Positions 1 to 64,000 of a stretch of DNA of 64,000 nt are shown piece after piece. A model generated the notes under the pieces. The model saw only the letters and a list, made by a program, of their open reading frames with translations, did not search any database and was not told where the DNA came from. Numbering within the stretch: position 1 is the first letter of the stretch; each line of letters starts with the position of its first letter. The DNA comes from an uncultured virus (IMG/VR IMGVR_UViG_3300028586_000021). Taxonomy: Duplodnaviria; Heunggongvirae; Uroviricota; Caudoviricetes. The stretch is from IMG/VR virus record IMGVR_UViG_3300028586_000021, positions 1-64,000 of that record; one strand, 5' to 3'. The translations under genes were made by a program, and so were the position numbers.

Positions 1-14
1 TACTTTACACACCT

Positions 15-938
15 ATGTCTAAGATCAAACAATTGTGGGTGCGCAAGCACGCTCCTAAATCGCTGTCCGAAGTCGTCTTCCAAAACGAAACTCAAAAGCG
101 CAAGTTCATGAAGTACCTAAGCGATGGTGAGTTCCCGCATCTGCTTTTGTCTGGTGTGCAAGGTTCGGGTAAATCGACTATCTCGAACGCGTTGGTCAAT
201 GACTTCAACATTGAAAAGATGGATGTCATGCGTATCAACGCTTCGAAAGAAAACAGCGTCGACACCATGCGTGAAAAGATTTCGAACTTCGTTCAGACCT
301 TCGCGACAAGCAAGTTCAAAGTCGTTCAGCTCGAAGAGATGGATGGCCTGTCCCATGCTGCACAAGCTGCACTGCGCGTGATCATGGAAGACTACTCGGA
401 CTATGTCCGCTTTATCGGCACCTGCAACTACGCAAACAAGATCATCCCCGCGCTGAAGTCGCGTATGACTCACTACGAGTTCAAAGCGCCTTCGTTCGAA
501 GACACCGCAGTCCTGGTCGCCACGATCCTCGTCACCGAAGGCGTCGACTTTGAACCTGAACTGCTCGAGAAGTACATTGCCGCATCGTACCCAGACATTC
601 GCGCGCTGATCAATGCGGTGCAAGACAATTCGGAAGGCGGCAAGCTGACTGAACCAGAATCGGTCAACGGCTCTGACTACAAGTTCCAAATTCTCGATAT
701 GCTGGAAGCCGGCGACATCCGAGGCATTCGCAAGCTGGTCTGCGAGAACGTTGGTCGCGAAGAGTACGAAGAAGTATACCGCTTCATGTACGAAAACATC
801 CACAAGTGCAAAGGCTTCGATGCAGACAGCAACGAAGCAGCAATCGTCCTGATCGCCGACTATCTGTACCGCCATGCGGTCATGGCTGATCCCGAGATCA
901 ACTTCGCCGCGCTGTGCTACAAACTGGTGAAGCTGTAA
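15..938 (+). CDS. gp44: Sliding-clamp loader large subunit (RFC/T4 gp44-like AAA+ ATPase)
   Basis: WVRKHAP N-terminus, Walker A GVQGSGKS, Walker B LEEMD, TCN and ALKSR motifs typical of RFC subunits. Confidence 0.92.
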   Translation: MSKIKQLWVRKHAPKSLSEVVFQNETQKRKFMKYLSDGEFPHLLLSGVQGSGKSTISNALVNDFNIEKMDVMRINASKENSVDTMREKISNFVQTFATSKFKVVQLEEMDGLSHAAQAALRVIMEDYSDYVRFIGTCNYANKIIPALKSRMTHYEFKAPSFEDTAVLVATILVTEGVDFEPELLEKYIAASYPDIRALINAVQDNSEGGKLTEPESVNGSDYKFQILDMLEAGDIRGIRKLVCENVGREEYEEVYRFMYENIHKCKGFDADSNEAAIVLIADYLYRHAVMADPEINFAALCYKLVKL

Positions 939-941
939 TCT

Positions 942-1559
942 ATGTCACGCGAACAATGCACCTATGAACGTGTACTTCGCGATGTGGCTGAACATCAACT
1001 GACTGTCATTCGTGATGATGATGTTCACCGTCATATTCGTCTCTCGCGTCCAGGCTCATCCGACTATTACTTCGACATCATCACATGGCCAGGCAATCTG
1101 ATCATCAGCGGCGATATGGGTGCATACTCATTCAATCGTCTCACTGATATGTTCGAGTTCTTCCGACATGAAGGCGGCTTCATTAATCCTGGCTATTGGG
1201 CTGAGAAGTTGACGTCGGCCGGTCGTGAAGGTTACGAAGAATTCGACGGCGATCGAACGCGTGAAGTCATCGAGCAGTATTACAATGAATGGCTCGAAGA
1301 GAATGGCCTCACCAAAGAAGAGGACATGGAAGGCAACGAAATCTGGGGTGAGATTAAGCGAGAAATCCTGGACTACATCGATGCCGGTGATGAACACCGT
1401 GCCTTGACTGGCCTCTACGACTTCAACTACGAAGACTTTGAATTCACCGACATCTTCGAGTACCGGATGAAGCGGTACACCTTCCACTACATCTGGAACT
1501 GCTACGCAATCGTGTGGGCAATCGAACAATACGACAAATACAAGAAGAACAATGGCTAA
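942..1559 (+). CDS. Hypothetical phage protein inserted between the clamp loader subunits
   Basis: 205-aa ORF tightly packed with its neighbours; acidic and aromatic-rich. Confidence 0.8.
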   Translation: MSREQCTYERVLRDVAEHQLTVIRDDDVHRHIRLSRPGSSDYYFDIITWPGNLIISGDMGAYSFNRLTDMFEFFRHEGGFINPGYWAEKLTSAGREGYEEFDGDRTREVIEQYYNEWLEENGLTKEEDMEGNEIWGEIKREILDYIDAGDEHRALTGLYDFNYEDFEFTDIFEYRMKRYTFHYIWNCYAIVWAIEQYDKYKKNNG

Positions 1560-2013
1560 AGAATTCGCACTAGACATCTTCCACTTGCTCGGCCAAATCG
1601 ACAAGAAGGACACGATGTTCTACAGCAAGCTTACCGATGAACAGCGCAAGGCATACAGTCCACTTGTGTCCATGCGTTGGATGTCTGGCACTAACGATGA
1701 ACGCCAAATCATTTACTTGAATGAGCTGGTCAATCGTTTCGTGTTCAACATCGGCGAGCACAAGGAACTGCTGTACAAACTTCAATGCGCCGCAAGCTCC
1801 GGCACTCCACGCCGCTACAATTGGATGGCCGCCAAGACTGCTGCCAATAAGAAGAACAAAGGCCTAGACATCGTCATGCAATACTGCGACTATGGCGTTC
1901 GTGAAGCAAAGTCGGTGATGCCGCTTCTCGGCAGCGAAGACATCCTCGCGATGGCTGAAGAGCTTGGTTTCCAAAAAGAAGAACTGGCTAAGCTCAAGAA
2001 GGATTTGAAGTAA
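1552..2013 (+). CDS. gp62: Clamp loader small subunit (T4 gp62-like)
   Basis: Size, position near gp44, YSPLVSMRWMS...NELVN...YNW pattern like gp62-family proteins. Confidence 0.65.
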   Translation: MAKEFALDIFHLLGQIDKKDTMFYSKLTDEQRKAYSPLVSMRWMSGTNDERQIIYLNELVNRFVFNIGEHKELLYKLQCAASSGTPRRYNWMAAKTAANKKNKGLDIVMQYCDYGVREAKSVMPLLGSEDILAMAEELGFQKEELAKLKKDLK

Positions 2014-2408
2014 TGGTCAAGAAATATCGCCCTCCAAAGCGTAAGGTCGTCACTCCACCGTTGGATGAAACCCAATGGCAGTTCAAAAAGGGCATTGCTG
2101 CGATCCAAACTGCAATCGGCGCTCTTCAGCAACAGCTTGACACTGAACTCGAGAAGTGTCCTCATGCAATCGCGTATGAGGTCGAATACTCCGCTTGGTG
2201 TGAGATTTGCGGTGAAGATTTCGGATGGCACTGTCCAGTAAGTCCAGATCACGCTTGCCATTACTACTCGGAACGAAGTGCGCCCGGCATGGAGCCAATC
2301 GTCAAACTCAACAATGGCGGCATTGCTTACCTATCATCCGACTACGAAGGTGATTGGGAGACTGACGACTGCTGCATCTTCTGTCACCAGCCAAACGAAA
2401 GAAAATAA
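2013..2408 (+). CDS. Cys/His-rich hypothetical protein (putative Zn-binding)
   Basis: CPH, CEIC, CPVSPDHAC, CIFC motifs; TAATG overlap with upstream gene. Confidence 0.75.
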   Translation: MVKKYRPPKRKVVTPPLDETQWQFKKGIAAIQTAIGALQQQLDTELEKCPHAIAYEVEYSAWCEICGEDFGWHCPVSPDHACHYYSERSAPGMEPIVKLNNGGIAYLSSDYEGDWETDDCCIFCHQPNERK

Positions 2409-2411
2409 TCC

Positions 2412-3080
2412 ATGGCATATGAATGCAAGTTCTGTTTGAAGAACTTCGTACGCGAAGGCTCCTTCATGAAACACCGTTGCGCCGAGATGAAGCGTGCGGA
2501 AGACATCGGTACCACGTCCGGCCAAGCAGCTTATGCTGCCTATGCATCTTGGATGCGGGCAATGAACCGTAAGGTCCCACCAATCGAAACGTTCTCGACT
2601 TCGCGGTACTTCAACACGATGGTCAAATTTGTTGAATGGTGCTGGAAGGTTAAGCTACCATCAATGGAGAACTTCATCAAGCTGATGGTGTCGAGGAACT
2701 TGTCGCCTATGCTGTGGTGCCGCGATGAATGCTACTCGCTGTATCTGGAATGGATCGACCGAACGTCCGACCCGCTGGACCAAGCAGCCATCACTATCGA
2801 TACGCTTTACAAGATGGCCGATGCTGCTGAGATGACGGTTGGTGACGTGTTTGGCCTGATTACTCACAGGGAAGTGATGCAGCTCATCAGGCAACGTTTG
2901 TTGAGCCCATGGCTATTGCTTTGCTCCAGACGATTCAAAACGTTCCTGACGGCGCTAGAGCCACTCGACAAAGACGAATTGATGTCATTGATCAACTACA
3001 GCTATTGGGCTGAGAAGTTCGATGCCAATCCAAAGATCGTCGAACAAATGAAACTACTGGCCGGAGAGATGGGCATATGA
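2412..3080 (+). CDS. Hypothetical protein with N-terminal zinc finger
   Basis: YECKFCLKNF...FMKHRC (C2HC-type finger). Confidence 0.8.
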   Translation: MAYECKFCLKNFVREGSFMKHRCAEMKRAEDIGTTSGQAAYAAYASWMRAMNRKVPPIETFSTSRYFNTMVKFVEWCWKVKLPSMENFIKLMVSRNLSPMLWCRDECYSLYLEWIDRTSDPLDQAAITIDTLYKMADAAEMTVGDVFGLITHREVMQLIRQRLLSPWLLLCSRRFKTFLTALEPLDKDELMSLINYSYWAEKFDANPKIVEQMKLLAGEMGI

Positions 3081-3412
3081 TTGAAATATCGCAAGACACG
3101 ATCGATGACGTACATGAAGTGCTTGGTGTGCTAAGCGATGGCATTGCTGGTGATTTGGAAGTTCAAGACACCATTGCAAAGGTACGTGAAAGCTTGCCCC
3201 AGCCGTCATGGTTCTCAACAGATGATGAGCCGCGCAAAGGTGAGCGATCGGCACACCAAATTGCGTATAGCATTTTGCAAGATCATTTGATCAGTGAGGA
3301 CGAATGCAACAGCGTCGACTTCGAAGTGATCTATGGTCGCAAGACGTTGATGGAACTACTAGAGGAAATCGAAAGGCGCGTCAGCAGCTATGAAGTACTA
3401 CCATGGCAGTAA
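3077..3412 (+). CDS. Hypothetical protein
   Basis: ATGA overlap with upstream gene; 111 aa. Confidence 0.7.
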   Translation: MIEISQDTIDDVHEVLGVLSDGIAGDLEVQDTIAKVRESLPQPSWFSTDDEPRKGERSAHQIAYSILQDHLISEDECNSVDFEVIYGRKTLMELLEEIERRVSSYEVLPWQ

Positions 3413-3788
3413 TGCCGATTACGATTTCCCATCGATTGAAGTCATACAGTCAGCAACAGAAGATAGTGATGTAGCAGCAAAAGCGGTGGTTGGCTATTAC
3501 GTTACTCCAATGCGCGACTTTGCCGAGCGCATTGGAAAGTACGTATACGAAATAGTGCTCAAAGAAGATGCAGTTGTAGAGGACCTTACTCTGTCGAACA
3601 TGGTCTCAATCTATGAACGAGAAAATGCTCTGTTGGAGTGGGATGATCAAGCCAAGAATTATAAAAAGCTTCGACTTGAATACCTGGCAAAAGGCGTTGA
3701 TATGGTAAGCATCATCGAACATAATGGCACTTCCGGAGAAAGCTTTATCGTCAACCTCGACGCAATCGCCACCTTTACAAAACTATGA
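3390..3788 (+). CDS. Hypothetical protein, possible ADP-ribosyltransferase-like fold
   Basis: N-terminal YHGS, GYYVT, A..IG and late E-x-hydrophobic strand reminiscent of H-Y-E ART domains; the function call is tentative. Confidence 0.55.
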   Translation: MKYYHGSNADYDFPSIEVIQSATEDSDVAAKAVVGYYVTPMRDFAERIGKYVYEIVLKEDAVVEDLTLSNMVSIYERENALLEWDDQAKNYKKLRLEYLAKGVDMVSIIEHNGTSGESFIVNLDAIATFTKL

Positions 3789-4432
3789 TGATTGAACAAC
3801 TACTTGATGCTCTGCCAAATGGCTCAACCTTGTATCCGTACGGGTCCCGAGTCTACGGTACAACAACAGAAAACTCCGATCACGATTTTCAAATCATCCT
3901 CGCAGATAAAGACTTTAAGCGAGAAGATTGGCGCAATGAACTTGCCGCAACTGGGCTTGATCTTCATGTGTGGAGCCATTCACAATGGGTGGATGCTTTG
4001 AACGATCATCGAGTGTATGCGTTGGAATGCTTTTACCTTCCTAAGGATAAGCAAATCAATAATTCGCTACACCTAGTCCATAAAATGAACACTATGAAAT
4101 TCGGCTTCACTCTCAACAAAGCAAAGCTTCGTGAGGAGTTCTCGCGCGTGGCCTCGAACTCTTGGGTGAAGGCAAAGAAGAAGCTGATAGTTGAAGCAGA
4201 CTACAACGAACGCATCGCTAAGAAGAGCATCTTCCATTCATTCCGCATCCTGGATTTCGGCGTGCAAATTGCTACTAAAGGCCGCATCGTGGATTACAAT
4301 TCAATGAATGGTATCTACTATGAAATCATGAGTCTTCCTGCTGATTGGGAGACGATTGACGCAACACTAAGAGGACGACACAATGCTCTAGCGTCAGAGT
4401 TTCGAAATGTGTGTCCCAAGGAAAAGATATGA
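3785..4432 (+). CDS. Pol-beta superfamily nucleotidyltransferase
   Basis: YGSRVYGTTTENSDHDF (hGS...DxD) plus DLH third acidic site. Confidence 0.85.
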   Translation: MMIEQLLDALPNGSTLYPYGSRVYGTTTENSDHDFQIILADKDFKREDWRNELAATGLDLHVWSHSQWVDALNDHRVYALECFYLPKDKQINNSLHLVHKMNTMKFGFTLNKAKLREEFSRVASNSWVKAKKKLIVEADYNERIAKKSIFHSFRILDFGVQIATKGRIVDYNSMNGIYYEIMSLPADWETIDATLRGRHNALASEFRNVCPKEKI

Positions 4433-4638
4433 GATGGGATAACTACCAAACTCGCTTCGCTAAAAGACTTGCTAAGGTGAATTTCTGGCATTTGTATTTT
4501 GCTTGTTATCCAATTGAAATCAGTGGCCGGATATACTGGTTGGAAAAGATTTGGCGCAAAGGTCGCGAAGATCGATTCCGAAATGAAATCAACTACGATT
4601 ACCGCGCATTGGAGGATGATCCATATGCCAAAGTTTAA
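4429..4638 (+). CDS. Small hypothetical protein
   Basis: ATG at 4429 overlaps the upstream TGA (ATGA). Confidence 0.55.
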   Translation: MRWDNYQTRFAKRLAKVNFWHLYFACYPIEISGRIYWLEKIWRKGREDRFRNEINYDYRALEDDPYAKV

Positions 4639-4948
4639 TCCAGTTGGTGCGGTCGATCCATACCAGAATACGTACAAACCTTTGTGGGCAGTGTATGGCA
4701 TCGCTGCCTCGTATCCTCAAATGCGCGCACTGTGTCTGAACGAAATCAATGGCACTGTCAATGTTTGGGGTTACAGCGTTTACCAACGCAAGCCCGGTTA
4801 TCGCACCGATGGCATTGCTCTGTGTGTTTGGATTGAACGAAATCGAGGCAAGGACTTTGAACCAACGTTCTTTGACTCTTTGCCTAACGCATTAGACTAT
4901 ATGCGACAGCTGATGGAACCGAAATGCGAGCCGCTTAAGCAACGTTGA
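4625..4948 (+). CDS. Hypothetical protein
   Basis: GGAGG RBS at 4611-4615 before ATG 4625. Confidence 0.65.
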   Translation: MPKFNPVGAVDPYQNTYKPLWAVYGIAASYPQMRALCLNEINGTVNVWGYSVYQRKPGYRTDGIALCVWIERNRGKDFEPTFFDSLPNALDYMRQLMEPKCEPLKQR

Positions 4949-4964
4949 TTTTTCACACGTGGGG

Positions 4965-4972
4965 TATAAATA
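4965..4972 (+). promoter_or_regulatory. T4-type late promoter TATAAATA
   Basis: Exact T4 late consensus in an intergenic gap; a gp55 homolog is encoded in the window. Confidence 0.6.
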
Positions 4973-5022
4973 TCTATGATCGTTTTGATCAATACAATTT
5001 ATCCCACTCATTGGAGGTTATC

Positions 5023-5178
5023 ATGTCTGCTGGTAAAAAAGAACATCGCCTAGAATCCAACATCGAGCAGTTGAACGAAATCATCAACACGCTCGTGGAA
5101 GAAAACCACATGCTTAAGGTATTGCTACAGCAGTACCAAGGAACAACCTCCAATGGTCAAAAACGAAAAAAGAACTAA
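5023..5178 (+). CDS. Small coiled-coil hypothetical protein
   Basis: GGAGG RBS before ATG 5023; heptad pattern. Confidence 0.6.
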   Translation: MSAGKKEHRLESNIEQLNEIINTLVEENHMLKVLLQQYQGTTSNGQKRKKN

Positions 5179-5202
5179 TCATCTTTCACAGGAGAGATTG
5201 AC

Positions 5203-5781
5203 ATAGATATCGATATTGACTTGCGATCGGATACGCCGATCGCTAAGATTTTCTCTCACTGGCCTCTTGCAATGCAGGTCGTCAATAACCGAGCTATGAA
5301 ACACCCTTGCGGAATCTACCCGCAAGCGATCCCAACCGATCCGTTAACCGGCTTTGCAGCTATCCCTCACCGAGAAGCTGCAACGCTGGGTTACTTCAAG
5401 ATCGACATGCTTCATAACTCTGTCTACAACCACTTCGAGTCCAAAGCTGAAATCGACGCTCTACTCGAACTCGACCCACCTTGGGAACTCCTCCGCTCCG
5501 CTTCAATCGTCAAGCAACTGTTTCAAATCTCTAAGCACTTCGACCTCATCAAACAACTCCAGCCAAAATCAGTCAGTGACCTTGCTGATGCGATTGCGTT
5601 GATCCGTCCCGGTAAACGCCACATGGTTGAGAAGTATTTGACCCATAAGGAACAAGTTCGAGCGCTGCTTTACGATTACACCGCTGAGGACTATTCGTTT
5701 AAGAAAGGCCACGCGATCGCCTACGCCCAAGTCATTGTTCTTCAGCTTCACCTAATTTCATTAGGCGTGGACATCGAATAA
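5203..5781 (+). CDS. dnaE: Miniature DNA polymerase III alpha (DnaE)-like protein, palm/fingers remnant only; probable ATA start
   Basis: DIDIDL, HPCGIY, YFKIDML, LIRPG, YSFKKGHAIAY match DnaE motifs; the DIDID motif lies upstream of the TTG in the ORF track; AGGAG RBS at 5190-5194. Confidence 0.75.
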   Translation: MDIDIDLRSDTPIAKIFSHWPLAMQVVNNRAMKHPCGIYPQAIPTDPLTGFAAIPHREAATLGYFKIDMLHNSVYNHFESKAEIDALLELDPPWELLRSASIVKQLFQISKHFDLIKQLQPKSVSDLADAIALIRPGKRHMVEKYLTHKEQVRALLYDYTAEDYSFKKGHAIAYAQVIVLQLHLISLGVDIE

Positions 5782-5805
5782 CACCATACCAAAAAAAAGA
5801 ATAAT

Positions 5806-6828
5806 ATGGAACACGAAAGAAAAGATTTGCAGGGTCGCACGACTCTGTTCAAGACCATGTTCGGGTCCCGCCTCTACGGCACGAACACTCCGCAATCGGA
5901 CATCGACTGGAAGGAAATCTTCCTTCCAAAGAAGAGCATGCTCCTCACTGGCCGTCAAGTGCGTAACGTCGTCATCACTACTGGTGGTGACAAGACTCGC
6001 AACACCAAAGACGATGTCGATCAAGAATTCATCCCAATCCAAATCTTCGCCAAAGACTTCATCGGCGGTCAAACCTATGCCGTCGAACTTGCCTTTGCTG
6101 TTCTAGCCGAGGAGCACTCAGCAGGCCAGGAAGTGTATGACCTACAGTTCTTGGATTTCGTTCACGAGTTGTCTGAGAAGTTCCTGACTTCGAACATCAA
6201 AGCGATGATCGGCTATGCAATGAACCAAGCACAAATCTACGGCATCAAAGGTACGCGTCTGGCCTCCGTCCGTAAGTTCACTGATAAGCTTCGCGAAGAA
6301 GTCGCTATGGGCCACTATCGCCTTGACGACAAACTCGACGTGATCGATCCGTGGTTGATCGGCAACGAAGACAAGTACTTGTTCAAGACTACGTACGAGA
6401 ACATGGACAAGAAGCATCCTGGCGTTAGTGTGCTAGAGAAGGTGTACCCATATTCGATCACGATCGAAGAAGCGATCCAACGCACTGAAGTCCTCATGAG
6501 CAAGTATGGTTCACGCGCTGCTGAAGCTGAGGCTGCAAATGGCATGGATTGGAAGGCAACGAGTCACGCCATCCGCATCACTCAACAAGCAATCAAACTG
6601 CTACGTGAGCATCGTCTTCAGTTCCCATTCCCTAAAGAGAATGTCGAACAACTGCTATCCATCAAGCGAGGCGAACGCAGTGTTGATGAAGTGAAAACGT
6701 TGCTTGAGTCGTTGATGGACGAACTTGATCAAGTCAAAGACACTACAACCCTACCTTCGCGTGATGTGAAGATGGAGCAAGAGTTCGATGAATGGCTCGA
6801 AGAATGGATGCAACGCTTCTACGCGTAA
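5806..6828 (+). CDS. Pol-beta superfamily nucleotidyltransferase (phage type)
   Basis: FGSRLYGTNTPQSDIDWKEIF; C-terminal DWKATSHAIR...LLSIKRGE helical region. Confidence 0.85.
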   Translation: MEHERKDLQGRTTLFKTMFGSRLYGTNTPQSDIDWKEIFLPKKSMLLTGRQVRNVVITTGGDKTRNTKDDVDQEFIPIQIFAKDFIGGQTYAVELAFAVLAEEHSAGQEVYDLQFLDFVHELSEKFLTSNIKAMIGYAMNQAQIYGIKGTRLASVRKFTDKLREEVAMGHYRLDDKLDVIDPWLIGNEDKYLFKTTYENMDKKHPGVSVLEKVYPYSITIEEAIQRTEVLMSKYGSRAAEAEAANGMDWKATSHAIRITQQAIKLLREHRLQFPFPKENVEQLLSIKRGERSVDEVKTLLESLMDELDQVKDTTTLPSRDVKMEQEFDEWLEEWMQRFYA

Positions 6829-6860
6829 TCTGTATCTTTTAAGTCACAGCAAAATAGTTG

Positions 6861-6890
6861 TTTACACATGAAACCTTCTTGAGTTATAGT
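6861..6890 (+). promoter_or_regulatory. Sigma70-like early promoter
   Basis: TTTACA-N18-TATAGT upstream of the lipoprotein gene. Confidence 0.5.
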
Positions 6891-6925
6891 TGCAACATCA
6901 GCTAAAACTTAATGGAGGTTTCAAA

Positions 6926-8140
6926 ATGTGGATGTCCCGTACCCGTCGTACCGCTGCCTTCATGGTGGCAGCAATTCTCCTCTCCGCATGTGGCGGTGGC
7001 GGTGGTGATTCCAATCCGGCTCCGGTTTCGAATGCGCCGCCTATTGCGGTTGTGCCGGAACCAGTGAAGAAGGACCCGATTCCAGTCCTGAAATCCTCCT
7101 TCGAAAACAAAGCAGTTGCCGGCAAAGCACTCGGTTCGGTGAACATGCCAGCTGAAGTGAACCTGTCGAATACGGTAGCGTTTGCCGACTTCTTCCAGGA
7201 CGGTACGTACTCGATGGTCACGCATTCGCTGATCTACAATCGCGACGACCCTAAGACCGCTGGCATGATCGGCGCCGTCCGTTTCTACAAGAACGTCAAT
7301 GGCGCCTGGGTCGACAATACATCGAAGCTCCTTTCCGATACTGCCGGATGCATCCATCCGCGTAAAGCGGTGGTGGCAGATTTCAATGGCGACAGCAAGC
7401 CTGATGTGTTCATCGCATGCCATGGCTTCGATGCGCCACCATACGTCGGCGAGAAGCAGCATATGCTCCTGAGCCAGAGCGATGGTACCTACAAAAACAC
7501 GACTGTTCCGTTTACATGCTACTGCCACGGCGCTTCCGCTGCCGACGTGAACGGAGACAACTTCGCTGACATCCTCGTCACCGACAATCAAGCCAATGAA
7601 ACGGTACCATTCTTCTTGATGAACGACAAGAATGGCGGGTTCGTCAAGGACTTCAGTCGTCTGCCATTCCAGCCAAAGGTGTGGAGCAGCCCGAACATCA
7701 CCTACACAATGAATGTTTCGTTCACTGCTGAACTGATTGACTTCGACAGCAAAGGCCACTACGATGCATTCCTTGCCGGCACCGAAGCTCCTGATGACGA
7801 GGCAGGCATCCCGCCAACCATCTTTAAGAATGATGGCAAAGGTGATTTCAAGAACAAAGAGACAATCATCACGTTCGGCACCAACGCAAAATACTCGACG
7901 ACACTCGACATCGCTTATGCCTGGCCATATGTCTATCTGAACCGTGTCGAAACTAAAGGCGGCTTGTATGGCTTCAGCGCCATCGAGAAGATCGACCTTC
8001 GTGATCATAAAGTGGCCAATACGATCTATACCAACTCGAACAACTTCGCGAACGGTTCGACCTGGCTGAACTGGATCATGTTGTACCAGGACAAGGTCGT
8101 TAGTCAGAACGCAGTGTTCAACGTGTCGGTCAAACAATAG
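6926..8140 (+). CDS. FG-GAP/VCBS-repeat lipoprotein
   Basis: GGAGG RBS at 6914; basic N-terminus, hydrophobic helix and lipobox LSAC-GGGGG; ADFNGDSKPDVF, ADVNGDNFADIL, DFDSKGHYDAF repeats. Confidence 0.85.
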   Translation: MWMSRTRRTAAFMVAAILLSACGGGGGDSNPAPVSNAPPIAVVPEPVKKDPIPVLKSSFENKAVAGKALGSVNMPAEVNLSNTVAFADFFQDGTYSMVTHSLIYNRDDPKTAGMIGAVRFYKNVNGAWVDNTSKLLSDTAGCIHPRKAVVADFNGDSKPDVFIACHGFDAPPYVGEKQHMLLSQSDGTYKNTTVPFTCYCHGASAADVNGDNFADILVTDNQANETVPFFLMNDKNGGFVKDFSRLPFQPKVWSSPNITYTMNVSFTAELIDFDSKGHYDAFLAGTEAPDDEAGIPPTIFKNDGKGDFKNKETIITFGTNAKYSTTLDIAYAWPYVYLNRVETKGGLYGFSAIEKIDLRDHKVANTIYTNSNNFANGSTWLNWIMLYQDKVVSQNAVFNVSVKQ

Positions 8141-8156
8141 ACGATCACACCAAAGC

Positions 8157-8184
8157 AAAAAGGGAGCCATTGGCTCCCTTTTTT
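8157..8184. terminator. Bidirectional intrinsic terminator
   Basis: AGGGAGCCA-T-TGGCTCCCT stem with A and T tracts between convergent genes. Confidence 0.8.
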
Positions 8185-8324
8185 GTCGTCTGCAACTCCT
8201 ATTGGGCATTTCAATTTGATGTCCCTGGCGGCGTCCTGATCATTCTCAATAGATAAATGGATCGGACTTACCGTTGCGCTTCTTCTTGAGTAGACTCTTC
8301 TTCTTCCACGACAGAAGTAAATCT

Positions 8325-9179
8325 TTAAAGAACTTCAACATTTAGTTTTTCCTTTACGAAATTATGGAGTGTCTTACCCCATGAATAGTGTGCATCTTCT
8401 AGCGGATGAAGGCCTGTTCCTTGTTTAAAACCATGATCGATCGAATGTGAGTAGAATGAAATACGGGAGAAGAAATCGATAAACGTTTTATAATCCTCTA
8501 CCCTACCTTGATACCATTCATTAAAGAACCAACGATCGTTCATCACCATCTCATATAAGTCTTTGAGTTGATCGTTATCCTGAATTTTCTTAATATCCGA
8601 TTCTTCAAAAGAATGTTCTAGGTGATTCGACAATCCATAGCTGAAGACATAGTCCACTCCAACCGATTCGAGATAATTCTTCAGGTGAAGAATGCCCATC
8701 AAATGCGAAGTCATGCAATGAAGCAAATCAGTACTCGCCCATTCAGCATGAAGCTTAGCCAAACGAACAAATCCTGATGGTAGCGTAGTATGCTTGATGT
8801 GGCCTGGTATAAACTGCGCATATCGATCGTACATCATATATTCAAATCGATCGACGGTAGTCCATCCAACCACAACCAGAATTTCCTCTGGCTTGTGCGT
8901 CTTAAGCAAATTATTTACACCAAGAATCGTTGTTCTGACGATTCTCGAATTACTACCACCGCCTTCGGCGTCATTCACAATATTAGGTATTCCCAATAAT
9001 TCCTTAGCGATAAAGGAATAATTGTGAGTCATCATATGCTCAATATGCTCAGGTGAAGGCACATTGAATGTACGAGAGATGTTTGGTGAAAACTTACTCT
9101 CGTCATAGTTGAATTTCTTATTGCCAAGTTCCGACCCTTCAGTCATAGAACAGCCATTGGCGTATAACACCGAATACAT
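8325..9179 (-). CDS. SGNH/GDSL-like hydrolase or acyltransferase-like protein
   Basis: LYANGCSMTEG (GDS-like block I), GGGSNSRIVR, GWT..DRFE, C-terminal HP...H. Confidence 0.65.
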   Translation of the reverse strand: MYSVLYANGCSMTEGSELGNKKFNYDESKFSPNISRTFNVPSPEHIEHMMTHNYSFIAKELLGIPNIVNDAEGGGSNSRIVRTTILGVNNLLKTHKPEEILVVVGWTTVDRFEYMMYDRYAQFIPGHIKHTTLPSGFVRLAKLHAEWASTDLLHCMTSHLMGILHLKNYLESVGVDYVFSYGLSNHLEHSFEESDIKKIQDNDQLKDLYEMVMNDRWFFNEWYQGRVEDYKTFIDFFSRISFYSHSIDHGFKQGTGLHPLEDAHYSWGKTLHNFVKEKLNVEVL

Positions 9180-9180
9180 T

Positions 9181-10461
9181 TTAAATCTCCAAATAATTTA
9201 GAAGCCCTGCCATATTTTCACCGCGAATAGTGTCTAACTTAGCGGTAACCTTTTTGAACTCTTCAAAGTTCGCGCTATCGTCTTTTTCGTACATATATGT
9301 TATGAGATTCTCAAAACCATCACCAATGATACCGTGATTAACATCTAGCCATTCGATATGTTTTCTAATCTTCTCTGCTGCCTTATCCTTGATGTGCATT
9401 GGCAAAGCTTGGATATTGTAGTGGTCAGGATAAATCAACGGATTGATCATAAACACATCCGAATAATAATTTTCAGGATCAGTCTTCAATCCATCTTTGA
9501 TGATGTACTTCCTGTTAAGAAGAAGTTCATGCAAATCAGTGATATGGAAAATGTTCAATATGCTAACCGTAGGATGGATGCGATACTTGATGTGTGCCAT
9601 GCGTGGATCATTAGTCAGAAGCTCGAAGTTCTTTTCGACGTCAGCCCAATTGCCACCTGAGCGAATCAAGTCAAAGTATTCACCGAAGCCATCAACGCTG
9701 ATTGATAGAGTGATGTCGCTGAAGTTCTTCCATAGCTCAGGTACCTCAATTCCCTTATACTTCATCACTGTGAAGTTTGTGGAATAAAGAATTTCTAAAT
9801 CGGTATTGCCTTCCTCTAGGAAGCGGTTGATCATACGGTAGTGTTCATCCATCAACAGTGGTTCGCCGCCAGCAAAGTGAATGCTTTCGACGTGCGGGTA
9901 CAACGGATCGATCATGTCCCAGAATTGATCCTTGTCCTCTACGATTTTGAGGAAGCGACCTTTACCATATTGCGCCTTATCGATATTATGGACAGCTAAG
10001 AAATCATCGTACCATGGAGTGGAGAAATCAGGACCACATGTTCTGCATTTGAGATTGCAGATATTAGAGAATCTGAAGTCCCAATGGACGATATTAAGCT
10101 CTGGAACAGAACCATCTACTTCTGTTGATTGAACCACATCGTAGTATTTCTCGGCATACTTTGCATTGAGGCCATCACGTAACGTAGAGAACTTGTTTGT
10201 GCCTTTTGAATAGCAGCGATTGCAGACATCTGGTGTAGGGACATCGTTCAGCATGTTGCGTCGAAGTTCGCGCATCTTTTCGCTGTTCCAAACTTGGATG
10301 ATTGATTCTTTTTTGAGGTTGCCTACGTTGGCCTCAAAAGGGGACAAGCAGCATGGAATAACATCGCCGGTAGGTAGACCATGAAGGTGTGTCCACGGGC
10401 TCATACAAAACACTTTAGAATGCTGTGTATAAAATTCCTTAGTGTTCATTTCCATTTTCAT
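9181..10461 (-). CDS. Radical SAM protein with N-terminal twitch/SPASM-like Cys cluster
   Basis: CNLKCRTC (CX3CX2C), FAGGEPLL; N-terminal C..PW...PCC...GNL...CNRC; start placed at ATG 10461 after AAGGA RBS. Confidence 0.9.
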   Translation of the reverse strand: MKMEMNTKEFYTQHSKVFCMSPWTHLHGLPTGDVIPCCLSPFEANVGNLKKESIIQVWNSEKMRELRRNMLNDVPTPDVCNRCYSKGTNKFSTLRDGLNAKYAEKYYDVVQSTEVDGSVPELNIVHWDFRFSNICNLKCRTCGPDFSTPWYDDFLAVHNIDKAQYGKGRFLKIVEDKDQFWDMIDPLYPHVESIHFAGGEPLLMDEHYRMINRFLEEGNTDLEILYSTNFTVMKYKGIEVPELWKNFSDITLSISVDGFGEYFDLIRSGGNWADVEKNFELLTNDPRMAHIKYRIHPTVSILNIFHITDLHELLLNRKYIIKDGLKTDPENYYSDVFMINPLIYPDHYNIQALPMHIKDKAAEKIRKHIEWLDVNHGIIGDGFENLITYMYEKDDSANFEEFKKVTAKLDTIRGENMAGLLNYLEI

Positions 10462-10483
10462 ATTAGTGTCCTTTATAAAGTCA

Positions 10484-10491
10484 TATTTATC
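10484..10491 (-). promoter_or_regulatory. Late promoter GATAAATA
   Basis: Late-promoter motif just downstream of the terminator and upstream of the 10461 start. Confidence 0.55.
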
Positions 10492-10505
10492 TTTTGCCAA
10501 AAAAC

Positions 10506-10531
10506 AAAAAAGGAGACCGAAGTCTCCTTTT
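10506..10531 (-). terminator. Intrinsic terminator (UUCG loop)
   Basis: AGGAGAC-TTCG-GTCTCCT followed by a T tract on the minus strand; same stem as at 19647. Confidence 0.8.
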
Positions 10532-10533
10532 CA

Positions 10534-12081
10534 TTAAGCGCCTACCTTTGGTTCTACAAAGTCCTGTGAACCCGGATTCGCAGCAGAAGGTTCAAGAATC
10601 CATCCTTCTTTGTTTGCTCTTTCAACAAGCTCATCAACATGCTTCCAACCTTTAGTTGAATCACCACTCACCAATTTGATTGGAATCATAGTGGTCTTAG
10701 GCAACGATTTAAACCAGTCAGCTAGCATCGGGAATGTCTCGCAGAAGTTCTTGCTACGACGTTGATCGTACTGGTCGAAGAAGCTACGGAAGTCTCGTTG
10801 ACGTGACTCCATGCTCGACGTATAGCTATGGCCTTCTTCCACTTCACGAAGATATGCGATCAAACGTTCGATGCCATCGTGTTCCATCTGGTGCAGCAAG
10901 CCACGACCATTGTTGGTCACTGGTTCGTTATCCCAATGTGCCGCTAGCCATTTCTCAAGATGATCAGCACGCTCAGCACGAATATCAACCGGCAGAGCCA
11001 ATGCACTTTGGAAGCTAGGGAAGCGCAGAATGTTGAAGCTCATCATACATTGATGCCGTCCATATTGCTTCTTGATATTCAGCATCTCATCCATGAACTC
11101 GGTGATGGAGAACAAGCACAAGCTGTTGATGGTCATCATCATGTGAACCATCTTGACATTGCCCTTCTCGATCATCATCTTCACGTTGTTGATCCATGTA
11201 TCCCAGATCAGCCCGTCGCGAATGTATTCAGCGTGTGCACCAAACGATTCGTTCGACGTATAGAGGTGGAAGTCTTTGAAACTATGTGACACATCACATA
11301 GACGTTCGATCAATGATTGCTTAGCACCAAGGTTCGAGTTCACTGCCAACTGCACGTTACACTCTGGATGCTGTTTCCACCAGTCCATGAGCTTCCAAAA
11401 GTCTGGACTCATAGTTGCTTCGCCGCCAGTAATGCGCAGCTCTTTCAGCGAGTGTTGAAGGTCATTCTCCCACCATTGCATGAATGCAGCAACGTATGGA
11501 TTACCTTCATTCTTCAGGCCGTATGGCTGTGCCCATGAGCCGTCTTGTTGGAAAGCACCAGCGCCATCACTGACGAGATTTTGGTATGGGCCATCGACTC
11601 GAATGTCCTTCATCCACGTGGTCGAGAACGATGGGTTGCAGTATGAGCAAGCGAAGTTACACGTTGCGTCAAATGCAATCTCCAGGGTCTTGAGGTCGAC
11701 GTCACCTGTTTCCTTGTGAACGGTTGCAGCATCGATCAGTTCCTGATCGGAGTAGATGATCGACTTGTAGGTGCGGTCGCTGACTTTGTCTTTGCCAAGG
11801 TCTTCGATCTTCCAGCAGTATTCGCATTCAGCCGGGCGTTCACCATCCAGCATCTGCTTACGAACCATCTTCTTGTACTTGGTATTGTGCAGAGCCTTGT
11901 AGCTTTGCTCAAGTTCTTCGAGCGGAATCTTGTGTGCTGGAGGGTGGTGGCACGATGCAGTGGTACCACTACCGAGCCAAACGGTAGCGTTGTACCATTT
12001 AGCTCCGCAGAAGCTCGGGCTGATCGAATCGATCATGCGGTCCCGATACTCCTGATAAGTTTCGCCTTGAAGTTTTGGCAT
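10534..12081 (-). CDS. Twitch-domain radical SAM protein
   Basis: CNFACSYC, ITGGEA; N-terminal FCGAKW...SCHHP...CEYCW. Confidence 0.9.
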   Translation of the reverse strand: MPKLQGETYQEYRDRMIDSISPSFCGAKWYNATVWLGSGTTASCHHPPAHKIPLEELEQSYKALHNTKYKKMVRKQMLDGERPAECEYCWKIEDLGKDKVSDRTYKSIIYSDQELIDAATVHKETGDVDLKTLEIAFDATCNFACSYCNPSFSTTWMKDIRVDGPYQNLVSDGAGAFQQDGSWAQPYGLKNEGNPYVAAFMQWWENDLQHSLKELRITGGEATMSPDFWKLMDWWKQHPECNVQLAVNSNLGAKQSLIERLCDVSHSFKDFHLYTSNESFGAHAEYIRDGLIWDTWINNVKMMIEKGNVKMVHMMMTINSLCLFSITEFMDEMLNIKKQYGRHQCMMSFNILRFPSFQSALALPVDIRAERADHLEKWLAAHWDNEPVTNNGRGLLHQMEHDGIERLIAYLREVEEGHSYTSSMESRQRDFRSFFDQYDQRRSKNFCETFPMLADWFKSLPKTTMIPIKLVSGDSTKGWKHVDELVERANKEGWILEPSAANPGSQDFVEPKVGA

Positions 12082-12110
12082 GTTATTCCTTATGTGTTAT
12101 GAGAACTTAT

Positions 12111-13526
12111 TTATTGGCCGATTCCGTCATAGGCATTGCGGCAATCTTCATAGAACGGAACCAGCTCGGGGAATGTTTCGTAGAAGTTCGTATCACGACG
12201 TTCGTCGTACTGTTCGTGGTAGATGAAGAAGTTCTTCATGTTCACGATACGTGCTTCCTCTTCACCATTCATGAAGTCAATCAAGCGTTCCACTTGGTCA
12301 ATCTCTTCTAGGTAGAAGCGGCCAGCTTTAGTTGGATCGGCTTGACGAGTGCGAGCCATCACAGTATCACGCCAGATTGGACCATACTTCTCTTTGATGT
12401 CCTTTGGTAGATTGCGGATGTTCAGGTAATGCGGCCAGCGAACATAAGCGATCATCATCGGGATACGATTCTCTGCATCAGTCTCATTGAACTCGGTGCG
12501 GAGGGTGTACACGAACTTGAGGAACTCATCGAACGTGGTCACGCTTAGAAGGTTGGTTGCAACCATAAAGTGCAAACGCGTCTCGGTGTTCTTGAGGAAG
12601 TATCGGCAGTTTTCAGCGAACTCGTCGTAGGTCATGCCATAACGAATGTACTCTGCTTGCGCACCGGTCGCTTCGAGGCTGGTGTACACTTCGAACGACT
12701 TAACTTTGCCTTTCAGCAGATTGCTGTACTCAACGAGTTTGTCAATCAATTTTCGTGGCACGTTCATATTCGTGTTCACTGCCAACTCCAAGTCTGGACG
12801 CGGGTTAGCAATCAGCTCATCAAACACTCGCCACGTGTGCTTCGATAATAGTGGCTCACCACCAGTGATGCGGAACACCTTGAGTGTTTGAACAAGCTCT
12901 GGCCACCATTTCCAGAATGCTTCAACATATGGATTGTAATCATCACGTTTGATTGGAAAACGCCCAATCGACTTTAGCCAGCCATGATCATGAGCAGTGC
13001 CTTGCGCAAGTTGGTATGGGCCATGACGTTCAATCTCTTCCGTCCATTTCGACGATACGTCCGAGGTGCAGTATGTGCACTTGAAGTTGCAGGTATTTTC
13101 GAATGCAACCTCGAGGTAGGTCGGGTTGATGTCGTTACCAAGCCCGGACGCCTTCACGACGTCCAGGGACTCCATAGCCCATGGGCTAGTGGATTTATAT
13201 GTCCGATCGCTTAGGTGATCCCCAGGGCCGTTCTCAATGTTCCAGCAGTATGTACATTCGGGTGTTTGGATGCCTTTCAGCATGTCCTCACGTGCAACGA
13301 ATTTGATCGGGGTATTGTGAAGCGCCTTAGGATTCGCTTCAACTGCTTTCGGATCGACTTTATGGGACGATGGGTGGTGGCAGCTATGGGTGTACCCATT
13401 CCAAAGGTAGATGGTCGATTGCAACCATTTTGCGGTACAGAACGTTGGTGAAATCTTATTGATTACTTCATCACGAAGGCGATAGTTCTCCTCCATGATG
13501 ATTTGATTGCGACTTTTTTCTGTCAT
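12111..13526 (-). CDS. Twitch-domain radical SAM protein (paralog of 10534-12081)
   Basis: CNFKCTYC, ITGGEPLL; N-terminal FCTAKW...SCHHP...CTYCW; shares NPYV.AF..WW and YD.RR..NF.ETFP with its paralog. Confidence 0.9.
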   Translation of the reverse strand: MTEKSRNQIIMEENYRLRDEVINKISPTFCTAKWLQSTIYLWNGYTHSCHHPSSHKVDPKAVEANPKALHNTPIKFVAREDMLKGIQTPECTYCWNIENGPGDHLSDRTYKSTSPWAMESLDVVKASGLGNDINPTYLEVAFENTCNFKCTYCTSDVSSKWTEEIERHGPYQLAQGTAHDHGWLKSIGRFPIKRDDYNPYVEAFWKWWPELVQTLKVFRITGGEPLLSKHTWRVFDELIANPRPDLELAVNTNMNVPRKLIDKLVEYSNLLKGKVKSFEVYTSLEATGAQAEYIRYGMTYDEFAENCRYFLKNTETRLHFMVATNLLSVTTFDEFLKFVYTLRTEFNETDAENRIPMMIAYVRWPHYLNIRNLPKDIKEKYGPIWRDTVMARTRQADPTKAGRFYLEEIDQVERLIDFMNGEEEARIVNMKNFFIYHEQYDERRDTNFYETFPELVPFYEDCRNAYDGIGQ

Positions 13527-14449
13527 TAGATGCTCACGAGAATTTCTTTTTCGAGACGTACGGAATATTCCTGATTTGGATGCTCATACACTTGTTTGAA
13601 GAACTTGCTTTGAGCTTCATCAAAGTATGCCAGATTGAGTCCCATGTGCTTGTTGATCGAATCGCCTAGTTCATAGACCTTGTCGATCATATCGCCTTCA
13701 GACTTAAACTGATCGAGGTAATCGTTACCGAACTTCTTAAACCAATCGTAGTCACTGATGTTTGCGAGGCTGAAGGAAGTATCGATGTTCGCCATGTAAA
13801 TGCCCAGGCGCGTTCCTAGGATGGATTCGATACCGTTTTCGACATCGGCGCCGACGCACGCCCAAATCATCAGGCGACGGAGGTTTGCATCATGGATAAT
13901 GTTCTTGACCTGGACCTTGTCAAGGCGATTGCCCTGGTCTAGGGTCATCTTCACGCCTTCACGGAAGCCAGCACGGAATGCTTGGAATGGCGAGCCGTTT
14001 GTGTATGTGGTCGAGAGGACGGAGTTCAATTGTAGGTACTGATTGTCCCAGCAAAAGTCAAGCTTCTCAGCTTCAGTCTCTGCTGCTTCATGAGTACGCA
14101 TGCCAAGCACAAAGTCTTTGGTCCAAAGCTTAACACCGCCATTGCCGTAGATCAGACCGTTCACTGCGTTTACTGCGTTCCAGCTCAACGATGCTTTGGC
14201 GTATTTTTCTGGGATGTCGATGACCATATCGAACACTCGAGGATCGACGATGTTGTCACCATCAATGGTGATGAAGCGATCAGTCTCGCTTTGATTGGCG
14301 CATGCTTTGTGAGCAGCGTCAAAGCCCTTAACGCCATGAACACGTTTGGCCCATGGCGCTTTCTCTAGAAGGTCTGCCCAATTCTCTTCACACTTCGGTT
14401 CGTCGTATGATAGGTAGAATAGGTCAAATTCACTCATCTGTTGCTGCAT
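13526..14449 (-). CDS. Glycosyltransferase-like protein (GT-A fold)
   Basis: SYDEP...RVHGVKGFDAAHKACA...FITIDGDN (DxD), YGNGGVKLW, AFRAGFREGVK. Confidence 0.65.
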   Translation of the reverse strand: MQQQMSEFDLFYLSYDEPKCEENWADLLEKAPWAKRVHGVKGFDAAHKACANQSETDRFITIDGDNIVDPRVFDMVIDIPEKYAKASLSWNAVNAVNGLIYGNGGVKLWTKDFVLGMRTHEAAETEAEKLDFCWDNQYLQLNSVLSTTYTNGSPFQAFRAGFREGVKMTLDQGNRLDKVQVKNIIHDANLRRLMIWACVGADVENGIESILGTRLGIYMANIDTSFSLANISDYDWFKKFGNDYLDQFKSEGDMIDKVYELGDSINKHMGLNLAYFDEAQSKFFKQVYEHPNQEYSVRLEKEILVSI

Positions 14450-14473
14450 ATTTGTTATCCTTTATTGTCTTGG

Positions 14474-14503
14474 AAAGCAACGCATGAACTATGCGTTGCT
14501 TTT
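14474..14503. terminator. Hairpin / possible terminator
   Basis: AAAGCAACGCAT...ATGCGTTGCTTT 12-bp inverted repeat in an intergenic gap. Confidence 0.55.
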
Positions 14504-14515
14504 TGTATGTTTTAT

Positions 14516-15067
14516 TTATGGGATGATTTTCAATCCATATGAGTCAAACACCTTGCGAGTGAAGATGCTAACTAAACGCGGATTATGCACGAAGCCGAAC
14601 TTCTCTTCGCCGGTCGAGATCAAGCGTTTCATATCCACTGACAAAACAGTAATCAGCTTGTTCGGATCATTCTTTTCAGACACATAGAATAAAGTCTGCG
14701 CATCATCGATGTTTGCGAACAACGTCATTGCATACTGAATGAGTTCGGGCTTGATCGTAACAACGAGTTGTTCGTTGTCAATCGTTAGAAGGACGTCTGG
14801 ATTTTCAGTGCCTTCCTTGATCATCACCGGAGAGTAGTAGAACGGCACCAGCACTTCGTTTGTCTTGTCCTTCTTGACAAAGTGTGTCGTGGCACCATCG
14901 TGATAGACGACGTAGTCGTTGATCGTGTGCGGCTGATCGATGAATGAGATGCCAAGCTCTTGATTGATGCGGATAACGTGGAAGTCATCTGCACCATCTA
15001 GAACAGGAGAAACGCGACAGACTGTCATCGTTTCTTTGTCAACGTAGAGATACCAATTGTCAGTCAT
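14516..15067 (-). CDS. Hypothetical protein
   Basis: 183-aa ORF with ATGA overlap in the cluster. Confidence 0.75.
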   Translation of the reverse strand: MTDNWYLYVDKETMTVCRVSPVLDGADDFHVIRINQELGISFIDQPHTINDYVVYHDGATTHFVKKDKTNEVLVPFYYSPVMIKEGTENPDVLLTIDNEQLVVTIKPELIQYAMTLFANIDDAQTLFYVSEKNDPNKLITVLSVDMKRLISTGEEKFGFVHNPRLVSIFTRKVFDSYGLKIIP

Positions 15068-15927
15068 TTTACACCTAGCTTTCGTTCCATTGTCGCGATC
15101 ATCTCATCCGTCACGAAGTCTTTCACGTGGTAGTGGAAAGGCAGCGTTTGGCGGTAGTTGCCGATGTTCAGTTCACAATCGTTGTTGAAGTACACTTGAA
15201 CCACTTTGTTCCACTCCTCGGGAATCGGAGGAGCATTTCGATCCAAGTGCCACTTTTGGAGTTGCGTCTTCATGTGGACAAAGGTCGGAACAGGAATGTG
15301 GGGGTTCATATTTAGCGACTCAATGTCCAGAATCTTTGCAGCGATCGCGAAGACTACGTCAGTACTGACAAACGCCGGCCGATGTTCTGCTTCAAGGAAC
15401 TCAAAGAAGTATCGCTGCCAGTTGTTGTAAATGTGTTCAGCGAGTTTGAACAGCTCGTGAGCAGCATCAGTCTTCTTGAAGTAGAAGAATGCGGTGTACA
15501 CGTTTGGCAGATTGTTCTGCGTGAACACTTTGCGGTAGTAATCCGAATCGACCTTCTCATTGCGGTAGGTCGATGCTTCGGTGCAGAAGACGACTTCAGA
15601 TTGTCCCAACACGCTCCACCATTCGCTGAGGTCGGAGTTGAAGATCATATCTGCATCGAGTTTGATCGTCTCATCGTAAGGCGACATGTAAATCGCCTTC
15701 CATTCGTTCTCAAGCTTCCACGAGGTATCAGCCGCAGCATCACCCCATGGAATCTCAACGATTGCATCGAATGCGTGAGCATACTCCTCTGGAACTTTGT
15801 AGCCGGGCGTGATACCGATCGCAAGCTTCGAATGTTCTTTCTGGCTTAGCTTTAGGGATAACGCCAGGGCATAGGCATAACGTACGTATTGATCGCCTTG
15901 TGCGATTGTGAAATAGCCCTTAGACAT
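15064..15927 (-). CDS. Glycosyltransferase-like protein (GT-A, GT8/mannosyltransferase-like)
   Basis: GYFTIA...YAYALALSLK, SPYDETIKLDAD (DxD), FVHMK. Confidence 0.7.
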   Translation of the reverse strand: MSKGYFTIAQGDQYVRYAYALALSLKLSQKEHSKLAIGITPGYKVPEEYAHAFDAIVEIPWGDAAADTSWKLENEWKAIYMSPYDETIKLDADMIFNSDLSEWWSVLGQSEVVFCTEASTYRNEKVDSDYYRKVFTQNNLPNVYTAFFYFKKTDAAHELFKLAEHIYNNWQRYFFEFLEAEHRPAFVSTDVVFAIAAKILDIESLNMNPHIPVPTFVHMKTQLQKWHLDRNAPPIPEEWNKVVQVYFNNDCELNIGNYRQTLPFHYHVKDFVTDEMIATMERKLGVK

Positions 15928-16207
15928 TTGGGCTCACCCATTCAGGAAGGCCTAGGTCGGCCAGCGAACCTTCCATCACATAAGCGATAGCGTACCACGC
16001 AACCCCCGCATCAAGTTCAGCCATTAGTATTTCGCGACCCCAGCTCGGAGTGCGGCTATATGACAAACGGTGAAAACGCGGATCAGCAAGCCAAATGTGT
16101 TTTACGTAATCTAGGTTGTTCAGTTCGTCGATCGTTGTGATTTCCACCGGCAATTTCTCACTCGGGTCAGCGTCAACGAAATTAGGAAAACGGCGTGCTA
16201 GTTTCAT
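15920..16207 (-). CDS. Hypothetical protein
   Basis: 95-aa ORF overlapping both flanking genes. Confidence 0.6.
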   Translation of the reverse strand: MKLARRFPNFVDADPSEKLPVEITTIDELNNLDYVKHIWLADPRFHRLSYSRTPSWGREILMAELDAGVAWYAIAYVMEGSLADLGLPEWVSPNV

Positions 16208-17100
16208 TTTTTGTAAAGTCCTATAAACTCATCTACGAACTTCTGCAAAGACATTTTGTTCATGATGTGAACGTTGTGGCCTTTGACTTTCGTGATGTAG
16301 AACGCATGTTCATGGTTCTGGTGTTTCATGCCCATATCATTGAACATGACGGTGATGCTATCCAATCCAACTTTGTGGATATGATCGCGGTCGGTGGAGG
16401 TGAGGATAAACGGCGTTGGCAACTTCTTGAACTCTTCATTCTCGATGAAGCCATTGAGAATGTGAAGTGCAATGCTGAAGGCAAAGTCGTTGCGGTAAAG
16501 GTATCCACCAAAACCGTACAACAGCTTGTAGTAGTCCCATCTCTCCTTGATGAACGACACTAAGTCAAATACCATTTTTGCGCGTTCAGACTTTTTGAAG
16601 TAGATCGCGGTGGCCCATACCATCTTGATGCCAGTTTGGTTCAATCGGAATTCCTCACCATCTAGAGGAAGATGATCCAACCCAAGTGCCGAATCGTTGA
16701 TCAGGAAGTCCTCAGCACATCCCCACACAGCGTTCATTGAAGAATCCATCATGAGGAAGTCCACGTCAAGGAGAAGCGTCTCGTCGTACGGAGAAATGTC
16801 GTATGCTGAGTTTCTATTGCCGTTGATGAATCGATCTTGTACCGAGTAGTATTGCGTGTCCGAGTAACGTCGAAGATTATCAGTGCCAGTAGTCTTGTCA
16901 TCAACGATGATCTTATCGAAGACTGCTTCGATTTCATCCTTGATGTCAGCATTCCAATCAAGACTTTTTGTGGAGGTGACTACGGTGATCTTCGTGTCCT
17001 CACCTAGATTTTTCTTGCACATGTATGCGTTGAGCAGTGCAATCTTCAAATAGTTGACGTTGTCATTATTCGAAGCGAAGAATAGAATGCCTCTTGACAT
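16204..17100 (-). CDS. Glycosyltransferase-like protein (paralog of 15064-15927)
   Basis: GILFFA...YLKIA, SPYDETLLLDVD (DxD), YRNDFAFSIA, HIMNK. Confidence 0.7.
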   Translation of the reverse strand: MSRGILFFASNNDNVNYLKIALLNAYMCKKNLGEDTKITVVTSTKSLDWNADIKDEIEAVFDKIIVDDKTTGTDNLRRYSDTQYYSVQDRFINGNRNSAYDISPYDETLLLDVDFLMMDSSMNAVWGCAEDFLINDSALGLDHLPLDGEEFRLNQTGIKMVWATAIYFKKSERAKMVFDLVSFIKERWDYYKLLYGFGGYLYRNDFAFSIALHILNGFIENEEFKKLPTPFILTSTDRDHIHKVGLDSITVMFNDMGMKHQNHEHAFYITKVKGHNVHIMNKMSLQKFVDEFIGLYKK

Positions 17101-17101
17101 G

Positions 17102-17473
17102 TTACCACTCCATCATTGGAGCCGTCTTACGAGACGATTGAATCTTCTTGAAATCGATGAGGAAGGCGTTGGTCGCTTGGTAGTATCGGTCGTTGATTTC
17201 GTCGTAGAAGTCTGCAAGCTTTTCGATAAGGATTGGATTGCCATTTACGTCGATTAGAATCGATTGCTCCTGTTCACGATTGATCAGAGCAGCAACGAAT
17301 GAGATTAGGGTTTGGTCAACGTGGAACACGCCACCATTTTTTGAGAAGGTCAACGCTTGCTTAAACTTTAGCTTGCTGTTTTCCTTTTGGTTGTAGAGAG
17401 TAACGCGGTACTTCGCTGCTTCGAGAGCACGTTCTAGACGCTCGTCTAGATACTTTTGGGCGTCGTCAGACAT
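17102..17473 (-). CDS. Hypothetical protein heading the glycosyltransferase cluster
   Basis: 123 aa; GAGG RBS; LIDVNGNPILI motif. Confidence 0.75.
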   Translation of the reverse strand: MSDDAQKYLDERLERALEAAKYRVTLYNQKENSKLKFKQALTFSKNGGVFHVDQTLISFVAALINREQEQSILIDVNGNPILIEKLADFYDEINDRYYQATNAFLIDFKKIQSSRKTAPMMEW

Positions 17474-17512
17474 GATGAACCTCTATTATTTTTGTTATGG
17501 TTATGCGGGGTT

Positions 17513-17549
17513 ATTATACCACAAACCCTAGAACGAGTCTAGGGTTTGT
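17513..17549 (-). promoter_or_regulatory. Sigma70-like promoter overlapping a hairpin/terminator
   Basis: Minus strand TAGACT-N17-TATAAT with TGn extension; ACAAACCCTAGA...TCTAGGGTTTGT inverted repeat at 17521-17549. Confidence 0.55.
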
Positions 17550-17575
17550 TTGGTAAGACCTGTTGACTTTATTTA

Positions 17576-18898
17576 TTAAGCCAATGCAGTTGAAGCCACC
17601 GTAGGGTAAGCCATAACCGGCGATTTTAGAACGTTTGCACTTGGGCGAACTAGGGTCGATGCTGAAGTCAAAGTACCACCAACACCGCCATACAAAGTAC
17701 CAGGATCAGTGAAGACAATCTGGAATCGGACGATGCGGTTTGACTCGATGCGAGCATTAACGGTGAACACTTGCTGCGAGTTGTTCGGGTTTGCAAGAGC
17801 AAAGATCGGCTGATACGTCGCGGTTAGATCGTAGAAGCCTTTTGAGTTTGCACGATTTTGTGAGTCCACTGAGCCGGTTGCGCTGAACTTCACGGTGCCG
17901 ATGTTCACTAGGAAGTCTCTCCACTGGAAGTCACGTAGAGTGCCTGGGTTACCGAGTGTCGAAACAAATTGGAACTGACCGCCGGCGTTAATGTATGCTT
18001 TCAGTGAAGCTGCATCAGCGAAGGTTGCGGTTAGTTCGCGGCTGATTGATCCGGTCCAAGTAGTTGAACGTGAAGTGGTACCAGATGCAGGCGATGATGA
18101 CTCGAGTGAAACCAAAGTTGGTTTGAAGCGAGTAGTACCAGCCGACAACGCATTCAACGCGGTTAGGGTTAGATTGTACTTAGCAAGCATAGTGACCATG
18201 CCGTAAGGAATGGTATTGCCTTGTTCGTAGATAAAGCCTTCAGCTGAGATACCAGTCGAGTCAACACCTAGGAAGTTGCAGATTGCGGTTAGCTTGCTTA
18301 GCAACGCGATCCACTTTGCGTTGGTCAATGTGTAGATTGACTCATTCGCGATAGTATCGGTTTGACCATAGCCGAACGCGTCAGCCAAGGTGGTGCCAGT
18401 TGGAGCGCCAATGATCTTGTTGAGCGTAGCAGCCATAGCGTTGTATTCTGTAACGAACGCAGCTTTTTGCACAAGGGTGTTTGGCATTGGGTAAATCTGA
18501 ACCCATGCTGAACCATCCCAAATCTTGAGCATGCCGCCAGTGGTGTCAAACCATTGGGTGCCAGTTTTTGGATTTGATGGCGCTGTTGTGCCAGAGGTGA
18601 CGCCACCGCCGGCCGAACCAGCCCATGCGTTCTGTGGATCAACGGTTGCATCATAAATGCGTAGAACTTTATTTGTGGTGTCGTACCACAATTGACCAGT
18701 CACACCATTTGCTGGTGGAGTTGGCGCAGCGAAAGTCTCTAGCATCTTCAACAAGTTTTGCTGAAGGTCACGACCCCAATTTGGGCTGCCGCGGCCAGTC
18801 AGAACTAGCGAAGTGTGAGTGGTGTCTTTCGTCTGAGGTTGAACGGTGAAGCCTGGCTTATTAGCAATGCTCCAACCAAAATCGTATTGATCGCTCAA
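17576..18898 (-). CDS. Virion structural protein (tail fibre/baseplate-associated)
   Basis: Downstream of the tube gene; GQLWYDT...LRIYD and GTQWFDT...LKIWDG repeats; Thr/Ser/Gly-rich. Confidence 0.7.
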   Translation of the reverse strand: MSDQYDFGWSIANKPGFTVQPQTKDTTHTSLVLTGRGSPNWGRDLQQNLLKMLETFAAPTPPANGVTGQLWYDTTNKVLRIYDATVDPQNAWAGSAGGGVTSGTTAPSNPKTGTQWFDTTGGMLKIWDGSAWVQIYPMPNTLVQKAAFVTEYNAMAATLNKIIGAPTGTTLADAFGYGQTDTIANESIYTLTNAKWIALLSKLTAICNFLGVDSTGISAEGFIYEQGNTIPYGMVTMLAKYNLTLTALNALSAGTTRFKPTLVSLESSSPASGTTSRSTTWTGSISRELTATFADAASLKAYINAGGQFQFVSTLGNPGTLRDFQWRDFLVNIGTVKFSATGSVDSQNRANSKGFYDLTATYQPIFALANPNNSQQVFTVNARIESNRIVRFQIVFTDPGTLYGGVGGTLTSASTLVRPSANVLKSPVMAYPTVASTALA

Positions 18899-18931
18899 TT
18901 ACTTCTCCTTACGTGCCGGCTCACGAAACGG

Positions 18932-18966
18932 ATAACCCGCATCGCCGGTATCGTGATGCGGGTTAT
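18932..18966. terminator. Hairpin after the tail tube gene
   Basis: ATAACCCGCATC...GATGCGGGTTAT inverted repeat. Confidence 0.55.
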
Positions 18967-18986
18967 TATGCTTATGAAACTATGGA

Positions 18987-19568
18987 TTACAGAGTGCCGC
19001 CAATCGCAGTACCTAGACCTAGTTGTTCTAGGACTTGACGTGCGTGGTCGAAACGAACTTGTAGAGTGATAGTCACTGCTTCTGCGGTTGAGTAGTCTAG
19101 ATCGCCGAAGTCTGAACCAGCGATGAAGCAACCTTCTAGTAGCCATTGTTCGACAACAGTTTCGTTACCGTCTAGCTGTTCTAGCTTCATACCAAACTTA
19201 TACGCAGATGCGGTAGCTGCAGTTGCCAACCATGGACCATCAGCACCGATCAACTTTTGCTGAGCTTCTAGTTGATTGCGGATAATGCCTGATGCTTTAC
19301 CAGTGATGTCATCCTGAACGACCAAGTTGCATGGTTCCCACTCGTGCTTACCAGCGATGTACGCTGACGAGTTGTAACGGTCAAGTTTGATTTGTTCGAA
19401 GGTTAGGTTTGGACGAGTAACAGTAACGGCTTGCATGGACAAGTCAGCGGAATTGCCACCAGCCGAAGCACCGATACCAACGAAAGTAACACGCCATCTG
19501 TTCTTTAGCTTTGGCATCAAGATACCATTGCCGACGCCAGGAATACCAGCTTGTGATAGTGTAGCCAT
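18987..19568 (-). CDS. gp19: Tail tube protein
   Basis: Follows the sheath gene; RP.L.F...Y.AGK.EW, W.L.GCF...L.Y pattern of T4 gp19-like tubes. Confidence 0.88.
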   Translation of the reverse strand: MATLSQAGIPGVGNGILMPKLKNRWRVTFVGIGASAGGNSADLSMQAVTVTRPNLTFEQIKLDRYNSSAYIAGKHEWEPCNLVVQDDITGKASGIIRNQLEAQQKLIGADGPWLATAATASAYKFGMKLEQLDGNETVVEQWLLEGCFIAGSDFGDLDYSTAEAVTITLQVRFDHARQVLEQLGLGTAIGGTL

Positions 19569-19646
19569 TTAAATCTCCTTTGTTGTACTTACTTAAATAG
19601 AAAGTATTTCTTCTGATATTTATAAAGAAAGGGGGAATTACGGCCA

Positions 19647-19675
19647 CAAAAAAGGAGACCGAAGTCTCCTTTTTA
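19647..19675 (-). terminator. Intrinsic terminator after the sheath gene, followed by late promoter TATAAATA (19617-19624, minus)
   Basis: AGGAGAC-TTCG-GTCTCCT plus T tract. Confidence 0.75.
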
Positions 19676-19694
19676 TTTATTGCTTAGTGCCTGA

Positions 19695-21326
19695 TTAAGG
19701 CATCTTAGCGCCGGTTGAAAGAACGCGGACTGGGATGTAGATAAATTCAGCAGCTTTCACTGGCTTTAGAGCCACATCGCACCATAGTTCGTTGCGATCG
19801 ATTCGAGTTGCGGTGTTGTTTGAAGCATCGCACAGGGTGACGAAGTCATACAAACCACGCTTAACAAGAATGTCACCTAGGAAACCATCGACCGAAGCCT
19901 TTAGGTTGTCACGGGTGATTTGATCGTTCGGTTCGAATAGGAACGGGAACGCACCTTTACGTAGAGCACGCTTGATGTACATTAGTAGACGAGCCACGTT
20001 AATACGATCAAGTGAAGATGCAGCTGGAGCTGAAGTCTTCTGACCGAACACAACGAAACCACGGCCTGGGAAGTACGCGATTGGGTTGATGTTGGTGTAG
20101 TACTGGTACAAGTTGTCGCGCTGACCTTGGTTTAGGTTCACTTCAACAAACTTGGTTGGGGTACCTAGGGTACCGGTCACGTAACCAGTGGTGCTGATGC
20201 CAGTCACTAGACCACGACGGACACCTGCTGGAGCGAACCATAGTTCTGCAACACTGTCGGAGTAAGCGATGGTACGTAGTGCAATACCCGATGATGCGAC
20301 GAACACATCGATACCGTCTAGGTTTGAAGCTAGAGCGTGTGGGTAGTAGTATGCAACTGACGAGCCGTTCTTACGAGCAGTGGTCTTACCCCATAGAGCG
20401 ACATCATCTGCATTCTTGTCGAATGGAGTATCAGCGATAACGAATGCTTCGTCGTTGATCGACTGTGATAGCGCTAGCATTTCATCCACAACTTCGTGGT
20501 AGCCTGGGCATAGGATTAGGTTGTATTCGTAGGTTTCGGAACGCACTTCTTGGTTGCTGTTGATTTCAGCTTGTAGAGCGGTCACGATAGCAACGCGCTT
20601 AGCAGCATCATTAGCACCTAGCTCTGAACCAACAGTTGATTCGACTAGTTGAACTTCGAAATTGTCGCCAACTTCAAAATCGGTTTCGCCACGAGTGATC
20701 TCGAATGAAATCATACCGTTGTCGTATAGACGACCAGCGCGAGCTTGTAGATCGCTAACGCCGGACACTGAACCGGTCACGCTGAATTCTTCGATGCCGT
20801 CGCCGGTCGAGATGCAGGTTAGGTTCCAGATTTCAGCAGTCTTATTTTCGCCGTTAACAGCGAAGTCGACCAAGTCACCTTTTGGTAGTTCGGATGCGCC
20901 AGAAACGCTAGTGAAAGTTGCATCGCCAGCGACGATCGCGGTTAGCGGTTTGTCAGCTAGGTCAACATCTGCACGAACTGCGTAGCATAGGTTACCGATA
21001 CCCAAGAACTGGGTCATAGCCATTAGGCCATATTCATTGCGTGCATCGCCGTGTAGCTGACGACGTTGTGAAACTGGTAGAGTCGAATCTTCTGCCGCGG
21101 TACGGAAGGCAGGCACGCCATATGACTGGGTCAATTGGCCGATTGACGTAATGGTGCGAACAACTGAATGTTCGTTGGTGTATGCGGCTGTTGACACGCC
21201 ATCTGGTTGCTTCTTGTTCGCTTGAGTTGCGATAAAGAACAATGGCACGGTAGGCGCGGACACTGGGATGAAAAAGCTTTCATCAATGATGGTCACGCTT
21301 ACGCCAGCACTTACTAAAGTAGCCAT
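19695..21326 (-). CDS. gp18: Contractile tail sheath protein
   Basis: LVSAGVSV N-terminus; WFAPAG.RRG, INPI, GQKT, RINVARL, FEPND, KPVKAAEFIY. Confidence 0.95.
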   Translation of the reverse strand: MATLVSAGVSVTIIDESFFIPVSAPTVPLFFIATQANKKQPDGVSTAAYTNEHSVVRTITSIGQLTQSYGVPAFRTAAEDSTLPVSQRRQLHGDARNEYGLMAMTQFLGIGNLCYAVRADVDLADKPLTAIVAGDATFTSVSGASELPKGDLVDFAVNGENKTAEIWNLTCISTGDGIEEFSVTGSVSGVSDLQARAGRLYDNGMISFEITRGETDFEVGDNFEVQLVESTVGSELGANDAAKRVAIVTALQAEINSNQEVRSETYEYNLILCPGYHEVVDEMLALSQSINDEAFVIADTPFDKNADDVALWGKTTARKNGSSVAYYYPHALASNLDGIDVFVASSGIALRTIAYSDSVAELWFAPAGVRRGLVTGISTTGYVTGTLGTPTKFVEVNLNQGQRDNLYQYYTNINPIAYFPGRGFVVFGQKTSAPAASSLDRINVARLLMYIKRALRKGAFPFLFEPNDQITRDNLKASVDGFLGDILVKRGLYDFVTLCDASNNTATRIDRNELWCDVALKPVKAAEFIYIPVRVLSTGAKMP

Positions 21327-21359
21327 GTTAAATCTCCTTGTTTATGTTTCGCACATTAG

Positions 21360-21417
21360 GTGCACGAATTCTCATTACTCTTTCATTCTATTTATTAAAT
21401 TACAAGAATTCGTGCAC
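21360..21417 (-). promoter_or_regulatory. Late promoter AATAAATA (21389-21396) enclosed by a 13-bp inverted repeat
   Basis: GTGCACGAATTCT...AGAATTCGTGCAC upstream of the sheath gene. Confidence 0.6.
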
Positions 21418-21431
21418 GAATTAGCGGTAGA

Positions 21432-22187
21432 TTATGGTATGTTGCCGTCAAGCTCCATTGATCCCCAAACCTCACCAGAGAATGGCATAAGGTCGCCGGA
21501 TGAATCGTATTCGTTCAATGCAAAACCATCGAGATCACCAAAGCGCATAACGATCTTCTTGACGAGATTTTCTTTCAAATCCATTGGTGGAGTAATCCAC
21601 GATTCCATGCGGAAGTTCAAAGTCCAAACGATCATTCGTTTCTCTGTACCGATTGGATAATTCTCCTCTTGCTGAACACTCAAGAGTTCCACATTAGTTT
21701 GACGTGACCAGTCATATGGTGAATCGTTCGTCTGAATCTGTAGCGTCGGATCAAAGATGATCAGAATCTGTTCAAGAATCTGGAACATTTGATCCATGTT
21801 CGACGAGTAAATTGCCAACTCAAAGGTCAAGTTGTACGGGATCGGCATGTAGCGTTCCATGACTTTCAAGTCTTGTGGATACACGCCGCCTTGTGGCATG
21901 ATGGTTTTACGCTCGGTCATGCCAACGCCTTTGCGACGTTCTGGGGCCAACTCAACCTCCAACAAGTATGTTGACATCACTGGGAGAGTCAACATCTTGT
22001 TTTGGGTAAAGCCATTTGATACTGCAGCCACCACGCGGTCGATTGAACCATAGCGAACTGGTACCTCTAGCGCGTGACGTTCACCATCTTCACGAACACC
22101 AGTCAGAACTTGTAAGCCTGAAAAGATGGACGAGAACTGTGTGATGGCTCTCTTAAACTGCTCGTTGTAGTAGTAGGATGTAATCAT
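21432..22187 (-). CDS. gp15: Tail sheath stabilizer / tail terminator
   Basis: YYYNEQFKR, VPVRYG, PIPYNLTFEL, QILEQIL..F.P, W.L.F motifs. Confidence 0.85.
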   Translation of the reverse strand: MITSYYYNEQFKRAITQFSSIFSGLQVLTGVREDGERHALEVPVRYGSIDRVVAAVSNGFTQNKMLTLPVMSTYLLEVELAPERRKGVGMTERKTIMPQGGVYPQDLKVMERYMPIPYNLTFELAIYSSNMDQMFQILEQILIIFDPTLQIQTNDSPYDWSRQTNVELLSVQQEENYPIGTEKRMIVWTLNFRMESWITPPMDLKENLVKKIVMRFGDLDGFALNEYDSSGDLMPFSGEVWGSMELDGNIP

Positions 22188-23683
22188 ACTTTCTCCGTAA
22201 TGTCTCTCTTAGTTGTTGATTCTAGTTTCGCACGGATCGAAGGACGATACGACGATTGCTCCATTCGGCGATCAGTCTCGAGGTAAATCCAACGATTCTT
22301 CACGTGGTTCCATTGGAATAGTTTTGGCGGCAAGCGGTGATCATCCGGATAAGTCATGCGATGGAAGTCATCATTCTTTGGCTTCTCTGGGAACTTAGGT
22401 CCTTCGGTGAATGGTGCATTGTTTGGCGGCATACCATCTTCGACACCATAGTCGCGGCCGTCGTAGGAACCCTTCTCGTTGAACAAGTTCATGCCGCTCT
22501 GCAACTCACTGGTATCAGCACCAGTCTCTGGCACATCGTCAATAGCCTTCTTGAAGATCGCTTCAGTCGACTCTTGACCAAGCATATTCAACGGCGAATC
22601 GTTTGCCATAAAGTCAGCATCAACCAAAGTGTCGTAGCCTTTGTTTGACTTGAACAAGTCCATATTCTCTTGGGACGCAATCGCTGGGGTTGCAGTAAAG
22701 CGGAACAAAATAGGCTTCCAACCTGGCGCATAGCCATCAATCGCCCACGTGGTATCAATGACTTCAAGCCATTTGCGAACACCATTCAGCTTCGCGTCGT
22801 ATTGCATTTCGTTAGGCAGTTCGATGATGTCACCCATGACCACAGGACGTCCTAGGAGCTCCACCATGCGCGCGAACGAAACAGTGAAGATGTATTGCTG
22901 AGGAAGATCGATACCGAACTTCGTGAGCTCTGTTTGAACGTCGATCAAGTCATAGTGAGCACGCAATTGGATTGAGATGTCTGCATAGTCTCGATCACGA
23001 TTCTCCAAGAAGATCATGTCTTGGATGTTGTCCAAATTGGTTTGGGTGTAGTTCATGAATTGTAGGTGAACAACCTCCCATGAATCGGTAGGGCCGCCAG
23101 CAAAGTAGATTGGGACGATACGCCAGATTTGGGATGGCGCAGATTGGCGCAGGGCGATCGTCTCGAGCTCGCCCGAGTTAGGCAAGTTGAATACGTCTGC
23201 CCTCTTCCAAGTCACCCCTCCGTCGTCTGAACGTTCCAGGCGTGCTTGCAATACACGCTTTGCCGGATCAGCGCTCTGCTTGATACGAAGGGTCGTAATC
23301 TCTTGACGAACGGGTGCTGCTGGTGCATAGCGTTCTGTACCCATCAAGTTCTTCTTGGTGCCGAAGTTGTAACCAAGGAATGATTGAAGAACTTGTTCGC
23401 CGGTTTGTGCCGATGCCCAAGGTGCATCGTTAGCGTTGAATGCATCGCCAACCAAAGTGCCTGGCGTAGAGCCGGACGAAATTGGATTACCTGATCCGGT
23501 CAGGTCTTGTAGTTGGCCTTGCTCGTGGACGCCAAGCATACGGAAAACATTGACCTTAGCACCAGAGATTTCTAGTGCTTGCGCAGCCACGTTTTCCATA
23601 TAAGCGGTATCTCTACCGCCACATGCATCCGAGTTAAGGTCCCAAGTACCAAGTTCAATTGTAGGTGCTTGATATTGAGTCAT
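22184..23683 (-). CDS. Neck/head-closure protein (gp14-like) with an inserted discoidin-like domain
   Basis: Position between gp13 and gp15; FLENRDRDY, LTKFGI, LGRP..GDIIELP; internal F5/8-like segment. Confidence 0.65.
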   Translation of the reverse strand: MTQYQAPTIELGTWDLNSDACGGRDTAYMENVAAQALEISGAKVNVFRMLGVHEQGQLQDLTGSGNPISSGSTPGTLVGDAFNANDAPWASAQTGEQVLQSFLGYNFGTKKNLMGTERYAPAAPVRQEITTLRIKQSADPAKRVLQARLERSDDGGVTWKRADVFNLPNSGELETIALRQSAPSQIWRIVPIYFAGGPTDSWEVVHLQFMNYTQTNLDNIQDMIFLENRDRDYADISIQLRAHYDLIDVQTELTKFGIDLPQQYIFTVSFARMVELLGRPVVMGDIIELPNEMQYDAKLNGVRKWLEVIDTTWAIDGYAPGWKPILFRFTATPAIASQENMDLFKSNKGYDTLVDADFMANDSPLNMLGQESTEAIFKKAIDDVPETGADTSELQSGMNLFNEKGSYDGRDYGVEDGMPPNNAPFTEGPKFPEKPKNDDFHRMTYPDDHRLPPKLFQWNHVKNRWIYLETDRRMEQSSYRPSIRAKLESTTKRDITEKV

Positions 23684-23693
23684 TTTGTTTCCT

Positions 23694-24044
23694 TTATTTT
23701 GGGAGTCTTACCATTTCAGGCCATGTCGTTTTTTCGAATCCATTCTTCCGGTACAGTGAAACTAGACGATCAAAGTCCGTATCCTCATCAGGAAGAATAT
23801 TCAAACGCAGCTTGTAGCCATGTTCGTCTGCATACTTAGTGACAGCGGCCATCAACTCTCGAGCGCCGCCTTGACCACGAGTGTCATCTGGAGTTTCCAC
23901 ATTTGTCAGCAACATGAATTCGCCTTGATCGACTAGCTCCGCAGTGGAGCCAGTCTTATCATGCTGAAAGTATGTTCGGTCTTTGTGTTTTGTACCTGGT
24001 CTGATTGTCACCGATTCAAGAAGTTCAGCAAGCTTCATGATCAA
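23694..24044 (-). CDS. GNAT family acetyltransferase
   Basis: TRGQGGARELM (acetyl-CoA motif A) and LVSLYRKNGF. Confidence 0.85.
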   Translation of the reverse strand: MIMKLAELLESVTIRPGTKHKDRTYFQHDKTGSTAELVDQGEFMLLTNVETPDDTRGQGGARELMAAVTKYADEHGYKLRLNILPDEDTDFDRLVSLYRKNGFEKTTWPEMVRLPK

Positions 24045-25519
24045 CCCATCATGAATGAGTAGTTACCGAATGTTGCACCACCGTTACCAACTTCGAAGTC
24101 CATGATTTGGCGTAGCAATTCCGTTTGGTCCTCACGAGCTTCAGCTAGAAGTTCAGAGCCATTTAGTGATACGCCACCACCAGCACCCGGCAATGATTGA
24201 TATTTAGCGCGAATGTGTCCAAGCATCATCTTGACTTCGGATGAAGCCCAACCTTGTAGCCACTGAGTTGCATAACGATCGACTAGCAATTCTTGTTCAG
24301 TACGTTCGCCGACGCATTCGATTAGTAGACGTTCATCAGCTTGTAGGCGACGCAGTAGTTGCATTTGGCGTGAAGCTTCATTCCAACGGAAGCCAATCTC
24401 ACCAGCGAAGATTTGTGAGAACTGTTCCGCATATGCGTTGACCAAGTGGATCGATGTTAGATCGACAACGCCAGGTGCATACATTTGCTGCAAGAATGAT
24501 TGGCCGTAAATGCCATCTTGACCAGCAGCGATTAGGCCTAGACCAGAGACACGGTGAACCTTGATGATGTCGACGATACGATTGGTGCCAGTGACTGGAT
24601 CATTTAGGTAGTAAATGTCTTGATGCTTCTTTGCTGGGATCGTGAAGTAACGAAGGTTATATGCGTTGTCGCAACGGCGACGGAACTCTTCAAGAGCATT
24701 GTCGATAGCAAGTTGGAAGCTGCCTTCATCCAGCTCGACGCACAGAGTTGGCCAACCCATTTGGCGCTTGACGTTATTGATCAGCTTAGCACGTTCATCG
24801 CTCGAGCCATCGGTGCCGGCTGGCTTTTGGGTTAGTGGCAGACCTTCGTTTGCGGTGTTCGCTTGATTGAACTTGGTGCCATCGAAGCAGTAAAGCTTTT
24901 CGGTGATCTTGTTGTAGAAGAATTGGCCGACCTGTGCGTTCTTTGGTTCTTCATTTGCAACGATGGTAGTACCGACGCCAGCCGGAACCCATGTGCCACC
25001 GGCCCACATCGTTACCTTACCGGTCTGGGTGTTGTAGTACACCTGACCCATGGTTGGATTTAGAGGCGGCAGGGAAGCGGACGGGATGTCGCCTGAGAAG
25101 GTGCTAGTAGTCTGCTTCTGAATGAAGCTAGGGCGGCCATTAGTGAAGTACTGGAGTGTATTCGTAACAGCATGTCCCAACGCAAAGTAGACATCGTCCG
25201 GGTCAAGGTTGATGACGTTGACCGAGTTGGTGATCTTGTCGCCGTAGAGAGCACAGACAACAGGCGCATTGCCGATCGAATCATTAAGAGCTACAAGATT
25301 TTGGGATGCAGTGTATCGCTTTCCGTCTACCGGAAAGTTTGATGGTGTTTGTGCTGAAGTCTTTAGGGTGGCGACGAAGCCGTCGTACCAGTACAAGTCT
25401 TTTGGGAGATTCCAGCTGATGGTGCCGGTGGTAGGAGAAGTTCTAGTGAATGTAACTAGAATGTCTGAACCTTCGATGTTTAGCGAATCTTCGTCCGCAT
25501 TCTTTTCTGGATCGATCAT
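24041..25519 (-). CDS. gp13: Neck protein (gp13-like) with an N-terminal extension
   Basis: C-terminal half: MG.P...VEL...IDNAL..F...LG..R.KY..LPG.GG..LNG. Confidence 0.8.
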   Translation of the reverse strand: MIDPEKNADEDSLNIEGSDILVTFTRTSPTTGTISWNLPKDLYWYDGFVATLKTSAQTPSNFPVDGKRYTASQNLVALNDSIGNAPVVCALYGDKITNSVNVINLDPDDVYFALGHAVTNTLQYFTNGRPSFIQKQTTSTFSGDIPSASLPPLNPTMGQVYYNTQTGKVTMWAGGTWVPAGVGTTIVANEEPKNAQVGQFFYNKITEKLYCFDGTKFNQANTANEGLPLTQKPAGTDGSSDERAKLINNVKRQMGWPTLCVELDEGSFQLAIDNALEEFRRRCDNAYNLRYFTIPAKKHQDIYYLNDPVTGTNRIVDIIKVHRVSGLGLIAAGQDGIYGQSFLQQMYAPGVVDLTSIHLVNAYAEQFSQIFAGEIGFRWNEASRQMQLLRRLQADERLLIECVGERTEQELLVDRYATQWLQGWASSEVKMMLGHIRAKYQSLPGAGGGVSLNGSELLAEAREDQTELLRQIMDFEVGNGGATFGNYSFMMG

Positions 25520-25548
25520 ATGTTCCTTCTTTCGGTTTTAAGTCGTTG

Positions 25549-25565
25549 GATAAATAATATTTATC
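25549..25565. promoter_or_regulatory. Paired late promoters on opposite strands (GATAAATA-A-TATTTATC)
   Basis: Perfect 8-bp inverted repeat between divergent genes. Confidence 0.6.
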
Positions 25566-25602
25566 GACAACATACTTAAACGGCGAGAGCCATGGAGACA
25601 AT

Positions 25603-26241
25603 ATGAAACTAGAACTAATGATAGAGCTTCTAAGCGAAGCCGCGCAAGAAGCACGCTCGTTTGACATCCAAGAAATCGTCAAGACCTTCAAAAACAAGGC
25701 TGACATCGAGAAACACCTACGTAAGCTATGGGGCAGCAAGCACCTAACCTTCCGTGGTCAACCATTCTTCGCGAATGATCAAGACGGCGCAGTGATCAAA
25801 GGCGCTAAGAAAGCAGTCGATCGCGAACTCAAAGGTACGATTGACATCGACCTAGAATATAAGTCTGAGCAAGACGTTTTCGACATCACGGTTGATGAGG
25901 TCAAACTAGTTTACATGGGTTACTCACAGAGCAACGATATGCTTTACCTGGGCTACGACGTCTGGATGAATGGTGAAGAAATCGAAAATGCTTTTGACAA
26001 GCTTTACGAGAAAGAGACTGGCGAAGAGTTCAACATCGACGATCCAGAAATGGAAAAGGAATTTATGGCTTGGCGCAAGAAGTACGATGCATTCTTCGGC
26101 GCTCTAGTTGAAGTTCGTTCGGATGATGGTAAGAGATTTGAGGCCGACCTACTACACGCAGACGCTGGTGGATTCTACAAAGGTATCGCCAAAGGATACC
26201 AGTACAAGTCGATGAAGCTGATCGACCTAATGAATTCCTAA
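25603..26241 (+). CDS. Hypothetical late protein (possible internal head protein)
   Basis: GGAG RBS, late promoter, CTA-rich codons, MKLELMIELLSE N-terminus. Confidence 0.75.
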   Translation: MKLELMIELLSEAAQEARSFDIQEIVKTFKNKADIEKHLRKLWGSKHLTFRGQPFFANDQDGAVIKGAKKAVDRELKGTIDIDLEYKSEQDVFDITVDEVKLVYMGYSQSNDMLYLGYDVWMNGEEIENAFDKLYEKETGEEFNIDDPEMEKEFMAWRKKYDAFFGALVEVRSDDGKRFEADLLHADAGGFYKGIAKGYQYKSMKLIDLMNS

Positions 26242-26255
26242 TTCTTAGGAGAAAC

Positions 26256-26288
26256 AAAAATGGGACCCACTGGGTCCCATTTCTTTTT
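26256..26288. terminator. Bidirectional terminator
   Basis: AAATGGGACCCA-C-TGGGTCCCATTT between convergent genes. Confidence 0.75.
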
Positions 26289-26303
26289 GTCGGACGACTT
26301 GGC

Positions 26304-26966
26304 TTATGCTGCTGCCGACGCTTCCGGTGCGTTGGCTGGCTGGGTCGCTTCTGGTGCTGCCACCAGACCGAAGCCGTTCGGGAAGTGCTTGGCGATTTCC
26401 GGCTTCATCGGGGTGCCGTCCTTCGGCTGGAACTGGAAGGTCTTGGCATCCTTGTCCTTGACCAGGTTCATGACGAAGCGGTCGTTCTGGGCGCGGAGGA
26501 TCGAGATGTACTGGTGGGCGATCTTCTCGGTCACGTTGCACTTCTCCATCAGTTCCTTGACGGTGTAGATTTTGAAGGCGGAGCCGTCTTCGGTCTTCTC
26601 GAGGAAGGCACGCTTCATTTTCTGCAGAGCCGAGTCGCGCTCTTTACGCGGTGCCGGGTCCTTCTTGGCAGCTTCGGCGAGCTTGGCCTGTTCGGTTTCG
26701 TCGAGCTGGACCAGCTTGGTCACGTCCATGGCTTCCAGGGCGGCCATCACCTTTTCGATGGCTTTGTCCTTGGCGATCGAGAACTTCTTGTTCTCCTTGC
26801 CGGTCGCGTTGTTGTAGATCGTGGTGAGTTGCGCCAGGCTCAGCGCTTCCATGTCCTTGCCGGTCTTGACGGCGATCGCATCATTCAGCTGGATGTTCTT
26901 CACGTTGGCGACGATGCCGCTGATCGAACCGGTTGCCGAGATGATGAAGGTGGTTGCTTTAGCCAT
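26304..26966 (-). CDS. Early Lys/Ala-rich putative DNA-binding protein (C-terminal winged-HTH-like)
   Basis: YTVKELMEKCNVTEKIAHQYISILR HTH-like segment; AAGGAG RBS; host-like codons. Confidence 0.7.
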   Translation of the reverse strand: MAKATTFIISATGSISGIVANVKNIQLNDAIAVKTGKDMEALSLAQLTTIYNNATGKENKKFSIAKDKAIEKVMAALEAMDVTKLVQLDETEQAKLAEAAKKDPAPRKERDSALQKMKRAFLEKTEDGSAFKIYTVKELMEKCNVTEKIAHQYISILRAQNDRFVMNLVKDKDAKTFQFQPKDGTPMKPEIAKHFPNGFGLVAAPEATQPANAPEASAAA

Positions 26967-27031
26967 GGTGAAACTCCTTAAAAAGATTTAGATTTGGATT
27001 CGAACTTGTTTTTGTTTCAGATCATGTTGTT

Positions 27032-27060
27032 ATAGTACCATGACCTTTTTAGCTTGTACA
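27032..27060 (-). promoter_or_regulatory. Early promoter TGTACA-N17-TACTAT
   Basis: Matches the repeated early promoter motif. Confidence 0.65.
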
Positions 27061-27138
27061 CTGCTTTTTGAAACTTTTCTCACCGCACTTTTTTGATACA
27101 GGTTGAAGTCATCCCCAACCCATATCTTTACGCATTAC

Positions 27139-27498
27139 TTAGCTCGTGACTTTCAGCTGGTCCAGGGTTTTGCCATCGGCCAGGGCAGCGTTCACCCATT
27201 TCGGGCGAGCACCGCGGCCGGTCCAGGTTTGGGTTGCGTCGGTTGGGTTGCGGAACTTGACTTCGGCCGCTGCACGGGATTGGGTCACCGCCTTGGTGCC
27301 GAGGATTTCGGAGAGTGGCAGGCCGATGCGGTTCGCGATTTCACGGATTTGTTCACGGGCCTGGTTCACTTCACGAACTTCGGCTTGGGTGATGCGCTGG
27401 TCGATCATCATGCGGAGTTGCTTCAGATCGGACGAATTCAGCGCCAGGGTGTCGAGGTTGGAAGCCAGTTGTGCTACCGCTTGCGACGTTTGTGTCAT
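27139..27498 (-). CDS. hns: H-NS family nucleoid-associated protein
   Basis: N-terminal coiled coil; C-terminal KFRNP...TWTGRGARPKW; AGGAG RBS before ATG 27498. Confidence 0.9.
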   Translation of the reverse strand: MTQTSQAVAQLASNLDTLALNSSDLKQLRMMIDQRITQAEVREVNQAREQIREIANRIGLPLSEILGTKAVTQSRAAAEVKFRNPTDATQTWTGRGARPKWVNAALADGKTLDQLKVTS

Positions 27499-27555
27499 TT
27501 CGCTTCTCCTATTAGATTCATCATTTGGTTCGACGTTCATGTTGTCGATGTAGCT

Positions 27556-27584
27556 ATATTATCCAGTCGTTTTCATTCTGTACA
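27556..27584 (-). promoter_or_regulatory. Early promoter TGTACA-N17-TAATAT
   Basis: Followed by AGCTACATCG, as at 33825 and 42312. Confidence 0.65.
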
Positions 27585-27595
27585 CTGGAAAATGC

Positions 27596-27627
27596 AAAAG
27601 GCCCTTAAATTTCTTTAAGGGCCTTTC
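27596..27627. terminator. Intrinsic terminator
   Basis: AAAGGCCCTTAAA...TTTAAGGGCCTTT inverted repeat. Confidence 0.65.
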
Positions 27628-27647
27628 TTGTATCTATATAGACACAA

Positions 27648-27845
27648 TTAGTACAGAGTGTCTTCTTTCAGGTTCGACTGGTCGTAGGCGATCATCATCA
27701 GAAGGATCGGCCAGATCAGGACAACAGCGAAGTTGTCTTCACAGTCACGAGCCAGCTTACAATGCTTGACCCGCTTGAAGATGCGCATCACTCCATAGCC
27801 AAGTGACGCATGCATGAATGCCCAAAGGACTAGAAACAGTTCCAT
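27648..27845 (-). CDS. Small membrane protein
   Basis: Two hydrophobic segments; ATG directly after the RNA ligase stop. Confidence 0.6.
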   Translation of the reverse strand: MELFLVLWAFMHASLGYGVMRIFKRVKHCKLARDCEDNFAVVLIWPILLMMIAYDQSNLKEDTLY

Positions 27846-27846
27846 A

Positions 27847-28905
27847 TTAACCTTGATTGTTGTATTTCTCGATATACCACTTACGAGCTTTGTTGGCGAT
27901 AGGACCACCAAGCTTCTTCGGGTCCAGTTGGTTTGCCACGATGGTATCGGTCTCTTCTTTCACCACGTCATTGAAGACCCAGCGAATGAAGTCACCCATC
28001 GAAGTCATATCGAATGGCTTCAGCTGTTCATTGACCAAGTTCTGGAGACCTTGTTCCAGGCGAGCTTCGGTCACTGCCATCTCGACAAAGTCTTCCATCT
28101 GCTTGATGGCTTCGACATCGACTGCCGCCAGGACCTTGACCTTCGAAGCCGAGTGTTTCTCACCCTTGACCTTGAACCAGTAGGTCGACTTGCGCCAGCC
28201 TTCTTCTTGACACGACCAAACGATGCCTTCGCCGACACCTTCCTTACCGAAGTACTTACCAGCTGGGCAGGCTTCTTCGACCTTCATGGTCATCTCGATC
28301 AGCCGGTTCTGGACTTCATGTGGCTTGGCAAAGTCGATTTCAGCTTCGAATGAACCAAACTCGAGCACATTGTAAATGTGATCTTCATGGGACACGATGT
28401 CCTTGACGGTTTCCAGGTCGATCCACATTGCGCCGTTGCCATCTTCATCTTCGCTACCGAAAATGAACTTGACAGCAAAGATCACAAACATCTTTGGAAG
28501 ACCAGAGATGGCGATACCTTTCTGGATGTTGCTGCCGCACCATTCACCGAAGATCACGACCTTGGTCGGCTCGGTTTCCAGGTTGGAGCGAACGACCATG
28601 TGATCAGCCATATGCCACAACGCTTCTTTCTTGCTCTCCATATAGAGAGCGAAGCCGGCATTGTCCGAGGTAATCGTCAGTTCACGTTCACGAGATTGGA
28701 ACGACAGTTCGCGAGATTCACGATCGACGACGATACCCGAGTTGGTGCCGTGAAGCTTAACCGTACCACGAAACTTCAGCTTCGGTAGAACGGCATCGCG
28801 ATTGAAGACCGGTTCGCCAGCCGCATCACGACCGGCCCACTGAGCGCGGTGAGTAACGTTCTTAATGACGTTACGGAATTGTTCAATAGAAGGGAAACGA
28901 ATCAT
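27847..28905 (-). CDS. rnl2: RNA ligase (Rnl2 family)
   Basis: Motif I KLHGTN, FGEW, EGIVW, FKVK and a C-terminal helical domain. Confidence 0.85.
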   Translation of the reverse strand: MIRFPSIEQFRNVIKNVTHRAQWAGRDAAGEPVFNRDAVLPKLKFRGTVKLHGTNSGIVVDRESRELSFQSRERELTITSDNAGFALYMESKKEALWHMADHMVVRSNLETEPTKVVIFGEWCGSNIQKGIAISGLPKMFVIFAVKFIFGSEDEDGNGAMWIDLETVKDIVSHEDHIYNVLEFGSFEAEIDFAKPHEVQNRLIEMTMKVEEACPAGKYFGKEGVGEGIVWSCQEEGWRKSTYWFKVKGEKHSASKVKVLAAVDVEAIKQMEDFVEMAVTEARLEQGLQNLVNEQLKPFDMTSMGDFIRWVFNDVVKEETDTIVANQLDPKKLGGPIANKARKWYIEKYNNQG

Positions 28906-28976
28906 ATTATTCTTCTTTCTTGTTGTTTGTGCCCCGAAAACGTACCGAGCGCATAGGACACTCGGTACGTGGGGTA

Positions 28977-29210
28977 TTACTTGGGTGCGTTGTGCTGAGC
29001 TTCTTTCGCAGCGAGGATCAAAGCAGTGCCGAGGGCAATCGCAATATCGGGGTCGATGGTGATATCGATTTTGCCCCAGTATTCTTCACTTTGGCGATCC
29101 GACGTATGGACTCGAACCAAGTCAAGTCCATCGGCATCAGGTCCTACCTCGAGCGATACGCCTTCACCATCCAGCCAAACTTTGCGAATGACATCAGTGG
29201 TAACGGTCAT
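28977..29210 (-). CDS. Hypothetical protein
   Basis: 77 aa, packed in the operon. Confidence 0.65.
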   Translation of the reverse strand: MTVTTDVIRKVWLDGEGVSLEVGPDADGLDLVRVHTSDRQSEEYWGKIDITIDPDIAIALGTALILAAKEAQHNAPK

Positions 29211-29212
29211 GA

Positions 29213-29452
29213 TTACTTGAAGTAGTCAGTCAGGAAATCGATTTCCAGCTGGATGCGAGCTTGTGCGGTGTTCATACCGGCGCGCTCGAATTCGGAATCG
29301 GTTTCGAGGATCGCTTCGGACGAGATGTCGTCATTGCTGACACCTTGCTTACCGAGACGAAGCACGTTGCGGTCGAAGGCGAATTGGTACGCCTGTTCCA
29401 GGTAGTCCAGCTGTTCTTTCAGTTGTGCCAGACGTTCATGCGAGATCAACAT
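29213..29452 (-). CDS. Hypothetical protein
   Basis: 79 aa, AGGA RBS. Confidence 0.65.
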   Translation of the reverse strand: MLISHERLAQLKEQLDYLEQAYQFAFDRNVLRLGKQGVSNDDISSEAILETDSEFERAGMNTAQARIQLEIDFLTDYFK

Positions 29453-29463
29453 AGGGATTCCTA

Positions 29464-30237
29464 TTATTCGAGTGAGTACATCAGATCATTGATGTAGCCA
29501 CGGTTTTTGGAGAAGATTGGGATGTCAGTGTCGACAACGAATCGGCCGTTAGCGAACGGGTTCGGCTCATTGTTAACGATTTTCTTCATGCTCTCTTCAT
29601 TGATGTCCAGACGAACACAGGTACCACGCTTGGCCCACGTTTCGAAGTCGTTCCAGTTGACGTCCTTTTGGGTGATCAACATGTTCTGTACTTCGTCAGT
29701 GTTCTTGCCATTCAGCTGCTTTTGACTGAAGTGCGCTTGACCAACACCATTGATGCTGTTCCGAGTTGCGTCTTGCTGGCGCCAGATGAAGTAGTTACAG
29801 ACTTCCTCTCGCGGCACGTTGTAGGCACGGCTGTCGAAGATGCCGAAACGCCCACGACGGAGTTCTTTCGGAATGTACTGTGGCGCTAGATCGTTGAAGA
29901 TGGATGAAACAAGTGACGCGGAAGTCGACACGATCTTTTGTACCTCGCCATCGAACCAAGCTTGCGTTTTAAACTTGGTCCAATCTTTTAGCATAAGGCT
30001 GATTTCATCGGACTGGGTGTAACCCAAGACGACGGTGTCGATTTCCTCGCACAAATATTTGGTGGACTCAACCATGCAATCGTGCAATGGTTTATAGAAG
30101 GGCCGAGGCATCTTCGACGTGTAGGTATGGAACGCTTTACCGTCCAGTCGAATGATTACGGGAGTACGCCTCAGCAACTGGTTACGAGACACCTGTTCGT
30201 AACCCTTCATGCGGTCGCCCATCGAGGATTTTTCCAT
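29464..30237 (-). CDS. thg1: tRNA(His) guanylyltransferase / Thg1-like 3'-5' polymerase
   Basis: IIRLDGKAFH, GYTQSDEIS, FDSR, YFIWRQQDATRNS. Confidence 0.93.
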   Translation of the reverse strand: MEKSSMGDRMKGYEQVSRNQLLRRTPVIIRLDGKAFHTYTSKMPRPFYKPLHDCMVESTKYLCEEIDTVVLGYTQSDEISLMLKDWTKFKTQAWFDGEVQKIVSTSASLVSSIFNDLAPQYIPKELRRGRFGIFDSRAYNVPREEVCNYFIWRQQDATRNSINGVGQAHFSQKQLNGKNTDEVQNMLITQKDVNWNDFETWAKRGTCVRLDINEESMKKIVNNEPNPFANGRFVVDTDIPIFSKNRGYINDLMYSLE

Positions 30238-30286
30238 ATTATTTTTGTTATGCGGTTATTATTGTTTTGGGTACTACTGGTGCTGC

Positions 30287-30859
30287 TTACACTGCTTTGG
30301 CGAACTTCGCTTTCAGCTGGTTGATCAGCTCGACCGAACCGAAGTGGAACATGGCACGAGCATTGGTGTTGAGGTCGGACATCGAGTCCTTGGTCTTGCC
30401 GATTTGCTGAGTGGTGCTCAGGCGGGTCAGAGCATTGTCGAAAGCGTATTTGTGACCAGACATTTTGGGCTGCATTGCCACGAAAATATCGAACGCTTGC
30501 TTACTGGTGACTGGATGTTTCAGGCCGTCGAACATGGCCAGGATTGCTGCGTCGATGCCGCTGATCGGAGTCTTGCGACCGTGTTCGTAGTCACGAACCG
30601 CTTTGCCGAAGGAATCGATGGTCGACGAACGAGTCGACGGCATCGGGACCTTGCCCATCGTGTAGTACTTTTCGATACCCAGGCGTTGGAGCTTGAAGTA
30701 GTTCTTGCTCAGGCCGGTGCTCAGCGCCAGTTGAACATTGGTCCGCGTCATATGCGGATTGTTCAGCATGACATGATCCATCAGCGCGTTGTATTCGATC
30801 GGCTTGGATTGGCTGTTGATGGCTGCAGCGAGGGCGGCCGACGGTTTGGTGTTCGACAT
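30287..30859 (-). CDS. Hypothetical tandem winged-helix-like protein
   Basis: Two similar helical modules; C-terminal module resembles 30924-31388. Confidence 0.65.
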   Translation of the reverse strand: MSNTKPSAALAAAINSQSKPIEYNALMDHVMLNNPHMTRTNVQLALSTGLSKNYFKLQRLGIEKYYTMGKVPMPSTRSSTIDSFGKAVRDYEHGRKTPISGIDAAILAMFDGLKHPVTSKQAFDIFVAMQPKMSGHKYAFDNALTRLSTTQQIGKTKDSMSDLNTNARAMFHFGSVELINQLKAKFAKAV

Positions 30860-30923
30860 GAGAGTATTATTTTGTAGGAGTGTACAAAAAGAAGGTATCA
30901 AAATAATACCTTCCGGGTGGTGA

Positions 30924-31388
30924 TTACTTGGCTTTCTTGGCGCCGCCGTAGACGAACTTGGAAGCGTTGCTGGTCACGTTGCTGTCGGTCATCGGAGTCT
31001 TCGACTTGACGATTTCGCCACGGGCGGCCATGCGGAACAGGGTCGAATCGATGGTCGAGCGAGTTGCACCTGGCAGGACGCTACGGACGACCGTTGCGAT
31101 TTCCTGGCTGTCCAGCTTGTCGGTGGTGTTCAGCGATTCCAGCAGGACCTTACGGACCGATGGTGCTTTCTCGACCGAGTACACGAACTTCGACTTGCCC
31201 ATGGTGCCGAGGGTCGGCTTCTTCTGGATCACGCCTTGCTTCGAGGCTTGGGTCAGGGTTGCATCGATCGAGGTGAACGAGGTCGATGGACGCTTCTTCA
31301 TCACGGCTTGTGCGATTTGCGAGTTGACCATGCCGGTCTTGGATTTCGTCAAGACGTCGACGATCAGTTGCTTCAGGGTGGTACGCAT
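30924..31388 (-). CDS. Basic protein with two internal winged-helix-like repeats
   Basis: SQIA...IDATL...G.I.K...SKFVY pattern occurs twice. Confidence 0.7.
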   Translation of the reverse strand: MRTTLKQLIVDVLTKSKTGMVNSQIAQAVMKKRPSTSFTSIDATLTQASKQGVIQKKPTLGTMGKSKFVYSVEKAPSVRKVLLESLNTTDKLDSQEIATVVRSVLPGATRSTIDSTLFRMAARGEIVKSKTPMTDSNVTSNASKFVYGGAKKAK

Positions 31389-31523
31389 GTAAAGTTCCTA
31401 AAATATTATTTTTGGATGATGTTTCGGTTTAATCGACTCAGCAGTGTGTTCGTCGATAGGTTGAATCATACCGTGTGGAAATATTATAGTGAGCTTTTTG
31501 CAGCTGGAAGGTTTTGTGGTCGT

Positions 31524-31556
31524 AAAAACAAAAATGGAGAACCGAAGTTCTCCATG
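31524..31556 (-). terminator. Intrinsic terminator
   Basis: ATGGAGAAC-TTCG-GTTCTCCAT plus T tract on the minus strand. Confidence 0.7.
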
Positions 31557-31583
31557 TTTCTTTACGAATTAACGTATGTGATG

Positions 31584-32279
31584 TTACTCTGCTTTCGGAT
31601 CAGCTTTCACTGCCTTTAGTAGAGCTTCAATCGCTTTGTCCGACTTCTGATTTGCTTTGAAGTACTTAGCAAAGATAGTGCGGAAACGATTAGCAATGCC
31701 TTTAAGGACTTTCTCGATGTTCTTGACGACACCTTCCTTAAGTTCACGTTTCTTAGCGTTGGTCACCTGTTTTGGTAGGCGATCAAAGCCAGCACGTGCT
31801 GCAGTTTCAATCTTGGTCATTAGCTCGTCACCAGTCGCATCCTTTAGATCGATCATGAATTTCTCAAGTTCAGGATCAACAACAGCTAGAACATCCTTGA
31901 TCGCGCCTGGCGAGGTCACGCTCTTGATGAAAGTTTCTAGGACTTGTTTCTGAGCTTCATTCACCATCTTAAGAGCATAGTCAACAGCCTCTTTGTATTT
32001 GACAGTGGTGTTACCCTTTTTCTGGGTGTACTGGATGATAGCGCCATCAACGACGGCTTTCTTTTCTGCTTGTTCCTTAATCACTTCTTCGAAATTAGTT
32101 TCGAGTTCAGAGATGCGACCGCTGACGGCCTTAGAAATCTTTTCGATAACGGCGAGCTTCTTCTTAAGCTCTTTCCATTCGGCGACTTGTTGCTTGATTG
32201 ATTCGTCCTCTGGAGACTTAGCTTCATTGATTACCTGGTCAACCAGCTTAGCTTCAAATTCTTTGATCATGTTTAACAT
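31584..32279 (-). CDS. Coiled-coil late protein (possible head-associated)
   Basis: AAGGAG RBS, late promoter near 32310, Lys/Glu-rich, CTA-rich. Confidence 0.75.
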   Translation of the reverse strand: MLNMIKEFEAKLVDQVINEAKSPEDESIKQQVAEWKELKKKLAVIEKISKAVSGRISELETNFEEVIKEQAEKKAVVDGAIIQYTQKKGNTTVKYKEAVDYALKMVNEAQKQVLETFIKSVTSPGAIKDVLAVVDPELEKFMIDLKDATGDELMTKIETAARAGFDRLPKQVTNAKKRELKEGVVKNIEKVLKGIANRFRTIFAKYFKANQKSDKAIEALLKAVKADPKAE

Positions 32280-32386
32280 ATGTATACTCCTTTGGGTATT
32301 GGTACACTATATTTATCAGTTCGCCGTATTGTTCTCCTCTTTTGTTGCTTCTGGAATAAATATTAGATGTAACCAAGGAGTAAATC

Positions 32387-33781
32387 ATGCCTCTAATCTT
32401 CACGCAACCATATTTCTATACAACGATTTCCAATCCTCTCGCCGGAAATCCAGTCAATACTAAATACACAAACGTTTCTCTACTGATGCACTTTGATGGT
32501 TCCGGGGTCGACTCCTCAATTTTCAATAACACTAGCTTCAGTAAGACTGGCGGTGTATCTTTCTCTACAACAAATACCAAGTTCGGTACAGCAAGTGTGT
32601 ACTTCAACGGTCTAGGTGATTACGCGCAATTGACAAACTCACCGCAATACTCCTTCGGTACTGACGACTTTACTATCGAAGCTTGGCTTTATCCGGAATC
32701 TCTTGTTGGCACCAACGGCGGATCAACGATCGTTGCTGGCTTGAGTACTAATGGCGATGGCGGTGGATATAACCGATGGTCCTTCACCATCAATTCTGAT
32801 GGTTCGCTATCGTTCAACGGCGGTGAATCCGCTGGCGCCGCTAATACGTTCTCAGTGAGAACAGAGGGCGGCGTTATAGGCGTCAATAAGTGGCAGCACG
32901 TTGCAGTGTCTCGCTCAAACGGCGTTATGCAATTCTTTGTGGATGGTGTCACCAAGCCAGGCGTCACCAAGTCGGGAATGCCAGAATCTGTAGCAGTCAC
33001 CTCAAACGGTCCGCTTCGCTTAGGTCGCCTATTCAGCGGCAGCTCCTGGACTCTTCTCTACAAGGGCTACATGGATGAGGTTCGTATCACTAAAGGTGCT
33101 GCACGATACACAACCGATTTCAATGTCCCGTCTGAGCCTTTCGCTGACGAACCAACTGCGCTGTTGCTGCACATGGATGGTGTGTCTGGCACAAACAAAT
33201 TTGTTGATGAACGCAATGCGGCTCTTATCGTAACTGCCGGCCCAACCATCTCGAATGCGGCTTCCAAGTTTGGAGGCACTAGTGCTTACTTCAACGGTAA
33301 CGGCGGATATATTGCCACTCCAGCGTCAACCATTTATGGCTTGGGCACCGGCGATTTCACAATGGAGCTTTGGGTTAATACTGCAAGGGTCGATGCAACG
33401 TATCAAGGCTTAATTGATACTAGACCATCAGGTCAAGCGTCCGCAGCAAAGCCGCAACTTATTATCAGTGCGGACACCATTGGCTTCTGGGTTGGTACAA
33501 CGAAGAGATTGTCGACGACTAGAATCCAAGTCAATACTTGGCATCACGTTGCTGTCGTGCGAAAAGCTAGCGTAACAAGCATGTTCCTAGATGGTGTCTT
33601 AACCGGAAGCATCGCAGACACGACGGATTACGGTTCATCGAATGATGTTGTCATGGGTGTTCTTGGTGATAACAGAACCTATTCTCCTGGATACTTCCGC
33701 GGATATATGGATGAGGTCCGCATAGTAAAAGGCGTAGCCATGTACAATGGCAACTTCACTCCTTCAGCATCTCCGTTCTAA
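32387..33781 (+). CDS. Tandem LamG/concanavalin A-like virion protein
   Basis: Two repeats of LL.H.DG...DFT.E.W...W.HVA..R...GYMDEVRI.KG; late promoter AATAAATA near 32355. Confidence 0.85.
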   Translation: MPLIFTQPYFYTTISNPLAGNPVNTKYTNVSLLMHFDGSGVDSSIFNNTSFSKTGGVSFSTTNTKFGTASVYFNGLGDYAQLTNSPQYSFGTDDFTIEAWLYPESLVGTNGGSTIVAGLSTNGDGGGYNRWSFTINSDGSLSFNGGESAGAANTFSVRTEGGVIGVNKWQHVAVSRSNGVMQFFVDGVTKPGVTKSGMPESVAVTSNGPLRLGRLFSGSSWTLLYKGYMDEVRITKGAARYTTDFNVPSEPFADEPTALLLHMDGVSGTNKFVDERNAALIVTAGPTISNAASKFGGTSAYFNGNGGYIATPASTIYGLGTGDFTMELWVNTARVDATYQGLIDTRPSGQASAAKPQLIISADTIGFWVGTTKRLSTTRIQVNTWHHVAVVRKASVTSMFLDGVLTGSIADTTDYGSSNDVVMGVLGDNRTYSPGYFRGYMDEVRIVKGVAMYNGNFTPSASPF

Positions 33782-33785
33782 TCTA

Positions 33786-33808
33786 AGGCTCCTTCGGGAG
33801 CCTTTTTT
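33786..33808 (+). terminator. Intrinsic terminator
   Basis: AAGGCTCC-TTCG-GGAGCCTT plus T tract. Confidence 0.85.
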
Positions 33809-33824
33809 GTGGCCTAAAAAAGAT

Positions 33825-33853
33825 TGTACAAACTTGAAGAATCTGGATATTAT
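33825..33853 (+). promoter_or_regulatory. Early promoter TGTACA-N17-TATTAT
   Basis: Repeated motif with upstream A tract (UP element-like). Confidence 0.7.
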
Positions 33854-33879
33854 AGCTACATCGGAACACTACTTTGGAA

Positions 33880-34119
33880 ATGAAAATGCAAACCACCTAC
33901 GACGCCGGCCAAAAAGTTAAGACCATCCACTACTCGAACTCCGGCCTCGTCACCGTGTACCATGATTCCGAAGACCAAGCAATCAAGTTCTCCGGTGACT
34001 TCGCCGACTCCTATGTGTGCATGCACAAGAAGGGTCGCAATGGCTGGAAAGAAATCTACAAGGACCAGCGTGGCAATCCTCGTGGTTCGACCTTCAAACA
34101 ACTGAAACTCAACGCATAA
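33880..34119 (+). CDS. Small early hypothetical protein
   Basis: Follows an early promoter; exact start (33880 or 33886) uncertain. Confidence 0.65.
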   Translation: MKMQTTYDAGQKVKTIHYSNSGLVTVYHDSEDQAIKFSGDFADSYVCMHKKGRNGWKEIYKDQRGNPRGSTFKQLKLNA

Positions 34120-34131
34120 TCGGAGCGCGCC

Positions 34132-34545
34132 ATGTCGAAAATTGCTGAAGCCCTTGCTCGTGTCAAAGCCTACTGCGCAATGCGCATCCCCGCCGGACTG
34201 AAGAGTGACCACATCCATGGGATCGGGATGCGTGTCATGCCGCTTGGTGAACTCGTCGAATCCGAAAACAAAGTGGAGCCGACCCTTCTCGTCTCCGACC
34301 TGAACGAAATCATCAAGGCGATGGAAGAACCAGGCCGCGTGCTGAAGAAGCGCGAGGAAGATTTGCTGAAGGTTCCGCCGATCGTTTGGGCAAGTCTGTT
34401 TGGCGGATTCCTATTCGCAGTCGATCAGGCGAGCGGTACGCTCCGAAGCGATCCGGACCATGCACAGAAAATCCTCGAAGGGCTCCGTAAGGACCTGGAA
34501 AATATGCGCGAATTTCACGTCGAAGGGGACGTGCAAAAAACTTAA
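34132..34545 (+). CDS. Hypothetical protein
   Basis: GGAG RBS; 137 aa. Confidence 0.7.
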   Translation: MSKIAEALARVKAYCAMRIPAGLKSDHIHGIGMRVMPLGELVESENKVEPTLLVSDLNEIIKAMEEPGRVLKKREEDLLKVPPIVWASLFGGFLFAVDQASGTLRSDPDHAQKILEGLRKDLENMREFHVEGDVQKT

Positions 34546-34552
34546 AAAAGAT

Positions 34553-34581
34553 TGTACAAGTTTCCAGGGTCTGGGTATAAT
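34553..34581 (+). promoter_or_regulatory. Early promoter TGTACA-N17-TATAAT
   Basis: Repeated motif. Confidence 0.75.
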
Positions 34582-34617
34582 TACTCTATCGAAACGAAAC
34601 TTGAAACGGAGATTCAA

Positions 34618-35001
34618 ATGGCTAAAGCACCAAACAAAGTGACCTTCAACGAAAGCATCATCCTCGTCGATGGCAAAGAAGTTGGTCGCATCGATGGTCG
34701 CGGTGAAGTCTATGTCCTCTTCAACGTCGAAGGAGAACCGCGTCCGAAAGTCGTCGCTCGTTTCAAGTATCGTGCAGCAAAGGCCAGCGCCAAGGATTGG
34801 ATCAAGTTCATCCTGAACCGCATGACCACCACTGAAGTCCTGGCTGCTCTGGCCGACTACAAGGAAACGCCGTATGGTCTGGCCGAGAAGTTCGGCTATG
34901 TTTCGCTGAACGAGAAGTTTGTTGCGAAGCGTAAAGCTGAAGAAGCGGCTCGTACCGAACGCTTCAAAAATGTTACCATCATCCACCATCTGCCAATCTA
35001 A
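34618..35001 (+). CDS. Early hypothetical protein
   Basis: GGAG RBS before ATG 34618. Confidence 0.7.
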   Translation: MAKAPNKVTFNESIILVDGKEVGRIDGRGEVYVLFNVEGEPRPKVVARFKYRAAKASAKDWIKFILNRMTTTEVLAALADYKETPYGLAEKFGYVSLNEKFVAKRKAEEAARTERFKNVTIIHHLPI

Positions 35002-35011
35002 GGAGAACATC

Positions 35012-35218
35012 ATGGCACAAGCAATCGCATTGGTCGGCGCTGTCATCGAATCCCAGAATGGCAGCTCGATGTCCTACTACAAGCGCTGCAACTTCTGTGG
35101 CGATACACCAAACAGCACGACCAGCGGCTCGATCCCGTCGTATAACTCGGTCCTGCACTCGACCTTCCGCTGCAACAAGTGCGGTAAGACCACTGAACTC
35201 AAAATCAAAGGTGTGTGA
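35012..35218 (+). CDS. Small zinc-ribbon protein
   Basis: AAGGAG RBS; CNFC...CNKC. Confidence 0.7.
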   Translation: MAQAIALVGAVIESQNGSSMSYYKRCNFCGDTPNSTTSGSIPSYNSVLHSTFRCNKCGKTTELKIKGV

Positions 35219-35553
35219 TGAACGGTAAAACGGTAATCGTCTTCGAACAAGCAATAGCTCCAGCCCTCGACATGAATGATCCTGTTCAGTGTGCTTTGCG
35301 CCAATCGATCCTGGACCCGCGGCGCTATCCATACGTTCGCATGATCGGTCGCAACCTCGGTGCCGTGCTCGATATGGTCGAGCCGGCGAAAATGTCACAA
35401 GCCGAAATTAAGGTGCGTGACACCTACGTCGAGACCGAGGTGAATCAGTTCCTCACCGAGCTGTACCTTGATCCGGTGGTTGCGCGTCAGCGCATGCAAG
35501 TCCTGTATGACCAAGCCTTCCATGAAGGCCAACGCAGCCGCAACATAAAGTAA
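35215..35553 (+). CDS. Hypothetical protein
   Basis: Overlapping start; 112 aa. Confidence 0.65.
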   Translation: MMNGKTVIVFEQAIAPALDMNDPVQCALRQSILDPRRYPYVRMIGRNLGAVLDMVEPAKMSQAEIKVRDTYVETEVNQFLTELYLDPVVARQRMQVLYDQAFHEGQRSRNIK

Positions 35554-35575
35554 GAAAAATTCGTTTCGATCTTAG

Positions 35576-35597
35576 AGGAGCCTTCGGGCTCCTTTTT
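35576..35597 (+). terminator. Intrinsic terminator, followed by late promoter GATAAATA near 35619
   Basis: AGGAGCC-TTCG-GGCTCCT plus T tract. Confidence 0.8.
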
Positions 35598-35670
35598 GCG
35601 TTTCCTTATAGCTTCCTGGATAAATAAGCTGATATTTCCATATCAATCAATTATCTCAGGAGCTAGACAA

Positions 35671-37323
35671 ATGAAGATTTATCAAAGCACCACTACTACC
35701 GATCCTACTCAACCGCAAGAAATTGCTACCAAGCATTACGTTGATCAGCAGATCGTATCTGGCGCAATCGTTGGAGGCGTGTTCTTTACCGACATCTCCC
35801 CAACCTCTTCTGGTATCGTGGGCAACAAGAAATATGTTGCTAACACCGTCCCAGCAAACAAAGTTATTATCGATGGTACCGCTGACACTCAGAACGTCCG
35901 CGTCTCGCTAGTTGCAGAAGGCGGTTCCGCATTCTACTCCCCGACCATTACTATCACCACCGTTCCTGCACTTCCAGGTTCCCCATTCACTGTTGCCCTA
36001 TCCGAAGACACGTATGACAAGCGCATGTTCGCTGGTTATGTGGACCTAGTTGGCGTGACCGTTGACACGGTCGTTACCGCTAAGTCGAGCACCAATGCGG
36101 AAGCAACTTGCATCGTAAAGGTTGCAGAAGTTGGCCCAGCGCTATCAGCTCTAACTATCGGTGCGTACCCTGGTGCTCAGACCGAAGCTAAGAACAATGA
36201 CGTGATGTCAGTGTCTGGCGTTGTTGCTAATGCTGCAACTTATGTTGAAATCGTTGCCGGTGGCGCTTCAAAAGCTGTCTCGATCCTTGGCCTTGGCGCT
36301 GCAGATTCTGCTGGTGCTGGCTTTAAGACTTTCACTGGTACCTTTACCGTCGGTACCGCATCTGGTTCACAGAAGGTTACCGCTCGTGCACGCAATGCGC
36401 TAGGTACTTTCGGTGCTAACTTCCAGTCATCGAATTCGATCACTCTAAACCAGACCTTCCCAACCATCGGTGCTCGCACGATCACCTACCCAGTTGGTCA
36501 ATCAGCATTGAAGGGTTCTGAAGCCGCGACCGTTGCAGCAACCGTGACTAACGCGGATACCGTGGCTTACACCACCAGTGCAGACCTGTCTGTTGCTGAT
36601 TCAACTACTTACGGTGCTACCAAGACCGTGACTCGTGTTGCTGGTAACTACGTGGTTGGTACTAACAACTACACCATCACCGCAACCAAGGCTTCAAACG
36701 GCGCAGTGTCTACTGCATCGTCCACAGTCTCTATCGCTAACGCTCCGGCAACCGCAGCAATCTCGATCGTCGGTAACCCAGCTCGTCTAGTGTCCTCACC
36801 GGATGGCCAGTCATATACCGTTCGCATCACTGCTAACCAGCTATTGAACGCAATCCCTTCATTGGACGCGTCAAGCGGCACTTGGACAGGTTCATGGACC
36901 TTCTCTGGTGGTGTGTACTCACGCACTCTTGTGATCAAGGATTCCGACGTTGATGGCGCACAGACCTTCAGCAATCTAGTCCTAACCGGCCTAGCAAATG
37001 TTGTTGGCTCAACCATCACTTCGGGTGCTAACTACACCGTCGGTGGTTTCGTTCGTCGTACCTTGACCTTCCCAGCATTTGCTCAATATGTCGACATTGG
37101 TACTCCAATCAATGACATTACCAAGGTGAATGCTAAGTACGCAGGTACTGCAAGCAATCTAACCCTACGTAGCGATACCTCGCAGTCCCAGCAAGGCTTC
37201 ACCATCACCGATGGCGCCGGCGTTTACAATCCAACTGGTAGCTATCTGTTCATCACTGATGCTGACTTCGCTGGTTCAAACACTTCAGGTACTCTACAAC
37301 TAGAAATTGAAGAGGTGGCATAA
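35671..37323 (+). CDS. Virion structural protein (Thr/Ala/Gly-rich beta-sandwich domains; fibre or decoration)
   Basis: Late promoter, AGGAG RBS, ATKHYVD motif typical of tail fibres, CTA-rich. Confidence 0.7.
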   Translation: MKIYQSTTTTDPTQPQEIATKHYVDQQIVSGAIVGGVFFTDISPTSSGIVGNKKYVANTVPANKVIIDGTADTQNVRVSLVAEGGSAFYSPTITITTVPALPGSPFTVALSEDTYDKRMFAGYVDLVGVTVDTVVTAKSSTNAEATCIVKVAEVGPALSALTIGAYPGAQTEAKNNDVMSVSGVVANAATYVEIVAGGASKAVSILGLGAADSAGAGFKTFTGTFTVGTASGSQKVTARARNALGTFGANFQSSNSITLNQTFPTIGARTITYPVGQSALKGSEAATVAATVTNADTVAYTTSADLSVADSTTYGATKTVTRVAGNYVVGTNNYTITATKASNGAVSTASSTVSIANAPATAAISIVGNPARLVSSPDGQSYTVRITANQLLNAIPSLDASSGTWTGSWTFSGGVYSRTLVIKDSDVDGAQTFSNLVLTGLANVVGSTITSGANYTVGGFVRRTLTFPAFAQYVDIGTPINDITKVNAKYAGTASNLTLRSDTSQSQQGFTITDGAGVYNPTGSYLFITDADFAGSNTSGTLQLEIEEVA

Positions 37324-37727
37324 TGAGTCAATTTGAAACTTTTATCCAGACAGAACTTCCTAAACGTGGTTATCTGGATAGTGACGTTCCTCAAGAGACG
37401 ATCATCGTTCGTCGTGGCGCTGGTCCTCGTCAGTTTGATGCAGTCACTCTAGAAGATGGTCAGGTTCTAGCTCGCGTCAACGGTCAACTAGTTGGTATGA
37501 ATCTTGCTGGTAACGGTATCCGAAAGGCGATTGTTCCGGTGGCTGAAGGTTCGACCGAATGGGTTGTCACTCACAACTTTGATTCCGAGAATGCGATTGT
37601 TCAATGCTTCGACGATTCAAAATCTGTGATCTTCCCGGACTCGATCAAGATCAATGATGGTGACACCATCACTATCACATTCAACAAAGCACAGACCGGT
37701 ACTGCACGTATCGTGTTCCTGGACTAA
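37323..37727 (+). CDS. Small virion structural protein
   Basis: WVVTHNF...VQCFD...ITITF...G.A motif seen in phage fibre-associated domains. Confidence 0.65.
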   Translation: MSQFETFIQTELPKRGYLDSDVPQETIIVRRGAGPRQFDAVTLEDGQVLARVNGQLVGMNLAGNGIRKAIVPVAEGSTEWVVTHNFDSENAIVQCFDDSKSVIFPDSIKINDGDTITITFNKAQTGTARIVFLD

Positions 37728-37748
37728 TCTAGAAATGTTGCTATAAGG

Positions 37749-37781
37749 AAAAGGGTGAACCGCGAGGTTCACCCTTTTTTT
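37749..37781. terminator. Intrinsic terminator
   Basis: AAAAGGGTGAACC-GCGA-GGTTCACCCTTTT. Confidence 0.8.
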
Positions 37782-37818
37782 GGTTATGATGGCCACCAAA
37801 TGATATTGAACTGTTGCC

Positions 37819-38103
37819 ATGTTACGACCGACCACTGCGAAACGTACTGCCATTGCATTATCAAATGACCATACACCAAACTTGCTCTTGTTTATCGAAG
37901 GACGCTTTGATCATGAACCGCTGAAGCTAGAAATCAGTTCGTTGTTGGATCGTGCCTCAAATCGTGCCAACCGAGTTTCTGCGAAGACTCGTTCCGATCT
38001 TGTCGCCCTCCAGTATTACATCGAACGCGGACATGACTTGAAATATGTTCGGTGGGAGAAGAAGACCTACGCACCATGGGCGACAAGCATTCCCAAAGGA
38101 TAA
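37819..38103 (+). CDS. Hypothetical protein
   Basis: 94-aa ORF filling the gap. Confidence 0.5.
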   Translation: MLRPTTAKRTAIALSNDHTPNLLLFIEGRFDHEPLKLEISSLLDRASNRANRVSAKTRSDLVALQYYIERGHDLKYVRWEKKTYAPWATSIPKG

Positions 38104-38106
38104 CAG

Positions 38107-38135
38107 TTTACACGAAGAAACCATAGCAGTATAAT
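38107..38135 (+). promoter_or_regulatory. Sigma70-like promoter TTTACA-N17-TATAAT
   Basis: GTTTACA -35 resembles T4 early promoters. Confidence 0.65.
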
Positions 38136-38162
38136 CTTTGTATCAACTAATTCTGGTACACT

Positions 38163-38360
38163 ATGACCACTGACTTCTACATACAAGTTATTCTCCTTAT
38201 CTGCATCCTTATAGCTTGCGGCCTGGCAATGTGGGTATGTCGTATCCTCCGAATGGAAAATTACTTTTCCAAAAAAGAGTTGCACGCATTCCTCGGTTTC
38301 AACTTGATGTATTTGTTGGGTACCGCGTGCATTCTCATTTACTTCTCATTTAAGACTTGA
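38163..38360 (+). CDS. Small two-TM membrane protein
   Basis: Two hydrophobic helices. Confidence 0.6.
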   Translation: MTTDFYIQVILLICILIACGLAMWVCRILRMENYFSKKELHAFLGFNLMYLLGTACILIYFSFKT

Positions 38361-39007
38361 TGGAAAATCCTACCTACATTCACCTCGAGAGAATTGATCT
38401 CGGGACAGGCTTAGCTGCCATCCTCGCCAACATCAATGAACAGGTCAAAAAGAATCGTGTCCAGGTCGGTGAGTATATGGTGCACGTGACGAGCCTTCGT
38501 CTTCGTGCGTTCCTCCTGAAAGGAGTGAAGTGCTACATGTGTGGGACCGAAGCAACTCATTTCTCCATCGATAAGTTCCGCCTGAAATCGCAGGATGAAG
38601 CACCACATATGAATATGTGGGGTGTGACTCCTGAAGGTGAAGAACTTCTGTTCACCCACGATCACATACTGGCACGGTCGCTTGGTGGTAAGGATGGGAT
38701 CGAGAATGCAATCACGTGCTGTACAAAGTGCAATGGTGACAAAGCTTTCGTCGAGAACGCGATTCGTGCAGGTCGATGCAAACCTCCGGCATATATTACG
38801 GTCGAAGGTGGTGAGCTGTTCCAAGGACATCAAGGTCACTGGGCTGATTGCTTCTTCAGCAATGCGACTCGAGATGAGATTGAGAATTACCTTAAGTCGG
38901 ATAATCAAGATTATGAAATTCGTGATATGACTTCGGAAGAAATTCTCCGGATGCCAGAAGCAATCCGATTCCATAAGTGGTTGCTCGAGACATACAAAAC
39001 CGCTTAA
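38357..39007 (+). CDS. HNH endonuclease-domain protein
   Basis: CYMCG...THDHILARSLGGKDGIENAITCCTKCN. Confidence 0.85.
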   Translation: MMENPTYIHLERIDLGTGLAAILANINEQVKKNRVQVGEYMVHVTSLRLRAFLLKGVKCYMCGTEATHFSIDKFRLKSQDEAPHMNMWGVTPEGEELLFTHDHILARSLGGKDGIENAITCCTKCNGDKAFVENAIRAGRCKPPAYITVEGGELFQGHQGHWADCFFSNATRDEIENYLKSDNQDYEIRDMTSEEILRMPEAIRFHKWLLETYKTA

Positions 39008-39026
39008 CAATTCATTGTAAAGTTTC

Positions 39027-39048
39027 AAGGACGCTTCGGCGTCCTTTT
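39027..39048 (+). terminator. Intrinsic terminator
   Basis: AAGGACGC-TTCG-GCGTCCTTTT. Confidence 0.75.
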
Positions 39049-39085
39049 GTGTTATTATCTTCCGCATAACAATAAGAAAGAAATC

Positions 39086-39376
39086 ATGAATGAATTCAAT
39101 CAAGTAGCAATGTGGCTACAATGGAATGAGGATGGCTCATTCGAACCCAAATGCAAAATCTTCCCTTCTGGTGAATTGGGCACCGCTCTTAAGTTCACCG
39201 AGTCTTTACGTCGATCCAAGCATACGCTAGAAGCCGTCAGGGATGAAGATACCGGTGAGCTGTATGGAACCAATGTCACACATATTGCGATTACTGGGGA
39301 CGTTCCAGGCAATGTTACTAAACCAGGTGTTGATGTAACCGATTCTTCCTACAACTGGAAGAAACGCCGGAAGTAA
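39086..39376 (+). CDS. Hypothetical protein
   Basis: ATG 39086; C-terminal YNWKKRRK. Confidence 0.65.
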   Translation: MNEFNQVAMWLQWNEDGSFEPKCKIFPSGELGTALKFTESLRRSKHTLEAVRDEDTGELYGTNVTHIAITGDVPGNVTKPGVDVTDSSYNWKKRRK

Positions 39377-39470
39377 TCAATTCAAGATGTTCAAATGGAT
39401 TTCCTCTAGGTAAGATACACAACATCAACACATAAGGTGTTGTGTCCCAATAAATCTAATAAGGAACCAA

Positions 39471-41558
39471 ATGGATTTCGCGATTTTCAAAGACGCCGTG
39501 GCGCGTCAGTTCCAACGTATGCAGAAGCATGGCAAGCTGTTCCGCGTCGCAATCGAGAAGAAAGAAATGCTCGAGGCGTACCAAGCTGGCTATCCAGAAG
39601 GAACCAACCCGATCTTCCGCCAGCGTGCTGAACACGACTGCAGCTGCTGCAACAACTTCATCGGCGCCATCGGCAACGTCGTCGCAATCATCGACGGCAA
39701 AATCGAAACGATCTGGGACATCGACGTTTCCAAGAAAGAGCCAGCATACCAAGCCGTCGCCAATCACATGGCAAACACGATCCGCAAGACCAAGCGCGTT
39801 ACCGAAGATGGCGTCATCACCGACGAAATCATCGACCGTCCGCTGGCCGACGTGTTCCTGCACTTCGAAAATCGCGCAGGTAACGACTACACCTTCGAAG
39901 ACCTGGTCACCGGTGGCCGCAAGCAGTGGAACCACTTCTTCGCAAACATCGATCGTGCTTACGTCGTCGCTGGTAAAGACATCGCCTCGACCCTGGCGCC
40001 GAAGCGTGATGCCAAGAACACCCTGCTGCGTGCACTGAAAGAAATCGACCTCGAATCGGCTGATGTCGTTCTCGAGCTGATCGACCAGAACTCCGTGTAC
40101 CGCGGCCAAGAAAATCGCTGGGCCGTCGCCGAGTTCCGCAAGCTGAAGGTCGCCTTCGACAAGCTGAAGACCGACACCGATCGCGAAATCTTCGCATGGA
40201 CCAATTCGCTGACCGTCAGCGGCGCCGTCTCCGGTATCCGCAACAACGCGATCGGTCAACTGCTGCAATGGCTGACCGAAGGCATGGATGTTGACCAGGC
40301 CCTGGACAAGTTCGAACGCACCATCATGGCGCCGGGCAACTACAAGCGTCCATCGGCACCGGTCACCAAGAAGATGATCGAAGAAGCCAAAGCCAAGATC
40401 GAAAGCCTGGGCCTGACTTCGGCACTGCGCCGTCGCTTCGCTCAACTGACCGACATCAGCGTGAATGACATCCTGTTCGCCGATCGTAGCGCCAAGACTG
40501 TCATGACCGGCGACGTGTTCGACGACCTGGCAGCATCGACCAGCAGCAAGGTCAAGGTCTCCGACAAGATCGAAGAAATCGGCATCGAGAAGTTCATCAC
40601 CGATGTCCTGCCGCGAATCAGCTCAATGGAAGTCCTGCTGGAAAATCGCCACGCCTCGAACCTCGTCAGCCTGATCGCGCCGGAAGACCCGACCGCCGGC
40701 CAGCTGTTCAAGTGGAACAACAACTTCAGCCTGTCCTACGTCGGCGGTATGGCCGACTCGATCAAGGAACGTGTCAAGGCTGCTGGTGGTTCCGTCGTTG
40801 GCGACCTGTGCTGCCGTCTCGCCTGGTTTAACCACGACGACCTGGACTTCCACATGATCGAGCCATCGGGCTACGAAATCTACTTCGGCAGCCGCGGTCA
40901 CACTTCGCCAAGCGGTGGTCGCCTCGACGTCGACATGAATGCTGGTGCCGGTACGACTCGCACTCCGGTCGAGAACATCTTCTACTCGAGCCGTCGCTCG
41001 ATGAAGGAAGGCGTGTACCACCTGTTCGTCGAGAACTTCAGCAAGCGTGAAACGCAAGACGTCGGCTTCGAAGTCGAGATGGATTACATGGGTAACGTCC
41101 ATCGCTTCGTGTTCGACAAGGCCGTCGCAAACAAGGCCCGCATCACGGTCGCTAAGTTCAAGTACTCGCATGCTAACGGTATCGAGATGATCGAGTCGCT
41201 GCCAAGCACCGAATCGTCGAAGCCGATGTGGAACCTGCCAACCCAAACCTTCCACCGCGTCAACGTCGCCATGCTTTCGCCGAACTTCTGGGAAGGTCAA
41301 GGCGTCGGCAACAAGCACTACCTGTTCATGCTCGACGGCATGTCCAGTGACGACGGCAGCACCCGTGGCTTCCTGAACGAGTTCCTGAAAGACGAACTCA
41401 ACCCGCATCGCAAAGTCTTCGAAATGGTCGGCTCGAAGATCAAGGTCTCCGGCGAAGACAACCAACTGAGCGGCCTCGGCTTCTCGTCGACCCAACGTAA
41501 CTCGGTGGTGGTCCGTGTCAAAGGCACCCTCACCCGCACCCTGAAAATCACCTTCTAA
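39471..41558 (+). CDS. Large hypothetical protein with N-terminal HDCSCC motif and a YfaP/DUF2135-like C-terminal domain
   Basis: HDCSCC; LAW...DLDFH..EP.G..IYF...G.LDVD.N...PVENI; strongly host-like codon usage. Confidence 0.75.
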   Translation: MDFAIFKDAVARQFQRMQKHGKLFRVAIEKKEMLEAYQAGYPEGTNPIFRQRAEHDCSCCNNFIGAIGNVVAIIDGKIETIWDIDVSKKEPAYQAVANHMANTIRKTKRVTEDGVITDEIIDRPLADVFLHFENRAGNDYTFEDLVTGGRKQWNHFFANIDRAYVVAGKDIASTLAPKRDAKNTLLRALKEIDLESADVVLELIDQNSVYRGQENRWAVAEFRKLKVAFDKLKTDTDREIFAWTNSLTVSGAVSGIRNNAIGQLLQWLTEGMDVDQALDKFERTIMAPGNYKRPSAPVTKKMIEEAKAKIESLGLTSALRRRFAQLTDISVNDILFADRSAKTVMTGDVFDDLAASTSSKVKVSDKIEEIGIEKFITDVLPRISSMEVLLENRHASNLVSLIAPEDPTAGQLFKWNNNFSLSYVGGMADSIKERVKAAGGSVVGDLCCRLAWFNHDDLDFHMIEPSGYEIYFGSRGHTSPSGGRLDVDMNAGAGTTRTPVENIFYSSRRSMKEGVYHLFVENFSKRETQDVGFEVEMDYMGNVHRFVFDKAVANKARITVAKFKYSHANGIEMIESLPSTESSKPMWNLPTQTFHRVNVAMLSPNFWEGQGVGNKHYLFMLDGMSSDDGSTRGFLNEFLKDELNPHRKVFEMVGSKIKVSGEDNQLSGLGFSSTQRNSVVVRVKGTLTRTLKITF

Positions 41559-41575
41559 AACGAAAAGGAAACACC

Positions 41576-42031
41576 ATGAACACTCAAGCTACCGCTACCG
41601 CCGCAACCAACGAAACCGCTGTCGCAGCGACCGCCATCAACATGTTCGAAGTGGCTTCCCGCAAGAAGCTGCGCTTCGACAACCCGAACGGTGGCCAGCT
41701 GTCGGTCGAAGACCTGTGGGACCTGCCGCTGCAAAGCGAAAACAAGGCAAGCCTGGACAAGATCGCCGTCACCCTGTTCCGCAAGCTGCGTGACAATGAA
41801 GAAATGTCGTTCGTCAGCGAGACCACCTCGACCGACACCACTACCCAGCTGAAGTTCGACATCGTCCGCCACGTGATCGATACCCGCAAAGCCGAGAACG
41901 CGACCAAGCTGGAAGCATCCGCCAAGGCGACTCGCAAGAAGGAACTGGAACAGGCGCTGGCTGCAGCACGTGCCGGTGACCTGGCTTCGAAGACCCCGGC
42001 CGAAATCGAGGCAATGATCGCTGCCCTGTAA
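41576..42031 (+). CDS. Hypothetical protein, partner of the 695-aa gene
   Basis: MFE.ASR.KLRF...LSVEDLWDLPL; AAGGA RBS. Confidence 0.8.
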   Translation: MNTQATATAATNETAVAATAINMFEVASRKKLRFDNPNGGQLSVEDLWDLPLQSENKASLDKIAVTLFRKLRDNEEMSFVSETTSTDTTTQLKFDIVRHVIDTRKAENATKLEASAKATRKKELEQALAAARAGDLASKTPAEIEAMIAAL

Positions 42032-42052
42032 TCCAAGGCAGGTGTAGAATAG

Positions 42053-42076
42053 AAAGGAGGCTTCGGCCTCCTTTTT
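42053..42076 (+). terminator. Intrinsic terminator
   Basis: AAAGGAGGC-TTCG-GCCTCCTTT. Confidence 0.8.
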
Positions 42077-42093
42077 GTTATAGGAGAATTGAA

Positions 42094-42303
42094 ATGAAAG
42101 TACGTGACATCAAGAAGAAGTACTACGCATTCCTGCAAAGTCTGGGGCGTCAATGCGACATATGCTTTGGGAAGCGCAGGTGCGTCCGAGGGAACGGCAA
42201 TTTGATTCGGAAGGTGATAGTCTGTGACTATTGCTCGTGTGACCCTGAGGTGCATCTGAAGGTTGATGTGATCCGTCAAAAGCGGGATCATCAAAAAACT
42301 TAA
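42094..42303 (+). CDS. Small Cys-rich basic protein
   Basis: AGGAG RBS; CDIC...CDYC. Confidence 0.65.
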   Translation: MKVRDIKKKYYAFLQSLGRQCDICFGKRRCVRGNGNLIRKVIVCDYCSCDPEVHLKVDVIRQKRDHQKT

Positions 42304-42311
42304 AAAAGAAT

Positions 42312-42340
42312 TGTACATTCTTCAAGTTACTTGATATTAT
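42312..42340 (+). promoter_or_regulatory. Early promoter TGTACA-N17-TATTAT
   Basis: Repeated motif. Confidence 0.7.
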
Positions 42341-42376
42341 AGCTACATCGACAAATGCTTTAAAGAGGAAACAAAC

Positions 42377-42628
42377 ATGACCACGACCATGCTGAAAGAC
42401 ATCACCAAAGCGATCAAAGCCGAAAAAGATGCAGGTGCCTTCAAGCTGCGCCTGATCATGCTGATGACCATCCAGAAGAATGGCCGTGAGATTCCTCAAG
42501 TCACCAATGTCGCCGAATTCGAAACCAGCCACATCCTCCTGAAATCCGGCAAAGTTGCTGGATGGCTGAAAAACACGATTGAAGGCGATTCGAACGCGAC
42601 CTACTTCAAAGTGGAACGTCTCAAATAA
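42377..42628 (+). CDS. Early hypothetical protein
   Basis: GAGGA RBS after an early promoter. Confidence 0.7.
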   Translation: MTTTMLKDITKAIKAEKDAGAFKLRLIMLMTIQKNGREIPQVTNVAEFETSHILLKSGKVAGWLKNTIEGDSNATYFKVERLK

Positions 42629-42643
42629 TTATCGGAGCTGAAT

Positions 42644-42844
42644 ATGGTAACCTTCAAAGATCGCCAAGTAGAAAAGATTGGTCTCGTGGTCGATGTATTC
42701 CTGGCCGACGGGAATCGCAAGCCGAAGAAAACCGGCACGATCTATCGCGTACGTGATGGCTGGCAGTACCAGATTTCCAAAAAGCACCTCGGTGAAGTGT
42801 TGCCGACTCTCGATGCAGTCAAACAATCTTTGATCGGCGACTAA
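42644..42844 (+). CDS. Early hypothetical protein
   Basis: GGAG RBS. Confidence 0.65.
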   Translation: MVTFKDRQVEKIGLVVDVFLADGNRKPKKTGTIYRVRDGWQYQISKKHLGEVLPTLDAVKQSLIGD

Positions 42845-42851
42845 AAAATAT

Positions 42852-42880
42852 TGTACAGAACTTAAAGTTCTGGATATAAT
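42852..42880 (+). promoter_or_regulatory. Early promoter TGTACA-N17-TATAAT
   Basis: Repeated motif. Confidence 0.75.
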
Positions 42881-42911
42881 GTCTCTATCGAAACGAACTT
42901 GAAGGAACATC

Positions 42912-43316
42912 ATGAAAAACCAAAATCGTCTGGCTCGCCAAGTAATGGAAACCCTGGAAAAAGCATTCGGTGCCCCAAATGATGCGATGTTCCACAAGAC
43001 CAATGCTTTGGCTTCGAACTTCTTTAACACCAGCGAGCCTCGCGTCAAGGTCGCGGTGATCACTACTCTGACCAAGGAATGCGATGTCAAGGACATCACG
43101 GTCACAGTAGCAGTGGAAGAGGAAGATCGTCCAGGCGTCTACTTCGCAATCGGTGATCGTCTCCACTTCGATACCACCAAGCCGATGTTTGCCAAGTTCG
43201 AGTTCCACAAAGAACTGCGTAAGAAGATGTCGACCACCTCGGCAGCTACCGACTTCCCAGCTCCGCTGAAGTCCGATGTCTTGGCCTTCGCCAAAGAACT
43301 GACGGAGGTGCTGTAA
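42912..43316 (+). CDS. Early hypothetical protein
   Basis: AAGGA RBS after the promoter. Confidence 0.7.
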   Translation: MKNQNRLARQVMETLEKAFGAPNDAMFHKTNALASNFFNTSEPRVKVAVITTLTKECDVKDITVTVAVEEEDRPGVYFAIGDRLHFDTTKPMFAKFEFHKELRKKMSTTSAATDFPAPLKSDVLAFAKELTEVL

Positions 43317-43504
43317 TGAAGAAAGGCTACATGACGGCTGAAGTGAACTTCGGTCGCTACACCGTCGAACTGACTGGACCAAATGCAAAGGTTTGGGTTG
43401 GTCCAGGTGATGCCGAATACGATGGCGAAATCGACGGGATCGAACAAAAATACCCTGATCTGTGGAAACACCTGATCGACAACAAATTCATCAAGTCTGC
43501 TTAA
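43316..43504 (+). CDS. Small hypothetical protein
   Basis: TAATG overlap, GGAGG RBS. Confidence 0.65.
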   Translation: MKKGYMTAEVNFGRYTVELTGPNAKVWVGPGDAEYDGEIDGIEQKYPDLWKHLIDNKFIKSA

Positions 43505-43508
43505 TTGA

Positions 43509-43562
43509 TGTACACATCTTCAAGTTCTGTGTATAATGAATCTATCGACACAGAACTTGAAG
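43509..43562 (+). promoter_or_regulatory. Early promoter TGTACA-N17-TATAAT with a 15-bp inverted repeat around the -10/start site
   Basis: CTTCAAGTTCTGTGT (43518-43532) / ACACAGAACTTGAAG (43548-43562). Confidence 0.75.
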
Positions 43563-43571
43563 GAAAATAAT

Positions 43572-43802
43572 ATGGCACTGTCTGAAATCGAAAAGCAGAA
43601 GCTGATCAAGAAAATGGATCGCAAGCGCGACACGCTGAAGAACGCGACCAAACGCTATCGGACTATCTGCCAGTCAGTGTACCGGGTCGTTGATGCATAC
43701 GACGATGCCAAGGATCAAATGAAGGAAGCAGGCCTGTGGGGCGACTGGTGCAAGAAGAACGGTTATGCATTTGGTCACGATGCTTCGGACTTCTTCGCAT
43801 AA
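43572..43802 (+). CDS. Early hypothetical protein
   Basis: AAGGA RBS before ATG 43572. Confidence 0.7.
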   Translation: MALSEIEKQKLIKKMDRKRDTLKNATKRYRTICQSVYRVVDAYDDAKDQMKEAGLWGDWCKKNGYAFGHDASDFFA

Positions 43803-43817
43803 CTAAAAGGATACGAC

Positions 43818-44123
43818 ATGAAGTGGAATACCCTGAACATCAGTCTCGGCACCAACACCATCGAAGGCGATCGCAATCTGCTGAATCTGCTGACCTTCGA
43901 GAACATCGAGGAGGTGGACCTCGAAGAGTTGCTGGATGATTCCGAAGGCAACGCCGAAGGAACGATCAGTATCTTCCTGAAGACCAATGGCGGCTTCGAC
44001 AACATCAACATCAATGGTGAGCACTTCTCGCCACTGCTGATCGCGTACAACACCTGGAACGCTGATGAGCAGAAGGTGCTGATTAGCGAACTGAAAGAAA
44101 AGCTGGAACGTGAAATGAAATAG
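43818..44123 (+). CDS. Acidic hypothetical protein
   Basis: AAGGA RBS; 101 aa. Confidence 0.7.
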   Translation: MKWNTLNISLGTNTIEGDRNLLNLLTFENIEEVDLEELLDDSEGNAEGTISIFLKTNGGFDNININGEHFSPLLIAYNTWNADEQKVLISELKEKLEREMK

Positions 44124-44124
44124 C

Positions 44125-44149
44125 AAAAGGCTCCTTCGGGAGTCTTTTT
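44125..44149 (+). terminator. Intrinsic terminator
   Basis: GGCTCC-TTCG-GGAGTC plus T tract. Confidence 0.75.
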
Positions 44150-44153
44150 GCTG

Positions 44154-44189
44154 TATGGGATACTATTTGATAAATACTAGCATCCCATA
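44154..44189 (+). promoter_or_regulatory. Late promoter GATAAATA (44169-44176) inside an inverted repeat
   Basis: TATGGGAT-a-CTA ... TAG-c-ATCCCATA. Confidence 0.6.
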
Positions 44190-44203
44190 TTATAGGAAAA
44201 AAT

Positions 44204-45064
44204 ATGAACCTAATTCAAGAACTTCTGTCGTTGAACGAATCCCGTTATGACGATGAAGATGATGCACCAAAAGTCTTTGCTCCGATAGTGGAGAAGGACG
44301 CGTTCATCCTTTGCAGTGATGATGCCGATGATGCACGTCGCATTAAGCGCATCAACATCGAAAAGCTCACCGAGAAAGATGTCGGCAAGGATGTCTACAC
44401 GCTGTACAGTATGTCCATCGGCAACTACGCCTTGGTGAAGGGCAAGATTACTAAAATCAATGTCCGTAAAGGCGATCCAAAGGATGCGATGGTGCAGTAT
44501 CGCTACGACAAGATCACTGGCTCGGTTAAGCTGTATAACACCGACAAAAAGTTCGGCAGTGGTGAATATTACATCGACTCCAGCAGTGGCTTGAGCAGCG
44601 GCTACCACGAAGTTGATGACGTCGAAGCGTTCATCGAAAAGATGAACAAAAAGCATAAGGACGATTTCGACTTCAAGAACATCGATCCGAAAATCGCTAA
44701 GGAAGCTGTTGCCAAACTGAATTTGGACAAAGTGTCGCGCGAGTTTGATCTGGATGGGAAGACTTGGGAAGTTTCGGCTTCGGTCAGCGCATCCAGCAAA
44801 TACGTTCACCTCGCGGTGCTTCACACTCCTAAAGGCGGTGGCAACATCAAGCATGGCAATCGTATGGAAATCTTCTACATGCCATCTGGTGAAGGTGTGT
44901 TCAAACGTCACTTCGGTTCCTTCGACGTGCCACGTTCACCGCAAGCATGGATGAATCTGAAGACTGAAGTCACTGAGAAAGAAATGGCTGACGAAATCAA
45001 GAAGGCGTTTAAGTTGGCTAAGACCAAAGACGCTGATGCATACCATCGCGAGTTCAGTAAGTAA
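44204..45064 (+). CDS. Hypothetical late protein (possible internal head protein)
   Basis: Late promoter; MNLIQELLSLNES N-terminus; charged. Confidence 0.75.
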   Translation: MNLIQELLSLNESRYDDEDDAPKVFAPIVEKDAFILCSDDADDARRIKRINIEKLTEKDVGKDVYTLYSMSIGNYALVKGKITKINVRKGDPKDAMVQYRYDKITGSVKLYNTDKKFGSGEYYIDSSSGLSSGYHEVDDVEAFIEKMNKKHKDDFDFKNIDPKIAKEAVAKLNLDKVSREFDLDGKTWEVSASVSASSKYVHLAVLHTPKGGGNIKHGNRMEIFYMPSGEGVFKRHFGSFDVPRSPQAWMNLKTEVTEKEMADEIKKAFKLAKTKDADAYHREFSK

Positions 45065-45080
45065 TACGTTGTCAAGATGC

Positions 45081-45106
45081 AAAAGGCTCCTTCGGGAGCC
45101 TTTTTT
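45081..45106 (+). terminator. Intrinsic terminator
   Basis: AAAAGGCTCC-TTCG-GGAGCCTTTT. Confidence 0.8.
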
Positions 45107-45143
45107 GTTTAGAATGTTCACACCACAATAATAGGAACATTCC

Positions 45144-45323
45144 ATGCAGAACAAACCAATTCGAGGCTTTGACCTCCTCATCGGCGAGACGATCAAGAAG
45201 ATCGATGCCACTTCAATCAATGTCGTTACGATTGAGACAGAAAGCGGTAAGAGCATTGAAATCGATTGCGATGAACAACACTACCAAATCGGGATTCTAA
45301 GGTGCCAGGCGGCGTCTGAGTGA
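45144..45323 (+). CDS. Small hypothetical protein (59 aa, not in the ORF track)
   Basis: AGGA RBS; MQNKPIRGFDLLIGETIKKID...; fills the gap between two terminators. Confidence 0.55.
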   Translation: MQNKPIRGFDLLIGETIKKIDATSINVVTIETESGKSIEIDCDEQHYQIGILRCQAASE

Positions 45324-45353
45324 ACCAGGCAATAATACGAAAGCAGTAGATGC

Positions 45354-45382
45354 AAAAAAGGCTCCCAACGGGAGCCTTTTTT
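45354..45382. terminator. Bidirectional terminator after the major capsid gene
   Basis: AAAAAAGGCTCC-CAAC-GGGAGCCTTTTTT-type stem. Confidence 0.8.
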
Positions 45383-45407
45383 ATTTGTTACCTAACTACC
45401 TTATCGA

Positions 45408-46613
45408 TTAGATGAAGGATAGGTTAGCCACGTTGATACGACCGTAGTAGTCAGCTGAGTTACCTAGGCTGGTTGCGGTGTCGACGAAGGTCGCTTTACC
45501 GTAACGAGTCATTAGGCTGACTTGTGGGTTGTAAGTGGTTGGGTCGATAACGACATTGCTTGACATCAATGGGATGTATGGGCAGTAGAAGTAACCAGTA
45601 TCCATCTCACCATTGCCACCTTTGTAACCCATCACGATTGGTTCAGTGCCCTGATCGTGGTAGATGTAGGTGTAAACTTTGATCGAACCGTTTAGGGTAC
45701 CGATTAGCTTGGTGTTGTTTGGACCTTCGAACGAACCTTGCACAGCTGGAGCGAACACTGCCTTGCTTGCTGATTGTAGGACTGAAGCAACTAGTGGGGA
45801 CACCACGATGAAGTTTGCAGCACCACGACGGGTCTTACGAGCGATTTCCATTGCCACTTTGTTGATTAGCACGCCTAGAACTGCGAAGCGGTCACCAACG
45901 TAGTGTGGAGTACCAGTGAAGCTGGTTGAAGCCATGTCGAAAGTCTCGACGGTACCAGCTAGTAGACGTAGGTCATTTAGGATTTCGTTGTCGATTTCCG
46001 ACACGATTTCTGCTGATAGAGCTGAGGTGATTTCTGCTTCTAGATCAAGACCGTGCTGTGAGCTTAGGTCTTGCATTGCTTCGACTGACCACTTAGCTTG
46101 TAGCTTACGTGAGCCAGCGGTCACAGTTTGCTTCAAGACTTCTAGTTGTAGCTGACGGCCACCGAAAGCTTCGAATTCTGAGGTTGAACCTGCTAGACCG
46201 GTTGCGGTCTCAACACCACCGACGTCAGCGGTACCACCGGAGTAGAAACGCTTGGTCTTGCTGTTGTTTGCGAATAGTTCAGTACCAGCAGCGATATCGG
46301 TGTGGGTGTCGCCGGTTGCTAGACCTTGCGAGAATAGGAAGCGTAGGGAGTACGCTAGACCCACTGGACCGGACATTGGCTGAACGCCGACTAGTTCGGA
46401 AGCGATGGTACCTGGGATGATACGACGGATCATCGGAATGACGATCTTCTGGAAGTTGCTGATCGCACCAGCGGCGGTAACGCCAGCAGCTGCGGATTCA
46501 ATTAGGTGCTGCTTTTGGTTCTCTAGCAGAGGAGCAACGATTGCTTTCTTCTGCTCTGACAAGCCACCAAGAAGTGCTTGTTTAGTTTCTGACCAATTTT
46601 CGAAAAGTTCCAT
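45408..46613 (-). CDS. gp23: Major capsid protein
   Basis: GVQPMSGPVG, SRKLQAKWSVE..QDL..QHG.D.E, FYCPYIPL, MTRYG. Confidence 0.97.
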   Translation of the reverse strand: MELFENWSETKQALLGGLSEQKKAIVAPLLENQKQHLIESAAAGVTAAGAISNFQKIVIPMIRRIIPGTIASELVGVQPMSGPVGLAYSLRFLFSQGLATGDTHTDIAAGTELFANNSKTKRFYSGGTADVGGVETATGLAGSTSEFEAFGGRQLQLEVLKQTVTAGSRKLQAKWSVEAMQDLSSQHGLDLEAEITSALSAEIVSEIDNEILNDLRLLAGTVETFDMASTSFTGTPHYVGDRFAVLGVLINKVAMEIARKTRRGAANFIVVSPLVASVLQSASKAVFAPAVQGSFEGPNNTKLIGTLNGSIKVYTYIYHDQGTEPIVMGYKGGNGEMDTGYFYCPYIPLMSSNVVIDPTTYNPQVSLMTRYGKATFVDTATSLGNSADYYGRINVANLSFI

Positions 46614-46642
46614 TTAATTAACTCCTATTTTAACTTTATAAG

Positions 46643-47527
46643 TTATTGTGCTTTAACACCGGCGAGGCTAAGCATTCTGATTGTAGCTAGACCCTGTTTT
46701 GCGACTGGTTCTGCTTTAACTTCCTTAGTACCTTCCTCGAGAGTGTCACCAGTCTTAACGACGTTGGCGGTCTCTTTTGACTCGGTCAAGGTGTTTTTCT
46801 CTTGGACGTCTTCTTTAAGAATACGGCCGACGAAACGGTTGTACGCTTCTTGTAGCTTGCTGGTTTCTACATTTTGTAGAATCAGAGCCATTTGTTCGCG
46901 CTTGACACCTGATAGAGGTGCTAGAACTTCATCTAGTTTCTTAACGCGGTTTGCTTTCTTTTCAGCCTGTTCTGATTCGAATAGACGGGTTTCTGCATCT
47001 GAAAGCTTGTCTTCTAGAACTGAAATCTTCTTGAAGAGTGAGTCTTCGTCAACGAATGACTTGTTGAATTCGGACATGAAGGATTCGAAAATCTTACGAC
47101 CAAACTGATTTTCTTTGACAACTTCAAGGTCATCCTTGAATTCTGACATTTCTTCTTCGATACGGTACTCGAGGAAGGTGTCTAGCTTGTCAACGATCTG
47201 ATCTAGTTCTTCGCCTAGCTTTTCAGCTAGAGCTTTCTTTTCTTCAACTAGCTTAGCTGCCATTTCGACTTCTAGATCGCGGAAAGCTGCGACGTCGTCT
47301 GAGAATTCAGCCATTTCTTCCTTTAGCAAAGCTTCGAGTTTTTCATCGATGCTTTCAACTAGAGCTTCACGATCTTTGGTGTACTGTTCAACTAGCTCAG
47401 CACGGACTTCCAAAGCAAGTTCTTCACGCATCGCTTGAACGCCAGCTTGGAACTGTTCAGTGATTTGAGCTTTAGTGTCTTCGCTAAGGAGTTCAGATTC
47501 CAACAGTTTGTTTAGAATTTCTTCCAT
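46643..47527 (-). CDS. gp22: Prohead core scaffolding protein
   Basis: Acidic coiled coil upstream of the capsid gene; FGRKIFESF. Confidence 0.85.
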   Translation of the reverse strand: MEEILNKLLESELLSEDTKAQITEQFQAGVQAMREELALEVRAELVEQYTKDREALVESIDEKLEALLKEEMAEFSDDVAAFRDLEVEMAAKLVEEKKALAEKLGEELDQIVDKLDTFLEYRIEEEMSEFKDDLEVVKENQFGRKIFESFMSEFNKSFVDEDSLFKKISVLEDKLSDAETRLFESEQAEKKANRVKKLDEVLAPLSGVKREQMALILQNVETSKLQEAYNRFVGRILKEDVQEKNTLTESKETANVVKTGDTLEEGTKEVKAEPVAKQGLATIRMLSLAGVKAQ

Positions 47528-47684
47528 AAAAGTGTCTCCTTTTTCTTATATGATTCGACATGATTATTTATAGAGGTGCGGAAAATTTCTTGTGGATTTT
47601 TCTGGCACCTCACACATTAACAACAATCATGGAACCGTTGTTGTTAAATATTTATAGAGAATCTGAAAATTCTCCTGACATTTT

Positions 47685-47861
47685 TTACTCGGTGACGGCT
47701 TTGTTCGACTCATCAACTTTAGCAGTTGGAGCAGCGGTAGCTGGAGTAACGATTTCACGCATCTTCACTTGGAGATACTGGTGGAAGTCCACAGTTGCTT
47801 CTTCGTCGCGGTCGTGAACCATGTTGGTTAGCATTGACTTGAGGTATTCTTTCTTGTCCAT
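47685..47861 (-). CDS. Small prohead-core-like protein (58 aa, not in the ORF track)
   Basis: AGGAG RBS and TATAAATA upstream; MDKKEYLKSMLTNMVHDRDEEATVDFHQYLQVKMREI... Confidence 0.65.
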   Translation of the reverse strand: MDKKEYLKSMLTNMVHDRDEEATVDFHQYLQVKMREIVTPATAAPTAKVDESNKAVTE

Positions 47862-47931
47862 CTTGATGACTCCTATTTGTTATAGTGTTTGTGTAATGAT
47901 ATTTATAGTGCGAAAAAACGCACTATTGTTA

Positions 47932-48501
47932 TCACGAGAATTTTTTCACTTCGACATAGCCCAAGCTATCAAAAAGTTTTTTCAACTTTTCTTTATCCTT
48001 GTTATGGAGTGTGATGATAGTGAATCCATCTTCGCTGAAATAGTCTTCGTCGATGTTCAACGCTTTGATTTTAGCAGCCAATGCAGAAGGCATCTTTGCC
48101 ATCTTCAAATCAAACTGAATAGCATCATCGTAATTTTCTACATCGGAATCTTCGATTCTGTACTCGATAGTTCCTGCTTCTGATAGGAATGCTTTGAAGG
48201 TGAGCTTGCGTGGAGCAGCTGACTCTTTCACTGCTTCCTTCTTTTCCTTCTTAGGTTCCTCTTTAGGTTCTTCCTTCTTTTCCTTCTTCGGCTCTTCCTT
48301 CTTTGGTTCGTCGTCTTTGCCGACGACGATCTTCAAGGACTTCAACGCACCATTGACGATACGTTTAGCTTCAGCTGGAGTCGGATGCTCAGGAAGAGAA
48401 TCCGCCATGTCGTTTAGGTGACGCACGAGCTTAGCTTTGTCTGATGAGGACAAGCCCTCCATTTCGTCGATCATGCTTCTTACTTTTCCTGGCATCTTCA
48501 T
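47932..48501 (-). CDS. Hypothetical head-module protein with a KEEP low-complexity linker
   Basis: EPKKEEPKKEKKEEPKEEPKKEKKE; LTFKAFLSE motif. Confidence 0.7.
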   Translation of the reverse strand: MKMPGKVRSMIDEMEGLSSSDKAKLVRHLNDMADSLPEHPTPAEAKRIVNGALKSLKIVVGKDDEPKKEEPKKEKKEEPKEEPKKEKKEAVKESAAPRKLTFKAFLSEAGTIEYRIEDSDVENYDDAIQFDLKMAKMPSALAAKIKALNIDEDYFSEDGFTIITLHNKDKEKLKKLFDSLGYVEVKKFS

Positions 48502-48516
48502 TTTCAGTTCCTTAAA

Positions 48517-48789
48517 TTATTTTACTTTGGAGCACTTTTGCAGTGGAACGCGACCGTTGTCCTGAACGTTCTGATCAAACTTAGGATTGGTAGCGCCAAA
48601 CTGAATGTGGGCGTAAGCATCGCTCCAAAGGGTTTTGATCTCGCCTTCAAATGTGACTGGCGGCTTCGATTCAACGTCTTGCACTGAAACACGATCGCCA
48701 ACTTTGAAGCCGTTTAGTTCGTTGACTTTGGTTGCGGTTGATTCGACTAGGGGGATGCCAGCTAGTTGGCACATACGATTTAGGTTCAT
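48517..48789 (-). CDS. Small head-module protein (SH3-like)
   Basis: FKVGDRVSV...GEI; N-terminal RMCQLAGIPLVES. Confidence 0.65.
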   Translation of the reverse strand: MNLNRMCQLAGIPLVESTATKVNELNGFKVGDRVSVQDVESKPPVTFEGEIKTLWSDAYAHIQFGATNPKFDQNVQDNGRVPLQKCSKVK

Positions 48790-48791
48790 GA

Positions 48792-49418
48792 TTAACGACC
48801 GGTTAGTGCGGCGATGAACGCAGCGATTTCTTTTGTTAGGTATTTCTGAGCAGCTTGATCGTGAATGACAGCTTCAGCTAGGGTTTTTAGTTCCTTGCCG
48901 TTCTTTGCCATTTCGAGGCTTTCGCGGATTGATTCTGGGTAAGCGTCTGGTGCTGATGGGGTAGCGACGATGTCAACGGTTAGGAAGTTGAAGCCGTTCA
49001 CTTTGCCTTCGGTCACTGAACCACTACCGCGTGATGACACGCCTAGCTTTAGACCACCGTCGAGTAGGTTCTTAGCGAGCACACCCATTGGGGTGTTTAG
49101 TAGCTTCATTTTGCCGACAGCGTTGTTGCCGTCCATGCGGATTTCGGTGATGACGTGTGAGACACGCTCAAGGTTGATTTGAAGATCGTTCGGGTGATTT
49201 AGTTCACCAGCAATGAAGTGACCTTCGGTGATACGCTTCTGCGCATAGTCAACAGCGGCAGCGATCTCGTTTAGAGGATAGATACGGCCGTTGCCGTTCT
49301 GTAGTTCAGCTTGCATGAAGATGCCATTGAGGTAATGGTTCTTACCATCGCTGGTGCTTTCTTCGATGATCTTAGCCTGATTTGGCGCTAGATTTTCGAT
49401 TAGTACGAGTTGGCTCAT
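48792..49418 (-). CDS. gp21: Prohead protease
   Basis: GIFMQA..NGNGRIYP, GELNHP, GVSSRGSG, DIVATPSAP. Confidence 0.95.
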   Translation of the reverse strand: MSQLVLIENLAPNQAKIIEESTSDGKNHYLNGIFMQAELQNGNGRIYPLNEIAAAVDYAQKRITEGHFIAGELNHPNDLQINLERVSHVITEIRMDGNNAVGKMKLLNTPMGVLAKNLLDGGLKLGVSSRGSGSVTEGKVNGFNFLTVDIVATPSAPDAYPESIRESLEMAKNGKELKTLAEAVIHDQAAQKYLTKEIAAFIAALTGR

Positions 49419-49440
49419 GTGATATGTCCTTTTGAGTTAT

Positions 49441-49474
49441 AGTTCGGTACTGATATTTATTTCAGTACCGAACT
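49441..49474 (-). promoter_or_regulatory. Late promoter AATAAATA forming the loop of a 13-bp perfect inverted repeat
   Basis: AGTTCGGTACTGA-TATTTATT-TCAGTACCGAACT. Confidence 0.65.
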
Positions 49475-49487
49475 TTTTTCTTTATTT

Positions 49488-51137
49488 TTAGCTTTCTGCT
49501 GCAGCTTTACCAGATGGTGGAGCTGGTTCTTCCTCTGGAGCATCAGTTTCAACGCTGTCGTCTGGTAGACCACCGTCGTCTGAACCGGTGTCCTCTTCAC
49601 CTTCCTCACCTTCCATGTCCATATCTCCTTCACCTTCTTCCGGTGCTTCATACTTCACCGGCTCGCGGTTTTCGTAGAATGCTGGATCGTAGAACATTTG
49701 TAGGTCAGTGATGTCTTCAAACTCTGCAGTTTCAGGCACTTTACGTTCTTGACGTAGCAACGCTTCGTTAGTCTGAATCTTGTCTTCATCCCATCCTAGG
49801 TAGTCACGTAGAGCAACACGTTTGGAAATGAATGGTACTTCTTGGATCGAGTTGAACGTAGCAACAAGGTCAGCGTTAAGTGAAGCCTGACGATATAGCG
49901 CGAAGTTCTGTGGATCAGGTAGTTTCAGCTTAAACAGATTTGGATCAACTTTGATGTTTGAATGTTCTAAGTAAACTTTGAACTCATGATCGAACACCTT
50001 CTCCAACTTGTTTTGCAGACGCTTAACGAAGTTTGCGAAGCGCAATTCTTCGATGTAAGCGATACCGACTTTACCGTCATTGACCTGTGCACCTTGGGCA
50101 TCAGCACCCTTCATGTACGAGGTTGGAACACGTAGACCGCGGAACACTTTCTCTTGGAAGTATAGCAAGTCACCGTTCTCACCTAGCTGATCGCCGCCTG
50201 GTAGGGTTTCAACACGTGAACCACGACCATTTGCTGACGTCGAGAAGAAGTAATCTTCAGCTGCCGAAATTGGGTTATAGACTGAGTCAATCGAATCTTG
50301 TCCATCTTGTCCATTCGGGATACGCTTCTGACGAACTTCGTTCTTCACGCTCTCTAGGTACTGCTTCACCTTGTGAGCAGGCATGTTACCAGTATCGATG
50401 TAGAACACACGACGTTCCGGTGCACGAACCACACGGTAGATAACGATCGAGTCTTCCAACAGACCTAGCTGTTTGAAAGCTTTGGTCACGCTCTGTAGAA
50501 CTGATTCACCGAATGGAGCAGATTCACCCATATCGTCGGACAAAGTAAAGTGAACGATACCTTCTTTTGGAATGACTTCGACCTCGTCGTAAGAGCCCTT
50601 CTTGTTATCGTTCTTGCGAAGGTGGTAAGCCACGATTTCGCCTTTGTTGTCCATCTCGATACCAATCACTTCGGTTGGCTCAACGAACACCCATTTCTTG
50701 TGGTCGGAGAACTTACGGAAGAAGCAGTCGCCGAACTTAATCGCATAACGTGCCGTACGGAAGATTCGGTTCTCCAAGTCTTGTACGTCAGCCCAGTGGC
50801 GTAGTGCAGCCTTCACGGTCATGACGATCGACTCTTTAACTTCCTTGTTGTCGTCGTTTTGATAGTGAATGTTGAATGGAAGTTCGGTTTGATCGTCCTT
50901 AGTCGAAATTTCTTCCGCAATGGTATCCAATGCGCGAGAGATGTCAACGTCAGCATCCATCATGTTGTACTGGTTATAGCGAGTCATACGCGTACCAGCA
51001 CCCTTCATCACTTGGGTGTACCAGCTGAAGTTTGCAATGGTCGCTTCGTTATTCGCATCATACGAATCGCGAGCGACATATGCATCCTTTGGAGGAGCTG
51101 GCTTAATAATTTTGTAGTACTGAGTCCACTGTCCCAT
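49488..51137 (-). CDS. gp20: Portal protein
   Basis: LEDSIVIYRVVRAPERRVFYIDTGNMP, EDYFF, VETLPGG, EELRFANFV. Confidence 0.96.
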   Translation of the reverse strand: MGQWTQYYKIIKPAPPKDAYVARDSYDANNEATIANFSWYTQVMKGAGTRMTRYNQYNMMDADVDISRALDTIAEEISTKDDQTELPFNIHYQNDDNKEVKESIVMTVKAALRHWADVQDLENRIFRTARYAIKFGDCFFRKFSDHKKWVFVEPTEVIGIEMDNKGEIVAYHLRKNDNKKGSYDEVEVIPKEGIVHFTLSDDMGESAPFGESVLQSVTKAFKQLGLLEDSIVIYRVVRAPERRVFYIDTGNMPAHKVKQYLESVKNEVRQKRIPNGQDGQDSIDSVYNPISAAEDYFFSTSANGRGSRVETLPGGDQLGENGDLLYFQEKVFRGLRVPTSYMKGADAQGAQVNDGKVGIAYIEELRFANFVKRLQNKLEKVFDHEFKVYLEHSNIKVDPNLFKLKLPDPQNFALYRQASLNADLVATFNSIQEVPFISKRVALRDYLGWDEDKIQTNEALLRQERKVPETAEFEDITDLQMFYDPAFYENREPVKYEAPEEGEGDMDMEGEEGEEDTGSDDGGLPDDSVETDAPEEEPAPPSGKAAAES

Positions 51138-51193
51138 GTGTCTCCCTATGTATTTGTTATATGGATTTATTTATCAGCTCAAAAATGCCGACA

Positions 51194-54100
51194 TTACATC
51201 GGCATGTTTAGGAAGGTAGATAACGATGGGGCATAACCATCAGTGCCCATTTGTGGGGTTGTGCCTAAGCGCTGGCGGGTTGAAGTCAGTTTGAAATCTT
51301 CTTGCGCTAGCTTGTAGTTCTTATCTGTGATTTCCACCAACTCGGTCACTTTTGTCAGGATGCTACCCAACAAAGTTTCTTCAGCAGTCTTGGTAGGCTG
51401 GCTTGGAGTAGGTGAACTACCGCTTCCGCCTGAAGCGCCGCCTGGGGCCGCTTGCGGTGCACCAGATGGATTATCAACTGAAGGAGTTCCTGATGAAGCA
51501 GGAGACGCCTGAACGCCTTGAGCAGCCAATTGGTCGCGAGTCAGAGCTTCGCCATGCTGGTTGACCAATCCAAGATTGTCAGTAGCAGGTGTTGGTGCTG
51601 TACCTTGAACAGTTGAATTGCCGTTGCGATCTTCTTCATGCTGATCACTCTTGCTCTTCTTATCACGTGCTGCTTTCTTAGCTTCACGTTCCTTACGCTT
51701 CTTAGCTTCTTCTGGCGTATCAGTGTCGGAGAACTTCGTATCAGTCGATGCGAAGCCAATCAATCCACCATTTGCTGATTCAGCTTTCAACTTAGCAAAG
51801 CCTTCACGAGCAGATTTGCCACCAGCCCAATCAGGAATCAAATTGATCATGCCTTCGATCAAATCGGAACCGACCTTAATAGCACCCTTCATAAGCGCCG
51901 TGCCCATGAACTGAACACCCTTCACGAGGCTGCGTAGGATAGTATTTACGATACCACCATCGCCACCTTCTCCGGTAAACGCTGCGATCCAGGTCGATGG
52001 GCTCAATGCATCGGTGATTGCGCCGCCAATCCAACCCATGACTGATTTGAACGCGTCGTATAGGGCTGGGATACCGTTGTTGACAATCCACTCAACTGCG
52101 CCTTCAGCATAGTCAGTGATGATTTGTACGCCATCGGTAGCAACGTCGTTTAGCAAGCGAGCTGTACCATCTGTCGGGATCAAACCAAACGATAGTGTAT
52201 TTAATGCACCAGCAATACCAGCAGAAATCTTTTGCGCAGAGGTAAGGGCTGTTTTCTTGGTGTCAACGCCGAAGATTTCTGCAGCACGATTAACGCCATC
52301 CATTGCACCTTTTAGGCCTTCAATTGCAGCCACCGCAACACCGAGGAATGGAACCGCCTTAGCGCCAAGCGACATGATGCCACCCATAGCTCTACTTGCT
52401 CCACCTGCAACCGCACCTGCTGCTGAACGCGCACCACCAGCGACTGCACCAACTGTAGCTGAACCGGCACGTCCAAGCGCACCAACTGTTCTTCCAGGTG
52501 CTGACTCCATTGCGCGTCGAGTAATACGATCGCCAAAGCCATTGACGCTGTCGACCATTTGCTGACGGCGTTGGGACGATGCTTCACGGACACGATGCAA
52601 AGCGCCTTGAGTGCGGCGGCCGGTACGTTCACGAGCGTCATCAATACGATCAGCAAGAGTGCGAGCACGTGGTGGGGCTGGTGGGCCTTGCAATGCGTTG
52701 TCACGTTCGATACGAGCTTGAACCTTCTTGCGGTTCTCTTCGATCTTCTGTTGAAGTGTTTGCGAACCAATGCTTGTACTATTTTCCAAACCCGCCTTGC
52801 GACGTTCTTTGAACGCCTTATCAGCTTGAATTTGACGGGTTATCTGCTGATGACCTGGCAAACCTGCTTCTTGATATTGCTGCTTAGGCGTCCAACCATG
52901 CTTCTTAGCAACTTGACCCATTTGCGATGAGAAGCGATCAGGGTCTTGGACTACTGATCCAGGGCGTGCGCCAACTTTGCCGTTACCTTTTTTGCCAGGC
53001 TTCTTATCGCCATCCGCATCAGTGCCACTAGTCTTGTTCTTTTTGTCGGGGCCGTCATCATCGTCACGATCCTTCTTCTTACCAAGCTTAGCGAAGTTCT
53101 TTGCCAAGAGGTAGCCGATACCAAGGACACCAACTAGAATTTTAGTTAATGGACTTTGAAGGATTTGGCCAACAGATTCAATCTTAGCTGAAACGCTAGC
53201 AATCTCTGCAGGGACGCGACCGATTGCCTTGTTGGCTTCTACTTCACCAGGAGTCATGCCGCGATCTAGGTTCGCCTCGCGCATTGAGTCCTTCATTCCG
53301 GTCAGTGCTTGGGATGCTTCATCAGCGTACTCACCTAGGATTTGTGAGTTGAGGTCGCCTTTACCAGCAAGCGCATCAGTCTTTGAGGTTAGCTCGCGTG
53401 AGAAGTCCGCCATGAACTTAGCATTCTCTGGGTCCTTCATCGCTGCACGGCCACGTTGTAGGATCGAAGCTGCCTTCGCGGCTTTTGCTGGGTCCATACC
53501 AACAGCAGATGCGGCCGCCATAGCGCCAGCGCTAGCATCCAAACGATCAGCTACTTTGCTGTTCTGAATTTGCTGGAAGGTCTTGATGACATTGATCGCA
53601 GCTTCGTTGGTCAAGCCCATGGTAACTAGACGCTTACGTTCCATGTTGATGCTCTGCACCATTTGGACACGCTGTGCCTTATTCAAGCTCGACATGATCT
53701 TGGTGGAATCGTTGTCCATCAAGATAGCTTTAGTCTGTGCGGCCAATGCTTCGATTGATTCACCGGTCACTGCACGTAGGTGCTCGTAGTCCGCGATCTG
53801 TGCATTTGTCGCTTTTGACAAGGCCGCCTTATCGCGCATATCAACGCCCGTTAGGAACGCGACTTGATTCATCTCAGCACGAGCTTTAGCTGCTTGTTCG
53901 GTGGTGAGACCGAGCTGCATCAACTGTTGCTGCGATTCTTTTAGCGAGTCAGTAAAGCCACGCAGTCCCATCTTACCGACAAGCTTCATGTTAGCTTGGG
54001 TGATGTTGGTTAGCGACTGTAGCGAGATGCCAAGATTGATTGCAGTCATCGACAGTTGGACGAACGCTCCACCAAAACCAGCAGATGCGGTTTCCCAATA

Positions 54101-54949
54101 TTGCTTGTATGCTTCCTTAGCACCAGTAACGATGACCGCCATCGAGCCAGCAAGAGTCGCGGCTTCGTGAGTGATGCCTGATCGGATTGCTAGTGTTGCT
54201 TTTTCCACGCCATCGCGTAGACCATCAGTGACACGTTGTAGGCCACCGAACGAGGTCGAAGTGCGGCGAATGGAGGTACGGATGATGTTTGCGTTACGAG
54301 CTTCATCGTCTAGGGTACGAGCCGCACGAGTGAACTCGTTCTTGCGGATCATCTCCTGGACTTCATCCGACAGGACCATTTCCTTGTTTAGCTTTTGTAG
54401 AGCCTTACGAAGTTTGTCATTATCGGTAATGCTTGATAGGGATTGCTCGCCAATCTCTTTTAGGATTTCGCCGTACTGACCAAGGAACTTGCCAGTCTCT
54501 TCTAGCTTCTCTTCGAGGAATTCTGCTTTCTTACCAGCATTCGCCATGGATTGTCCCATGAACGAGTAATGGCGAATGCTGTTGTTGATCGATTCGATAA
54601 GGTCTTTTTGTGCCTTCTTCGATAGATCGCCGCTCTTGATCATGCCACGAGTAGCATCATCTTGAGCTTCGTACAGGTCTCTTAGAGTTTTGGTGGTGTT
54701 GCTAAAGCCGCGACGTAGGGCATTAATTTCCTTTTCAACATCCCTAGCGGTGTTGCTAAGATTTTTGAAATTCTTTTGCGCTTCCTTAGTATCTACTTGA
54801 TCCTTAGGTTTGGCGCGGCCACCACCAGTGCTAGAGCCAGGACGCCCGCTACCACCAAGATTATCCATCTTGGCGACCAATTGATTAATCGCTTTGCTCA
54901 AGTCACTGATGACTCGGCTCATGTCTGGTGTTCTGTCGGAACTCGCCAT
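51194..54949 (-). CDS. Probable tape measure / baseplate hub protein
   Basis: 1251 aa, helical Ala/Gly-rich with hydrophobic segments, near gp26/gp51-like genes. Confidence 0.65.
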   Translation of the reverse strand: MASSDRTPDMSRVISDLSKAINQLVAKMDNLGGSGRPGSSTGGGRAKPKDQVDTKEAQKNFKNLSNTARDVEKEINALRRGFSNTTKTLRDLYEAQDDATRGMIKSGDLSKKAQKDLIESINNSIRHYSFMGQSMANAGKKAEFLEEKLEETGKFLGQYGEILKEIGEQSLSSITDNDKLRKALQKLNKEMVLSDEVQEMIRKNEFTRAARTLDDEARNANIIRTSIRRTSTSFGGLQRVTDGLRDGVEKATLAIRSGITHEAATLAGSMAVIVTGAKEAYKQYWETASAGFGGAFVQLSMTAINLGISLQSLTNITQANMKLVGKMGLRGFTDSLKESQQQLMQLGLTTEQAAKARAEMNQVAFLTGVDMRDKAALSKATNAQIADYEHLRAVTGESIEALAAQTKAILMDNDSTKIMSSLNKAQRVQMVQSINMERKRLVTMGLTNEAAINVIKTFQQIQNSKVADRLDASAGAMAAASAVGMDPAKAAKAASILQRGRAAMKDPENAKFMADFSRELTSKTDALAGKGDLNSQILGEYADEASQALTGMKDSMREANLDRGMTPGEVEANKAIGRVPAEIASVSAKIESVGQILQSPLTKILVGVLGIGYLLAKNFAKLGKKKDRDDDDGPDKKNKTSGTDADGDKKPGKKGNGKVGARPGSVVQDPDRFSSQMGQVAKKHGWTPKQQYQEAGLPGHQQITRQIQADKAFKERRKAGLENSTSIGSQTLQQKIEENRKKVQARIERDNALQGPPAPPRARTLADRIDDARERTGRRTQGALHRVREASSQRRQQMVDSVNGFGDRITRRAMESAPGRTVGALGRAGSATVGAVAGGARSAAGAVAGGASRAMGGIMSLGAKAVPFLGVAVAAIEGLKGAMDGVNRAAEIFGVDTKKTALTSAQKISAGIAGALNTLSFGLIPTDGTARLLNDVATDGVQIITDYAEGAVEWIVNNGIPALYDAFKSVMGWIGGAITDALSPSTWIAAFTGEGGDGGIVNTILRSLVKGVQFMGTALMKGAIKVGSDLIEGMINLIPDWAGGKSAREGFAKLKAESANGGLIGFASTDTKFSDTDTPEEAKKRKEREAKKAARDKKSKSDQHEEDRNGNSTVQGTAPTPATDNLGLVNQHGEALTRDQLAAQGVQASPASSGTPSVDNPSGAPQAAPGGASGGSGSSPTPSQPTKTAEETLLGSILTKVTELVEITDKNYKLAQEDFKLTSTRQRLGTTPQMGTDGYAPSLSTFLNMPM

Positions 54950-55029
54950 TTGTTATGCCCTATTGGAGAAATTAAGTCTATGTCATATTTATTGAATTTC
55001 AGCCATCCTGAAAGTTGATAAATATTCAC

Positions 55030-55443
55030 ATGGCAAATGCAAATCACAAAACATCCGCAAGCAAAGATGGTCGCCTAAAGACGGAAGACTTGGTCTTCGA
55101 TCCTAAGAAAATGACCTTCAACGACTTCATCGCGAACAATGCGGTGATGATGCTTCCGGGTATCAGTACGAAGATGCTCACGATGGGAGGATTGCGCCTA
55201 GGGCTACTACCACCATTGGCACAAGAGTATTTCGTCAGATGGTTGTTCGAAGTCAACAGGCGGCGCCTGGAACAAGGCTTGGAGCTGATGGTGACATACG
55301 ACATCATCAAGCAATGTCCTTTGTGGAAGGTTATCCCAATGCCTTACCGCAACATCAAGATGACTAAAGAATCTGTCGCTGCATTGGACAAGCTCATTCC
55401 GCCTGAAAAGAGACTCAAATTTCAGGCCATCAATAAGAAATAA
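55030..55443 (+). CDS. Hypothetical protein
   Basis: ATG 55030 just after late promoter GATAAATA (55017-55024). Confidence 0.65.
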   Translation: MANANHKTSASKDGRLKTEDLVFDPKKMTFNDFIANNAVMMLPGISTKMLTMGGLRLGLLPPLAQEYFVRWLFEVNRRRLEQGLELMVTYDIIKQCPLWKVIPMPYRNIKMTKESVAALDKLIPPEKRLKFQAINKK

Positions 55444-55479
55444 ATATAGCAGTCAACTACACAATAAGGAATATTCTCA

Positions 55480-56277
55480 ATGGAACAAGTCACTCCATCA
55501 GCAAATCCGCTGATGTCCAAAATCAAAATGCCAGGTCGTATCTTCCGACTACCATCTGGTGGCTATCTTTACAAGAATGGCGAGCTAAGCGAGTCATGCA
55601 AGGATGGTGAGGTTCATGTTCGCCCAATGTCGGCACTAGCCGAAATCAAGATGAAGAATCCTGATATGCTATTCTCAGGCCAAGCCGTTCGTGAAGTCCT
55701 AGCAGAATGCGTCGAAGAAATCAAGAAGCCAGATGAACTATTCGGTCGTGACGTTGATGCGCTAATGTGCTTCCTACGTGTGGTTACCTATGGTCCAGAG
55801 TTCCGCATCGAAGCAGACCATGGCTGCCAACCAGATTCAAGCGTGCATGGCTATGTGATCGACATCGAAGGCATCATCAACGCTATTCGTCAACTCGACC
55901 CAACCACTATCGGACAGCGCTATGCGGTCAATCTGCCAAATGGTCAGGTCGTAACGCTAGACCCAATTCGCTTCAAGACCGTCGTGGAATTGATGCAAGC
56001 AAATAACAAGGACCTACCTACTGCTGAAGACATTCAGCGTAACATGATCCAGAACTTGCTGAACATGATCGCTGACATCGATGGCATCACCGATAAGGCA
56101 ATGATTCAGGAATGGATCGTCAGCGCTCCAGCGCCATACATTGGCGCTATCGCTAATGCATTGGATACCTCAAATGAATGGGGTCCTAAGTTTGAACAAG
56201 AAGTCGTGTGCCGTGATTGCGGCCAAAAGATGATTGTTGAACTGCCACTTAATCCAGTAAATTTTTTTTCAGGATAA
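55480..56277 (+). CDS. gp26: Baseplate hub assembly protein (gp26-like)
   Basis: LPSGG..Y, RPM...EI, D.DAL...LR..TYG, C-terminal CRDC...LNP..FF. Confidence 0.8.
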   Translation: MEQVTPSANPLMSKIKMPGRIFRLPSGGYLYKNGELSESCKDGEVHVRPMSALAEIKMKNPDMLFSGQAVREVLAECVEEIKKPDELFGRDVDALMCFLRVVTYGPEFRIEADHGCQPDSSVHGYVIDIEGIINAIRQLDPTTIGQRYAVNLPNGQVVTLDPIRFKTVVELMQANNKDLPTAEDIQRNMIQNLLNMIADIDGITDKAMIQEWIVSAPAPYIGAIANALDTSNEWGPKFEQEVVCRDCGQKMIVELPLNPVNFFSG

Positions 56278-56321
56278 TTAAAGGCGGGAATGGTGAGCAA
56301 ATCGGTTCCTATATTGCTCAA

Positions 56322-56504
56322 TTGGGAAGCGAGACACGAGCCATTCTCCGTTCAGCAACCGAATTGGTGTACTACATGCGAGGTGGCTTGTCATATACCG
56401 AGGTGATGGCTATGAGTGCAGGTGAGCGAGAGGTAGTTGCTTCATTCATCAATAAGGCAATGAAGAACGCGAAAGATGACCCACGCACTGTGATCATGCT
56501 TTAA
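56322..56504 (+). CDS. Baseplate hub assembly catalyst-like ORF (gp51-like), possibly expressed by -1 frameshift from gp26
   Basis: YYMRGGLSY.E..AMS..ERE; frame is open from 56253; TTG start lacks a clear RBS. Confidence 0.65.
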   Translation: MGSETRAILRSATELVYYMRGGLSYTEVMAMSAGEREVVASFINKAMKNAKDDPRTVIML

Positions 56505-57257
56505 TTATCCAAACGCACAGACGTGTAGATCAGCTCGCTGATAGCACGTCTTTTGTTCGCCAGAACAAATACCAAAAATCCGATAGTGGCTCTCGCATAA
56601 ACTCCTATGTCATATAAGAGCTCTTACTAGGCCTTCTATCGGATTTGTCTCATGATGCATATCTCTGAACGACTCGCTGTCGCTCGTCAGAAGAGGTAAT
56701 TGCTGTCGCACTTCCCTCTTCTTTATTTCCCTATCGGGCTAGTTCTACTACCTATTGGTAGGGTATTCCTCGATCCTCGGGATACTATAGCGCTATTCAG
56801 CGCCAACCCCAAAAGTCTCAGCATCAGAAACTCTTGTTTTGGTTTCACTCTTCAGGATCAAATGTCGATCCAACCTGCCCAGGTACTGCTTTACCAGGAA
56901 TTCGAGTGTGTTTGCGGATACAGTGACGCATACCAAGTAGGACTATTAACCAAACAATTCGTCCTACTTCCGTTATCAATCTTGTGATAACATCTGGGGA
57001 ATTTATAAGCTTGAAGTCGTAAAATGCTTTTACGCTAGATAGTTTATAAAACCGAGCGGTCGCCATATGGACATTTGGGCGACTCTTCAAAACGACGATT
57101 ATGGTTCCTCTCGCGTTCTCGGGTTTGTTTATGGATTAGCAGCTCATATCCTGCACACCAACGGGCTGGTTAACGATTCACAGACCCCGAATAAATTTCT
57201 GACGTATGAGTGTAAACGAAAAAAGCGCACGACATTATATCGTGCGCTTTTGGGCAA
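56505..57257. ncRNA. Candidate large structured non-coding RNA (or structured DNA element)
   Basis: ~750 nt without a convincing ORF and with more than a dozen closely packed inverted repeats. Confidence 0.45.
57219..57251. terminator. Terminator for the minus-strand operon
   Basis: AAAAGCGCACGA...TCGTGCGCTTTT. Confidence 0.7.
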
Positions 57258-57503
57258 TTACATGCCTTGTTTGCGAGCTGCCTTCTTCAACTGCTTGTAA
57301 ACACCGCGTGCCGAATTCGGATTCACCATCAGGGTGCCTGGTAGGTACTTGATCTGTGGTGGGTTCTCGAGCACGCCTTCCTTAGCTTCAGGAGCAGCTT
57401 CAATGACGAAGCGCTTCGAGTTGCCTAGGTACTTGGTGCTGAATGCTTCGGTTGCCATGGTGGCAGCTAGTTTACGTAGTTTCTTTGCGGTTTTGGAGTT
57501 CAT
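57258..57503 (-). CDS. Small basic hypothetical protein
   Basis: MNSKTAKKLRKLA...RGVYKQLKK. Confidence 0.7.
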   Translation of the reverse strand: MNSKTAKKLRKLAATMATEAFSTKYLGNSKRFVIEAAPEAKEGVLENPPQIKYLPGTLMVNPNSARGVYKQLKKAARKQGM

Positions 57504-57649
57504 TTGAAAAGGTCTCTTTGTTATTTTTATATGTGAGTATGGGCGAATACATTTGCGTACTCAACCCCATGAAACGAACCACAGACATTGCATCTTGATT
57601 CTTTGTTTCATGGTGATGAATTATACACCGCTTTCCGTCAAGGGACGAT

Positions 57650-58183
57650 TTATTTCATCCAAAAATCTGCGTGTTTGATTAGGTCCTCAAAGTGGCAGAC
57701 TTTGATCCCTTCCAAGATCGTAATGTGCTTCACATCCTCTGGTAGGACGATGTCAGGCTCAACAGCAGCGTAGATAGGAGTGTTGTTGAATTTGAAGATA
57801 AGGATACCACGCTTATCCACTTTAGCAGCATCTGTCGCCGCCTCTCGCATCCAGGAGTAGATGTGTGACGTACCAAACAGAGCTTCCATACGTTCGGCTT
57901 CTTTGTAGAACTTGCACTCAACGACGAAGTTGAATCGTGGATTACCATCAACACACTCGTTGGTTGGTACAACGTCTCCGGTGAACAGAGCGAGAGTGAG
58001 CTTGCTATAGTCGCCCGCTGTTTTCGCATTCATCCCGCCGACGATTGCGCCTGACATTTGACTCTTCTTGAATTTGAGTGGTGCTAGAGCTGCGGTTAGA
58101 ATCTTGCTAACCTTCAGTTCAAATGCACCACCCTTTGCTTTGCCGTTAACCTTCTTCTTTACGGTCTTCTTTTCTTCGGTCAT
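57650..58183 (-). CDS. Holliday junction resolvase (Hjc-like PD-(D/E)xK)
   Basis: GKAKGGAFE, SGA, GDV, VECK motifs. Confidence 0.8.
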   Translation of the reverse strand: MTEEKKTVKKKVNGKAKGGAFELKVSKILTAALAPLKFKKSQMSGAIVGGMNAKTAGDYSKLTLALFTGDVVPTNECVDGNPRFNFVVECKFYKEAERMEALFGTSHIYSWMREAATDAAKVDKRGILIFKFNNTPIYAAVEPDIVLPEDVKHITILEGIKVCHFEDLIKHADFWMK

Positions 58184-58637
58184 GATCCTTCAGTTCCTGA
58201 CAATACTCTTGTACTATCACGATTTCAGGAAGAGCAACACTGATGTCCTTCAAAATGCTCACGTCGTAATCACCAATGTCATACGAGAGAGTAATGTGAG
58301 GAATGTAGGTTGGGAAGTCGTGTGAAGCGCCCTCCCAATTCCTTAGAAAATTATGTCGTCCAATTGCTTCTGGACAATCAATCTTTAGGACCAAACAGTT
58401 CGTGCCACTCTTAGTGCTGAATACGTCAAAGCCAATAGGCCTTGCAATCCAACCAGGAGTAATGTCACGCTGCTTTGGTACATTGGGTAGGTGTTTGCGG
58501 CTATACGCGATTGTGCTGTGATACTCGGCTTGATCAATCAGGTTTGGAACCGCATTAGCAACTCCAAACCCAACCAACTTAGCAACGGTCTCTTCATGAA
58601 ATCTAACAGCGACAAAAGTTCCGTTGTTATGTTTCAT
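58146..58637 (-). CDS. acb1: 2H phosphodiesterase, anti-CBASS Acb1 / T4 gp57B-like
   Basis: GTFVAVRF, HSTIAYSR and HDFPTYIPHITLSYD (two HxT motifs). Confidence 0.85.
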   Translation of the reverse strand: MKHNNGTFVAVRFHEETVAKLVGFGVANAVPNLIDQAEYHSTIAYSRKHLPNVPKQRDITPGWIARPIGFDVFSTKSGTNCLVLKIDCPEAIGRHNFLRNWEGASHDFPTYIPHITLSYDIGDYDVSILKDISVALPEIVIVQEYCQELKDHDRRKEDRKEEG

Positions 58638-58642
58638 GGTAT

Positions 58643-60388
58643 TTATACAACCTCAATTCGATCAATTGCGCTGAATCCATTCTCGAAGCGAACAGTCATC
58701 TCACGATCAAAACGACCAATACACTCTGGACGGTGACTGATCACCCAAATGCCTAGGTTGTTTTCTTGTGAGGCCTTCAACTTCACCGAACGAATAATAG
58801 CTTCGACGCCAGGAGCATCCATCGCACCAGCATCCACCTCATCGACGACCAGAATGTTCACACCAGTATGTAGGTGCTGAAGCATGTCGCGGAACGCCAT
58901 GGACAGGGCTAAGTTCAGGCGCTTCTTCTCGCCACCCGATAGATTACCGTAGTCCAACTCACGACCGAACTCTGAGATGGTGCAGGACATGTCAGGATTG
59001 AACGTGACCATATGAGTCAAGCCCAATGTCTTAGCATGGTAGTGAATCTGCTTATTCAGGAACGGAACAGACTTATTGATGATCTTCTTACGAATGAACG
59101 AATTCTTATCGACCAACAGTTTGAGCAAGAACTTCTGATGCTCAAGGTCCGACTTCATCTGATCAAGCTTCGAGTAATCGACAACCACTTCAGCTTCGTT
59201 GAGCAACTGCTCAAACGCTTCCAAGTGTGGGTTAGTACTTGACTCAACGCCCTTGATTTGAACTTGAACACCCGCTGCGTTTGCCTTGTCGTTGAGCAAA
59301 GCATTCATATTGGGGTAAATCAATTGGCGAGCAATTTCAGCGCGTTGCGATTCTGCCTCATCAAATTTCGTTTGATTCTCATCGCGAATCACTTGGAACT
59401 CTGCAACCTCATTCGTCAGCGAGGTGACTTGGGATTCGAGTTCTTCAATCTTCGCTTGAGTGTCGTTGAACTTCTGTAGGCAGTATGGGCACTTTGCGTC
59501 ACGAAGATGAACTAACTCTTCAGTGGCCTTTTTGATCTTCGATTCACGAGCTTTGATCTGAGTATTTGACTCAGTGACCATAGCACGATAATCGCGTTGC
59601 ACTGCAACGATATGATCATTCTGGCGATGCAACTCTTCTTGGGCATCAAAGTCAATAGCGGAAATCTTTTCAGCATGAGCCTTCAACGTCGCAATGCGAG
59701 TTTCCTTATCGGTCTCCCACTTGAGAATACGAGCTTCAGCATCCTTGATATGTTTCGCATGGAGTGCTTTAGCTTTCTCCTGTTGCTCACATAACGTTTG
59801 CTGAACTGCAATGTCCTTCTCAAGGTTCTGATTCATCTGCTTGAGGTTGACTGCCTTCTCCGACAGCTTCGTGATCTTGAACATCTCTTCGATGATCGTA
59901 CGCTGTTGCGCAAGCGACATATCGAAGAACGGTTGATCACCGCCAAGGAAGACAACGGTACGTCGGAACAATTCGAAGCTGATGCCAATGATTTCGACGA
60001 GGGCCTTGTTGACGTTTTCGATCGAGTCAGGAGTCTTGTCCTCACCATTGATCAGCAACTTGGTTTCGTAGTCGGCACCGCGTGAGCGAATGATCTTGTA
60101 ATCGATGCCATTGACCTCGAAGGTCAATGTCACGACCATGCTCGTGTTCTTCGCGTTATTCGTGGTATTGATCAAACGTTCCTTACTGATTTTCTCAAGT
60201 GGAACGTTGTAGAGTGCGTAGCAGATTGCGTTCGCGATTGTGGTCTTACCCACACCGTTAGCACCACCTTTGTCGATGTTCTCGCCAAGGATAAGTGTGG
60301 TGCCAACTGCTGAAAGGTCCACGACTTCAGTTTTGTTACCGAAGCCGAGGAAGTTTCTAATGGTTAATTCTTTTAGTTTTAGTGACAT
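58643..60388 (-). CDS. gp46: Recombination endonuclease subunit, SbcC/Rad50-like ATPase
   Basis: NGVGKTT, CPYC zinc hook, LSGGE signature, VDE, ISH. Confidence 0.95.
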   Translation of the reverse strand: MSLKLKELTIRNFLGFGNKTEVVDLSAVGTTLILGENIDKGGANGVGKTTIANAICYALYNVPLEKISKERLINTTNNAKNTSMVVTLTFEVNGIDYKIIRSRGADYETKLLINGEDKTPDSIENVNKALVEIIGISFELFRRTVVFLGGDQPFFDMSLAQQRTIIEEMFKITKLSEKAVNLKQMNQNLEKDIAVQQTLCEQQEKAKALHAKHIKDAEARILKWETDKETRIATLKAHAEKISAIDFDAQEELHRQNDHIVAVQRDYRAMVTESNTQIKARESKIKKATEELVHLRDAKCPYCLQKFNDTQAKIEELESQVTSLTNEVAEFQVIRDENQTKFDEAESQRAEIARQLIYPNMNALLNDKANAAGVQVQIKGVESSTNPHLEAFEQLLNEAEVVVDYSKLDQMKSDLEHQKFLLKLLVDKNSFIRKKIINKSVPFLNKQIHYHAKTLGLTHMVTFNPDMSCTISEFGRELDYGNLSGGEKKRLNLALSMAFRDMLQHLHTGVNILVVDEVDAGAMDAPGVEAIIRSVKLKASQENNLGIWVISHRPECIGRFDREMTVRFENGFSAIDRIEVV

Positions 60389-61425
60389 TAGAGTTGTTTG
60401 TAAAGTTCGACTAGTTTGTTGTTATCTATCGACTTAATTTCCGATAGATCGAGCAGCGAGGCCACGACAATTTCATCGATCGATTTCGACTCATTGACTT
60501 CAGCATCAGACACCGTATTTTCAAGGGCGTCTTTCTTCTCCGCATAGTTCTCTTCTAGTTTGAACTCACGAAACTTATACGTATCCTTCAATGTCTCCTT
60601 GATGACTTGAGCTTCTGAGTAGCTGATCTCGATATCGTTGACACAAACAACGCGCATACGTTCGCTTGGTGGCAATTGCCATTCGTCGGATAGAGCTTTA
60701 CTCAACGTGGTTTTTAGGTACGTTGGGCCATCAGTCCAATCTTTGAAGTCGACAGTGTCGGTATCATGATCATAGATCATCATGCCGCGAGCAGTATCAC
60801 CAGCGTCACCAAAGTCCATAGGGAACGTATTGCCGATGTAGACAATATTGTCTTGGGCTTGGCGCTTATGGAAGTGACCAGAGAAAATCTGCTTTTGATT
60901 CTTGAAGAGCTTATGGTCGGGACCATGCTCGAGAACCATGTTGTAGCCAGTGATCATGAAGCCACGGAATTCAAAGTGGCCTGCAAATACGGGGATGTTG
61001 CTGTACTTCGCTAGACCCGCATATTCGTGTGGGAAGAGGAACGGCGAGAACATAATCTTGTCCTCAACGACAATCGGCTCACTGACCAAATTGATGTTGG
61101 TGAATTCACCAAACACTTCGGTGGAGAAGATTTCACGAGTTGAACGTCGGTGTAGATCGTGGTTGCCGACTACGAAATAAATCGGCAGACCTAGTGAGTT
61201 CAGACTACGTAGGGCCTTATAGGCCATCGTGAGGGTGAGGATGTTGATTTGTGCACGATTTTCAAAGAAGTCGCCTAGGAAAGCAACGTACGTAATGGAC
61301 GGGTCCTTACGTACTTGCTCACAAAACCATTCGATGAAATCGACACAATCCTGATTATGTACAACGTCGGAGTTCCTACGACCGAAGTGAATATCGGTGA
61401 AGTACGCACCTTTTTTGATAGTCAT
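60388..61425 (-). CDS. gp47: Recombination endonuclease subunit, SbcD/Mre11-like nuclease
   Basis: DIHFG, LGDFF, GNHD, GHFE, SGHFH. Confidence 0.95.
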   Translation of the reverse strand: MTIKKGAYFTDIHFGRRNSDVVHNQDCVDFIEWFCEQVRKDPSITYVAFLGDFFENRAQINILTLTMAYKALRSLNSLGLPIYFVVGNHDLHRRSTREIFSTEVFGEFTNINLVSEPIVVEDKIMFSPFLFPHEYAGLAKYSNIPVFAGHFEFRGFMITGYNMVLEHGPDHKLFKNQKQIFSGHFHKRQAQDNIVYIGNTFPMDFGDAGDTARGMMIYDHDTDTVDFKDWTDGPTYLKTTLSKALSDEWQLPPSERMRVVCVNDIEISYSEAQVIKETLKDTYKFREFKLEENYAEKKDALENTVSDAEVNESKSIDEIVVASLLDLSEIKSIDNNKLVELYKQL

Positions 61426-61450
61426 TATTGTGCGTTACCTAAGTTGTGTT

Positions 61451-62152
61451 TTAGAAAGTTAGAAGCGAATTAACGATCTTCTCTTTCTTTTCTTTTTGCT
61501 CTTGACGCTTCGATTTCTTTAGCTTGGCTTCATCCACTTTCTTTTTGTATGGATTTGATTCTGGTACACGACCAGAATCGCCAGCTGAAGAGTAGTTGAT
61601 GTCATCCGAATTACGATTGGATTCCATGAACGAGTACGAAGCATCTTGGCCAGCTTCAGTTAGCAATGTATCGCGAATGAAGCGTTCCTTCTTCTCGTCC
61701 AACATGTACTGCAAGAAAGAATTCTTAATTGAAGTAGTGTAGAACGCGAACGGGTTCGATGATTTTTCTGGATTGAACTTGAGAGCGTTTTGGACTAGGT
61801 TAACCAGCGCAGCTGATACCATGTCCTCGCGGAAGGAGTAACCGTTGAAATTTGCTTTACGCGAATAACGATCGGTAAGCAACATTAGCATGCGTGCTAA
61901 TTTGTCGGTCATTTTACCACGCTCTTTTGCTTCAAGGACGGCAGGGAGCAGGTCAGCGTTCGTTAAATAATATTTCGGAACACGTTTCTTAGGCATGATG
62001 AATGCGGGAACTTCCGCTTCGCCAAAGAGTTGTTCAGGAGAAGTGATGTCCGGAAAAGTGACTGGGCCTGATTTACCGGTTGAGCGTGGTGCAGGAGTTA
62101 CATCGAACTCTGCTGGGATAGTAGTGATTGGAGTGAATGCTTCTTTAGACAT
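61451..62152 (-). CDS. gp55: Late transcription sigma factor
   Basis: YLTN..L, NF.GYSFREDM, F.PEKS.NPFAFYT. Confidence 0.88.
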   Translation of the reverse strand: MSKEAFTPITTIPAEFDVTPAPRSTGKSGPVTFPDITSPEQLFGEAEVPAFIMPKKRVPKYYLTNADLLPAVLEAKERGKMTDKLARMLMLLTDRYSRKANFNGYSFREDMVSAALVNLVQNALKFNPEKSSNPFAFYTTSIKNSFLQYMLDEKKERFIRDTLLTEAGQDASYSFMESNRNSDDINYSSAGDSGRVPESNPYKKKVDEAKLKKSKRQEQKEKKEKIVNSLLTF

Positions 62153-62268
62153 GATGGGATTTAATCCTCTTATTATGTTAGAGATTATACTTCAAGGTGC
62201 AACGAAGCAGTCGTCCTTGCAGCTGTAAAACTGCGACGACAGGTACAAAAATTGCAATTAGAAAAATC

Positions 62269-62285
62269 AATAAATAATATTTATA
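62269..62285. promoter_or_regulatory. Paired late promoters on opposite strands (AATAAATA-A-TATTTATA)
   Basis: Same architecture as at 25549, between divergent genes. Confidence 0.55.
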
Positions 62286-62301
62286 GCCCTGAGAATCTCA
62301 C

Positions 62302-62958
62302 ATGCCAGTCAAGATCATCCTAGAAAAACGAGGTAAAGAAATTCCTCCCAAACAAAATAAGACCGCTGTTATCGTAGTTGGTCGTTTCCAACCACCTACA
62401 CTCGGCCACGCAACACTAATCAATGCGGCCAAGAAGGCGTGGCGCGATGGTAAGTATGACGCTGTCATCGTTTTCATCGTTGCTGGTAAAGAATCGAGCA
62501 AGGATAAAAAGCGCAACCCGCTATCCGGTGAATCACGTCAGTACTACCTCGAACACTCATCATACAGCAAAGGCCTACGCTTCGCGGTTGTTGGCAGCGC
62601 ATTTGACGCATTTATCAAGTGTCGCGAACTCGGCTACGAGCCAATGGCGGTTGTCGGTGGCAAGTTCGTTGAAGGTGAGAAAGAAGAAAATCGTGCTGAA
62701 GGCTACAAAAATCTTCTAGACAAATACTTCAAAGACGAGAACGACGAACCAATCGAACACAAAGCAATCGTTTTGGAACGCAATCAACACTCTGATGGTG
62801 TTGCTGGCATTAGTGGCTCCACCGTTCGCGCTGCGGTCCTAGCCGACCGTTACGACGACTTCAGAGACATGGTTGCTGTAACGTCAGAAAAAGTTGCCAA
62901 GAAGATGTACGCTGAACTGAAGGACGCACTCACTAAGAAGGAAGAGAAGGAAGAATAA
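62302..62958 (+). CDS. Cytidyltransferase-like (HIGH/Rossmann nucleotidyltransferase) protein
   Basis: GRFQPPTLGH, NPL, GISGSTVR. Confidence 0.85.
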   Translation: MPVKIILEKRGKEIPPKQNKTAVIVVGRFQPPTLGHATLINAAKKAWRDGKYDAVIVFIVAGKESSKDKKRNPLSGESRQYYLEHSSYSKGLRFAVVGSAFDAFIKCRELGYEPMAVVGGKFVEGEKEENRAEGYKNLLDKYFKDENDEPIEHKAIVLERNQHSDGVAGISGSTVRAAVLADRYDDFRDMVAVTSEKVAKKMYAELKDALTKKEEKEE

Positions 62959-64000
62959 TGGGTACCCCTCAAGAAAACCTTGCGGCTGGAAAAGCTGAGC
63001 TTGAGAGATTAAAAACTCAAGCTGGCACCTCGATGGCTGAATACAAGTTCCTAAAAGAACAAGGCAAATGGAACGAAAGCGCAGCAGCTGCGGCCGTCGC
63101 CATGAAGCCACGAGTTCAGGCCGAGCTTACTGCGTACGAAAAGAAAGAGATTGAAGTTGAAGAAGTACTTCAGCCAGCAGCCGATGCGGCCGAAGAAGCA
63201 GCTTCAAACGCAGCTAAAAGTCAAACGCTGAACGCAGCTGAAACTCTCAAGAACATTAAGGATGTTCCTGGCGTTGCGGGAGCCAAGATTCTCACGGTCC
63301 AATCTGATGGTCTATTTGCTGATGGTGCCTTGCCAGGTGCGGCAGCAAGTGGGATCGCATCTGCGCAACAGACCGCATCCGAAGTTGCGCGAGACGTTGG
63401 TGGCTCCGGTGTTGCCAATACTGTTACGCCAGAAGTTGGTGGCAATCGCTTGATCAAAGCTGGCCATACGACTGAAGACTTCAAAATGAAGCTTCGCTCT
63501 AAGCAAACAGGCTTTACGATCGTATTCGATGTGACTCCATCCATCGACGAATCTCGTTCAGCGAACTATGAACACATCACGCCTGTACACCATCCAGGAA
63601 CGATTCAGGTGTACAAGAACACTGAGGCTAGACAATTCAACATCACCGTTAAATTGATTGCCCGTACGGCCGCAGAAGCGTCCATGAATGTGAAGTACAT
63701 CAATGCGATCCGTTCATGGGTCATGCCATACTACGGTCAAGGTACCGCAAACAGTTCAGAGTCAAATCGTCTTGGCGCGCCACCGGACATTCTTGTCTTT
63801 GATGTGTATGGTGACAAAAACATTTCAGCGTTGCCTGTTGTACTGACAAGCTACCACTGGGTGTATCCGGATATAGTGGACTTCATCCCGACTGAGGATG
63901 GCATTCCATTCCCAACCATCATGGATATTTCACTGTCACTGATTGAGTCATATTCGCCAGAAGAATATACGAACTTCGACATTACGGCATACCGTACTGG
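62958..64000 (+). CDS. Baseplate/tail-tube initiator-like protein (gp48/gp54-like), truncated by the window end
   Basis: Open frame from ATG 62958; VFDVTP...ANY...YKNT...LGAPP...PVVLTSY...P.IM.ISL.L.E. Confidence 0.65.
   Translation, partial: MGTPQENLAAGKAELERLKTQAGTSMAEYKFLKEQGKWNESAAAAAVAMKPRVQAELTAYEKKEIEVEEVLQPAADAAEEAASNAAKSQTLNAAETLKNIKDVPGVAGAKILTVQSDGLFADGALPGAAASGIASAQQTASEVARDVGGSGVANTVTPEVGGNRLIKAGHTTEDFKMKLRSKQTGFTIVFDVTPSIDESRSANYEHITPVHHPGTIQVYKNTEARQFNITVKLIARTAAEASMNVKYINAIRSWVMPYYGQGTANSSESNRLGAPPDILVFDVYGDKNISALPVVLTSYHWVYPDIVDFIPTEDGIPFPTIMDISLSLIESYSPEEYTNFDITAYRT

What the first reader, a model, noticed from the sequence alone, without database searches (positions are those of the whole stretch)
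56505..57257. ~750-nt hairpin-dense non-coding region: candidate novel large structured RNA
Seen: the largest gap in a gene-dense window is tiled with stems, several nested: AGACGTG/CACGTCT (56519-56551), TTTGTTC/GAACAAA, AAATCCGATAG/CTATCGGATTT (56576-56646), AGAAGAGG/CCTCTTCT (56689-56722), CTACC/GGTAG, GGATC/GATCC, AAGTAGGAC/GTCCTACTT (56935-56969), GTTATCA/TGATAAC, TTTATAAGCT/AGTTTATAAA enclosing CGTAAAA/TTTTACG, and GTCGCC/GGCGAC. GCTGTCGC occurs twice. A GTTTACA -35-like box points into it from 57217 (minus), while a few G-U pairs favour the plus strand, so the strand is unresolved. I saw no tRNA, tmRNA, RNase P or intron hallmark. Inference: an undescribed phage ncRNA comparable in size to ROOL/GOLLD, or a structured replication or packaging origin.
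Basis: partly seen in the sequence, partly recalled or inferred. Interest (0 to 1): 0.8.

Follow-up and report, generated by a model that had tools for sequence, protein, structure and literature searches.

The report
Large EGFOA-like RNA in jumbo phage
The gene-free gap holds a conserved, heavily folded non-coding RNA of at least about 420 bases, read from the minus strand of a roughly 349-kb soil phage; one part of it resembles a known small phage RNA (EGFOA) that can self-assemble, and what it does is unknown.

Summary
All the listed stems exist. The 753-nt gap folds far better than shuffles (z -6.1 on plus, -7.4 on minus), while 16 control segments of the window average z -0.7. No reading frame is conserved.

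The same element lies in the syntenic gap of 3 distinct uncultured relatives and of the cultured Ralstonia jumbo phage RsoM2USA, where it is unannotated. Across these 5 sequences the helices covary:
- 3' domain: 25 of 46 pairs changed on both sides.
- 5' domain: 14 of 29 pairs.
- Two pseudoknots are fully paired, each with 2 compensatory pairs.

G-U outnumbers A-C 15 to 1 when read on the minus strand, so the strand is minus. The conserved core is 56789-57212. The closest relatives share an extension to about 56576. The outermost hairpins (57221-57251 and 56519-56551) are terminators of the flanking genes.

No Rfam family reaches threshold. The 3' domain shares several features with EGFOA (RF02955), in the same order:
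- a hairpin with a 17-nt loop, 14 of 17 bases identical;
- the 5' CCNAG pseudoknot partner;
- a UUUGGUUAA loop.

Its score is 24.5 bits against a threshold of 37.7, so it is not a member. I read it as a new, much larger variant of the EGFOA kind. Expression evidence is weak and function is unknown.

The parts
56789..57212 (-). Core of the structured RNA, conserved in all 5 distinct sequences: window, 3 IMG/VR relatives and Ralstonia phage RsoM2USA
   Evidence: Alignments A1 and A3. RNAalifold predicts 73 pairs, 32 with compensatory changes. RNA-library contigs from 2 runs end at 57210 and 57212, a weak hint of the 5' end.
57052..57189 (-). 5' domain. H1 is 57162-57189, with a bulge and conserved loop UCGUUAAC. 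H2 is 57132-57160, with an inner hairpin whose loop is G(A/C)UAUG(A/G)G. H3 is a three-way junction at 57052-57122 containing GCGA/UCGU and GUCGCC/GGCGAC.
   Evidence: on MAFFT alignment A10 (4 sequences): 99.1% of cells paired against 84.2% in shuffles; 14 of 29 pairs changed on both sides; slid controls 0-1. No Rfam match at E<=10.
57002..57050 (-). Its length varies among relatives. Its 3' arm carries TATAAAT (57001-57007).
   Evidence: Sequences. The inner hairpin is missing in L004, L005 and RsoM2USA.
56838..56998 (-). EGFOA-like 3' domain: hairpins A (56972-56991), B (56935-56969) and C (56913-56930), and helix E (56904-56908 with 56846-56850) enclosing hairpins F and D (56855-56871)
   Evidence: Model R1. 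RsoM2USA scores 44.1 bits, E 5.8e-9, full length; 97.8% of cells paired against 81.0%; 25 of 46 pairs changed on both sides; 0 of 500 shuffles as high. EGFOA sub-threshold hit at 56861-57003 minus, 24.5 bits.
56874..56898 (-). Hairpin F: 4-bp stem CCUG/CAGG with 17-nt loop GUAAAGCAGUACCUGGG
   Evidence: The loop is 14 of 17 identical to the EGFOA consensus loop GUAAAGCUAGACCUgGG (cmscan alignments). It is invariant in 3 of 5 sequences and changed at 2 and 3 positions in the other two.
56994..56998 (-). Pseudoknot 1, 5' strand CCCAG. It pairs with CUGGG in the loop of hairpin F (56878-56882).
   Evidence: All 25 cells are Watson-Crick. L005 has CCUAG:CUAGG and RsoM2USA has UCCAG:CUGGA, which makes 2 compensatory pairs. 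The pseudoknot was not part of the model that made the alignment.
56948..56954 (-). Pseudoknot 2, UUUGGUU in the loop of hairpin B. It pairs with AACCAAA in the 3' tail (56838-56844). The pairing could be within one molecule or between molecules.
   Evidence: All 35 cells are Watson-Crick. RsoM2USA has AAUGGUU:AACCAUU, which makes 2 compensatory pairs.
56789..56835 (-). Variable hairpin U (56811-56835) and conserved terminal hairpin T (GGCGCU/AGCGCU, 56789-56804)
   Evidence: The loop-closing pair of T covaries (UA:2, CG:2), and the outer G-U is kept in 4 sequences.
56576..56788 (-). 3' extension with further hairpins (56748-56761, 56689-56722, 56576-56646) and the conserved blocks ACGAGCGACAGCGAGU and ACAAAUCCGAUAGAAG. 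It is shared only with L003 and L004; a GCGACAGC loop is also present in RsoM2USA.
   Evidence: Alignment A8; blastn. Whether it belongs to the same transcript is not shown.
57221..57251 (-). Intrinsic terminator of the upstream minus-strand gene (81-aa ORF 57258-57503): a 14-bp stem followed by a U-run. It is a palindrome and could also stop plus-strand transcripts.
   Evidence: A weak Rfam match to the terminator end of an sRNA model.
56519..56551 (+). Terminator-like hairpin followed by TTTTGTT, after the plus-strand ORF that ends at 56504
   Evidence: The stem is kept with changed sequence in L003. The terminator scan did not call it.
55480..56504 (+). Flanking plus-strand genes: gp51-like baseplate hub (55480-56277) and a conserved small ORF (to 56504)
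   Evidence: PF12322 at 4.6e-7 and phrog_150. Used as the synteny anchor.

Best explanation
The gap encodes a stand-alone, trans-acting structured RNA on the minus strand. It is at least about 424 nt long (57212 down to 56789) and may reach about 640 nt in this phage. The phage is a roughly 349-kb T4-like jumbo phage related to Ralstonia phage RsoM2USA.

The RNA has two domains joined by a variable hairpin. The 5' domain has three helical arms with conserved loops and no known relative. The 3' domain is compacted by two pseudoknots: CCCAG with the 17-nt loop of hairpin F, and UUUGGUU in the loop of hairpin B with the AACCAAA tail. This 3' domain is a divergent, enlarged relative of the EGFOA small RNA.

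Shown here: conservation, covariation, the strand, the absence of a conserved frame, and the shared EGFOA motifs.

Inferred: that the RNA is one transcript starting just after the terminator at 57221-57251. Also inferred, by analogy with EGFOA RNAs reported to form trimers and strand-swapped dimers in vitro, is that the 3' domain serves as a self-association or scaffold module rather than as a cis-regulator. The biological role in infection is unknown.
For: Structure beyond chance: z -7.44 (minus) and -6.14 (plus); 16 control segments have mean z -0.69 and minimum -3.42.

Conservation in synteny: all 5 related IMG/VR loci (3 distinct sequences) keep the 56837-57137 block, and the closest relative is collinear from 55011 to 57533. 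RsoM2USA has an unannotated 1.4-kb gap at the same place. Model R1, built without RsoM2USA, hits that gap full length at 44.1 bits, E 5.8e-9.

Covariation: RNAalifold finds 32 of 73 pairs compensatory. In the 3' domain 25 of 46 pairs changed on both sides and 97.8% of cells are paired, with 0 of 500 shuffles as high and slid controls of 2-6. In the 5' domain 14 of 29 pairs changed on both sides and 99.1% of cells are paired, with slid controls of 0-1, on a plain MAFFT alignment. Both pseudoknots are 100% paired with 2 compensatory pairs each, and they were not in the model that aligned the sequences.

Strand: 15 G-U against 1 A-C when read on the minus strand over the 75 pairs. In the 35 pairs that RNAalifold predicts on both strands the count is 9 G-U against 0 A-C. 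The alifold energy is -52.1 on minus against -43.5 on plus.

Not coding: indels are not multiples of three. The longest open frames differ in place and frame in all 5 sequences, and all six frames give similar fragmentary tblastn hits. No Pfam or PHROG family matches.

Not a 5' leader: the element lies between convergent genes, and no minus-strand gene follows it.

EGFOA link: a cmscan hit on minus at 24.5 bits, E 0.054, and 24.7 bits in the L005-type sequence. Loop F is 14 of 17 identical to the EGFOA consensus loop. Genuine EGFOA RNAs fetched from viral contigs (5 of 18 pattern loci pass the gathering score) show the same CC(N)AG(AU) 5' element complementary to the loop. One of them (L061, identical to L071) has a UUUGGUUAAA hairpin loop and an AACCA tail in the same order.

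Expression hint: contigs of RNA libraries from 2 runs cover 56930-57212 at 100% identity. One bridges the two domains (56930-57081), and two end at 57210 and 57212.
Against: Only 5 distinct sequences exist, and 4 of them are close kin, so the covariation counts share history.

No promoter was found (0 sigma-70-like sites) and no terminator was found for the RNA itself.

The RNA-library evidence is a few contigs of 150-151 nt, about read length, at depth 2-3. They carry no strand information, and DNA carry-over cannot be excluded. The flanking genes are covered as well.

EGFOA similarity is below Rfam's threshold in every sequence. It is reported in only 2 of the 5 distinct sequences: none for the L003 and L004 types at E<=1 and none for RsoM2USA at E<=5. 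My model R1 recognises genuine EGFOA loci only through hairpin F, at 13 bits or less. The EGFOA block CCGUCcUAG with P1 is absent, and the enclosing helix holds different hairpins.

One A-C mismatch in hairpin A of L004, and one in connector hairpin V of the window, would be G-U on the plus strand.

A TATAAAT late-promoter-like box at 57001-57007 could mean that the 3' domain is transcribed separately.
Confidence: 0.7

Rival explanations
1. There are two separate RNAs rather than one: a novel 5' RNA (57052-57212), and an EGFOA-like small RNA of about 170-220 nt started from the T4-type late-promoter-like TATAAATT at 57001-57008.
For: TATAAATA is strongly enriched in the window (7 sites against 0.61 expected) and the phage encodes a gp55-like late sigma factor. 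TATAAAT sits directly upstream of the EGFOA-like domain and is kept in L003 and L004. EGFOA itself is a small RNA.
Against: By the T4 rule (recalled, not tested here) a start about 6 nt after the box would fall at or after the G of CCCAG. That would remove the pseudoknot-1 strand, which covaries. The box is degenerate in L005 (AATAAATT) and RsoM2USA (TATAAAAT), and it lies in the 3' arm of hairpin V. One RNA-library contig spans the junction (56930-57081).
Confidence: 0.15
2. The RNA is on the plus strand: a long structured 3' UTR of the gp51-like operon, or a plus-strand sRNA ending at the 57221-57251 hairpin.
For: The plus strand also folds well (z -6.14). The terminal palindrome is followed by TTTTGGG on plus. 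Two A-C mismatches on minus would be G-U on plus.
Against: G-U to A-C is 15 to 1 in favour of minus, and 9 to 0 in the pairs predicted on both strands. A terminator-like hairpin (56519-56551) follows the plus-strand ORF before the element. The EGFOA match is on the minus strand only.
Confidence: 0.05
3. It is a DNA-level element: a replication origin, a packaging site or a recombination hotspot whose hairpins act as DNA cruciforms or single-stranded DNA structures.
For: It is a large gene-free region with many inverted repeats. It lies next to recombination genes (a PDDEXK/RusA-like resolvase and gp46/47-like SbcCD).
Against: There are no iterons; the only direct repeat is one 2-copy family of 13 nt. 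There is no GC-skew turn and no AT-rich dip. It lies between convergent genes, not divergent ones. The strand-asymmetric G-U pattern and the two pseudoknots with compensatory changes are expected for RNA, not duplex DNA.
Confidence: 0.04
4. It contains an unannotated or decayed protein gene.
For: Stop-free frames of 95 aa (plus, 56700-56987), 81 aa (minus, 56845-57090) and 77 aa (plus, 57067-57300) exist.
Against: They match no Pfam or PHROG family. The 77-aa frame has an in-frame TGA in L003 and a 2-nt insertion in L004. The longest frames differ in position and frame in every relative. Substitutions are compensatory in stems.
Confidence: 0.02

Closest known systems
EGFOA RNA motif (Rfam RF02955; Weinberg et al. 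2017, PMC5737381). Reported in the bioRxiv preprint 10.64898/2026.07.01.735769 to form a trimer and a strand-swapped dimer.
   Same: Both are on the transcribed strand of a large gene-free gap in viral or metagenomic DNA. Both have a hairpin with a 17-nt loop GUAAAGCNNNACCUGGG (14 of 17 identical). Both have an upstream CC(N)AG(AU) complementary to that loop. In one EGFOA variant (L061, identical to L071) there is a preceding hairpin with a UUUGGUUAA loop and an AACCA tail. These four elements come in the same order.
   Different: The score is 24.5 bits against a gathering score of 37.7. The conserved CCGUCcUAG block and P1 are absent. Here the closing helix encloses F and D, not the pair equivalent to B and F. 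There are extra hairpins (A, C, D), a roughly 140-nt 5' domain with no counterpart in the EGFOA loci examined, and a total length of 424 nt or more against about 108 nt.
ROOL and GOLLD large RNAs. They are phage- or prophage-associated; that they form multimeric cages is recalled from the literature and was not read here beyond the passages.
   Same: Size class (hundreds of nt), many helices, association with phages, unknown function.
   Different: No match to any Rfam model at E<=10 over 56300-57500. No tRNA genes nearby (0 in the window), whereas GOLLD and ROOL are often near tRNAs (PMC5737381, passage). Found in a lytic T4-like jumbo phage lineage.
phi29 packaging RNA (pRNA). Recalled; no call.
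   Same: A phage-encoded structured RNA whose function depends on base pairing between complementary loops of neighbouring molecules. Pseudoknot 2 here could pair in trans in the same way.
   Different: No sequence or structural homology was tested or seen. pRNA is about 120-174 nt and belongs to small podoviruses. A role in packaging here is pure conjecture.

Membership tests
EGFOA (RF02955) | Covariance-model score at or above Rfam's gathering score (37.7 bits) | tested here: not met
   24.5 bits for the window and 24.7 bits for the L005-type sequence. No hit at E<=1 for the L003 and L004 types. No hit at E<=5 for RsoM2USA. No hit in the window at gathering level. Genuine EGFOA loci score 57-69.7 bits with the same tool.
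EGFOA (RF02955) | Hairpin with the conserved 17-nt loop GUAAAGCUAGACCUgGG | tested here: met
   Hairpin F at 56874-56898 has a 4-bp stem and the 17-nt loop GUAAAGCAGUACCUGGG, 14 of 17 identical. It is present in all 5 sequences.
EGFOA (RF02955) | 5' CCcAG element able to pair with CUgGG of that loop | tested here: met
   The pairing CCCAG:CUGGG is kept through 2 compensatory pairs. Of the 4 distinct genuine EGFOA sequences, 3 show 4-5 bp of the same complementarity, and the fourth is cut by its contig end. That this is a recognised feature of the family is my inference from the consensus; I could not read a description of the family.
EGFOA (RF02955) | Conserved single-stranded CCGUCcUAG followed by hairpin P1 | tested here: not met
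   The block is absent. cmscan deletes P1 in the window's alignment. Hairpin A stands at a comparable place but has no sequence likeness.
EGFOA (RF02955) | Helix P2 enclosing P3 and the 17-nt-loop hairpin P4 | tested here: not met
   Helix E (CACUC/GAGUG, covarying) encloses F and a following hairpin D. The P3-like hairpin B lies outside it.
EGFOA (RF02955) | Homo-oligomer formation (trimer, or dimer by 3' strand exchange) | not testable with these tools
   Known only from passages of the preprint 10.64898/2026.07.01.735769. The loop-tail pairing of pseudoknot 2 could act in trans.
ROOL, GOLLD, OLE, HEARO, raiA and other large Rfam RNAs; group I and II introns; RNase P; tmRNA | Match to the family's covariance model | tested here: not met
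   0 matches at gathering level in the window. None of these families appears among the 6 matches at E<=10 over 56300-57500. ARAGORN finds 0 genes.
Replication origin or pac site | Iterons or an AT-rich unwinding region, a skew turn, divergent transcription | tested here: not met
   One 2-copy 13-nt direct repeat only. GC stays at 0.45-0.46 with no skew turn. The flanking genes are convergent.
Intrinsic terminator (for the hairpin at 57221-57251 only) | G+C-rich stem followed by a U-run, downstream of a gene | tested here: met
   A 14-bp stem with 6 G-C pairs followed by TTCGTTT on minus, directly after the 81-aa ORF.

The most novel reading that the evidence does not exclude
This is a new class of large (about 420-640 nt), two-domain phage RNA. 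In it an EGFOA-type module, through trans pairing of the UUUGGUU loop with the AACCAAA tail, drives self-assembly into a multimeric RNA particle or scaffold that a jumbo phage uses during infection. Possible uses are virion or baseplate assembly, or sequestering a host factor. It would join ROOL, GOLLD and phi29 pRNA as an assembling phage RNA, and it has a cultured phage (RsoM2USA) in which it could be tested.
Probability: 0.2. Interest if true: 0.85.

Novelty: new variant of a known kind. Interest (0 to 1): 0.62.

Why it matters
Large structured non-coding RNAs with strong comparative support are rare, and most have no known function. This one has clear covariation and two supported pseudoknots. 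It also has a homologue in a cultured, sequenced jumbo phage, where the region is simply unannotated.

It links the small, function-less EGFOA motif to a much larger multi-domain RNA and to a defined virus lineage. That gives a genomic and biological setting for a motif so far known mainly from metagenomes and from in-vitro assemblies.

If the shared module is an oligomerisation unit, the RNA would be a natural case of a modular, self-assembling phage RNA.

Tried and rejected
Searches for more members:
- Exact and gapped DNA patterns from invariant blocks were scanned in viral contigs. They found only the 5 known relatives. The 14 extra loci and L012 share nothing beyond the pattern.
- The metagenome scan gave 7 loci. 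One is the window's own 348,873-bp contig, one is a known relative, and 5 loci (3 distinct sequences) are chance matches.
- The relaxed pattern found 0 matches in genome contigs.
- A protein-profile search with the gp51-like alignment returned the same 5 loci.
- blastn against GenBank phages gave no match for 56300-57500, only 29-31-nt chance hits in cyanophage structural genes for 56780-57215, and only RsoM2USA itself for its own copy.

Model R1 on the whole genomes of RsoM2USA, XacN1, Xoo-sp13 and RAS14:
- No second copy was found.
- The weak RsoM2USA hit of 13 bits lies in annotated genes despite a 14-nt loop-like match. The 14.5-bit RsoM2USA hit and the 19.2-bit Xoo-sp13 hit lack the loop motifs in their alignments; I did not look at their annotation.
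- XacN1, Xoo-sp13 and RAS14 have unannotated gaps of about 680-820 nt two genes further on, but no R1 or Rfam hit there.

Other checks:
- Rfam on the chance loci gave nothing.
- The motifs of the 5' domain are absent from genuine EGFOA loci.
- MAFFT misaligned RsoM2USA in hairpin B and in the 5' domain. I therefore used the model-based alignment A7 for the 3' domain and only the 4 close sequences for the 5' domain. RsoM2USA's 5' helices were judged by eye and are not counted.

Sequencing runs:
They say nothing about habitat.
- Parts of the gap without RNA-library contigs (56633-56929) are no evidence of absence.

Papers:
- The supplement of PMC5737381 that describes EGFOA could not be read, and its main text does not name EGFOA. 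The defining features are therefore taken from the Rfam consensus printed by cmscan.
- The RsoM2USA genome paper (PMC8504454; term search of the main text only) has 0 occurrences of non-coding, noncoding, intergenic, ncRNA or small RNA.
- A full-text search for 'EGFOA' found 2 papers, one of them irrelevant.
Full report
**Setting.** The window is part of a T4-like phage. It carries a gp20-type portal, a gp51-like baseplate hub, gp46/47-like SbcCD, a gp55-like late sigma factor and an Acb1 homologue. The record held is 75.7 kb, but the same sequence lies 100% identical over 2,800 bases on a 348,873-bp metagenome contig, so this is a jumbo phage. Its nearest cultured relative is Ralstonia phage RsoM2USA (343.8 kb), with 59% portal identity and 51% gp51-like identity. 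Next come XacN1, Xoo-sp13, the Stenotrophomonas phages and the PA5oct-like phages. The gap 56505-57257 lies between convergent genes. On plus these are the gp51-like gene (55480-56277) and a conserved small ORF ending at 56504. On minus it is an 81-aa ORF (57258-57503), preceded by a PDDEXK/RusA-like gene and Acb1.

**Observation.** The listed stems are real. Folded as RNA, the 753 nt give -234.3 kcal/mol (z -6.14) on plus and -251.2 kcal/mol (z -7.44) on minus, with no shuffle as stable. In a control of my own, 16 other 753-nt segments of the window gave a mean z of -0.69 and a minimum of -3.42, against -7.8 for the target. Rfam at gathering level finds nothing in the whole window, and ARAGORN finds nothing.

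**Conservation.** The gp51-like protein retrieved 5 related IMG/VR loci, of which 3 are distinct here (L005, L006 and L007 are identical in this region).
- The closest relative (L003) is collinear with the window from 55011 to 57533 at 75% identity. The two more distant relatives keep a block at 56837-57137 at 69-72%, about as well as the flanking genes.
- The alignment shows long invariant blocks between hairpins whose arms differ but stay complementary. Indels are of 1, 2, 5, 7 and 26 or more nt.
- In RsoM2USA the syntenic place is an unannotated 1.4-kb gap that contains recognisable homologous blocks.
- A covariance model of the 3' domain built from the four close sequences (R1) hits that gap full length at 44.1 bits, E 5.8e-9. 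This is an independent confirmation, since RsoM2USA was not in the model.

**Not coding.** ORFs inside the gap match no Pfam or PHROG family. The 77-aa plus frame is interrupted in L003 and shifted in L004. The longest stop-free frames fall in different places and frames in each of the five sequences, and all six frames of the window give only short tblastn fragments of similar strength.

**Structure and covariation.** RNAalifold on the five minus-strand sequences predicts 73 pairs, 32 of them with compensatory double changes. I curated the structure into two domains.

The 3' domain (56838-56998) has these elements:
- hairpins A, B and C;
- helix E, which encloses hairpin F and hairpin D;
- hairpin F, a 4-bp stem with a 17-nt loop;
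- hairpin D, which has a GAAA tetraloop in 3 of 5 sequences.

On the model-based alignment of all five sequences, 97.8% of cells are standard pairs against 81.0% in shuffles. Of 46 pairs, 25 show changes on both sides against 9.1 expected, and 0 of 500 shuffles reach the observed values. Sliding the partners by 1-3 columns leaves 2-6 such pairs. That alignment is fitted to the nested helices, which favours them. The two pseudoknots were not in the model, so they are not favoured.
- Pseudoknot 1: CCCAG (56994-56998) pairs with CUGGG in the loop of F (56878-56882). It becomes CCUAG:CUAGG in L005 and UCCAG:CUGGA in RsoM2USA.
- Pseudoknot 2: UUUGGUU in the loop of B (56948-56954) pairs with AACCAAA (56838-56844). 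It becomes AAUGGUU:AACCAUU in RsoM2USA.
- All 60 cells of the two pseudoknots are Watson-Crick.

The 5' domain (57052-57189) has H1 with a bulge, H2 with an inner hairpin, and a three-way junction H3. It was counted on a plain MAFFT alignment of the four close sequences. There, 99.1% of cells are paired against 84.2%, 14 of 29 pairs changed on both sides, and slid controls give 0-1. RsoM2USA was left out of that count because MAFFT misaligned it. By eye it has equivalent helices with different sequences, but that is not a count.

A variable connector hairpin (57002-57050) joins the domains. A variable hairpin and a conserved GGCGC hairpin (56789-56835) follow the 3' domain.

The caveat for all of this is that there are five sequences, four of them close kin.

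**Strand.** Read on minus, the 75 curated pairs contain 15 G-U cells and 1 A-C cell. Among the 35 pairs that RNAalifold predicts on either strand there are 9 G-U and 0 A-C. The consensus energy is -52.1 on minus against -43.5 on plus. The one A-C cell in the count (hairpin A of L004), and a further A-C in connector hairpin V of the window, speak the other way. The EGFOA match is on minus.

**Ends and expression.** Immediately upstream on minus is a strong intrinsic terminator (57221-57251) belonging to the 81-aa gene. A box ACAC(U/C)CAUA follows it in the four close sequences. No sigma-70-like promoter is found. TATAAATA, the T4 late-promoter consensus (recalled), is enriched in the window: 7 sites against 0.61 expected. 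A TATAAAT lies at 57001-57007 between the domains. A start there would cut off the pseudoknot-1 strand, so I rank the two-transcript reading lower.

In four metatranscriptomic runs laid on 55400-58700, Logan contigs at 100% identity cover:
- 56930-57081, 57063-57212 and 57060-57210, from two runs;
- parts of both flanking gene blocks.

Two contigs from different runs end at 57210 and 57212, and one bridges the domain junction. These are contigs of about read length at depth 2-3. They carry no strand information, and DNA in the libraries cannot be excluded. This is only a weak hint of a transcript starting near 57212. The 3' end is unknown. Conservation in all lineages ends near 56789. L003 and L004 share further blocks and hairpins down to about 56633, with the window's long hairpin reaching 56576.

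**Relation to known families.** With permissive thresholds, the only notable Rfam match is EGFOA (RF02955) on minus at 56861-57003: 24.5 bits against a gathering score of 37.7, E 0.054 for that 1.2-kb search. The L005-type sequence scores 24.7 bits. The L003 and L004 types and RsoM2USA are not reported. To see genuine members I scanned viral contigs for the consensus loop. Of 18 loci, 5 (4 distinct) score 57-69.7 bits, so EGFOA occurs on viral contigs.

Features that genuine EGFOA RNAs share with the present RNA:
- the short-stemmed hairpin (4 bp here) with a 17-nt loop, 14 of 17 identical;
- an upstream CC(N)AG, often followed by AU(G), complementary to that loop;
- in L061 (identical to L071), a preceding hairpin with an AUUUGGUUAAA loop and a downstream AACCA;
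- all of these in the same order.

Features that are not shared:
- the CCGUCcUAG block and P1;
- the set of hairpins enclosed by the closing helix;
- the whole 5' domain.

R1 recognises EGFOA loci only through hairpin F. That test is partly circular, because those loci were fetched with that loop. I therefore do not file the RNA as a member of EGFOA. I regard its 3' domain as a divergent, expanded relative, or at least as a carrier of the same tertiary module.

What is known of EGFOA comes from two sources. One is Rfam's typing of it as an sRNA gene. The other is passages of a 2026 preprint (10.64898/2026.07.01.735769). The preprint describes it as lying in unusually large gene-free intergenic regions and as forming a trimer and a 3'-strand-exchanged dimer by cryo-EM. 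The supplement of the discovery paper (PMC5737381) could not be read.

**Mechanism.** Shown here: a conserved, covarying, pseudoknotted RNA fold selected on the minus strand, placed where it cannot be a leader of any gene. Inferred: it is an independent trans-acting RNA, and its EGFOA-like domain mediates higher-order folding or self-association. Pseudoknot 2 is a loop-tail pairing that could equally form between molecules. I put about 0.7 on the overall statement. Within it I put about 0.9 on 'structured minus-strand ncRNA' and about 0.6 on 'EGFOA-related'. The role in infection is open.

**Novelty.** A full-text search for 'EGFOA' found only the preprint and an irrelevant paper. The RsoM2USA genome paper does not mention non-coding or intergenic features other than tRNAs (term search), and the record has no annotation under the element. 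The family is small: 6 IMG/VR contigs including the window's own, the metagenome contigs that duplicate two of them, and RsoM2USA. It was not found in 185,579 bacterial and archaeal species genomes by the relaxed pattern.

Noticed in passing
window 56253-56504 (also L003, L004, L005, L051, L052, L053, L054): The small ORF after the gp51-like gene is open in the -1 frame from before the gp51-like stop codon in all 8 phages examined. A conserved peptide (FFFRIIK / FFFRVIR / FFYSAIK / FFYRTLR) lies upstream of any plausible start codon. In 5 of the 8 a T8-T9 run sits at the overlap. This looks like a possible programmed -1 frameshift fusing the baseplate-hub protein to the downstream ORF.
   Followed up: partly
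window 4965, 19617, 47565, 47649, 47900, 58640, 62278: TATAAATA occurs 7 times against 0.61 expected. By their positions against the ORF list, several appear to lie just upstream of ORF starts, which was not checked site by site. Together with the gp55-like sigma factor at 61451-62152, this suggests that the phage uses T4-type late promoters.
   Followed up: partly
L045 (metagenome contig of 348,873 bp): The window's sequence is part of a contig of about 349 kb, so the phage is a jumbo phage. The IMG/VR record held is only 75.7 kb, rated 22% complete.
   Followed up: partly
L052 6342-7025; L053 6403-7099; L054 6322-7141: XacN1, Xoo-sp13 and RAS14 have unannotated gaps of about 680-820 nt two genes downstream of their gp51-like gene, before a helicase gene. 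Model R1 and Rfam find nothing there. They might hold an unrelated RNA, or one too diverged to detect.
   Followed up: partly
L061, L070, L071, L073, L078: Genuine EGFOA RNAs (57-69.7 bits) lie on IMG/VR viral contigs of 8-63 kb, which shows that this motif is carried by viruses. Their genomic neighbourhoods were not examined.
   Followed up: no
window 58146-58637 and 57650-58183: An Acb1 anti-CBASS homologue (PF23474, 7.5e-31) overlaps by 38 nt a phage PDDEXK/RusA-like nuclease gene, about 1 kb from the RNA on the same strand.
   Followed up: no
window 51194-54949: A 1251-aa ORF between the portal gene and the gp51-like gene has no Pfam or PHROG match.
   Followed up: no
window 57034: One RNA-library contig lacks one base at this place, in the inner hairpin of connector V (depth 3, one contig). 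It may be a strain variant or an error.
   Followed up: no
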